The position numbers and the translations under genes are program-made. The notes below the pieces were generated by a model, which saw only the letters and a program-made list of their open reading frames with translations, was not told the origin of the DNA and did no database searches. Positions 1-64,000 of a DNA stretch of 64,000 bases are shown piece by piece. The stretch is from Eledone cirrhosa (taxonomy: Eukaryota): positions 204,538,001-204,602,000 of the forward strand of contig OZ024743.1 in assembly GCA_964016885.1 (NCBI GenBank), given 5' to 3'. Position 1 is the stretch's first letter, and every line of letters starts with the position of its first letter.

Positions 1-1850
1 TTCAGCTATGAGTGCGAGGTCATCAGCATACAGGAGTTCCCATGGGCATCCGGTCTTAAACTCCTCCGTTATTGCCTGCAGGACTATGATGAACAGGAGA
101 GGGCTAAGAACAGAGCCCTGGTGGACCCCAACCTGTACGCTAAATTCCTCGCTATACTCATTGCTAATCCTAACTTTGCTGACTGCTCCCCTATACATGG
201 CTTGTACCGCTTTCACAAGCCATTCATCTACTCCTAGTTTTCTAAGAGCCCACCAGATTACTGCACGTGGAACTCTGTCAAAGGCTTTCTCAAGGTCGAC
301 AAATGCCAAGTAGAGTGGCTTACTTTTAGCTAGGTACTTTTCCTGTAATTGCCTCACAAGGAAGAGCGCATCAGTGGTGCCTTTCCCTGGAACAAACCCA
401 AATTGCATCTCGTCTATATTCACCCGGTCCCTAATCAGCTGTGCTATAACTCTTTCTGTTACTTTCATGACCTGGTCCATCAACTTTATACCTCTATAGT
501 TTCCTCTATCTAGTGCATCGCCTTTAGCTTTGTAGCAGTTGACAATGATGCTACTGCACCAATCTTTTGGTATGGCCCCCTCTAGTATTACCTGGTTAAC
601 GATACGTGTGGTTATAGTGTGACCTACAGACCCAGATGCCTTCAGCATCTCGGCAGCTATACCCGATGGACCGGTTGCCTTCCCTATCTTCATATCTCTG
701 ATTGCCTTACTTACTACGCTGCCGCTGACTTGTACTGCTGGTCCCTCTATAGGGTCTACGTGGGGTAGGGTCTCTTCTTCCCATGCATTCTCCTCATTTA
801 GTAATCTATCATAATGACTCTTCCATGCATCTTTCTTCTCAGCACTTGTGAGGGCAAGCTCACCTTTATCATTCCGGATACACTTCTCTCCAATGACATC
901 ACAACTATCTCTGACACACTGCCTCGCAATCTTGAATACCTCCTGTTTCTGGTCCTCACGTTGTAAAACATGCTTGAATTTTCTATCCTCTGCTTCCCTC
1001 CTAGCTAAGTATACTTGTCGCCTAGCTTCCCTCTTGGTCTCTATGTAATGTACCCTGCTCCCCCCGTTCTTCCATTCTTTCCATGCCTGTCTCTTGGCCT
1101 TGACTGCTTCATCTACCTTATTGTTCCACCACCAAGTCACTCTCCTCCTGCTTGAGGTCTTACTCCAGCCACAAACCTCATCCGTCGCCTCTAGTAAGTT
1201 ATTTTTTAGGAACTCCCAGTTCTCTTCTACGTTAAATGTCTCTATCTGTTCTTCTTTACTGTCGTAGGCGTTGAGTAAAATATCTTTAAATCTGTTACTG
1301 GTTGAGGGGACTTTCAGCTTCCAGATCTTTCTTCTCCAGGTTGGCCTCTGTTTCAGGGCTCGTCTAGTTCTGACCGTGAGGTCGCTGACAACTAAGCTAT
1401 GTTGGGATGTACATTCCTCACTAGGGAAGGCTTTTGTGTTTACGACCGTCCATCTGTCACGTCCTCTGATGAGGATAAAATCTAACTGACTAGAGTGCTC
1501 CCCTGATCTATAGGTGATCAGGTGGTTGTCGGGTTTTTTAAAGTTTGTGTTACATATCGACATGTCATTGGCGTCGCAGAATTCTAGAAGTCTGAATCCT
1601 TCCTCATTCCTTGTGCCAACTCCATGGCCTCCATGTACTCTATTGAAGCCGTCGCAGTGTTTACCTACGTGTCCGTTAAAATCTCCTGCAATGATTAGGA
1701 AGTCCTTGACGTCTGTTAGAGCAGTAGTGTGTATTAGGGACTCGTAAAACCTATCCTTAAGTTCGTCTGGCAGCCCCGATTGGGGTGCGTAAGCTGATAT
1801 TATTGTGGTAATTGTCTTATTCAGGACTAGTCTGAGTTTAATGATTCTTG
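1..1850 (-). mobile_element. RTE-clade LINE (APE endonuclease end + RT), left-arm copy, runs off the window edge
   Basis: Reverse complement of 53617..55466, which encodes [33 protein letters not shown] and LLYADD. Confidence 0.93.
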
Positions 1851-1921
1851 ATATATGTATATATATATGTGTATATATATATATGTATATATATATATTA
1901 TATATGTATATATAAATATAT

Positions 1922-4310
<2,389 letters not shown>

Positions 4311-4329
4311 GGCGGCATAGCGCTTACCA

Positions 4330-6487
4330 GGCGGGCGGGCCCTGTCCGTGTCTGCGTTGCGAGTGTTGCTGTTCTTATCTAACTTCCTATTCTTTTGAGC
4401 TGGTTCTTTATTATCAGTGATTAGTTCTTTACTAATAGGAATTTTTTTTTGTATTTCACCACGGTTGACATAATGGGCTTGGAGAGTTGACTCCCTTGAA
4501 GTCTGACCACTCGATAAGTTAGGGGTTGTGCCCCTTGATCAGGGGTGTGTATAGCTGGTCTACCTGCTGTCTGCTACTACTCGAGACTGGACACGGTCGT
4601 AGCCACAGGCCAGCGCGTGCGCGACAGCATAGAATGTATATTTTCTGCTGGTCACCCCGTGTAATATGATACCCTAAGATTCCATGCTTGAGATTCACCG
4701 AAGCATGCGCAGTCGTAACCGGGAGATGACATGCGAACTTGAAAATACCACAAGCGAGACCCTCTGGATAACGTAGACGCAGGACCATACCCGCAAATAA
4801 ATACCCTGATCTGTCTTGAATATACAGGGCTGACGGAATATGGATAGCACGACCACCATCTAAGCTGAGAACGACCCATACAGCAAACAAAGAGAGGACA
4901 GCCCTTCGATTTTGACCAGTCGCGTGTGGACTTGGAGTTCGTAATATACCACCCCAGTCAAGTCCACACTGGTTTTTTAACGATATAGCATGTGGACCAA
5001 TACATCATGCGTGGCGAAACCTTGGACTTAGAACCAGCAGGCTCGTCTATCGCGAAAGCGTTCAACCCCTGAAACTAAAGGATCGAACGGACCACATCCG
5101 GCAACCACTGGCTATTAGATCCACAGGTACATCTCCCAGAGAGTCCACGCAGATAATAGTGAACCCCAGGTGATCTACGAACGTTTAAACAAGACCAGCT
5201 GCGCCTGGAGCTATGCAGATGACTGCTTACGCCTAGTGGATATCGTGCCTGGAGCTGTGCAGGGGACTGCATAGGCAGAATGGATATCGCGCCCACACGG
5301 TTACCAGTAATGTTCATCCTGTTATATTTTTGCAATAATTTTATGATAATTTTGTAATAATTTTGCGATAATTTTATGATAATTTGATAGTTTTGTAATG
5401 ATTTTGTGGTAATTTTGTGATGATTTGATAATTTTGTAATGATTTTGTGGTAATTTTGTAATGATTTTGTAATAATTTTTAATCCTGTATCAATAATTTT
5501 AGAATGTTTTTTTGTGATAATACAGGGTTAGATCACGGAAGCTACCTTGTACCTTCTTGAGGATACATTTTATGATTATTGTCTTTTTGCTTATGTATTT
5601 TCTTAGTTGCCACTTTCTTTAATCTTGCCCAACTTGATAAACTCCTTGAATTGCTCCCTAATTAAATTGCTTAAATTGCTTAGATTATTGTACCTATTAT
5701 GCCTAAGTTGTATCTGTTGAAGCAGCCCTTTGAAAATTCCTCGGATATCCCAAATACCATAATTTTTAACTTTTAATGTATAGTTTTCCTCAATTCGTTT
5801 TTATATTTATCCTCAAGGGCTCTCTAAAATTTTAATTCTTCGAAGGGTCTCTCGGAGGAAGTTCCTATTGGAAATAGTAAAGGGGCCTTTTCTGAGAGAT
5901 TTATGGAAGGCTCTCTGAATTAACCTCTAATTGATTAGTTTCTTTCAACCTAGTTTTCAATTCAGTTTTCTGAATTTTGTAAACGTGATCTCGGGAGAAG
6001 AAGGTTTTTTTCTTTGGGAAAACATTTTTTTCTCTAGAAGAAATTTCATAGGAACTCTATATATTCTTTAGGGAAACTTTATATTTTTATTTTCTTATTT
6101 TATTAGCCTCTTAATTTTCTTCTAGACTAATAGGTGTATTGGAGCCTGTAAGCTTTATGCACTCATTGAGGGATTTTCTGAGGTGCTTCTACGGGACCCC
6201 AAGTCTCTTGGTTTAATGTTGATGCGTGAATTATATATTTTTGTCTAATTTTTAAACTTCAATCCCTGACCCCGACAACTAATATAAAAGAGCCCCCCTT
6301 AAAGCGGAGTTGCTGATGTATACAACAATTTCAAACTGCTAGCCTTGAGTGATACGTTGATGTAAACAATGATCTTGCAATCACATGTTATATGCCTTGA
6401 TAAGTCCCACCATGGGGTCGGACGAAACGGCTGTCGGCAATAAACTTGTTATAATGTCATAATAGTTCCTTTGTTCTTTTTCACTAA
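4330..6487 (+). mobile_element. Non-coding PLE-associated element ending in an HHR and (TA)n, head-to-head with family E
   Basis: HHR at 6393 followed by AATAAA and (TA)n. Internal degenerate ATAATTTTGTG-like minisatellite at 5330-5480. No credible ORF; the 5' boundary is uncertain. Confidence 0.5.
6393..6439 (+). ncRNA. Hammerhead ribozyme, U3-A8 core variant
   Basis: ugcc UUGAUAA gucc-caccaugggguc-ggac GAAA cggcug UC ggca. All three helices pair and the cleavage triplet is GUC. Confidence 0.8.
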
Positions 6488-6489
6488 TA

Positions 6490-6541
<52 letters not shown>

Positions 6542-6785
6542 CATATATTTTGGTAAACGGAATAGAAAATGCTGACAAATTGTTCACAGTTGAAAAATGG
6601 TTTAATTAGGAATAAAAGAGTATTAGTGATTGTATGGGTTAGTATTCAGTTGTGGTTTTAAGTTTTTAAGTTTTTACCGGTTGCGCATTTCTAAATGCTT
6701 TTCAAAAATAATTTTGAGATAGAGTGTCCGTGTTGTTTGCTCTGATCTGATTAGTTTTGGGAATTCCACCTGTTTTTAATTCTGG

Positions 6786-8108
6786 ATGGATAATTTCCAC
6801 AATGAACTACCACAACGCATCAAAAAAGAATTCGTGATAGAGGGACTCAAATTTATCTTGGAGAACAATTACTTCGTTTTCAATAACAAACCCTACAGGC
6901 AGAAATCTGGGACCGCTATGGGAACGAAAACAGCCCCCACTTATGCCAACCTAGTCATGGGATACCTGGAAATCACCCTCTACATTAAAGTCCTAAACAA
7001 ATTTGGAAACACCCTCCACTTACACATTGAAAGGAACTGGAAGCGATATCTAGATGACTGCTTCATCCTTTGGCACGAAAACATCGAACAACTTAAAGAA
7101 TTTCACACCCTTATAAATGGGCTCAACACGAATATTAACTTCACGATGGAATACAGCCATCAACAACTCCCCTTCCTCGACATCCTCATTAAGATCCATA
7201 ACAAAAAAATAGAAACAGACATATACTACAAGCCCACAGACTCCAAGCAATATCTCCCCTTCAACTCTTGGCACCCTAGACACGTTAAAATTAATATTCC
7301 CTACAACTTAGCCAAGAGCATCTGTACTATACTCTCCAATAAAAACATCTGCTACTTACGGCTACAAGAACTAAAGGACACACTCATAGGCAGGGACTAC
7401 CCTGCATCACTAATTGACAATGGAATCCAACGTGCCCTAAAACTCAGTACCCAGGACCTTAGACACCCTAAAGTAAATCAACCGAAACTAAAAGCTCTTC
7501 CATACATCTCCACACACAACCCCCTCAACAATGAGGCCTTTGACACCATCCTCCAGAACATCCCTGTGTTGAAAAAGGACCATAGAATGAACCAAATTCT
7601 ACGAACACACGATATCATAAAGAGCAAAAGACAATCCAAGTCAATGAAAAACATCCTAACACATGCCAAAGTACTGCCAACCACAACAACGAAACCCACA
7701 GTAAAAAAATGCGATAGACCCAACTGTGGTATTTGCATCAACCTAATAGAGGGTTCGGAATTCTATTTCAAAGATGGACAACTTTTTATAATAAAACACA
7801 ATTTCACATGTGCATCGGAAAATCTAATATATGTATTAACTTGCTCAGGTTGTCGAGAACAATACATAGGCCAGACCAAAAACAGCCTCCGCCAACGCAT
7901 GACTGTCCATAGATCCCAAATTAAAATACGGGAATACAGGAAAATACCACTGAGTGAACACATTGATACCTGTGCCGCCCAAAATCATCCCAACTTCAGA
8001 ATCTTTTCCCTCTACAAATTTAAAGATAATGCCACCCACACCCAGCGCATCAGCAAGGAATCTTACTTCATTAACAAATACGGACCCCGTCTAAACACTT
8101 CTCCCTAA
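6786..8108 (+). CDS. PLE RT (C-terminal half) + GIY-YIG endonuclease, 440 aa, 5'-truncated but open
   Basis: Motifs QKSGTAMGT, RYLDD, LPFLD, YYKPTD, CDRPNCGIC linker and NLIYVLTCSGCREQYIGQT...RMTVH. Confidence 0.92.
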   Translation: MDNFHNELPQRIKKEFVIEGLKFILENNYFVFNNKPYRQKSGTAMGTKTAPTYANLVMGYLEITLYIKVLNKFGNTLHLHIERNWKRYLDDCFILWHENIEQLKEFHTLINGLNTNINFTMEYSHQQLPFLDILIKIHNKKIETDIYYKPTDSKQYLPFNSWHPRHVKINIPYNLAKSICTILSNKNICYLRLQELKDTLIGRDYPASLIDNGIQRALKLSTQDLRHPKVNQPKLKALPYISTHNPLNNEAFDTILQNIPVLKKDHRMNQILRTHDIIKSKRQSKSMKNILTHAKVLPTTTTKPTVKKCDRPNCGICINLIEGSEFYFKDGQLFIIKHNFTCASENLIYVLTCSGCREQYIGQTKNSLRQRMTVHRSQIKIREYRKIPLSEHIDTCAAQNHPNFRIFSLYKFKDNATHTQRISKESYFINKYGPRLNTSP

Positions 8109-8244
8109 GACGCACCCACAACATACACACGTCAACATACATACCTACATCAGCACACATCTCTACCCACATAAACACAATGACACACGTAAACACACAT
8201 GCTCTATGGTGCAATACAAAAAGATATATGTGCATATATATGTA

Positions 8245-8277
<33 letters not shown>

Positions 8278-8576
8278 GTAGTGAATATATGTGTGTGTGT
8301 GTGTGTGTATATATATAGTGAATATCATTTCACACCTTTTATTGTTAAGATTTTTGATGTTCTATTAAGAGAACCGATTTTACTGAAAAAATCGAATAAT
8401 GTACACGATTTTACCAGGGGGAAAAATACTGGTCCCCCCCCCCCCACACATATATACACAAACACACGCGTACATCAACATACAAAGAGACTTATACACA
8501 CACACACACACACACGCACTTCTCCGTATAAGACAAAAGCTGAAAAATATCCTTTGACCTTCGAATGACTCTGCTG

Positions 8577-8683
<107 letters not shown>

Positions 8684-8743
8684 ATCTTAATAGCCATTTG
8701 ACACACATCGCTGCTGGCTATTGTCGCAGCATCGAATACCTTA

Positions 8744-8789
<46 letters not shown>

Positions 8790-8998
8790 TTGTTGTGAAA
8801 GAGTCATTTCTCAATCTTGGCGCAAAACCAATTTTTTATCCACATGACCTCTACCGACCAATCAAAATTGTTTTGACCACAAGCATTTTTGCAACACAAA
8901 AATAACGCTGGAGCCAATTTTTTTAACATAAAAACAGGTAGAATTCCCAAAACTAATCAGATCAGAGCAAACAGCACGGACACTCTATCTCAAAATTA

Positions 8999-9035
8999 TT
9001 TTTGAAAAGCATTTAGAAATGCGCAACCGGTAAAA
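8999..9035 (+). ncRNA. Putative atypical HHR (U3-A8, GCAA instead of GAAA) in the family C pLTR
   Basis: uuu UUGAAAA gcauuu-ag-aaaugc GCAA ccgg UA aaa. Helix III is palindromic but helix I is weak. The same sequence is in the inverted copy at ~6672-6708. Confidence 0.45.
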
Positions 9036-9274
9036 ACTTAAAAACTTAAAACCACAACCGAATACTAACCCATACAATCACTAATACTCTTTTATTCCTA
9101 ATTAAACCATTTTTCAACTGTGAACAATTTGTCAGCATTTTCTATTCCGTTTACCAATATATAATAACTTGTGTGTTACACCTCTATTCTTTTAACTATA
9201 TATATATATATATATATACATATATGTATATATATATATATACATATATGTATATATATATATACATATATATA

Positions 9275-9365
<91 letters not shown>

Positions 9366-9390
9366 GTATATATATATATATGTATATATG

Positions 9391-9439
<49 letters not shown>

Positions 9440-9779
9440 GTATATATATATGTATATATATATATGTGTGTGTGTAGATAAATCTACCAATATATACGGT
9501 AATGTCTAAACCGTATGAAGAACTCAATGTAATCCAAATATCATGAAAAGAAAAGATGTATTCAAAATTCTTTCGATGAAAATCACAGGAAAACAGAGTC
9601 AAGATAAATTAATAAAAACAATGAATAAAAACAAAGAAACAGTTCCTTATATTAAAAAATTCATAATTTTACGATCGTTTCTAGAATATATATTTGTGTG
9701 TTGGTATGTATATCATATAGATCTATGTAAAAAATTTACAATCCTGTTCATGAACATTATAAACAAACATACACCTCAG

Positions 9780-9950
9780 CAATACTCCCACAATTTCCTT
9801 ACATCTCTTTGCCAGACAAGTATCATAGACTTTACCAGGGAGGATAAACAAGGAGATTCCTCTATAATTAGAGCACTCTCTATTGTCTCCTTTGAAAATT
9901 TGAATTATCGCTCCCAATTCCCATTGCTTTCCCTAGATCCTGGCTACCTG
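9780..9950 (-). pseudogene. Short RTE-type RT fragment
   Basis: IIQIFKGDNRECSNYRGISLFILPGKVY matches the KG..C.NYRGISL motif. Confidence 0.75.
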
Positions 9951-9951
9951 G

Positions 9952-10700
9952 CACTAATATGAGTGATTAATAAATATATTTTTCAAAATGAAATTATCGA
10001 TGCAGGTAGGATTTTTTGATTGCCTTATTGATCTAGAAAATTTGCTTCTTCATAAGTATAATGACATGAAAAAATACAAGTTTTTAGAAATTAAATTATA
10101 ATTAATTTAATTATGACAAATATGTTTACCCGGTTCTTACCACAAACAAATTATTTTCCTGAAACATGACAATAATCTATGTTGTACATATAAATTGGAA
10201 ACAGTCACCCTCCACATTAAGTGCTTTGAAAAAACTGCTTCATTAGTCCTAGTTTAATATGAAGGAGAGGGAAGATGATTTTCTCTTGCCCACCGAGTTG
10301 TTGGTGTATGATAGATATTCTTCTCTCCAGCAGTCAAACTTTATTTCTAACTGACCAGTGCTTCTGTTCCCAAAGTTTATCTTTCACTCAGCTATCCCAT
10401 AAACACTGGAAACACGGATATTTTGTATACCCTCCTTGTTGAGCAACTAAATAGTTGACCAGTTTCAGATTCACACACGTCTTATTTGAGTAAATCTAAT
10501 ACAGTTTTTATGTTTTCATGCTTCTCTTTTAAGTGCACAGAGCAACCAATAGGAATTACACCTAACAGTTTTCCATTATGGAATAATACACATTTTAGAC
10601 TCTTATTTTAACTATCTATAAAGAGTCTCCAATCATGAGGATCATACTGTAGAGCACACATTGCTTGTAACAGTCCCATCACATTACAGCGTGATAGAAA
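9952..10700 (-). pseudogene. Decayed DNA-transposon transposase (Chapaev3/CMC-like; family assignment from memory)
   Basis: Manual translation gives YDPHDWRLFIDS*NKSLKCVLFHNG...SVHLKE and ...KIIFPLLHIKLGLMKQF, with stops and deletions. Confidence 0.7.
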
Positions 10701-10859
10701 AAAGTATTGTTATTTTTAAACTTAAGGGCCCCAAATTACTCAAGAACGGGTCAAACTTAGGTCAGCAGAAAAAAAGCAAAATTTTGTTGGTCAGTGTTAT
10801 TTAGCAAGTGTGAAAACCTACCAACACTTCTTTTTCTAGAAAAAAGATATAGTAAATGT

Positions 10860-11540
10860 ATAGAAGCCACCCCACTCGCTTTCAGTGAGGAAAACATTTC
10901 TCGGTTTTTTCATGTGCTATCAACTAATCTAACCTCCAAGATTCTGGCAATCGACATTTCGAAGAATGGAAGGAGTTGGGTATCACCCACACCACGGAGT
11001 TTTCCTTACGACTTTTTTTTTTTTTTTTTGTTATCAACGAGTAGGACATCCAAACCAATCGGAAACGAGATATGTAGAAAACGTAAGGTGAAAGGGTGCG
11101 AAAAGACCATGCAGTTGCGCAGATCTACGCACCTATCACGTTTGGTGGAAAATAATTTTCTTTATTTTATTTTGTTTTTTCTAGACCTCTTCGATGCTTA
11201 GAATCGGCTTTTTTTCCCCAGATAACAGAAACCATAAACCTAACTCTAAACGTAACTCTAACCATAAAACGATGTATATATCTGCGAAACTCCGATGGTC
11301 TTTTCACTCCCCCTTTTTCTACATATCTAGTCGTTTCCAACTGGTTTGGGGATCATGTGTGTTGATAACACGCGACAAAAAAAATCCGTAAAGAAAACTG
11401 CTAGGGAAAGTATCCCACCCTCTCCTTCTCCAAGAAAAAAAAGTTGATTGCCAGAATCTTGGAGGTTAGATTAGTTGATAACACACGAAAAAAAAAGCGA
11501 GAAAACATTTTTTTCCACTAAAATCGAGTGGGATGTTCTA
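10860..11540. mobile_element. Diverged palindromic MITE/foldback element
   Basis: tatcaactaatctaacctccaagattctggcaatc (~10918) is inverted at ~11445-11480. The inner blocks gatatgtagaaaa and gaaaagaccat are also mirrored. Confidence 0.7.
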
Positions 11541-11646
11541 TAATAATACCAAAAATATACTAACGTCTAAGATATTTGGTCACGTAAAAACTGCATCCTT
11601 TAACACTTTAAAAGTTTTTGTGATTATATATATATATATGTATATA

Positions 11647-14299
11647 ATGAAAAATTTGAACAGGGACAGAACAGAGAGGCAGTACAATAAATGTTTATTA
11701 AATTCACGCTCAGGAGAGTGGGGGGTAGGTGGGGGACGACGTTTCGGGCATAAGCCCTTCCTCAGGTGAGAAGTGTGTGGGAACAGAGTTCAAAAGGTGT
11801 GTAGGGGAGTGGTGGAGAGACATATAGCGAAAGGAAACGGTGCGAATGAAAAATTAACAAATAAAGATAAAAAATATAAAAAATAAAAATAAAGCATGAT
11901 CAAAATACAAGGAATGAGAAAATTTAAAAATAAAGGCATGATCAAAATAAACTGAAATTAAAAGGGGGGTAAACAGGTGGTGGAAGGGTGTGGGTGAGTA
12001 GGGGTGGTGGCGGGTGGAGTGGGGTGAGGGAGACGGGGTGTCCGAGCGGGGAGGGCTGAAGGTGGTGTGTGTGTGTAGTTGTGCGTGTGTGTGTGTGTGT
12101 GTGTGTGTATGTGAAAGTGAGGGTTGGGGGAAGAACGGGGTTGCATGTTCATGAAGAGGTGTGTGTGGGGGGGTGTTTTTGTGGGTCGGAGTGTCTGTGC
12201 GTGTGTGGATAGGGGGGTGCGGGGGAGAGGAATCAGGAGACTGAGGGTGTAAATATGTGGTGGGAAGCACGTGTGTGTGGGGTTTAAGCGTGTTGTGGGT
12301 GTGGGTGGCGTGTGGAGAAAACATTTTTTGGGGGGTGTGTGTGTGGGTGAATTATATAGGTGATGACGTAAGAGGATGGTTGAAAAGTTGGTAAGTTCCA
12401 AGGATGTTTGGAGATTTGGTTATAAGTCAATTTCTGCGTGTGGGTAATCCATGAAGCGGTGGTCGGAAGAGGAGAGATGTGGGGTGCGCGCGCAACAGGA
12501 AGAGGTCAGCAGTGGGATTGCTGTGGTCTGTTGGTGCTGGGAGGTGGTCAGAAGGGCATAGCAGCAGTCGGTGGAATGGTAGGGGGGCGAAGATGGGTAG
12601 GTGTGAGAGTTGGAGTGAGGAGGGTGTTTGTGTGTGTGTCTGTGTATTAGTAGGGGTGTTAGTGGGATGAGTGAGTGTGGAGCGGGGGGGGGTGGAGCGG
12701 GGAGAGAAGGGTGTGTGTGGTTCTATGGAGGGAGTGTGGTGTACTGGTGTGTGTGTAGTTTGGTGAAGAGGTGTTAGTGGGTGTTAGTATACGGGAGGTG
12801 GGGAGGGGTGGAATGCAGGTGTGAGTGGGGTTTAGTGGTGGTAGGGTGTGTAGAGTTGGTGGTGTACGAGGGTGTGTGGGTACGTGTGCGTGGGGTTGGG
12901 GGTGTTAGTGATGTTAGTTGCGTGTGGGGTGGGTGGTGTAAGTGGGTGCGTGTGTGCGTGTGATAAGGAGGGGGGAGGAGGAGAAGAGGGGAGGGAAGGG
13001 ATGTTAGTATGTTAGTTGGGGAAGGGTGGTCAGATGAGGGGTGGAGTGGAGGTGTTAGTATTGTTAGTGTGGGGTGGGCGGTGAAAAGGAGGGGTGTGTT
13101 AGTGGTGTTAGTGGGGGATAAGTGTGGGGGGAGGGGGGCGCTCGAACGCTAAAGGAATAAGGGTGGGGAGTTCAGGCCGGGGGGAGTGTGGGTCTGTAAG
13201 ATGAAGATAGTTCGTTGTTCGACCGTAAGGCGATGGGCGGGTGTTCCGTGGCACTGGAGTAGGCCACAGACTGTGAGATGGCGTGCGGAGTGTCCAGGGC
13301 CACCAAAGTGGCGGGCGATTGGGGAACTGCCCCCGAGACGAATATCCCGGAGGTGCTCCGTGACTCGGTCCGCCAGGCGACGTCCCGTCTGTCCGACTAG
13401 GTTGGAGGAGGTGCAGCGGAAGGCATGCCGGACCGAGAGAGAGTGGCCGTTGGGACCCTGGAAGGTGGTGGTGTTGGTGATGTGGGGACAGGTGTTGCAG
13501 CGGGGCCTAGAACAGGGGAAGGAACCGGGGGGGAACAGAGCGTGGGTTGGGGGGTAGGGAGCTGTGGACGAGGAGGGTGCGGAGATTGCGTGCGCGTTTG
13601 AAGGAGGGGAGTGGTGGGGTTGGGAAGATGTGGGAGGTGGAGGGGTCGGACTGGAGGCGTCGGAAGAGGCGGTGGAGGGGTAAGGTGGAGGGGTGGTAGG
13701 TGATGGGGAAGGACAGACGGTGGGTGGGTGTGCGGTGGCGTGGGGTGAGGGTGGTGGAGCGGGGGATAGCACGGGCGCGGGTGAGAGCGGTGTAGACGAG
13801 AGGGGGGGGGGGGGAACCTCTGCGGATGAAATGGCTGACTAGGGAAAGGGCCTGGGACTCGAAGTCAGCATCACGGCTACAGAGGCGGCGGATCCTGAGA
13901 AGTTGGGAGTAGGGAATGGAGAGTTTAGTGTGGGTGGGGTGGGAAGAGGTGAAGTCGAGGTAAGAGTGGGAGTCGGTGGGTTTGAAGAAGGCGGAGGTGA
14001 CGAGGGAGTGGTGGGAGGGGTCGAAGGCGACGGAGATGTCTAAGAAGTGGACGTGGGTGGTGGAGATAGAGGTGGTGAAGTGGAGGGAGGGGTGGAAGGA
14101 GCAGAAGAAGGAGAGAAAGGAGTCGAGCTGTTCTCGGGTGAGGGTCGTGGCTCCGATACAGTCGTCAATGTAACGACCGTACAGTTCGGGCGTGGGGCCG
14201 GTGTACTGGGCAAAGATTTGGGCCTCAACATGGCCAACAAAAAGGTTGGCATAGTTCGGGCCCATTCTTGTGCCCATGGCTACCCATCGCACGCTGGTA
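11647..14299 (-). mobile_element. 5'-truncated, frameshifted PLE (family D, Naiad/Chlamys-like, very C-rich)
   Basis: ORFs 13507..14292- (VAMGTRMGPNYANLF, RYIDD, HFLD, KPTDSHSYL) and 13149..13772- (CSRPRCNTC, GQTGRRLADRVTEH, PPGLN). The 3' UTR carries an HHR and AATAAA and ends at (TA)n. Confidence 0.9.
11736..11767 (-). ncRNA. Minimal hammerhead ribozyme (family D)
   Basis: ac CUGAGGA a gggc-uuau-gccc GAAA cg UC gu. Confidence 0.75.
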
Positions 14300-14425
14300 T
14301 CATTTCTTGTTTTGTTTCTCTCCCCCTATCTCCCTCACTCTCTTTCTTCCGTTCTCTTACCCTCTCATCGCTTCCCCCTCTTTCGTTCCCTCTCTATCAT
14401 CCCTTTTTCTTTTTCTCTCTCTCTT

Positions 14426-14466
<41 letters not shown>

Positions 14467-14619
14467 CCTCGCCTCTTTCTTTTTCTCTCTCTCTCATCCC
14501 CTCTCGCTCTTTCTTAACCCCCAACCCTTCTCTCTCTCTCTCTCTCTCTCCAGAATGGAGAACAAAAACAAAATGGATATCTTTCGATTCGGACGCTGGT
14601 TTGCACACACGCACACAAA

Positions 14620-14984
14620 AGATTTGAACTTCCATAATCCTTTTGAGAAATGTGGACCCGCTACATCTATGCAAGGGCACAGACTTTACAGCCAGGAGGA
14701 TGAGGAACCACCTCCTAGAGGTCACTATTCTTGGAAGCAAACATCAAAGAGAAAATTCATTTATTCCCAAGATTCCTCATATCCATTCATCTACCGAGCT
14801 GCCATTCAAATTCTCAAGACTTCAGTTCACTGTTTAAAGCCAGTTTTGCTATGACGGTACATAAAGCTCAGACTCAGAGTTTCAAAGTTGTAGAATTGAA
14901 TAAAAGAGAATCGCTTTTTACGCATAGACAGTTGTATGTAGGTTGTTCACGAGTTACCCGGGCGTAGCAGGCTACGTCGGCTAG
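14620..14984 (+). mobile_element. Helitron 3' remnant (PIF1-like helicase C-terminus, terminal hairpin and CTAG)
   Basis: LLRNVDPLHLCKGT, FIPKIP...ELPFKFSRLQF, FAMTVHKAQ...FTHRQLYVGCSRV. Ends ggcgtagc-ag-gctacgtc-gg-CTAG followed by T. Confidence 0.85.
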
Positions 14985-15415
14985 TCATAAAATAAATGAA
15001 AAGAAATGTCACCTTACCGACAAATATGTTGAGCAGTAGAAATCTCTTCATTTTTATCGTCTTCGTTTTTCAAGAGTTGTAGCTAACAGAAACTTACCGC
15101 GGGTGTTGCATGTAGGTACTAATTATTAAAGTATGCAACCGGATATTTTAAAAATTGCTATATGTTTTTTTAAAATCTGATTGGCTAACATTGATTTATA
15201 GCAGCCTCTTTCCTCAAATGAAATAAGCCCACCCAGATTTTCGCAAGTGCAGATTTCACGACTTGCTTCCTTGTGGTTTTAACCTGTTTGTAAAGCGGCT
15301 TGATAGTACGAATTTCTATGTATATGTATGTGAGTGAGTGTGTGTGCATGGGCGTGTTCGTTATATGAGTTATATACAAACGTTATGTAAGTTACCTACA
15401 CATCTTCACCAATTA

Positions 15416-15470
<55 letters not shown>

Positions 15471-15492
15471 TTATATATATATATATATATAC

Positions 15493-15640
15493 GATATTAA
15501 TAAATGGAAACTATATTTATAAAACCCTATTTATTTCATTATACATATTTCAGGGATACCTGAATTTAATTTGGTATCCCTGAAATATGTATAATGAAAT
15601 AAATATGGTTTTATAAATATAGTTTCCATTTATTAATATC
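15493..15640. repeat. Short near-perfect palindrome (~68-bp arms)
   Basis: gatattaataaatggaaac...cagggatacc / ggtatccctg...gtttccatttattaatatc. Confidence 0.9.
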
Positions 15641-15688
15641 ATATATCTACTCCAAATACTTGTCGAGTGCTTTATATCAGTTATAAAA

Positions 15689-15729
15689 ATATTTACTTGT
15701 TGTATCCCAACAATTTTAAATAGAACTTT

Positions 15730-15765
<36 letters not shown>

Positions 15766-15806
15766 AAAGTTCTATTTAAAATTGTTGGGATAGAACAAGT
15801 AAATAT
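15689..15806. repeat. Palindrome centred on a (TA)n tract
   Basis: atatttacttgttgtatcccaacaattttaaatagaacttttgc-(at)n-gcaaaagttctatttaaaattgttgggatagaacaagtaaatat. Confidence 0.9.
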
Positions 15807-15872
15807 ATAACATTCTTGCATAGTGACCAGCGAAACTGTACAGTCAGGACGATAGAAAAAAATAGGTATATA

Positions 15873-16062
15873 GGGCGGTGGATTGGCAGTATCGGTAGAG
15901 GGTCGGACGCCATGCTTTCCAGCATAGTTACGTCCCTTTACCATCTGAGTTCAAATCCCGCCGAGGTTGACTTTGCCTTTCATCCTTACGGGGTCGATAA
16001 AATAAAGTACCAGTAATGCACTGGTAATTGCTGGCCTTGTCCCTAAAGTAGAAACAATTATT
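15873..16062 (+). mobile_element. tRNA-derived SINE of the common octopus type
   Basis: A-box-like TGGCAGTATCGG, B-box GAGTTCAAATCC, body gactttgcctttcatccttacggggtcgataaaataaagtaccagt, short (att) tail. Confidence 0.85.
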
Positions 16063-16524
16063 CCTTTTTATAATATTTTACATAACTCTGATATTGTGTC
16101 AATTTAATTATTTCGATTATTTTGTCTCTCATAATCATAGAGTAACACTGGTTAAGTTCGACAACATACAATCTCACATACTTGTGAAAAATGTATGTTT
16201 ATATATACATGTATATGTATGTATACACATATATTTGTATACCTCTCATTATTGTCTCTAACTCCCTCACGGTAGAGTAACCACGGAAGTATAGTGACTG
16301 CTTTCAAGCAAACACTATATACACTTCTAGTCAACCTTACCACCCCTCTGTAGCCTATGTATCATATCAATATCTCCCTCCGCCTTCTGAAATATTTTCA
16401 CTGCTACAAGGGATTAATACCCTTTCTTGACCGGTGTATCACGTGATAGAGTCTCCCTCCGCCTTTCTGAGATTTTCTCGCATGCTACGGACGTATGTAG
16501 TTAGGGCTCTTCCCTGAGGTGCTC

Positions 16525-16611
16525 CCTTGATAAGCTGGCTTACCTCACAACAATGTTGTATATCTATGATATAACATTCTTGCATAGTGACCAGCGAAAC
16601 TGTACAGTAGG
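16525..16611 (+). ncRNA. Hammerhead ribozyme, U3-A8 core variant
   Basis: cc UUGAUAA gcugg...ccagc GAAA cuguacag UA gg. Helix III is an 8-nt palindrome. Confidence 0.72.
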
Positions 16612-16639
16612 TATATTGTATCTATTATTCCTTTTTATA

Positions 16640-16690
<51 letters not shown>

Positions 16691-16863
16691 CGTCCCGTCA
16701 CGCACAAGGCGCCAAGGTACGCATGTATTGTCCAACCAAGTGCCAGTGTGGTTCAATGGCGGGTTAATAAATTAACGAGCCAGAACAAATATAAACAAGG
16801 TTTAGTAAATAATGAAAAAGTTTCAAAATAAATTTTAAAAAAATGACTTTACCTACTATAGTT

Positions 16864-16947
16864 ACCTTTACCGATCGGTTTCGAATCCCAAAAATAAAAC
16901 GGAGGCCATACGGCCTTCGTTGCAAAGAGAGATTCTCGTCAGAAGGT
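16864..16947 (-). ncRNA. Hammerhead ribozyme (canonical core)
   Basis: Reverse complement of the 17285 HHR. Confidence 0.85.
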
Positions 16948-17284
16948 TCTTTTCATTCAAAGAATATAAAATTCCTGAATTTAAATCACAAACTAACGCT
17001 ATCAAAGACTGTTCCTGGGATGAGAGTGGATGATGTAGAACAGGTTTGTGACGGGAAGTATTTCATATTACTACTACCTCCACAAACGTTGAGAACAAAC
17101 AGGGTCATTCCGACTGCTGCTGATAACAGCGGTGGCTAGTTTGACCTACCTCCTTTTGCCTCTATCTTTACTACGGCCCTTGATAAACCTGTTCTACATC
17201 ATCCACTCTCATCCCAGGAACAGTCTTTGATAGCGCTAGTTTGTGATTTAAATTCAGGAATTTTATATTCTTTGAATGAAAAGA

Positions 17285-17368
17285 ACCTTCTGACGAGAAT
17301 CTCTCTTTGCATCGAAGGCCGTATGGCCTCCGTTTTATTTTTGGGATTCGAAACCGATCGGTAAAGGT
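17285..17368 (+). ncRNA. Hammerhead ribozyme (canonical core)
   Basis: accuu CUGACGA gaauc...gauuc GAAA ccgaucgg UA aaggu. Helix III is palindromic. Confidence 0.88.
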
Positions 17369-17435
17369 AACTATAGTAGGTAAAGTCAATTTTTTAAAAT
17401 TTATTTTGAAACTTTTTCATTATTTACTAAACCTT

Positions 17436-17472
<37 letters not shown>

Positions 17473-18391
17473 TATAAAAAGGAATAACACGCACTAACAC
17501 GCAACCACAACCCCACCAAACTATCCAGGATTCTACTGCAAAACATAAAAATAGTTGTAACTGCACCAAACCAGGTACGTGCCCACTGAATAACCAGTGC
17601 CTAGCACGCAATATTGTCTACCGGTGTACAATAAATTCCGGGACCAACAAATGGTATTACGTCGGATGTACCGCAACTTCTTTCAAGGCTCGCCTATACC
17701 AACATCGATCTTCGATCAGGCACCAGAAAATGCGCTCCGTAACAACCCTCGCCGATAAAGCCTGGCAGCTTCGGAGGAACAATCAAGCGTTCTCCCTTGA
17801 TTGGCAAATTATTGCAGCTGCGCCTGCATATCAGCAAAATCACCGATTCTGCAAGTTATGCAATTTAGAGATATACTGCATTTTAACGTCGGTAAACAAA
17901 CTTTTGAACAGCAAAATTGAACGTTCTCTATACTGTAACCATCGTTTGAAAACGACTTTTTCTTTTTTTAAATGCATATAATGTTACCTTTTTACACCAA
18001 CGTTTGCAAATTTCTGTCTTATATGTTTATAAACAAGATATGGCTTTCTATAATAATAGTACTAAACACTGTTTTTCTGGACCCCTTTAGAAATAACCTG
18101 CTACTATAATAGCCCTAATAACTTGTCTGTGACACTGTACCACTTTGACCCCTTTAACTAAATTTTGTCCGAACAACACCACTAGAAGAATCTACTTCCC
18201 AGCCAACCTTAGCACGCCTCATTAAGCTAACTGCTGCAAAAACATTCTCTCTTCACAATCTCTACTAGTCTGACAGTCTTATATCCTAAGACTCCCTCCA
18301 CCTTACTCACTTCCCTCTTCCCCTTCTCTTCCTACCTCCTTCTTTATCTTTTATCTAGTGTATAAAATATTTTCATATCATTCTAATACAA

Positions 18392-18508
18392 AGGTCTGAT
18401 GACATGGTGTGTTGGCTTACAGTGTACCTTCGGTTTATGATAATATTTGTGTATTATTCAAATAGCGAGGTATAGGTAACTCAATCACTATAGAAACAAT
18501 TGTTACCT
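18392..18508 (+). ncRNA. HHR of family A pLTR (copies at 21395..21511 and 24398..24514)
   Basis: aggu CUGAUGA c-auggug...cacuau-a GAAA caauug UU accu. Long helix II insert; palindromic helix III. Confidence 0.78.
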
Positions 18509-18539
18509 AATAAATTCTATATACCCGCATTTCCATTTC

Positions 18540-18685
18540 GTAAATTTTTTCTCCATATTTTCTCCGGATTTTAAAACACACTTTATTATACGTTGAGCAA
18601 TCTCTGACGTCAGTTGACTCCATCCAATGCAACTACTTAGTAACATTGGAATACAAATTAACTAATTCTTCACACTCCTTTACAG
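18540..18685 (+). other. Putative retained spliceosomal intron in the family A 5' UTR (second copy 21543..21688)
   Basis: Candidate donor GTAAAT, branch-like ACTAAT at 18661, pyrimidine tract and TACAG acceptor 30 nt before the ATG at 18716. The donor is less certain than the acceptor. Confidence 0.55.
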
Positions 18686-18715
18686 TTGAGCAACCTATCA
18701 ACCCGCGTCTTTGAA

Positions 18716-20998
18716 ATGGAAAAACATCATTGTGGTATGTCCTTAAAAAACATATCCATTCTGGGTAAAAAGGATTACATTCTTGGTATGATACAAAGGA
18801 CCAAAGAATTTATTCGGCGGATTAGATGGAAGGCCTTCCACTTCGATAGGAAAAGGATTACACAAACTTCGGACACCAACAACGAGAAGTTTGGTTTCAA
18901 ATCCTACAAAAACCCACCCTCTAACCCTCTTTTGGATTCTTTCGAACAGGACTTAATGAAAATGATAACCGGAATCAAATTTACAAACGGAAGGAAAAAC
19001 GAACTGCAACGAGATATTAAAACTCTACTCAACAACCTAAGGAATACCAAAGGAATTATCATAAAGGCAGACAAAACTTCGAATCTATACACCCTGGATG
19101 TAGAAACTTATAACAATTTTATACGTAAGGAATTACATAGGAAGTACAAAAAAACAAACGCAACTACACTAACCAACATTAATAACGCAGCATGTGATAT
19201 TGTTAGGAAACTGAAAATTGACGACAGAACGGTACCCCTATCCCCAGCTACACCGACTTTTAATCTGAAGGACCATAAGGATAACTTCGATACTAACCCT
19301 AAAATTAGATTAATATGTCCTTCAAAGTCCGATATAGGTAGAATTAGTAAGTACATATTAGATCGTATTATCCCCCAAGTTAAGGCTAAGGTAGATATTA
19401 AATTATGGGGTAATACTCATCAGGCAATAAGATGGTTCAATAACATTAGGGACAAAAACAAATCTTCTTTTATTCAATTCGATATAGATGAATACTATTC
19501 CTCTATTTCACCCGAAACCCTGCATAAGGCCCTCTCTTTCGCTAAGACTAACTCGGACCTCACAAACGAGGAAATTAATATTATACTTGAAGCTAGACGC
19601 ACAGTAGTGCACTTTGAAAATAGTTATTGGGTCCGCAGGGATAGACCCTCGGAATTCGACATTACGATGGGTTCTAATGATTAGGCGGAGGTCACGGATT
19701 TGGTTGGGATCTATATAGCCCATAGACTCCAGAGCGAATTTACGGACCTCCACGGCGGAATATACCGCGACGATACACTTCTATTAGTCAAGAATATGAA
19801 CAAACAAAACCTAGAAAGGCGACGTAAAAACATTAGGAAACTTTTCTTAGAACTAGGGCTTAATATTACCTTCGAACACAATCTTAAGGTGGTCAACTTC
19901 TTGGATGTCACCTTCAACCTTAATAACGGTAATATAGAGCCATTTCACAAACTTAATGAAAATCTTAAGTACGTTAATGTAAAATCGAACCATCCTCATT
20001 CCATTATTAAATCTATCCCTAAAAATATATCCATAAGGATCTCCCGACTGTCGTCTAATTTGCAGACCTTCAACGAGCATGCTGAATATTATAATGACGC
20101 ACTTAGAAAAGCTGGTTACTGCGAGAAAATTGAATATCTAGACGATAACCACTTAAGTACTATGAATAAAACACATCTAAGTCGAACTAGTATTGCACCA
20201 CACACACACATCAATAGGCATACTAACAGGTGCAAACCAGCAAATAGAGTCAGACGTAGAGAGTACATATGGTATAACCCCGTGTACAATTCTTCTATTA
20301 GCACTAAGATTATCTCACAATTCTATACACTAATCAATAAACACTTTACAACTTCACATAAATACTATAAAATCTTTAACTCGCGCACCATTAGACTCTC
20401 ATACTCCACTGCACCTAACATAGAACAACTAATTAGAAAACTTAACTCAGCAATACTGAATAAGTACATCCCTAATGACTCAGCGCACCAGCATAGCAAC
20501 ATACAACGCACTAACACGCAACCACAACCCCACCAAACTATCCAGGATTCTACTGCAAAACATAAAAATAGTTGTAACTGCACCAAACCAGGTACGTGCC
20601 CACCGAATAACCAGTGCCTAGCACGCAATATTGTCTACCGGTGTACAATAAATTCCGGGACCAACAAATGGTATTACGTCGGATGTACCGCAACTTCTTT
20701 CAAGGCTCGCCTATACCAACATCGATCTTCGATCAGGCACCAGAAAATGCGCTCCGTAACAACCCTCGCCGATAAAGCCTGGAAGCTTCGGAGGAACAAT
20801 CAAGCGTTCTCCCGTGATTGGCAAATTATTGCAGCTGCGCCTGCATATCAGCAAAATCATCGATTCTGCAAGTTATGCAATTTAGAGATATACTGCATTT
20901 TAACGTCGGTAAACAAACTTTTGAACAGCAAAATTGAACGTTCTCTATACTGTAACTATCGTTTGAAAACGACTTTTTCTTTTTTTAAATGCATATAA
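18716..20998 (+). pseudogene. PLE family A ORF, unit 1, with a premature TAG at 19682-19684
   Basis: Near-identical to unit 2, but TCG>TAG in the GSND-S-AE motif splits it into 332-aa and 432-aa ORFs. Confidence 0.92.
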
Positions 20999-21718
20999 TG
21001 TTACCTTTTTACACCAACGTTTGCAAATTTCTGTCTTATATGTTTATAAACAAGATATGGCTTTCTATAATAATAGTACTAAACACTGTTTTTCTGGACC
21101 CCTTTAGAAATAACCTGCTACTATAATAGCCCTAATAACTTGTCTGTGACACTGTACCACTTTGACCCCTTTAACTAAATTTTGTCCGAACAACACCACT
21201 AGAAGAATCTACTTCCCAGCCAACCTTAGCACGCCTCATTAAGCTAACTGCTGCCAAAACATTCTCTCTTCACCATCTCTACTAGTCTTATATCCTCCCT
21301 CCACCTTACTCACTTCCCTCTTCCCCTTCTCTTCCTACCTCCTTCTTTATCTTTTATCTAGTGTATAAAATATTTTCATATCATTCTAATACAAAGGTCT
21401 GATGACATGGTGTGTTGGCTTACAGTGTACCTTCGGTTTATGATAATATTTGTGTATTATTCAAATAGCGAGGTATAGGTAACTCAATCACTATAGAAAC
21501 AATTGTTACCTAATAAATTCTATATACCCGCATTTCCATTTCGTAAATTTTTTCTCCATATTTTCTCCGGATTTTAAAACACACTTTATTATACGTTGAG
21601 CAATCTCTGACGTCAGTTGACTCCATCCAATGCAACTACTTAGTAACATTGGAATACAAATTAACTAATTCTTCACACTCCTTTACAGTTGAGCAACCTA
21701 TCAACCCGCGTCTTTGAA

Positions 21719-24001
21719 ATGGAAAAACATCATTGTGGTATGTCCTTAAAAAACATATCCATTCTGGGTAAAAAGGATTACATTCTTGGTATGATACAAA
21801 GGACCAAAGAATTTATTCGGCGGATTAGATGGAAGGCCTTCCACTTCGATAGGAAAAGGATTACACAAACTTCGGACACCAACAACGAGAAGTTTGGTTT
21901 CAAATCCTACAAAAACCCACCCTCTAACCCTCTTTTGGATTCTTTCGAACAGGACTTAATGAAAATGATAACCGGAATCAAATTTACAAACGGAAGGAAA
22001 AACGAACTGCAACGAGATATTAAAACTCTACTCAACAACCTAAGGAATACCAAAGGAATTATCATAAAGGCAGACAAAACTTCGAATCTATACACCCTGG
22101 ATGTAGAAACTTATAACAATTTTATACGTAAGGAATTACATAGGAAGTACAAAAAAACAAACGCAACTACACTAACCAACATTAATAACGCAGCATGTGA
22201 TATTGTTAGGAAACTGAAAATTGACGACAGAACGGTACCCCTATCCCCAGCTACACCGACTTTTAATCTGAAGGACCATAAGGATAACTTCGATACTAAC
22301 CCTAAAATTAGATTAATATGTCCTTCAAAGTCCGATATAGGTAGAATTAGTAAGTACATATTAGATCGTATTATCCCCCAAGTTAAGGCTAAGGTAGATA
22401 TTAAATTATGGGGTAATACTCATCAGGCAATAAGATGGTTCAATAACATTAGGGACAAAAACAAATCTTCTTTTATTCAATTCGATATAGATGAATACTA
22501 TTCCTCTATTTCACCCGAAACCTTGCATAAGGCCCTCTCTTTCGCTAAGACTAACTCGGACCTCACAAACGAGGAAATTAATATTATACTTGAAGCTAGA
22601 CGCACAGTAGTGCACTTTGAAAATAGTTATTGGGTCCGCAGGGATAGACCCTCGGAATTCGACATTACGATGGGTTCTAATGATTCGGCGGAGGTCACGG
22701 ATTTGGTTGGGATCTATATAGCCCATAGACTCCAGAGCGAATTTACGGACCTCCACAGCGGAATATACCGCGACGATACACTTCTATTAGTCAAGAATAT
22801 GAACAAACAAAACCTAGAAAGGCGACGTAAAAACATTAGGAAACTTTTCTTAGAACTAGGGCTTAATATTACCTTCGAACACAATCTTAAGGTGGTCAAC
22901 TTCTTGGATGTCACCTTCAACCTTAATAACGGTAATATAGAGCCATTTCACAAACTTAATGAAAATCTTAAGTACGTTAATGTAAAATCGAACCATCCTC
23001 ATTCCATTATTAAATCTATCCCTAAAAATATATCCATAAGGATCTCCCGACTGTCGTCTAATTTGCAGACCTTCAACGAGCATGCTGAATATTATAATGA
23101 CGCACTTAGAAAAGCTGGTTACTGCGAGAAAATTGAATATCTAGACGATAACCACTTAAGTACTATGAATAAAACACATCTAAGTCGAACTAGTATTGCA
23201 CCACACACACACATCAATAGGCATACTAACAGGTGCAAACCAGCAAATAGAGTCAGACGTAGAGAGTACATATGGTATAACCCCGTGTACAATTCTTCTA
23301 TTAGCACTAAGATTATCTCACAATTCTATACACTAATCAATAAACACTTTACAACTTCACATAAATACTATAAAATCTTTAACTCGCGCACCATTAGACT
23401 CTCATACTCCACTGCACCTAACATAGAACAACTAATTAGAAAACTTAACTCAGCAATACTGAATAAGTACATCCCTAATGACTCAGCGCACCAGCATAGC
23501 AACATACAACGCACTAACACGCAACCACAACCCCACCAAACTATCCAGGATTCTACTGCAAAACATAAAAATAGTTGTAACTGCACCAAACCAGGTACGT
23601 GCCCACCGAATAACCAGTGCCTAGCACGCAATATTGTCTACCGGTGTACAATAAATTCCGGGACCAACAAATGGTATTACGTCGGATGTACCGCAACTTC
23701 TTTCAAGGCTCGCCTATACCAACATCGATCTTCGATCAGGCACCAGAAAATGCGCTCCGTAACAACCCTCGCCGATAAAGCCTGGAAGCTTCGGAGGAAC
23801 AATCAAGCGTTCTCCCTTGATTGGCAAATTATTGCAGCTGCGCCTGCATATCAGCAAAATCATCGATTCTGCAAGTTATGCAATTTAGAGATATACTGCA
23901 TTTTAACGTCGGTAAACAAACTTTTGAACAGCAAAATTGAACGTTCTCTATACTGTAACTATCGTTTGAAAACGACTTTTTCTTTTTTTAAATGCATATA
24001 A
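21719..24001 (+). CDS. Intact PLE RT + GIY-YIG endonuclease, 760 aa from the first ATG (Hydra-clade-like by my recollection of motifs)
   Basis: Uninterrupted ORF: SLKNI...RIRWKA, IKADKT, QFDIDEYY, ITMGSND, GIYRDD, VNFLDV, CNC..CP...C, NIVY...YYVG...FKARLYQH, CKLC...CNY. Confidence 0.95.
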   Translation: MEKHHCGMSLKNISILGKKDYILGMIQRTKEFIRRIRWKAFHFDRKRITQTSDTNNEKFGFKSYKNPPSNPLLDSFEQDLMKMITGIKFTNGRKNELQRDIKTLLNNLRNTKGIIIKADKTSNLYTLDVETYNNFIRKELHRKYKKTNATTLTNINNAACDIVRKLKIDDRTVPLSPATPTFNLKDHKDNFDTNPKIRLICPSKSDIGRISKYILDRIIPQVKAKVDIKLWGNTHQAIRWFNNIRDKNKSSFIQFDIDEYYSSISPETLHKALSFAKTNSDLTNEEINIILEARRTVVHFENSYWVRRDRPSEFDITMGSNDSAEVTDLVGIYIAHRLQSEFTDLHSGIYRDDTLLLVKNMNKQNLERRRKNIRKLFLELGLNITFEHNLKVVNFLDVTFNLNNGNIEPFHKLNENLKYVNVKSNHPHSIIKSIPKNISIRISRLSSNLQTFNEHAEYYNDALRKAGYCEKIEYLDDNHLSTMNKTHLSRTSIAPHTHINRHTNRCKPANRVRRREYIWYNPVYNSSISTKIISQFYTLINKHFTTSHKYYKIFNSRTIRLSYSTAPNIEQLIRKLNSAILNKYIPNDSAHQHSNIQRTNTQPQPHQTIQDSTAKHKNSCNCTKPGTCPPNNQCLARNIVYRCTINSGTNKWYYVGCTATSFKARLYQHRSSIRHQKMRSVTTLADKAWKLRRNNQAFSLDWQIIAAAPAYQQNHRFCKLCNLEIYCILTSVNKLLNSKIERSLYCNYRLKTTFSFFKCI

Positions 24002-24608
24002 TGTTACCTTTTTACACCAACGTTTGCAAATTTCTGTCTTATATGTTTATACACAAGATATGGCTTTCTATAATAATAGTACTAAACACTGTTTTTCTGG
24101 ACCCCTTTAGAAATAACCTGCTACTATAATAGCCCTAATAACTTGTCTGTGACACTGTACCACTTTGACCCCTTTAACTAAATTTTGTCCGAACAACACC
24201 ACTAGAAGAATCTACTTCCCAGCCAACCTTAGCACGCCTCATTAAGCTAACTGCTGCCAAAACATTTTCTCTTCACCATCTCTACTAGTCTTATATCCTC
24301 CCTCCACCTTACTCACTTCCCTCTTCCCCTTCTCTTCCTACCTCCTTCTTTATCTTTTATCTAGTGTAAAAAATATTTTCATATCATTCTAATACAAAGG
24401 TCTGATGACATGGTGTGTTGGCTTACAGTGTACCTTCGGTTTATGATAATATTTGTGTATTATTCAAATAGCGAGGTATAGGTAACTCATACGCTATAGA
24501 AACAATTGTTACCTAATAAATTCTATATACCCGCATTTCCATTTCGTAAATTTTTTCTCTCTCTATATATATATATATAGATATAGATATATATAGATAT
24601 ATATATAT

Positions 24609-24955
24609 CACATAAGAAACGGAGAACCAGTGGTGTGTCGAATTAAAATTTATTAGACATATTACAATCGTTTCTCTGGCGACCGGCTCGAGGCACGATC
24701 GATGCAATGATCGAACCTGACTCTGAAATGATATTATACTCTGCTCTGTAAGAGGATCGAGTGCATATATATATATATATATATGTATTATAAAGAAAAC
24801 GAAAAATCAGTGATGCATCTGGACTTAATTTATTACGTGTTACAATTGTTTCTCCGGCAGGTAGCTCGAGACATGGTCCTTGTATGGATCGGCTGATTCT
24901 ACTTCTGCAGGTTCATTCAGACACGAGTATTTCGTTAGGAGCAAATTTTATCACT
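24609..24955 (-). mobile_element. Two short related HHR-tail modules separated by (TA)n
   Basis: Both end GAGAAAcaattg TA ... TAATAAATT on the minus strand (one SNP in the left arm). The 24836 module has a complete HHR; the 24609 module lacks a visible CUGA core. Confidence 0.6.
24836..24925 (-). ncRNA. HHR with a 1-nt core insertion
   Basis: cgugu CUGAAUGA a-ccugcag...cugccgg-a GAAA caauug UA acacg. Confidence 0.65.
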
Positions 24956-25027
24956 CATATATATATATCACTCATATATATATCACTCATATATATATCA
25001 CTCATATATATATATATATATATATAT

Positions 25028-26894
25028 GAATATAGACATAGAATAATCGAAAATATTCTGTATGTTTATAATAAACATTTTGAAGACCTAATCGCTATAG
25101 AATAGAATACGTCACGTATTACAATTAGATTCTCGATAAAAGCAAGGGAAGTAATCTACGCGTTTCATTCTTGTTAGAAATCATCAGGACTACATATCCA
25201 GTGCTTTTATCGAGAATGACACAGCTAGAGACTTATAGAATACTTAGCTGTGTACAGGAACTGGTTTGAAAGAGCGGTTGCCGGTCCGGCAGAAATTAGA
25301 AATTGGAATAAATGCTCTGAAATAGCGATATATATGTGAATATAGACATAGAATAATCGAAAATATTCTGTATGTTTATAATAAACATTTTGAAGACCTA
25401 ATCGCTATAGAATAGAATACGTCACGTATTACAATTAGATTCTCGATAAAAGCAAGGGAAGTAATCTACGCGTTTCATTCTTGTTAGAAATCATCAGGAC
25501 TACATATCCAGTGCTTTTATCGAGAATGACACAGCTAGAGACTTATAGAATACTTAGCTGTGTACAGGAACTGGTTTGAAAGAGCGGTTGCCGGTCCGGC
25601 AGAAATTAGAAATTGGAATAAATGCTCTGAAATAGCGATATATATGTGAATATAGACATAGAATAATCGAAAATATTCTGTATGTTTATAATAAACATTT
25701 TGAAGACCTAATCGCTATAGAATAGAATACGTCACGTATTACAATTAGATTCTCGATAAAAGCAAGGGAAGTAATCTACGCGTTTCATTCTTGTTAGAAA
25801 TCATCAGGACTACATATCCAGTGCTTTTATCGAGAATGACACAGCTAGAGACTTATAGAATACTTAGCTGTGTACAGGAACTGGTTTGAAAGAGCGGTTG
25901 CCGGTCCGGCAGAAATTAGAAATTGGAATAAATGCTCTGAAATAGCGATATATATGTGAATATAGACATAGAATAATCGAAAATATTCTGTATGTTTATA
26001 ATAAACATTTTGAAGACCTAATCGCTATAGAATAGAATACGTCACGTATTACAATTAGATTCTCGATAAAAGCAAGGGAAGTAATCTACGCGTTTCATTC
26101 TTGTTAGAAATCATCAGGACTACATATCCAGTGCTTTTATCGAGAATGACACAGCTAGAGACTTATAGAATACTTAGCTGTGTACAGGAACTGGTTTGAA
26201 AGAGCGGTTGCCGGTCCGGCAGAAATTAGAAATTGGAATAAATGCTCTGAAATAGCGATATATATGTGAATATAGACATAGAATAATCGAAAATATTCTG
26301 TATGTTTATAATAAACATTTTGAAGACCTAATCGCTATAGAATAGAATACGTCACGTATTACAATTAGATTCTCGATAAAAGCAAGGGAAGTAATCTACG
26401 CGTTTCATTCTTGTTAGAAATCATCAGGACTACATATCCAGTGCTTTTATCGAGAATGACACAGCTAGAGACTTATAGAATACTTAGCTGTGTACAGGAA
26501 CTGGTTTGAAAGAGCGGTTGCCGGTCCGGCAGAAATTAGAAATTGGAATAAATGCTCTGAAATAGCGATATATATGTGAATATAGACATAGAATAATCGA
26601 AAATATTCTGTATGTTTATAATAAACATTTTGAAGACCTAATCGCTATAGAATAGAATACGTCACGTATTACAATTAGATTCTCGATAAAAGCAAGGGAA
26701 GTAATCTACGCGTTTCATTCTTGTTAGAAATCATCAGGACTACATATCCAGTGCTTTTATCGAGAATGACACAGCTAGAGACTTATAGAATACTTAGCTG
26801 TGTACAGGAACTGGTTTGAAAGAGCGGTTGCCGGTCCGGCAGAAATTAGAAATTGGAATAAATGCTCTGAAATAGCGATATATATGTGAATATA

Positions 26895-26900
<6 letters not shown>
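25028..26900 (-). mobile_element. Tandem array of six 310-bp units, each with a minimal HHR (non-LTR retrozyme-like)
   Basis: Units start at 25028, 25338, 25648, 25958, 26268 and 26578, plus 13 bp from 26888. They appear identical, are flanked by (TA)n and have no ORF. Confidence 0.92.
25151..25193 (-). ncRNA. Minimal HHR (repeated at 25461, 25771, 26081, 26391, 26701)
   Basis: guaguc CUGAUGA u-uucu-aaca-agaa-u GAAA cgcg UA gauuac. Confidence 0.9.
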
Positions 26901-26950
<50 letters not shown>

Positions 26951-27009
26951 ATATGTATTAAATATATATATGTATTATATATATATATATGTATTATATA
27001 TATGTATAT

Positions 27010-27513
27010 TGAGCACTCTTATTCGATATGTGTTATTCCACATTTTCCCGAATATTTTTTGCGGATATAAAGGTTATCTCCCTTGCTGAAATCCATGTGC
27101 GTATTTTCAGCCTGGGTTTTGTCTTTTCATCCGTTCGGACAAAAGCTCGTTGAAGAAGTAACTCCAGTCCCCCGTTGTCTGTAAGTCTTATATTTTTATG
27201 TGAGCTGATAGAGGACGGTTTAAGGATTTACAGAAACCCAAGAAACTAGATATACCATATCTCTAGCGGGTCCGGGTATGCTTTTTACATTCATTTCATT
27301 TATTGATTTATTGATAATTTATCTGAGTGTCCCGAATCTTCCATATCGCAATTTTTCGGTTATTTGGTTGATTGTAGACATATTCTACGTGTGACGGTAT
27401 TTTAACGATAGTTATAGCTCTGATTTATTTGAATTATGGAGCCCTCTGCCGCTCATCTCGAATTTTGTTTATCGTGAACTCGTGCGCCGATTTTTCGATA
27501 CTCGATTATTCTA
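27010..27513 (+). repeat. Unclassified ~500-bp element between (TA)n tracts
   Basis: Bounded by (TA)n and shares motifs with 62910-63105 (see findings). Confidence 0.45.
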
Positions 27514-27518
27514 CTATA

Positions 27519-27626
<108 letters not shown>

Positions 27627-27640
27627 TGTATATATATATA

Positions 27641-28436
<796 letters not shown>

Positions 28437-28460
28437 TAAATATATGTATATATATATATG

Positions 28461-28547
<87 letters not shown>

Positions 28548-28739
28548 GTATAGGATTATCCAAGATGCAGTGATGGTTAATTACTACACTGGATATGGTT
28601 GACGTACGGTAAGAGGTTACTCTACGAGTTATGGAAGAATTGTTCAAGAAACTTAGTTCCTGATCCTTCAGTATTCCGGAGTGTATATAAAGAATGAATA
28701 ACAACAGGTAGACATCATAAAAAGGTATTTTATTCCGTG

Positions 28740-28851
28740 TGCTTACAAGTGTTTCCACGGTGGTACTGCAGCCTAGTTCCGCTACGTGCAAATTCACAAG
28801 TATTTGCAGAACTCGAATATCCAATGCTGTGACCACTGTTTCCTCAGAGCA
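28740..28851 (-). ncRNA. HHR of family B (mirror copy 31556..31667+)
   Basis: ugcu CUGAGGA a-acaguggu...accaccgu-g GAAA cacuug UA agca. Confidence 0.75.
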
Positions 28852-29344
28852 GAATGGTAAATATACAATGTAAAAACCCTTAAGTGGGGTTGTTGGGGAA
28901 GATAGAGTGGAACAGGAAGAGAGAAAAGTAGGGAAGATGGAGAGAGAAGGAAAGATATGCAGGGGTTGGAGAAGTAGGAGAGAGTGGCTTGTAGATATCT
29001 TAATCAAAATGTTATGGTAGGGGTTTTATTAGTTACTTTTGGAGAGATGCGTAGATAGTTGAGGTCGGAATTATTTATTGCCCCAGAGGTCAAGTTCATA
29101 GATGTTGAGAGGGAGGTAGGTCAAAGGTGAGAGAGAGAGAGTGTAATGGATGTAGAGAGAGATATATAGGTAGAGAGGGGACAGATAAAGTATATGTGGT
29201 GAGTGAACTTTTGGTTTTGTAGTAGTAATCTAGGAATTGTACTGAGTTACCATGTATAGTGATAAGCAGTGTATTGTCTTGTAGTGTGGGGGAGAAGAGA
29301 AGGTTGTTAGCTAGAAAGTGGTGTTGTAGTTACGGGTTCGAATG

Positions 29345-30733
29345 TTAAGTTATTTTATAGTGAGAGAATTTAGCTTTTAGTTTGTGGTTGCAGTATAATG
29401 ATCGTTCAATTCTATCGTTAAGTAGTTTGTTTTTGGATTTTAGTATGTAAAATAGCTCAAGGTTACATAACCTGCAGTACTTCAAACCACTCCGATATGC
29501 ATTTGCGCTGGAAAGTATATCCCATTTTAAGGTGAACTGTTGGTTGTGTTCACGGAGTTGCCAGGTCTTGTTGGCGAGCGTGGTCACAAAACGGTGATTC
29601 TGATGTTTGATTGAGAATCGATGACGGTACCAGCGAGATTTAAACGATGTGGTGGTAGATCCGATATAATACCATTTCTGGTCGTCCGATTCAACCGTGC
29701 ATTGGTAAACAATGTTGGACTTTAGGCATTCATTCTGCAATGGACATCTTTCAGGTAGATGGCAGTTACATGCTTTGTTGTGGGTAGCGGGTATACCATG
29801 GATAGGTTGTGATAGCGGTACAGGTGGGTTGTGCAATATCCGTCTCCCATTTAGTGGTTGGGAGGCAGATATTGCGTTCTGCCCACCTGTTACTAAAATG
29901 TTTTGTTTTGTAGAGTTGTTTAATTGCCTTAAGTTAAGTTTTTTTATGTATGCTTCAAGGTTTGGTGCCGTGGAGTATGATAGTCTAATAGTTTTGGAGT
30001 TCAGAATTTTGCTGTACTTATGGGAACTAGGGAAGTGTTTATTGATTAATTTAAAGAATGAAAGAGATAGTTTTGTACTAATCGAGGCATTAAAAATAGG
30101 ATTATACCAGATATACTTTCTACAACGTGATTTATTTGGTGGTGAACCTCTATTATTAGTATGTCTGGTAGTATAGTGTGTGTGTGCTTGTGTTTTAGTC
30201 CCCCGGTTACGTATCCCTTGATTACGTGTAGAGCTATGTGTGTTGTGGAAATTACTATCGATGTATTCTATTGTATCCCGGTGGTCAGCATTCCTTAATG
30301 CATTATTGTAGTATTCAGCATGTTCGCTAAAAATATCAGAGTTAGACGATAGGCGAGAGATTCTAAGAGAAATACTCCGGGGAACTGATTTGATCATGGA
30401 GAGTGGGTGGTTAGAGTTAAAGTCAATATACGTAAGGTTCTCATTTACCTTGTGGAAGGGTCGTATCTGTCCGGTATTTAAATTAAGAGTTACGTCCAGA
30501 AAGTTTACTACCTTAAGATTGTATTCGTATGTTATTTTTAGGCCCAGTTCACTAAAAGATTTTCTAATATTTTTCCGTAGCCTTTCAAGATTTTGGTTAT
30601 TCAAGTTATTAACTAATAAGAGCCCGTCATCTCTATATATCCCCCCCTGTAGATTACTAAATCTACTATGTAATATGTGGGCTATGTAAATTCCCACGAG
30701 ATCCGTGACCTCCGCCGAGTCGTTGGAACCCAT
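29345..30733 (-). CDS. PLE RT (from motif B) + GIY-YIG, 462 aa, 5'-truncated but open
   Basis: MGSNDSAEV, GIYRDDGL, VNFLDV, CNCHLPERCP, NIVY...YYIGST...FKSRWYRH, CRLC...CNH. Confidence 0.92.
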   Translation of the reverse strand: MGSNDSAEVTDLVGIYIAHILHSRFSNLQGGIYRDDGLLLVNNLNNQNLERLRKNIRKSFSELGLKITYEYNLKVVNFLDVTLNLNTGQIRPFHKVNENLTYIDFNSNHPLSMIKSVPRSISLRISRLSSNSDIFSEHAEYYNNALRNADHRDTIEYIDSNFHNTHSSTRNQGIRNRGTKTQAHTHYTTRHTNNRGSPPNKSRCRKYIWYNPIFNASISTKLSLSFFKLINKHFPSSHKYSKILNSKTIRLSYSTAPNLEAYIKKLNLRQLNNSTKQNILVTGGQNAISASQPLNGRRILHNPPVPLSQPIHGIPATHNKACNCHLPERCPLQNECLKSNIVYQCTVESDDQKWYYIGSTTTSFKSRWYRHRFSIKHQNHRFVTTLANKTWQLREHNQQFTLKWDILSSANAYRSGLKYCRLCNLELFYILKSKNKLLNDRIERSLYCNHKLKAKFSHYKIT

Positions 30734-31859
30734 GGTATTATATCGGATCTACCACCACATCGTTTAAATCTCGCTGGTACCGTCATCGATTCTCAATCAA
30801 ACATCAGAATCACCGTTTTGTGACCACGCTCGCCAACAAGACCTGGCAACTCCGTGAACACAACCAACAGTTCACCTTAAAATGGGATATACTTTCCAGC
30901 GCAAATGCATATCGGAGTGGTTTGAAGTACTGCAGGTTATGTAACCTTGAGCTATTTTACATACTAAAATCCAAAAACAAACTACTTAACGATAGAATTG
31001 AACGATCATTATACTGCAACCACAAACTAAAAGCTAAATTCTCTCACTATAAAATAACTTAACATTCGAACCCGTAACTACAACACCACTTTCTAGCTAA
31101 CAACCTTCTCTTCTCCCCCACACTACAAGACAATACACTGCTTATCACTATACATGGTAACTCAGTACAATTCCTAGATTACTACTACAAAACCAAAAGT
31201 TCACTCACCACATATACTTTATCTGTCCCCTCTCTACCTATATATCTCTCTCTACATCCATTACACTCTCTCTCTCTCACCTTTGACCTACCTCCCTCTC
31301 AACATCTATGAACTTGACCTCTGGGGCAATAAATAATTCCGACCTCAACTATCTACGCATCTCTCCAAAAGTAACTAATAAAACCCCTACCATAACATTT
31401 TGATTAAGATATCTACAAGCCACTCTCTCCTACTTCTCCAACCCCTGCATATCTTTCCTTCTCTCTCCATCTTCCCTACTTTTCTCTCTTCCTGTTCCAC
31501 TCTATCTTCCCCAACAACCCCACTTAAGGGTTTTTACATTGTATATTTACCATTCTGCTCTGAGGAAACAGTGGTCACAGCATTGGATATTCGAGTTCTG
31601 CAAATACTTGTGAATTTGCACGTAGCGGAACTAGGCTGCAGTACCACCGTGGAAACACTTGTAAGCACACGGAATAAACTACCTTTTTATGATGTCTACC
31701 TGTTATTATTCATTCTTTATATACACTCCGGAATACTGAAGGATCAGGAACTAAGTTTCTTGAACAATTCTTCCATAACTCGTAGAGTAACCTCTTACCG
31801 TACGTCAACCATATCCAGTGTAGTAATTAACCATCACTGCATCTTGGATAATCCTATAC

Positions 31860-31862
<3 letters not shown>
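30732..31862 (+). mobile_element. Inverted 3' part of PLE family B (start of right arm)
   Basis: Reverse complement of 28545..29675, with one visible SNP (NKIP vs NKLP in the overlapping spurious ORF). Confidence 0.93.
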
Positions 31863-31958
<96 letters not shown>

Positions 31959-31983
31959 CATATATATATATACATATATTTAT

Positions 31984-32098
31984 AGGTTGAAATAAAATGA
32001 AAACGAAATTTCATTTCTCACTCTTAGTATGGCACTTACTTAAATGTAAGTATGTATGTATACGTACATACATATATGTATACAGACGTACAGTAGCA

Positions 32099-32144
<46 letters not shown>

Positions 32145-32573
32145 CAGGTACACATACATATATGCACGCATCAGTTTAGCGGACGCTTATTATAACGCCG
32201 CTTTGTTCGTTTGTAAACAAACTGAACAGCCTGAATTTATGCCATACGGTGTTAAGGCAACCACGTCACCTTTTTGTTCAACACTGACACAGGAACGATG
32301 TACTAGTTTCAAGCTTGTTAGCTATCATCAGCAGCGTATACCCATCTGCCAGATAGTTGAACGTTCGAAAGTATATACTTTCCTTACGAAAATTAACGGC
32401 TGAGCAGCCTAATTTGCATATTGAGTGAGTTAAATCGGTCAGGCATACCGAAAACGACAGGTTGAAATAAAATGAAAACGAAATTTCATTTCTCACTCTT
32501 AGTATGGCACTTACTTAAATGTAAGTATGTATGTATACGTACATACATATATGTATACAGACGTACAGTAGCA

Positions 32574-32607
<34 letters not shown>

Positions 32608-32668
32608 TACACATACATATATGCACGCATCAGTTTAGCGGACGCTTATTATAACGCCGCTTTGTTCG
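31984..32668 (-). mobile_element. Mirror of the ~555-bp retrozyme-like repeat (HHR 32295..32337)
   Basis: Reverse complement of 27641..28436 with shorter (TA)n. Confidence 0.8.
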
Positions 32669-32682
32669 TATATATATATACA

Positions 32683-32804
<122 letters not shown>

Positions 32805-33372
32805 TATAGTAGAATAATCGAGTATCGAAAAATCGGCGCACGAGTTCACGATAAACAAAATTCGAGATGAGCGGCAGAGGGCTCCATAATTCAAATAAAT
32901 CAGAGCTATAACTATCGTTAAAATACCGTCACACGTAGAATATGTCTACAATCAACCAAATAACCGAAAAATTGCGATATGGAAGATTCGGGACACTCAG
33001 ATAAATTATCAATAAATCAATAAATGAAATGAATGTAAAAAGCATACCCGGACCCGCTAGAGATATGGTATATCTAGTTTCTTGGGTTTCTGTAAATCCT
33101 TAAACCGTCCTCTATCAGCTCACATAAAAATATAAGACTTACAGACAACGGGGGACTGGAGTTACTTCTTCAACGAGCTTTTGTCCGAACGGATGAAAAG
33201 ACAAAACCCAGGCTGAAAATACGCACATGGATTTCAGCAAGGGAGATAACCTTTATATCCGCAAAAAATATTCGGGAAAATGTGGAATAACACATATCGA
33301 ATAAGAGTGCTCAATATACATATATATAATACATATATATATATATAATACATATATATATTTAATACATAT

Positions 33373-33439
<67 letters not shown>

Positions 33440-33440
33440 A

Positions 33441-33495
<55 letters not shown>

Positions 33496-33570
33496 TGATA
33501 TATATATGAGTGATATATATATGAGTGATATATATATATGAGTGATAAAATTTGCTCCTAACGAAATACT

Positions 33571-33660
33571 CGTGTCTGAATGAACCTGCAGAAGTAGAAT
33601 CAGCCGATCCATACAAGGACCATGTCTCGAGCTACCTGCCGGAGAAACAATTGTAACACG
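33571..33660 (+). ncRNA. Mirror of the 24836 HHR
   Basis: cgtgtctgaatga...gagaaacaattgtaacacg. Confidence 0.65.
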
Positions 33661-33939
33661 TAATAAATTAAGTCCAGATGCATCACTGATTTTTCGTTTT
33701 CTTTATAATACATATATATATATATATATATATATGCACTCGATCCTCTTACAGAGCAGAGTATAATATCATTTCAGAGTCAGGTTCGATCATTGCATCG
33801 ATCGTGCCTCGAGCCGGTCGCCAGAGAAACAATTGTAATATGTCTAATAAATTTTAATTCGACACACCACTGGTTCTCCGTTTCTTATGTGATATATATA
33901 TATCTATATATATCTATATCTATATATATATATATATAG

Positions 33940-36900
33940 AGAGAAAAAATTTACGAAATGGAAATGCGGGTATATAGAATTTATTAGGTAACAATTGTTT
34001 CTATAGCGTATGAGTTACCTATACCTCGCTATTTGAATAATACACAAATATTATCATAAACCGAAGGTACACTGTAAGCCAACACACCATGTCATCAAAC
34101 CTTTGTATTAGAATGATATGAAAATATTTTTTACACTAGATAAAAGATAAAGAAGGAGGTAGGAAGAGAAGGGGAAGAGGGAAGTGAGTAAGGTGGAGGG
34201 AGGATATAAGACTAGTAGAGATGGTGAAGAGAGAATGTTTTGGCAGCAGTTAGCTTAATGAGGCGTGCTAAGGTTGGCTGGGAAGTAGATTCTTCTAGTG
34301 GTGTTGTTCGGACAAAATTTAGTTAAAGGGGTCAAAGTGGTACAGTGTCACAGACAAGTTATTAGGGCTATTATAGTAGCAGGTTATTTCTAAAGGGGTC
34401 CAGAAAAACAGTGTTTAGTACTATTATTATAGAAAGCCATATCTTGTGTATAAACATATAAGACAGAAATTTGCAAACGTTGGTGTAAAAAGGTAACATT
34501 ATATGCATTTAAAAAAAGAAAAAGTCGTTTTCAAACGATAGTTACAGTATAGAGAACGTTCAATTTTGCTGTTCAAAAGTTTGTTTACCGACGTTAAAAT
34601 GCAGTATATCTCTAAATTGCATAACTTGCAGAATCGATGATTTTGCTAATATGCAGGCGCAGCTGCAATAATTTGCCAATCAAGGGAGAACGCTTGATTG
34701 TTCCTCCGAAGCTTCCAGGCTTTATCGGCGAGGGTTGTTACGGAGCGCATTTTCTGGTGCCTGATCGAAGATCGATGTTGGTATAGGCGAGCCTTGAAAG
34801 AAGTTGCGGTACATCCGACGTAATACCATTTGTTGGTCCCGGAATTTATTGTACACCGGTAGACAATATTGCGTGCTAGGCACTGGTTATTCGGTGGGCA
34901 CGTACCTGGTTTGGTGCAGTTACAACTATTTTTATGTTTTGCAGTAGAATCCTGGATAGTTTGGTGGGGTTGTGGTTGCGTGTTAGTGCGTTGTATGTTG
35001 CTATGCTGGTGCGCTGAGTCATTAGGGATGTACTTATTCAGTATTGCTGAGTTAAGTTTTCTAATTAGTTGTTCTATGTTAGGTGCAGTGGAGTATGAGA
35101 GTCTAATGGTGCGCGAGTTAAAGATTTTATAGTATTTATGTGAAGTTGTAAAGTGTTTATTGATTAGTGTATAGAATTGTGAGATAATCTTAGTGCTAAT
35201 AGAAGAATTGTACACGGGGTTATACCATATGTACTCTCTACGTCTGACTCTATTTGCTGGTTTGCACCTGTTAGTATGCCTATTGATGTGTGTGTGTGGT
35301 GCAATACTAGTTCGACTTAGATGTGTTTTATTCATAGTACTTAAGTGGTTATCGTCTAGATATTCAATTTTCTCGCAGTAACCAGCTTTTCTAAGTGCGT
35401 CATTATAATATTCAGCATGCTCGTTGAAGGTCTGCAAATTAGACGACAGTCGGGAGATCCTTATGGATATATTTTTAGGGATAGATTTAATAATGGAATG
35501 AGGATGGTTCGATTTTACATTAACGTACTTAAGATTTTCATTAAGTTTGTGAAATGGCTCTATATTACCGTTATTAAGGTTGAAGGTGACATCCAAGAAG
35601 TTGACCACCTTAAGATTGTGTTCGAAGGTAATATTAAGCCCTAGTTCTAAGAAAAGTTTCCTAATGTTTTTACGTCGCCTTTCTAGGTTTTGTTTGTTCA
35701 TATTCTTGACTAATAGAAGTGTATCGTCGCGGTATATTCCGCCGTGGAGGTCCGTAAATTCGCTCTGGAGTCTATGGGCTATATAGATCCCAACCAAATC
35801 CGTGACCTCCGCCTAATCATTAGAACCCATCGTAATGTCGAATTCCGAGGGTCTATCCCTGCGGACCCAATAACTATTTTCAAAGTGCACTACTGTGCGT
35901 CTAGCTTCAAGTATAATATTAATTTCCTCGTTTGTGAGGTCCGAGTTAGTCTTAGCGAAAGAGAGGGCCTTATGCAGGGTTTCGGGTGAAATAGAGGAAT
36001 AGTATTCATCTATATCGAATTGAATAAAAGAAGATTTGTTTTTGTCCCTAATGTTATTGAACCATCTTATTGCCTGATGAGTATTACCCCATAATTTAAT
36101 ATCTACCTTAGCCTTAACTTGGGGGATAATACGATCTAATATGTACTTACTAATTCTACCTATATCGGACTTTGAAGGACATATTAATCTAATTTTAGGG
36201 TTAGTATCGAAGTTATCCTTATGGTCCTTCAGATTAAAAGTCGGTGTAGCTGGGGATAGGGGTACCGTTCTGTCGTCAATTTTCAGTTTCCTAACAATAT
36301 CACATGCTGCGTTATTAATGTTGGTTAGTGTAGTTGCGTTTGTTTTTTTGTACTTCCTATGTAATTCCTTACGTATAAAATTGTTATAAGTTTCTACATC
36401 CAGGGTGTATAGATTCGAAGTTTTGTCTGCCTTTATGATAATTCCTTTGGTATTCCTTAGGTTGTTGAGTAGAGTTTTAATATCTCGTTGCAGTTCGTTT
36501 TTCCTTCCGTTTGTAAATTTGATTCCGGTTATCATTTTCATTAAGTCCTGTTCGAAAGAATCCAAAAGAGGGTTAGAGGGTGGGTTTTTGTAGGATTTGA
36601 AACCAAACTTCTCGTTGTTGGTGTCCGAAGTTTGTGTAATCCTTTTCCTATCGAAGTGGAAGGCCTTCCATCTAATCCGCCGAATAAATTCTTTGGTCCT
36701 TTGTATCATACCAAGAATGTAATCCTTTTTACCCAGAATGGATATGTTTTTTAAGGACATACCACAATGATGTTTTTCCATTTCAAAGACGCGGGTTGAT
36801 AGGTTGCTCAACTGTAAAGGAGTGTGAAGAATTAGTTAATTTGTATTCCAATGTTACTAAGTAGTTGCATTGGATGGAGTCAACTGACGTCAGAGATTGC

Positions 36901-38008
36901 TCAACGTATAATAAAGTGTGTTTTAAAATCCGGAGAAAATATGGAGAAAAAATTTACGAAATGGAAATGCGGGTATATAGAATTTATTAGGTAACAATTG
37001 TTTCTATAGTGATTGAGTTACCTATACCTCGCTATTTGAATAATACACAAATATTATCATAAACCGAAGGTACACTGTAAGCCAACACACCATGTCATCA
37101 GACCTTTGTATTAGAATGATATGAAAATATTTTATACACTAGATAAAAGATAAAGAAGGAGGTAGGAAGAGAAGGGGAAGAGGGAAGTGAGTAAGGTGGA
37201 GGGAGTCTTAGGATATAAGACTGTCAGACTAGTAGAGATTGTGAAGAGAGAATGTTTTTGCAGCAGTTAGCTTAATGAGGCGTGCTAAGGTTGGCTGGGA
37301 AGTAGATTCTTCTAGTGGTGTTGTTCGGACAAAATTTAGTTAAAGGGGTCAAAGTGGTACAGTGTCACAGACAAGTTATTAGGGCTATTATAGTAGCAGG
37401 TTATTTCTAAAGGGGTCCAGAAAAACAGTGTTTAGTACTATTATTATAGAAAGCCATATCTTGTTTATAAACATATAAGACAGAAATTTGCAAACGTTGG
37501 TGTAAAAAGGTAACATTATATGCATTTAAAAAAAGAAAAAGTCGTTTTCAAACGATGGTTACAGTATAGAGAACGTTCAATTTTGCTGTTCAAAAGTTTG
37601 TTTACCGACGTTAAAATGCAGTATATCTCTAAATTGCATAACTTGCAGAATCGGTGATTTTGCTGATATGCAGGCGCAGCTGCAATAATTTGCCAATCAA
37701 GGGAGAACGCTTGATTGTTCCTCCGAAGCTGCCAGGCTTTATCGGCGAGGGTTGTTACGGAGCGCATTTTCTGGTGCCTGATCGAAGATCGATGTTGGTA
37801 TAGGCGAGCCTTGAAAGAAGTTGCGGTACATCCGACGTAATACCATTTGTTGGTCCCGGAATTTATTGTACACCGGTAGACAATATTGCGTGCTAGGCAC
37901 TGGTTATTCAGTGGGCACGTACCTGGTTTGGTGCAGTTACAACTATTTTTATGTTTTGCAGTAGAATCCTGGATAGTTTGGTGGGGTTGTGGTTGCGTGT
38001 TAGTGCGT
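33940..38008 (-). mobile_element. PLE family A, right arm: pLTR + a single unit with two nonsense codons
   Basis: ORFs 35813..36811- and 34646..35797- have stops at 35813 and 34646. HHRs at 36989..37105 and 33986..34102, the latter with a C3>U change. Confidence 0.93.
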
Positions 38009-38048
38009 GTTATTCCTTTTTATAATATTTTATATATATATATATATA

Positions 38049-38800
38049 TATAAACAAGGTTTAGTAAATAATGAAAAAGTTTCAAAATAAATTTTAAAAA
38101 ATTGACTTTACCTACTATAGTTACCTTTACCGATCGGTTTCGAATCCCAAAAATAAAACGGAGGCCATACGGCCTTCGATGCAAAGAGAGATTCTCGTCA
38201 GAAGGTTCTTTTCATTCAAAGAATATAAAATTCCTGAATTTAAATCACAAACTAGCGCTATCAAAGACTGTTCCTGGGATGAGAGTGGATGATGTAGAAC
38301 AGGTTTATCAAGGGCCGTAGTAAAGATAGAGGCAAAAGGAGGTAGGTCAAACTAGCCACCGCTGTTATCAGCAGCAGTCGGAATGACCCTGTTTGTTCTC
38401 AACGCTTGTGGAGGTAGTAGTAATATGAAATACTTCCCGTCACAAACCTGTTCTACATCATCCACTCTCATCCCAGGAACAGTCTTTGATAGCGTTAGTT
38501 TGTGATTTAAATTCAGGAATTTTATATTCTTTGAATGAAAAGAACCTTCTGACGAGAATCTCTCTTTGCAACGAAGGCCGTATGGCCTCCGTTTTATTTT
38601 TGGGATTCGAAACCGATCGGTAAAGGTAACTATAGTAGGTAAAGTCAATTTTTTAAAATTTATTTTGAAACTTTTTCATTATTTACTAAACCTTGTTTAT
38701 ATTTGTTCTGGCTCGTTAATTTATTAACCCGCCATTGAACCACACTGGCACTTGGTTGGACAATACATGCGTACCTTGGCGCCTTGTGCGTGACGGGACG

Positions 38801-38807
<7 letters not shown>
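38049..38807. mobile_element. Mirror of the head-to-head HHR element
   Basis: Reverse complement of 16684..17442. Confidence 0.85.
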
Positions 38808-38890
<83 letters not shown>

Positions 38891-38899
<9 letters not shown>

Positions 38900-39733
38900 T
38901 ATAAAAAGGAATAATAGATACAATATACCTACTGTACAGTTTCGCTGGTCACTATGCAAGAATGTTATATCATAGATATACAACATTGTTGTGAGGTAAG
39001 CCAGCTTATCAAGGGAGCACCTCAGGGAAGAGCCCTAACTACATACGTCCGTAGCATGCGAGAAAATCTCAGAAAGGCGGAGGGAGACTCTATCACGTGA
39101 TACACCGGTCAAGAAAGGGTATTAATCCCTTGTAGCAGTGAAAATATTTCAGAAGGCGGAGGGAGATATTGATATGATACATAGGCTACAGAGGGGTGGT
39201 AAGGTTGACTAGAAGTGTATATAGTGTTTGCTTGAAAGCAGTCACTATACTTCCGTGGTTACTCTACCGTGAGGGAGTTAGAGACAATAATGAGAGGTAT
39301 ACAAATATATGTGTATACATACATATACATGTATATATAAACATACATTTTTCACAAGTATGTGAGATTGTATGTTGTCGAACTTAACCAGTGTTACTCT
39401 ATGATTATGAGAGACAAAATAATCGAAATAATTAAATTGACACAATATCAGAGTTATGTAAAATATTATAAAAAGGAATAATTGTTTCTACTTTAGGCAC
39501 AAGGCCAGCAATTACCAGTGCATTACTGGTACTTTATTTTATCGACCCCGTAAGGATGAAAGGCAAAGTCAACCTCGGCGGGATTTGAACTCAGATGGTA
39601 AAGGGACGTAACTATGCTGGAAAGCATGGCGTCCGACCCTCTACCGATACTGCCAATCCACCGCCCTATATACCTATTTTTTTCTATCGTCCTGACTGTA
39701 CAGTTTCGCTGGTCACTATGCAAGAATGTTATA
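38891..39733 (-). mobile_element. Mirror of the retrozyme-like element (HHR 38928..39014) with SINE at 39477..39666
   Basis: Reverse complement of 15806..16648. Confidence 0.7.
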
Positions 39734-40054
39734 TATTTACTTGTTCTATCCCAACAATTTTAAATAGAACTTTTGCATATATATATATATATGCAAAAGT
39801 TCTATTTAAAATTGTTGGGATACAACAAGTAAATATTTTTATAACTGATATAAAGCACTCGACAAGTATTTGGAGTAGATATATGATATTAATAAATGGA
39901 AACTATATTTATAAAACCATATTTATTTCATTATACATATTTCAGGGATACCAAATTAAATTCAGGTATCCCTGAAATATGTATAATGAAATAAATAGGG
40001 TTTTATAAATATAGTTTCCATTTATTAATATCGTATATATATATATATATATAA

Positions 40055-40111
<57 letters not shown>

Positions 40112-40542
40112 TAATTGGTGAAGATGTGTAGGTAACTTACATAACGTTTGTATATAACTCATATAACGAACACGCCCATGCACACACACTCACTCACATA
40201 CATATACATAGAAATTCGTACTATCAAGCCGCTTTACAAACAGGTTAAAACCACAAGGAAGCAAGTCGTGAAATCTGCACTTGCGAAAATCTGGGTGGGC
40301 TTATTTCATTTGAGGAAAGAGGCTGCTATAAATCAATGTTAGCCAATCAGATTTTAAAAAAACATATAGCAATTTTAAAAATATCCGGTTGCATACTTTA
40401 ATAATTAGTACCTACATGCAACACCCGCGGTAAGTTTCTGTTAGCTACAACTCTTGAAAAACGAAGACGATAAAAATGAAGAGATTTCTACTGCTCAACA
40501 TATTTGTCGGTAAGGTGACATTTCTTTTCATTTATTTTATGA

Positions 40543-40907
40543 CTAGCCGACGTAGCCTGCTACGCCCGGGTAACTCGTGAACAACCTACATACAACTGTC
40601 TATGCGTAAAAAGCGATTCTCTTTTATTCAATTCTACAACTTTGAAACTCTGAGTCTGAGCTTTATGTACCGTCATAGCAAAACTGGCTTTAAACAGTGA
40701 ACTGAAGTCTTGAGAATTTGAATGGCAGCTCGGTAGATGAATGGATATGAGGAATCTTGGGAATAAATGAATTTTCTCTTTGATGTTTGCTTCCAAGAAT
40801 AGTGACCTCTAGGAGGTGGTTCCTCATCCTCCTGGCTGTAAAGTCTGTGCCCTTGCATAGATGTAGCGGGTCCACATTTCTCAAAAGGATTATGGAAGTT
40901 CAAATCT
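40543..40907 (-). mobile_element. Mirror Helitron 3' remnant
   Basis: Reverse complement of 14620..14984. Confidence 0.85.
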
Positions 40908-41056
40908 TTTGTGTGCGTGTGTGCAAACCAGCGTCCGAATCGAAAGATATCCATTTTGTTTTTGTTCTCCATTCTGGAGAGAGAGAGAGAGAGAAGGGTT
41001 GGGGGTTAAGAAAGAGCGAGAGGGGATGAGAGAGAGAGAAAAAGAAAGAGGCGAGG

Positions 41057-41097
<41 letters not shown>

Positions 41098-41223
41098 AAG
41101 AGAGAGAGAAAAAGAAAAAGGGATGATAGAGAGGGAACGAAAGAGGGGGAAGCGATGAGAGGGTAAGAGAACGGAAGAAAGAGAGTGAGGGAGATAGGGG
41201 GAGAGAAACAAAACAAGAAATGA

Positions 41224-43876
41224 TACCAGCGTGCGATGGGTAGCCATGGGCACAAGAATGGGCCCGAACTATGCCAACCTTTTTGTTGGCCATGTTGAGG
41301 CCCAAATCTTTGCCCAGTACACCGGCCCCACGCCCGAACTGTACGGTCGTTACATTGACGACTGTATCGGAGCCACGACCCTCACCCGAGAACAGCTCGA
41401 CTCCTTTCTCTCCTTCTTCTGCTCCTTCCACCCCTCCCTCCACTTCACCACCTCTATCTCCACCACCCACGTCCACTTCTTAGACATCTCCGTCGCCTTC
41501 GACCCCTCCCACCACTCCCTCGTCACCTCCGCCTTCTTCAAACCCACCGACTCCCACTCTTACCTCGACTTCACCTCTTCCCACCCCACCCACACTAAAC
41601 TCTCCATTCCCTACTCCCAACTTCTCAGGATCCGCCGCCTCTGTAGCCGTGATGCTGACTTCGAGTCCCAGGCCCTTTCCCTAGTCAGCCATTTCATCCG
41701 CAGAGGTTCCCCCCCCCCCCCTCTCGTCTACACCGCTCTCACCCGCGCCCGTGCTATCCCCCGCTCCACCACCCTCACCCCACGCCACCGCACACCCACC
41801 CACCGTCTGTCCTTCCCCATCACCTACCACCCCTCCACCTTACCCCTCCACCGCCTCTTCCGACGCCTCCAGTCCGACCCCTCCACCTCCCACATCTTCC
41901 CAACCCCACCACTCCCCTCCTTCAAACGCGCACGCAATCTCCGCACCCTCCTCGTCCACAGCTCCCTACCCCCCAACCCACGCTCTGTTCCCCCCCGGTT
42001 CCTTCCCCTGTTCTAGGCCCCGCTGCAACACCTGTCCCCACATCACCAACACCACCACCTTCCAGGGTCCCAACGGCCACTCTCTCTCGGTCCGGCATGC
42101 CTTCCGCTGCACCTCCTCCAACCTAGTCGGACAGACGGGACGTCGCCTGGCGGACCGAGTCACGGAGCACCTCCGGGATATTCGTCTCGGGGGCAGTTCC
42201 CCAATCGCCCGCCACTTTGGTGGCCCTGGACACTCCGCACGCCATCTCACAGTCTGTGGCCTACTCCAGTGCCACGGAACACCCGCCCATCGCCTTACGG
42301 TCGAACAACGAACTATCTTCATCTTACAGACCCACACTCCCCCCGGCCTGAACTCCCCACCCTTATTCCTTTAGCGTTCGAGCGCCCCCCTCCCCCCACA
42401 CTTATCCCCCACTAACACCACTAACACACCCCTCCTTTTCACCGCCCACCCCACACTAACAATACTAACACCTCCACTCCACCCCTCATCTGACCACCCT
42501 TCCCCAACTAACATACTAACATCCCTTCCCTCCCCTCTTCTCCTCCTCCCCCCTCCTTATCACACGCACACACGCACCCACTTACACCACCCACCCCACA
42601 CGCAACTAACATCACTAACACCCCCAACCCCACGCACACGTACCCACACACCCTCGTACACCACCAACTCTACACACCCTACCACCACTAAACCCCACTC
42701 ACACCTGCATTCCACCCCTCCCCACCTCCCGTATACTAACACCCACTAACACCTCTTCACCAAACTACACACACACCAGTACACCACACTCCCTCCATAG
42801 AACCACACACACCCTTCTCTCCCCGCTCCACCCCCCCCCGCTCCACACTCACTCATCCCACTAACACCCCTACTAATACACAGACACACACACAAACACC
42901 CTCCTCACTCCAACTCTCACACCTACCCATCTTCGCCCCCCTACCATTCCACCGACTGCTGCTATGCCCTTCTGACCACCTCCCAGCACCAACAGACCAC
43001 AGCAATCCCACTGCTGACCTCTTCCTGTTGCGCGCGCACCCCACATCTCTCCTCTTCCGACCACCGCTTCATGGATTACCCACACGCAGAAATTGACTTA
43101 TAACCAAATCTCCAAACATCCTTGGAACTTACCAACTTTTCAACCATCCTCTTACGTCATCACCTATATAATTCACCCACACACACACCCCCCAAAAAAT
43201 GTTTTCTCCACACGCCACCCACACCCACAACACGCTTAAACCCCACACACACGTGCTTCCCACCACATATTTACACCCTCAGTCTCCTGATTCCTCTCCC
43301 CCGCACCCCCCTATCCACACACGCACAGACACTCCGACCCACAAAAACACCCCCCCACACACACCTCTTCATGAACATGCAACCCCGTTCTTCCCCCAAC
43401 CCTCACTTTCACATACACACACACACACACACACACACGCACAACTACACACACACACCACCTTCAGCCCTCCCCGCTCGGACACCCCGTCTCCCTCACC
43501 CCACTCCACCCGCCACCACCCCTACTCACCCACACCCTTCCACCACCTGTTTACCCCCCTTTTAATTTCAGTTTATTTTGATCATGCCTTTATTTTTAAA
43601 TTTTCTCATTCCTTGTATTTTGATCATGCTTTATTTTTATTTTTTATATTTTTTATCTTTATTTGTTAATTTTTCATTCGCACCGTTTCCTTTCGCTATA
43701 TGTCTCTCCACCACTCCCCTACACACCTTTTGAACTCTGTTCCCACACACTTCTCACCTGAGGAAGGGCTTATGCCCGAAACGTCGTCCCCCACCTACCC
43801 CCCACTCTCCTGAGCGTGAATTTAATAAACATTTATTGTACTGCCTCTCTGTTCTGTCCCTGTTCAAATTTTTCAT
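41224..43876 (+). mobile_element. Mirror PLE family D (HHR 43756..43787)
   Basis: ORFs 41231..42016+ and 41751..42374+ are identical to those in the left arm. Confidence 0.9.
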
Positions 43877-43982
43877 TATATACATATATATATATATAAT
43901 CACAAAAACTTTTAAAGTGTTAAAGGATGCAGTTTTTACGTGACCAAATATCTTAGACGTTAGTATATTTTTGGTATTATTA

Positions 43983-44663
43983 TAGAACATCCCACTCGAT
44001 TTTAGTGGAAAAAAATGTTTTCTCGCTTTTTTTTTCGTGTGTTATCAACTAATCTAACCTCCAAGATTCTGGCAATCAACTTTTTTTTCTTGGAGAAGGA
44101 GAGGGTGGGATACTTTCCCTAGCAGTTTTCTTTACGGATTTTTTTTGTCGCGTGTTATCAACACACATGATCCCCAAACCAGTTGGAAACGACTAGATAT
44201 GTAGAAAAAGGGGGAGTGAAAAGACCATCGGAGTTTCGCAGATATATACATCGTTTTATGGTTAGAGTTACGTTTAGAGTTAGGTTTATGGTTTCTGTTA
44301 TCTGGGGAAAAAAAGCCGATTCTAAGCATCGAAGAGGTCTAGAAAAAACAAAATAAAATAAAGAAAATTATTTTCCACCAAACGTGATAGGTGCGTAGAT
44401 CTGCGCAACTGCATGGTCTTTTCGCACCCTTTCACCTTACGTTTTCTACATATCTCGTTTCCGATTGGTTTGGATGTCCTACTCGTTGATAACAAAAAAA
44501 AAAAAAAAAAGTCGTAAGGAAAACTCCGTGGTGTGGGTGATACCCAACTCCTTCCATTCTTCGAAATGTCGATTGCCAGAATCTTGGAGGTTAGATTAGT
44601 TGATAGCACATGAAAAAACCGAGAAATGTTTTCCTCACTGAAAGCGAGTGGGGTGGCTTCTAT
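43983..44663. mobile_element. Mirror palindromic MITE
   Basis: Reverse complement of 10860..11540. Confidence 0.7.
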
Positions 44664-44822
44664 ACATTTACTATATCTTTTTTCTAGAAAAAGAAGTGTT
44701 GGTAGGTTTTCACACTTGCTAAATAACACTGACCAACAAAATTTTGCTTTTTTTCTGCTGACCTAAGTTTGACCCGTTCTTGAGTAATTTGGGGCCCTTA
44801 AGTTTAAAAATAACAATACTTT

Positions 44823-45571
44823 TTTCTATCACGCTGTAATGTGATGGGACTGTTACAAGCAATGTGTGCTCTACAGTATGATCCTCATGATTGGAGACTC
44901 TTTATAGATAGTTAAAATAAGAGTCTAAAATGTGTATTATTCCATAATGGAAAACTGTTAGGTGTAATTCCTATTGGTTGCTCTGTGCACTTAAAAGAGA
45001 AGCATGAAAACATAAAAACTGTATTAGATTTACTCAAATAAGACGTGTGTGAATCTGAAACTGGTCAACTATTTAGTTGCTCAACAAGGAGGGTATACAA
45101 AATATCCGTGTTTCCAGTGTTTATGGGATAGCTGAGTGAAAGATAAACTTTGGGAACAGAAGCACTGGTCAGTTAGAAATAAAGTTTGACTGCTGGAGAG
45201 AAGAATATCTATCATACACCAACAACTCGGTGGGCAAGAGAAAATCATCTTCCCTCTCCTTCATATTAAACTAGGACTAATGAAGCAGTTTTTTCAAAGC
45301 ACTTAATGTGGAGGGTGACTGTTTCCAATTTATATGTACAACATAGATTATTGTCATGTTTCAGGAAAATAATTTGTTTGTGGTAAGAACCGGGTAAACA
45401 TATTTGTCATAATTAAATTAATTATAATTTAATTTCTAAAAACTTGTATTTTTTCATGTCATTATACTTATGAAGAAGCAAATTTTCTAGATCAATAAGG
45501 CAATCAAAAAATCCTACCTGCATCGATAATTTCATTTTGAAAAATATATTTATTAATCACTCATATTAGTG
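44823..45571 (+). pseudogene. Mirror decayed Chapaev3-like transposase
   Basis: WRLFIDS and LHIKLGLMKQF motifs on the + strand. Confidence 0.7.
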
Positions 45572-46083
45572 CCAGGTAGCCAGGATCTAGGGAAAGCAAT
45601 GGGAATTGGGAGCGATAATTCAAATTTTCAAAGGAGACAATAGAGAGTGCTCTAATTATAGAGGAATCTCCTTGTTTATCCTCCCTGGTAAAGTCTATGA
45701 TACTTGTCTGGCAAAGAGATGTAAGGAAATTGTGGGAGTATTGCTGAGGTGTATGTTTGTTTATAATGTTCATGAACAGGATTGTAAATTTTTTACATAG
45801 ATCTATATGATATACATACCAACACACAAATATATATTCTAGAAACGATCGTAAAATTATGAATTTTTTAATATAAGGAACTGTTTCTTTGTTTTTATTC
45901 ATTGTTTTTATTAATTTATCTTGACTCTGTTTTCCTGTGATTTTCATCGAAAGAATTTTGAATACATCTTTTCTTTTCATGATATTTGGATTACATTGAG
46001 TTCTTCATACGGTTTAGACATTACCGTATATATTGGTAGATTTATCTACACACACACATATATATATATACATATATATATAC

Positions 46084-46132
<49 letters not shown>

Positions 46133-46157
46133 CATATATACATATATATATATATAC

Positions 46158-46248
<91 letters not shown>

Positions 46249-46365
46249 TATATATATGTATATATATATATACATATATGTATATATATATATATACATA
46301 TATGTATATATATATATATATATATAGTTAAAAGAATAGAGGTGTAACACACAAGTTATTATATA

Positions 46366-46823
46366 TTGGTAAACGGAATAGAAAATGCTGACAAATTGTT
46401 CACAGTTGAAAAATGGTTTAATTAGGAATAAAAGAGTATTAGTGATTGTATGGGTTAGTATTCGGTTGTGGTTTTAAGTTTTTAAGTTTTTACCGGTTGC
46501 GCATTTCTAAATGCTTTTCAAAAATAATTTTGAGATAGAGTGTCCGTGCTGTTTGCTCTGATCTGATTAGTTTTGGGAATTCTACCTGTTTTTATGTTAA
46601 AAAAATTGGCTCCAGCGTTATTTTTGTGTTGCAAAAATGCTTGTGGTCAAAACAATTTTGATTGGTCGGTAGAGGTCATGTGGATAAAAAATTGGTTTTG
46701 CGCCAAGATTGAGAAATGACTCTTTCACAACAAATATGTGTGTGTGTGTGTGTGTGTGTGTAGTAAGGTATTCGATGCTGCGACAATAGCCAGCAGCGAT
46801 GTGTGTCAAATGGCTATTAAGAT

Positions 46824-46922
<99 letters not shown>

Positions 46923-47221
46923 CAGCAGAGTCATTCGAAGGTCAAAGGATATTTTTCAGCTTTTGTCTTATACGGAGAAGTGCGTGTGTGTGTGTGTGTG
47001 TGTATAAGTCTCTTTGTATGTTGATGTACGCGTGTGTTTGTGTATATATGTGTGGGGGGGGGGGGACCAGTATTTTTCCCCCTGGTAAAATCGTGTACAT
47101 TATTCGATTTTTTCAGTAAAATCGGTTCTCTTAATAGAACATCAAAAATCTTAACAATAAAAGGTGTGAAATGATATTCACTATATATACACACACACAC
47201 ACACACACATATATTCACTAC

Positions 47222-47254
<33 letters not shown>

Positions 47255-48949
47255 TACATATATATGCACATATATCTTTTTGTATTGCACCATAGAGCAT
47301 GTGTGTTTACGTGTGTCATTGTGTTTATGTGGGTAGAGATGTGTGCTGATGTAGGTATGTATGTTGACGTGTGTATGTTGTGGGTGCGTCTTAGGGAGAA
47401 GTGTTTAGACGGGGTCCGTATTTGTTAATGAAGTAAGATTCCTTGCTGATGCGCTGGGTGTGGGTGGCATTATCTTTAAATTTGTAGAGGGAAAAGATTC
47501 TGAAGTTGGGATGATTTTGGGCGGCACAGGTATCAATGTGTTCACTCAGTGGTATTTTCCTGTATTCCCGTATTTTAATTTGGGATCTATGGACAGTCAT
47601 GCGTTGGCGGAGGCTGTTTTTGGTCTGGCCTATGTATTGTTCTCGACAACCTGAGCAAGTTAATACATATATTAGATTTTCCGATGCACATGTGAAATTG
47701 TGTTTTATTATAAAAAGTTGTCCATCTTTGAAATAGAATTCCGAACCCTCTATTAGGTTGATGCAAATACCACAGTTGGGTCTATCGCATTTTTTTACTG
47801 TGGGTTTCGTTGTTGTGGTTGGCAGTACTTTGGCATGTGTTAGGATGTTTTTCATTGACTTGGATTGTCTTTTGCTCTTTATGATATCGTGTGTTCGTAG
47901 AATTTGGTTCATTCTATGGTCCTTTTTCAACACAGGGATGTTCTGGAGGATGGTGTCAAAGGCCTCATTGTTGAGGGGGTTGTGTGTGGAGATGTATGGA
48001 AGAGCTTTTAGTTTCGGTTGATTTACTTTAGGGTGTCTAAGGTCCTGGGTACTGAGTTTTAGGGCACGTTGGATTCCATTGTCAATTAGTGATGCAGGGT
48101 AGTCCCTGCCTATGAGTGTGTCCTTTAGTTCTTGTAGCCGTAAGTAGCAGATGTTTTTATTGGAGAGTATAGTACAGATGCTCTTGGCTAAGTTGTAGGG
48201 AATATTAATTTTAACGTGTCTAGGGTGCCAAGAGTTGAAGGGGAGATATTGCTTGGAGTCTGTGGGCTTGTAGTATATGTCTGTTTCTATTTTTTTGTTA
48301 TGGATCTTAATGAGGATGTCGAGGAAGGGGAGTTGTTGATGGCTGTATTCCATCGTGAAGTTAATATTCGTGTTGAGCCCATTTATAAGGGTGTGAAATT
48401 CTTTAAGTTGTTCGATGTTTTCGTGCCAAAGGATGAAGCAGTCATCTAGATATCGCTTCCAGTTCCTTTCAATGTGTAAGTGGAGGGTGTTTCCAAATTT
48501 GTTTAGGACTTTAATGTAGAGGGTGATTTCCAGGTATCCCATGACTAGGTTGGCATAAGTGGGGGCTGTTTTCGTTCCCATAGCGGTCCCAGATTTCTGC
48601 CTGTAGGGTTTGTTATTGAAAACGAAGTAATTGTTCTCCAAGATAAATTTGAGTCCCTCTATCACGAATTCTTTTTTGATGCGTTGTGGTAGTTCATTGT
48701 GGAAATTATCCATCCAGAATTAAAAACAGGTGGAATTCCCAAAACTAATCAGATCAGAGCAAACAACACGGACACTCTATCTCAAAATTATTTTTGAAAA
48801 GCATTTAGAAATGCGCAACCGGTAAAAACTTAAAAACTTAAAACCACAACTGAATACTAACCCATACAATCACTAATACTCTTTTATTCCTAATTAAACC
48901 ATTTTTCAACTGTGAACAATTTGTCAGCATTTTCTATTCCGTTTACCAA
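46366..48949 (-). mobile_element. Mirror PLE family C
   Basis: Reverse complement of 6550..9157. Confidence 0.9.
47391..48713 (-). CDS. PLE RT + GIY-YIG, 440 aa (mirror)
   Basis: Protein identical to 6786..8108. Confidence 0.92.
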   Translation of the reverse strand: MDNFHNELPQRIKKEFVIEGLKFILENNYFVFNNKPYRQKSGTAMGTKTAPTYANLVMGYLEITLYIKVLNKFGNTLHLHIERNWKRYLDDCFILWHENIEQLKEFHTLINGLNTNINFTMEYSHQQLPFLDILIKIHNKKIETDIYYKPTDSKQYLPFNSWHPRHVKINIPYNLAKSICTILSNKNICYLRLQELKDTLIGRDYPASLIDNGIQRALKLSTQDLRHPKVNQPKLKALPYISTHNPLNNEAFDTILQNIPVLKKDHRMNQILRTHDIIKSKRQSKSMKNILTHAKVLPTTTTKPTVKKCDRPNCGICINLIEGSEFYFKDGQLFIIKHNFTCASENLIYVLTCSGCREQYIGQTKNSLRQRMTVHRSQIKIREYRKIPLSEHIDTCAAQNHPNFRIFSLYKFKDNATHTQRISKESYFINKYGPRLNTSP

Positions 48950-48957
48950 AATATATG

Positions 48958-49009
<52 letters not shown>

Positions 49010-49059
49010 TATTAGTGAAAAAGAACAAAGGAACTATTATGACATTATAACAAGTTTAT

Positions 49060-49106
49060 TGCCGACAGCCGTTTCGTCCGACCCCATGGTGGGACTTATC
49101 AAGGCA
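49060..49106 (-). ncRNA. Mirror U3-A8 HHR
   Basis: Reverse complement of 6393..6439. Confidence 0.8.
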
Positions 49107-51188
49107 TATAACATGTGATTGCAAGATCATTGTTTACATCAACGTATCACTCAAGGCTAGCAGTTTGAAATTGTTGTATACATCAGCAACTCCGCTTTAA
49201 GGGGGGCTCTTTTATATTAGTTGTCGGGGTCAGGGATTGAAGTTTAAAAATTAGACAAAAATATATAATTCACGCATCAACATTAAACCAAGAGACTTGG
49301 GGTCCCGTAGAAGCACCTCAGAAAATCCCTCAATGAGTGCATAAAGCTTACAGGCTCCAATACACCTATTAGTCTAGAAGAAAATTAAGAGGCTAATAAA
49401 ATAAGAAAATAAAAATATAAAGTTTCCCTAAAGAATATATAGAGTTCCTATGAAATTTCTTCTAGAGAAAAAAATGTTTTCCCAAAGAAAAAAACCTTCT
49501 TCTCCCGAGATCACGTTTACAAAATTCAGAAAACTGAATTGAAAACTAGGTTGAAAGAAACTAATCAATTAGAGGTTAATTCAGAGAGCCTTCCATAAAT
49601 CTCTCAGAAAAGGCCCCTTTACTATTTCCAATAGGAACTTCCTCCGAGAGACCCTTCGAAGAATTAAAATTTTAGAGAGCCCTTGAGGATAAATATAAAA
49701 ACGAATTGAGGAAAACTATACATTAAAAGTTAAAAATTATGGTATTTGGGATATCCGAGGAATTTTCAAAGGGCTGCTTCAACAGATACAACTTAGGCAT
49801 AATAGGTACAATAATCTAAGCAATTTAAGCAATTTAATTAGGGAGCAATTCAAGGAGTTTATCAAGTTGGGCAAGATTAAAGAAAGTGGCAACTAAGAAA
49901 ATACATAAGCAAAAAGACAATAATCATAAAATGTATCCTCAAGAAGGTACAAGGTAGCTTCCGTGATCTAACCCTGTATTATCACAAAAAAACATTCTAA
50001 AATTATTGATACAGGATTAAAAATTATTACAAAATCATTACAAAATTACCACAAAATCATTACAAAATTATCAAATCATCACAAAATTACCACAAAATCA
50101 TTACAAAACTATCAAATTATCATAAAATTATCGCAAAATTATTACAAAATTATCATAAAATTATTGCAAAAATATAACAGGATGAACATTACTGGTAACC
50201 GTGTGGGCGCGATATCCATTCTGCCTATGCAGTCCCCTGCACAGCTCCAGGCACGATATCCACTAGGCGTAAGCAGTCATCTGCATAGCTCCAGGCGCAG
50301 CTGGTCTTGTTTAAACGTTCGTAGATCACCTGGGGTTCACTATTATCTGCGTGGACTCTCTGGGAGATGTACCTGTGGATCTAATAGCCAGTGGTTGCCG
50401 GATGTGGTCCGTTCGATCCTTTAGTTTCAGGGGTTGAACGCTTTCGCGATAGACGAGCCTGCTGGTTCTAAGTCCAAGGTTTCGCCACGCATGATGTATT
50501 GGTCCACATGCTATATCGTTAAAAAACCAGTGTGGACTTGACTGGGGTGGTATATTACGAACTCCAAGTCCACACGCGACTGGTCAAAATCGAAGGGCTG
50601 TCCTCTCTTTGTTTGCTGTATGGGTCGTTCTCAGCTTAGATGGTGGTCGTGCTATCCATATTCCGTCAGCCCTGTATATTCAAGACAGATCAGGGTATTT
50701 ATTTGCGGGTATGGTCCTGCGTCTACGTTATCCAGAGGGTCTCGCTTGTGGTATTTTCAAGTTCGCATGTCATCTCCCGGTTACGACTGCGCATGCTTCG
50801 GTGAATCTCAAGCATGGAATCTTAGGGTATCATATTACACGGGGTGACCAGCAGAAAATATACATTCTATGCTGTCGCGCACGCGCTGGCCTGTGGCTAC
50901 GACCGTGTCCAGTCTCGAGTAGTAGCAGACAGCAGGTAGACCAGCTATACACACCCCTGATCAAGGGGCACAACCCCTAACTTATCGAGTGGTCAGACTT
51001 CAAGGGAGTCAACTCTCCAAGCCCATTATGTCAACCGTGGTGAAATACAAAAAAAAATTCCTATTAGTAAAGAACTAATCACTGATAATAAAGAACCAGC
51101 TCAAAAGAATAGGAAGTTAGATAAGAACAGCAACACTCGCAACGCAGACACGGACAGGGCCCGCCCGCCTGGTAAGCGCTATGCCGCC

Positions 51189-53471
51189 CCGAAAACGACC
51201 TTTACTACCCATACAGGAAACCTAATGACAATCTGCACTACATCCACCGCCGATCAAACCATCCTAGGAACATCACAAACAACCTGGTCAAAAACATCTC
51301 CCTCCGCATATCCCGTTTGTCAGCTAATGAGTGGATATTCGATGAACATGCGCCTTATTACAACCAGGCCCTCAAGCGGAGTGGTTTCCGGGAGGAAATA
51401 TCCTACTGTCCAGCTCCCATTAGCGGAACCAGCAGGAGACACCGCCGCTCACGCAATGTAACATGGTTCAATCCTCCCCACAACGCAGAGGTGACAACTC
51501 CCATCGGGAAACTATTCTTTAGGCTCATTGAAAAACACTTCCCATTACAACACCGCTACCACAACATAATTAACAAAAATACCATCAAACTCTCTTACAG
51601 CACTACACCAAACTTCGCACAAAACATCGTCTCCTCTAACAATAAAAAACTCAACCCCGATGGCAGAAATAACCTAAATAGCAGTGGAGAACCGACCAGG
51701 AGGTGTAACTGCCCGGATAGATCTATTTGCCCACTCGACAATAGATGCAGAGACCGTAATGTGATCTACCAGTGCAACGTGAGGACGGATACCTCCAACA
51801 AAGCCTATATAGGACTTACCGCATGTGACTTCAAGACCCGGCTATACCAACATAGATATACCTCCGAAACCCGGCCCGGCGTCACGCCACTACACTTTCG
51901 GGCCACATATGGGACCTCAAGGACAACAACATCACCTATGATCTCACTTGGAGATTACTGTCCAGAGCCAATTCTTACACGGGAGGACGCCGTCCGTGCA
52001 ATTTATGCTCGGAGGAAACTTTACAAATGCTGTTTTCGACGGACCAACTCCTAAACAAGAAAGATGAACTGGTTACTGCATGTAAACATAGATTGCGTAG
52101 GACTTACCTCGCCCTCAAACCCCATAATGACCCGGGGGGGGTAGACTAGGGCTATAACACCCCACTTGCCGATTTTGCAATGGGTAACCCCTGCTTGCCA
52201 AGGGAGACGTAAGATCTTCTTTGTATTCTTTTATCGCTTCCTTTATTTCCTTCCTTCCCCCCTCTCTCTTTAGTCCTTCTACCCCAGCTCTTCTCCTTTG
52301 TCGGCGTCTTTTCTCGCCCACCCGAGGCTGCCCTTTGGCCCCTTGTAGCCTTAGTACCCCCACCCCCTCCCCTAGTCTAGGATAGATTTGGCGGACTCCG
52401 CCCTTTATAGCAGTTGGTTTAGACCCCGGATACTTGTCCCCTTTTTCCGACCGCTCCCACTATTCTCTGTGCCCTCTATATTTCTTAGTGGCAGTTATGC
52501 CTTATTTTTTCGTTTCAGTATTTCTTTCTTCGCTTTTCTTTGGGGGGGGGGGATTCTGAATTTATTCTTCCGTATTCTACCTTTACTTCGTACAAACTTT
52601 CATGTAGCTTGTTTTAGATCTTTTAGAGTTAGCATTAGTATATTTTTTTCTCGGGACTCAGAATTATTATCTCGTATTAGTTGACTTTGCTGCACTGGGT
52701 GGTTGCTGGAATTGTGCCCGGGATGGAAACCTTTATTGTTTATTTCGTGGTAGTCTCTTTAGTATTTTGGCCCCTTTTGTTGACCCGTCACCGTATCATT
52801 TACGTACTTATACCTCTTAAAAGGGTCCTCGCCTATACCGTCCCACCTAGTTCTTTTACTTATTTCGTTATTTCTTTATTTCTTTCTTTACTTCTTTCTT
52901 TCTTTCTTTATTTATTTATTTATTCTAGACTAACAATAGCTAGAGACCTAGGTCGTAGAATTTAATTTACTTTACTTTTTTCTTTACACTCATTTGTTTT
53001 TCTTTACACTTATTTGCTTTTCTTCACTCTCAGTATTTTTTCTTTCCTATATATTTCTACCCCCCATTGTTCTACCTACCGTTCCGACTTCCTCCCCCTC
53101 CCCCTCCCCTGTATCTTCTTTGACCTCATGCCCAGCTGTAGCTGGCACTACCAACGCTTGATTGGGGCTACTCCACCCCCTCCCCTCTTTCTCCTACTGG
53201 CAGGTTTAGCCACCATCTCCCCTACTAATTTGCAACCACAGAATTACTACTGATTTTTGACAATCACTTTGACCATATATGGAATTACCCCTTGAGAAGA
53301 TCGGCTATTTAAATACCAGGATAAATTTTCATTTAGTCCAGAATTAGCCGTCGAAACGGCTTGAGCTCAGCTGTCGGGGTCTTACTGGTTCCTATTACCC
53401 ACTCTACTACCTCAAGTATTGAGTACTTTGGTGCGTTATGGTCCACCTGGTTCCTTACCACATTTCCTTCG

Positions 53472-53473
<2 letters not shown>
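51189..53473 (+). mobile_element. Mirror PLE family E (HHR 53287..53380)
   Basis: ORF 51317..52054+ is identical to the left-arm copy. Confidence 0.88.
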
Positions 53474-53545
<72 letters not shown>

Positions 53546-53616
53546 ATATATATATATATACATATATAATATATATATATACATATATATATATACACAT
53601 ATATATATACATATAT

Positions 53617-56600
53617 CAAGAATCATTAAACTCAGACTAGTCCTGAATAAGACAATTACCACAATAATATCAGCTTACGCACCCCAATCGGGGCTGCCAG
53701 ACGAACTTAAGGATAGGTTTTACGAGTCCCTAATACACACTACTGCTCTAACAGACGTCAAGGACTTCCTAATCATTGCAGGAGATTTTAACGGACACGT
53801 AGGTAAACACTGCGACGGCTTCAATAGAGTACATGGAGGCCATGGAGTTGGCACAAGGAATGAGGAAGGATTCAGACTTCTAGAATTCTGCGACGCCAAT
53901 GACATGTCGATATGTAACACAAACTTTAAAAAACCCGACAACCACCTGATCACCTATAGATCAGGGGAGCACTCTAGTCAGTTAGATTTTATCCTCATCA
54001 GAGGACGTGACAGATGGACGGTCGTAAACACAAAAGCCTTCCCTAGTGAGGAATGTACATCCCAACATAGCTTAGTTGTCAGCGACCTCACGGTCAGAAC
54101 TAGACGAGCCCTGAAACAGAGGCCAACCTGGAGAAGAAAGATCTGGAAGCTGAAAGTCCCCTCAACCAGTAACAGATTTAAAGATATTTTACTCAACGCC
54201 TACGACAGTAAAGAAGAACAGATAGAGACATTTAACGTAGAAGAGAACTGGGAGTTCCTAAAAAATAACTTACTAGAGGCGACGGATGAGGTTTGTGGCT
54301 GGAGTAAGACCTCAAGCAGGAGGAGAGTGACTTGGTGGTGGAACAATAAGGTAGATGAAGCAGTCAAGGCCAAGAGACAGGCATGGAAAGAATGGAAGAA
54401 CGGGGGGAGCAGGGTACATTACATAGAGACCAAGAGGGAAGCTAGGCGACAAGTATACTTAGCTAGGAGGGAAGCAGAGGATAGAAAATTCAAGCATGTT
54501 TTACAACGTGAGGACCAGAAACAGGAGGTATTCAAGATTGCGAGGCAGTGTGTCAGAGATAGTTGTGATGTCATTGGAGAGAAGTGTATCCGGAATGATA
54601 AAGGTGAGCTTGCCCTCACAAGTGCTGAGAAGAAAGATGCATGGAAGAGTCATTATGATAGATTACTAAATGAGGAGAATGCATGGGAAGAAGAGACCCT
54701 ACCCCAGGTAGACCCTATAGAGGGACCAGCAGTACAAGTCAGCGGCAGCGTAGTAAGTAAGGCAATCAGAGATATGAAGATGGGGAAGGCAACCGGTCCA
54801 TCGGGTATAGCTGCCGAGATGCTGAAGGCATCTGGGTCTGTAGGTCACACTATAACCACACGTATCGTTAACCAGGTAATACTAGAAGGGTCCATACCAA
54901 AAGATTGGTGCAGTAGCATCATTGTCAACTGCTACAAAGGTAAAGGCGATGCACTAGATAGAGGAAACTATAGAGGTATAAAGTTGATGGACCAGGTCAT
55001 GAAAGTAACAGAAAGAGTTATAGCACAGCTGATTAGGGACCGGGTGAATATAGACGAGATGCAATTTGGGTTTGTACCAGGGAGAGGCACCACTGATGCC
55101 CTCTTCCTTGTGAGGCAATTACAGGAAAAGTACCTAGCTAAAAGTAAGCCACTCTACTTGGCATTTGTCGACCTTGAGAAAGCCTTTGACAGAGTTCCAC
55201 GTGCAGTAATCTGGTGGGCTCTTAGAAAACTAGGAGTAGATGAATGGCTTGTGAAAGCGGTACAAGCCATGTATAGGGGAGCAGTCAGCAAAGTTAGGAT
55301 TAGCAATGAGTATAGCGAGGAATTTAGCGTACAGGTTGGGGTCCACCAGGGCTCTGTTCTTAGCCCTCTCCTGTTCATCATAGTCCTGCAGGCAATAACG
55401 GAGGAGTTTAAGACCGGATGCCCATGGGAACTCCTGTATGCTGATGACCTCGCACTCATAGCTGAATCTATGGTAGAACTAGAGAATAAATTCCAAACCT
55501 GGAAGCACTGACTAGAGAGAAAGGGCCTTAAAGTCAACATGACAAAGACTAAGGTCCTTGTAAGTAGACGAGAAAACAGAACCCAGATCCCCTCAGGGAA
55601 ATGGCCTTGCTCAGTATGTAGGAAAGGTGTAGGTAGGAACTCCATTCTCTGCCCCAAATGCAAACAATGGGTACACAAGAGATGTAGCGGGATCTCAGGA
55701 AGCTTAATTAAGAATGTAGGATTCACATGCAGCAGCTGTGCTGAAACAGCAAGCAAACAGCCACAGGAAACAAGTACCACCAATCTCTGGGAGGGCCCTG
55801 TAGAAACAGTAGACAGCTTCTGCTACCTAGGTGACCGAATTAGCAACGGAGGTGGGTGCTCAGAAAGTACAATAACTAGGGTAAGAACGGGATGGAAGAA
55901 GTTTAGGGAACTACTACCACTGCTAGCTGCAAAAGGCTTCTCCCTCAGAATGAAAGGCAGACTGTATGATGCGTGTATCCGAACAGCGATGTTGCATGGT
56001 AGTGAGACCTGGGCGCTGAAGGTGGAAGACTTACGTAGATTAGAGAGAAACGAAGCCTGCATGCTCCGATGGATGTGTAACAGTAATATACGTGAACGAC
56101 AAAGCATAAAGGAATTGAGAGAGAGACTGAGCATAAGAGGAATCAAATGCTGCGTGCAGGAGAGGCGGTTACGCTGGTATGGACATGTGATGCGTATGAA
56201 GGATGACAGCTGCATAAAAAGGTGCAGAGCACTAGAAGTTGATGGAAACCGCGGAGTGGGGAGACCCAAGATGACTTGGGATGAGGTGATAAAAGCCGAC
56301 CTTACCCAACTACACCTCTCAAAGACAATGACACACGACCGTGACTTCTGGCGTCACGCAGTAATACAGGGTACCCGACCTCCCATGGGTGCATGCTGAA
56401 GCATATAAACAATATGCCCCCACTCCCCCCACCGCAAGGTGGTCGTGGAGGTGCCACGGCAAAAAAGCACCCAGCCCACACTGTAAAGTGGACGTGTAGG
56501 CGCCACGAAAAAGCACCCAGCACTCACTGTAAATGAGGTTGGTGTTAGGAAGGGCATGCAGCTGTAGAAATCAAGCCAGATCAGTTCCTGTATGAGCAAG

Positions 56601-64000: not shown

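Follow-up and report, generated by a model that had tools for sequence, protein, structure and literature searches.

Inverted copies of upstream flank at two PLE 5' junctions in a (TA)n-rich nest of insertions from Eledone cirrhosa

Two palindromes centred on (TA)n arrays were found at the 5' junctions of insertions of the Penelope-like retrotransposon (PLE) type in a 64,000-nucleotide stretch of Eledone cirrhosa DNA (contig OZ024743.1, positions 204,538,001 to 204,602,000; hereafter the window). In both palindromes, named P1 and P2, the upstream flank recurs in inverted orientation beyond the array, and this copy lies against a 5'-truncated PLE-type element whose own 3' end is in (TA)n, with 0-2 nt of homology at the join. 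Both palindromes are real and the probability of their arising by chance is negligible; they are a well-formed pair of templated junction scars within a nest of PLEs. We consider it somewhat better than an even chance that the inverted pieces are copies of the local flank made by fold-back of the broken upstream (TA)n end during PLE integration, and then end-joined to the cDNA. As read from its sequence, the whole window is TA-rich DNA packed with PLE-type insertions at (TA)n, and the coordinates of the features discussed are collected in Table 1.

Table 1. Features of the two palindromes and of the insertions around them (window coordinates)
Feature	Position	Strand	Remarks
E0, older insertion between two TA arrays	15492..15732	+	internal inverted repeat; right end is the P1 left arm
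P1 left arm, original upstream flank	15689..15732	+	44 bp
P1 centre, (AT)15	15733..15762	.	16 bp in the mirror copy (39777-39792)
P1 inverted flank copy	15763..15806	-	last 2 nt common with R1
R1, non-autonomous PLE-type, retrozyme-like	15805..16647	+	partial tandem with 5'-truncated terminal repeat; 3' end adjoins (TA)n
SINE-like insert, tRNA-type, in R1 5' repeat	15877..16056	+	from sequence; fold z -3.15; boundaries approximate
P2 left arm, R1 3' end	16625..16647	+	23 bp
P2 (TA)n array, left part	16646..16684	.	from sequence
E11, PLE-type hammerhead element	16685..17438	-	inverted self-copy; splits the P2 TA array
P2 (TA)n array, right part	17439..17466	.	from sequence
P2 inverted flank copy	17465..17487	-	23/23 match
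Single C, from neither flank nor element in register	17488..17488	.	between inverse and PLE-A
PLE-A	17489..24563	+	5'-truncated copy (17489-18553) plus two 3003-bp units; 3' end adjoins (TA)n at 24564

A preliminary description of this DNA had reported, at P1, 44 bp of flank, (TA)n, the same 44 bp inverted and then the truncated 5' end of a retrozyme-like element. This arrangement is present, with arms that agree throughout their 44 bp except at 15702 (43/44) and with the element, R1, starting one base earlier than the 15806 first given: its terminal repeat begins at 15805, where 15805-15844 equals 16569-16608 at 40/40 positions. The last two bases (AT) of the inverse are therefore microhomology with R1. 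The inverse ends ATAT and R1 starts ATATA. An exact 44-mer at one fixed register has a chance probability of ~1e-24.6, and the corresponding value for the 23-mer of P2 is ~1e-11.8.

The account of P2 as a 23-bp flank, a split (TA)n array, an exact inverse ending at 17487 and a truncated PLE was likewise borne out, with one extra C before PLE-A. The element starts at a point equal to 20506 of a full unit, with 0 nt of microhomology with the inverse. Because the P2 left arm is an ordinary part of R1, found also at 16058 in the R1 5' repeat and there without an inverted partner, it is the right arm that is derived. The inverses do not come from the adjacent elements either, to which they are identical in register at 7/42 (P1 against R1) and 5/24 (P2 against PLE-A) positions; together with the unpaired copy this makes the left arms the older ones and the right arms the copies. 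An origin from the element itself, as in the canonical PLE inverted pLTR, was rejected on these identities, the flank being matched instead. A MITE or other small foldback transposon was rejected as well: the P2 left arm is the R1 3' end, recurring unpaired, and the TA lies inside the arms of both palindromes, not outside. MITE-like foldback elements unrelated to the PLE junctions were seen at 62368-62818 and 10859-11542 (95% and 67% arm identity). A search of the palindromes against Rfam gave nothing beyond miRNA-type hairpin matches, all of them sub-threshold, and a microRNA identity was rejected.

We compared 32 non-redundant TA arrays in 94 pairs no more than 1.5 kb apart, and a long exact inverted match of complex sequence was encountered in P1 and P2 only (32 and 23 nt). 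The third-best pair shared 18 nt of a (CA)n/(TG)n run, and the others 6 nt or less. Elsewhere in the window no inverses were found beyond the mirror arm described below and, for the 23-mer, the R1 5' repeat. Among the matches listed for 123 loci of a viral collection, the distinct internal (TA)12+ tracts numbered 103, and none of them had a non-TA inverted flank, one match being TA only; as the organisms are unrelated, this shows just that TA arrays lack such arms by default. PLE-A relatives were sought too: four loci (36-39% identity) were obtained from 53 candidate stretches in metagenome contigs, none of the four with a usable TA junction, and 0 of 2 candidates in viral contigs were relatives. 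Eight public runs were listed for the locus: three of one sample, possibly its source, contain 0.61-0.63 of the sampled words, two contain ~0.2 and three were added on the species label alone.

Nineteen PLE-type insertions were curated by hand in the non-redundant part of the window on the basis of hammerheads, ORFs and second copies, some hammerhead halves being taken by eye from the sequence where the scan output had none. The 5' census was confined to ends that were resolved and lay in TA, which set aside five insertions: the element with its end at 6486, and those whose 5' ends lie near 4312, 14292, 27010 and 60880. Among the resulting 14 junctions, an inverted flank was found at two (2/14 may be an undercount, since fold-back within a long TA flank is invisible), an inverted piece of the element at five (6549-6778, E0, E11, PLE-B at 30732 and 63549-63682), and seven abutted TA, six directly and one with a short iterated unit (24950). 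At the 17 3' ends examined, 15 lay directly at alternating TA and two within a few bases of it, and 0/17 had an inverse between element and TA. The preliminary description had called the arrangement a recurrent signature; the two cases are real, and they come from one nested locus while 12 of the 14 resolved 5' junctions lack it. Two cases are not a signature.

At neither palindrome does TA remain between the inverse and the element (0/2; the four alternating bases seen at P1 belong to the end of the inverse), whereas all plain junctions (6/6) had 12-39 alternating bases (p 0.036 by Fisher's test, post hoc and on small numbers). The absence of residual TA at both joins favours coupling of the inverted copies to insertion. 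Of the five element-derived inverses, four stop at an internal TA-alternating word, and the fifth, in PLE-B, continues as far as the 3' TA and past it. It was also noted that the inverted segments at 6549-6778, 15484-15649, 16789-17443 and 63414-63682 all end at such a word. This suggests that the length of the PLE tail here (~36 to >100 bp) is set by the point at which the upstream TA end anneals and not by a fixed site. Beside element ends at 24950-25027 and 26940-27010, short units of the TATCACTCA and ATATATGTATT types are iterated 3-5 times with TA spacers, as if slippage priming had occurred repeatedly at the junction.

The flank copied at P1 belongs to E0, which has an inverted repeat with 69-bp arms outside TA (67/69), a 12-nt loop and ~90 bp past the arm. 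This is the layout of inverted-pLTR-with-tail PLEs, but neither a hammerhead nor an ORF was detected, and it is the anatomy that points to a PLE-type nature and to the orientation given. R1 carries a type I hammerhead core of the U3:A8 variant (TTGATAA at 16527, GAAAC-TGTACA-GTA at 16596), a variant known from earlier work (PMC4209133); a core of this kind occurs in two unrelated families in the window (6397-6435 and 16527-16609). Stem II is predicted at 5 bp and stem I at 2 bp, a TGTACA loop is present, and Rfam returned no hammerhead match for R1, its single hammerhead in the search being a sub-threshold one at 59437. Non-LTR retrozymes lack an ORF and have a type I hammerhead with a palindromic loop III; the R1 hammerhead is probably decayed, with a weak stem I. 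Active retrozymes have been defined as having two or more units in tandem, each with a complete hammerhead (10.64898/2026.07.22.740005); R1 has one full unit and a truncated repeat with just the 3' half of the motif, and is for this reason named retrozyme-like. No ORF of 120 aa or more was found in it. Its terminal repeats (15845-15863 against 16608) differ by a 19-bp indel just past the hammerhead cleavage site, which reads GTC in one repeat and GTA in the other. A SINE-like insert replaces 7 bp of the R1 5' repeat and contains the A-box-like TGGCAGTATCGG, the B-box-like GTTCAAATCC and a GGCGG/CCGCC closing stem. The two boxes are putative matches to the box consensus, and the insert may resemble cephalopod SINEs.

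PLE-A, downstream of P2, consists of a truncated copy of 1065 bp and two full units, with a hammerhead in each unit (CTGATGA...GAAAC-AATT-GTT). The second unit has an open frame of 778 codons with RWK (55), DKT (137), YRDD, CxCX5C (CNCTKPGTC, 638), YYVG (671) and CxxC (CKLC, 736), so that the Hydra-clade motifs are present; the CxH motif reads CNH in the truncated copy and CNY in the full units. The Hydra clade has been described by RWK and DKT in the N-terminal part of the RT, a CxCX5C linker, a C-terminal EN of GIY-YIG type with CxxC and CxH close to the end, a hammerhead, short length (<3 kb) and insertion in (TA)n (PMC8557442). At 3003 bp the PLE-A unit is at the limit of that length, while its hammerhead and (TA)n insertion fit the clade, and its motifs make it a probable Hydra-type PLE. 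The domain calls rest on motifs because Pfam matched neither RT nor GIY-YIG in the PLE-A protein; among five proteins searched, GIY-YIG and RT were recognised just in the element at 6780-8105. Against 20506-21556 and 23509-24559, the truncated copy shows 11-16 substitutions and a 14-bp insertion in ~1.05 kb, and the full units differ at 6-10 of 3003 positions. Several templates may have contributed to a single insertion.

The order of the locus reads as a chain, with R1 in the TA behind E0, PLE-A in the TA behind R1, and E11 in the TA between them. E11 has 258-bp arms with three mismatches, a hammerhead in each arm and a 104-bp unpaired extension, which is the known inverted-pLTR-with-tail layout of PLEs. 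It does split the P2 array, as had been described; that it did so later, being younger than PLE-A, we infer rather than observe. Dating by arm divergence was tried and does not settle the order: 3/258 between the E11 arms against 6-10/3003 between the PLE-A units does not make E11 the younger, and one of the three arm mismatches is private to one mirror arm.

Much of the window is itself duplicated. Positions 1-25040 recur inverted at 33456-55466 with 99.2-99.3% identity, and the mirror arms differ by 18 substitutions and 10 indels over 17.5 kb. The copies of P1 and P2 at 38.0-39.8 kb belong to the mirror arm of this >25-kb inverted duplication and are therefore not independent cases; their use as replicates was rejected. 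As a whole the duplication pairs 1-29675 with 30732-55466 (left arm at least 29 kb, ~0.1% substitutions), and its centre is exactly the inverted 5' junction of PLE-B, a second Hydra-like PLE, with ~6 nt of TACCAT homology. It is either a real PLE-linked foldback duplication or two haplotypes misjoined by the assembler via a 1.1-kb inverted repeat; an L1-linked foldback duplication has been reported (PMC11702581). The left arm alone carries a six-unit 310-bp hammerhead tandem, retrozyme-like and on the minus strand, at 25028-26900. At the matching place the right arm (33433-33456) has just a short (TA)n-flanked GTATTCTT-type piece, so the mirror arm provides an empty or reduced site for the tandem. 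PLE-A has one unit fewer in the right mirror arm.

In the mechanism that we propose, the PLE endonuclease would cut within (TA)n and the downstream end would prime the cDNA. The upstream end would be resected, and its self-complementary (TA)n would form a hairpin. This could be extended for 23-44 nt along its own flank, either by the PLE RT or by a theta- or delta-like polymerase of the host. The extended end would then be captured by end joining to the truncated cDNA end with 0-2 nt of homology. The commoner junctions would likely start from the same orphan TA end, which may anneal to a TA-like word in the element, giving an inverted pLTR and tail, or be joined directly to the cDNA. The TA arrays have predicted hairpins of -9 to -10 kcal/mol, with a stem of 13-17 bp on offer for priming. 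The join homology (2 nt at P1; 0 nt plus one base at P2) resembles that of local foldback duplications in yeast as reported in PMC11724301, and the following marks of a foldback junction are found here: an insert that is the reverse complement of DNA beside the break, an inverted primer repeat and 0-5 nt of homology. Against this reading stand its two cases at a single nested locus and, at P2, the need for E11 to be younger than PLE-A or for a loop of 800 nt.

The preliminary description had drawn the same fold-back inference. It stands as the best single explanation, with a junction anatomy that fits, although copying primed by the cDNA or repair uncoupled from insertion would leave the same sequence. 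Its further proposal, of an inverted duplication in place of a direct TSD, cannot be judged, since no such direct repeat would show inside (TA)n. In the version with cDNA priming, the truncated cDNA 3' end would anneal 23-44 nt from the TA edge, copy toward the break through the TA and anneal to the upstream TA overhang; the product is that of fold-back and is likewise coupled to insertion. The R2 PRINT papers, in their available text, read snap-back on nearby rDNA in this way, assigning it to the cDNA end and not the target end, which counts against fold-back, and the same reading is given for the flank-derived 5' extra nucleotides of zebrafish LINEs and for L1 templated insertions (<250 bp) from near the site. 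Loops of 12 nt (15561-15572) and ~20 nt (near 63548) suggest cDNA self-priming in the window. For P1 and P2 cDNA-primed copying would need internal priming on 2 nt and on zero register homology, respectively, as against the 13-17 bp of a TA hairpin, and we regard it as unlikely. Quite unlikely, in our judgement, is a break in (TA)n before or after insertion that was repaired by foldback, the element's 5' end having come to adjoin it through a deletion or a later insertion; at P2 the break is possibly the E11 insertion. Foldback duplications are reported at plain breaks without a transposon, TA repeats are described as break-prone (PMC12972899, PMC13645644), and PLE 5' ends are common beside TA arrays here (7/14). 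Since the P1 join is TA-like on both sides, it also fits a plain TA-homology junction and a separate repair event. The P2 truncation point is not TA-like, neither join retains residual TA, and in the window the inverses at TA arrays join PLE-type 5' ends only, all of which speak against such uncoupled repair.

Both flanks are themselves 3' ends of PLE-type insertions, which weighs against fold-back and would suit a tail-to-tail sister copy, in which the upstream end was primed on E0- or R1-family RNA and a 3' stub of 23-44 nt was joined head-to-head with the main cDNA. A PLE protein is reported to cut and extend both strands in vitro (PMC11167929), 3' self-priming is expected to yield tail-to-tail repeats (PMC3846280), and the P2 23-mer, common to both R1 repeats, could have been templated by either. 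The stub, however, matches the sole adjacent family among more than 12 in the window, in both cases and at 98-100% identity, and we hold this origin to be very improbable. An assembly or sequencing artefact at TA hairpins could be suspected in a window with a >25-kb inverted duplication that is itself possibly a haplotype misjoin. Yet the single-base difference between the P1 arms is present in both mirror copies, the TA arrays are not of equal length in the two copies (30/16, 39/87 and 28/22) and the inverses pass cleanly into element sequence, leaving an artefact exceedingly improbable.

Fold-back of the upstream (TA)n end could extend beyond P1 and P2. We entertain, as tentative and somewhat unlikely, that one such reaction, on differing templates and over differing lengths, made the inverted flanks (23-44 bp), the inverted pLTRs with tails (70-1100 bp) and the palindrome with ~29-kb arms at PLE-B (29675/30732). 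Were this so, TA-targeting PLEs would routinely leave inverted target duplications, the target serving as its own primer, and would steadily supply TA-rich invertebrate genomes with foldback duplications. The completion of the PLE 5' end and the origin of tandem and inverted structures are named as open questions in PMC8557442 and PMC11167929. Since (TA)n conceals ordinary target duplications, a junction that records what happened to the upstream target end is a rare readout. If such junctions are common, a tally from any good long-read assembly is feasible and would be a test of whether PLE architecture is shaped by host foldback repair; if they are rare, they are a routine repair scar of the kind that a minority of R2 and L1 insertions show.

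The type of outcome is known from R2, other LINEs and plain breaks; the form found here, centred on TA at PLE 5' ends, seems not to have been described. No report of inverted target flank at PLE junctions was found in the literature searched, where coverage was thin for subscription journals and supplements; the available text of the Octopus vulgaris repeat paper contains nothing on junctions, and that of the Hydra clade (PMC8557442), which shares with PLE-A the motifs, hammerhead, ~3 kb length and (TA)n target, describes the junctions as (TA)n insertion and nothing further. Snap-back 5' junctions of R2 are reported to contain reverse-complemented cDNA or, less often, nearby rDNA (PMC11371274, PMC11204384, PMC11331408). 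Both subtypes, cDNA and target DNA, are present in the window; the PRINT system differs in that an engineered R2 is used in human cells, the rDNA site is fixed and snap-back is ascribed to the cDNA end, and in its available account it has no self-complementary microsatellite centre. For zebrafish ZfL2 LINEs the 5' extra nucleotides are largely copied from the flank (PMC4245944, PMC4760211), and for L1 there are 22 cases of templated insertions (<250 bp) from near the site, with 3,598 insertions given in the legend of the figure (10.1101/2024.08.27.596794). These resemble P1 and P2 in the copying of local genomic sequence into the 5' junction at integration, though the accounts as available give neither an orientation nor a TA-centred palindrome.

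Also related in form are the foldback duplications at yeast breaks, described as mostly 5-34 bp long and joined with 0-5 bp of homology (median 2; PMC11724301), and those at a Drosophila break, where TA/AT are the commonest snap-back primers in SD-MMEJ (PMC5728401). They share with P1 and P2 a short inverted copy of the break flank, hairpin priming, 0-5 nt of join homology and frequent TA/AT primers, and differ in that the partner is the other chromosome end, whereas here it is a retroelement 5' end and the primer is a long (TA)n. For PLEs, published accounts describe inverted copies that derive from the element, tails and self-priming palindromes, as well as extension on both strands of the target (PMC3846280, PMC8557442, PMC11167929). 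The canonical inverted pLTR with tail, matched at five junctions of the window, likewise places an inverted segment at a truncated 5' junction in a microsatellite target; its segment is element sequence, whereas that of P1 and P2 is target flank.
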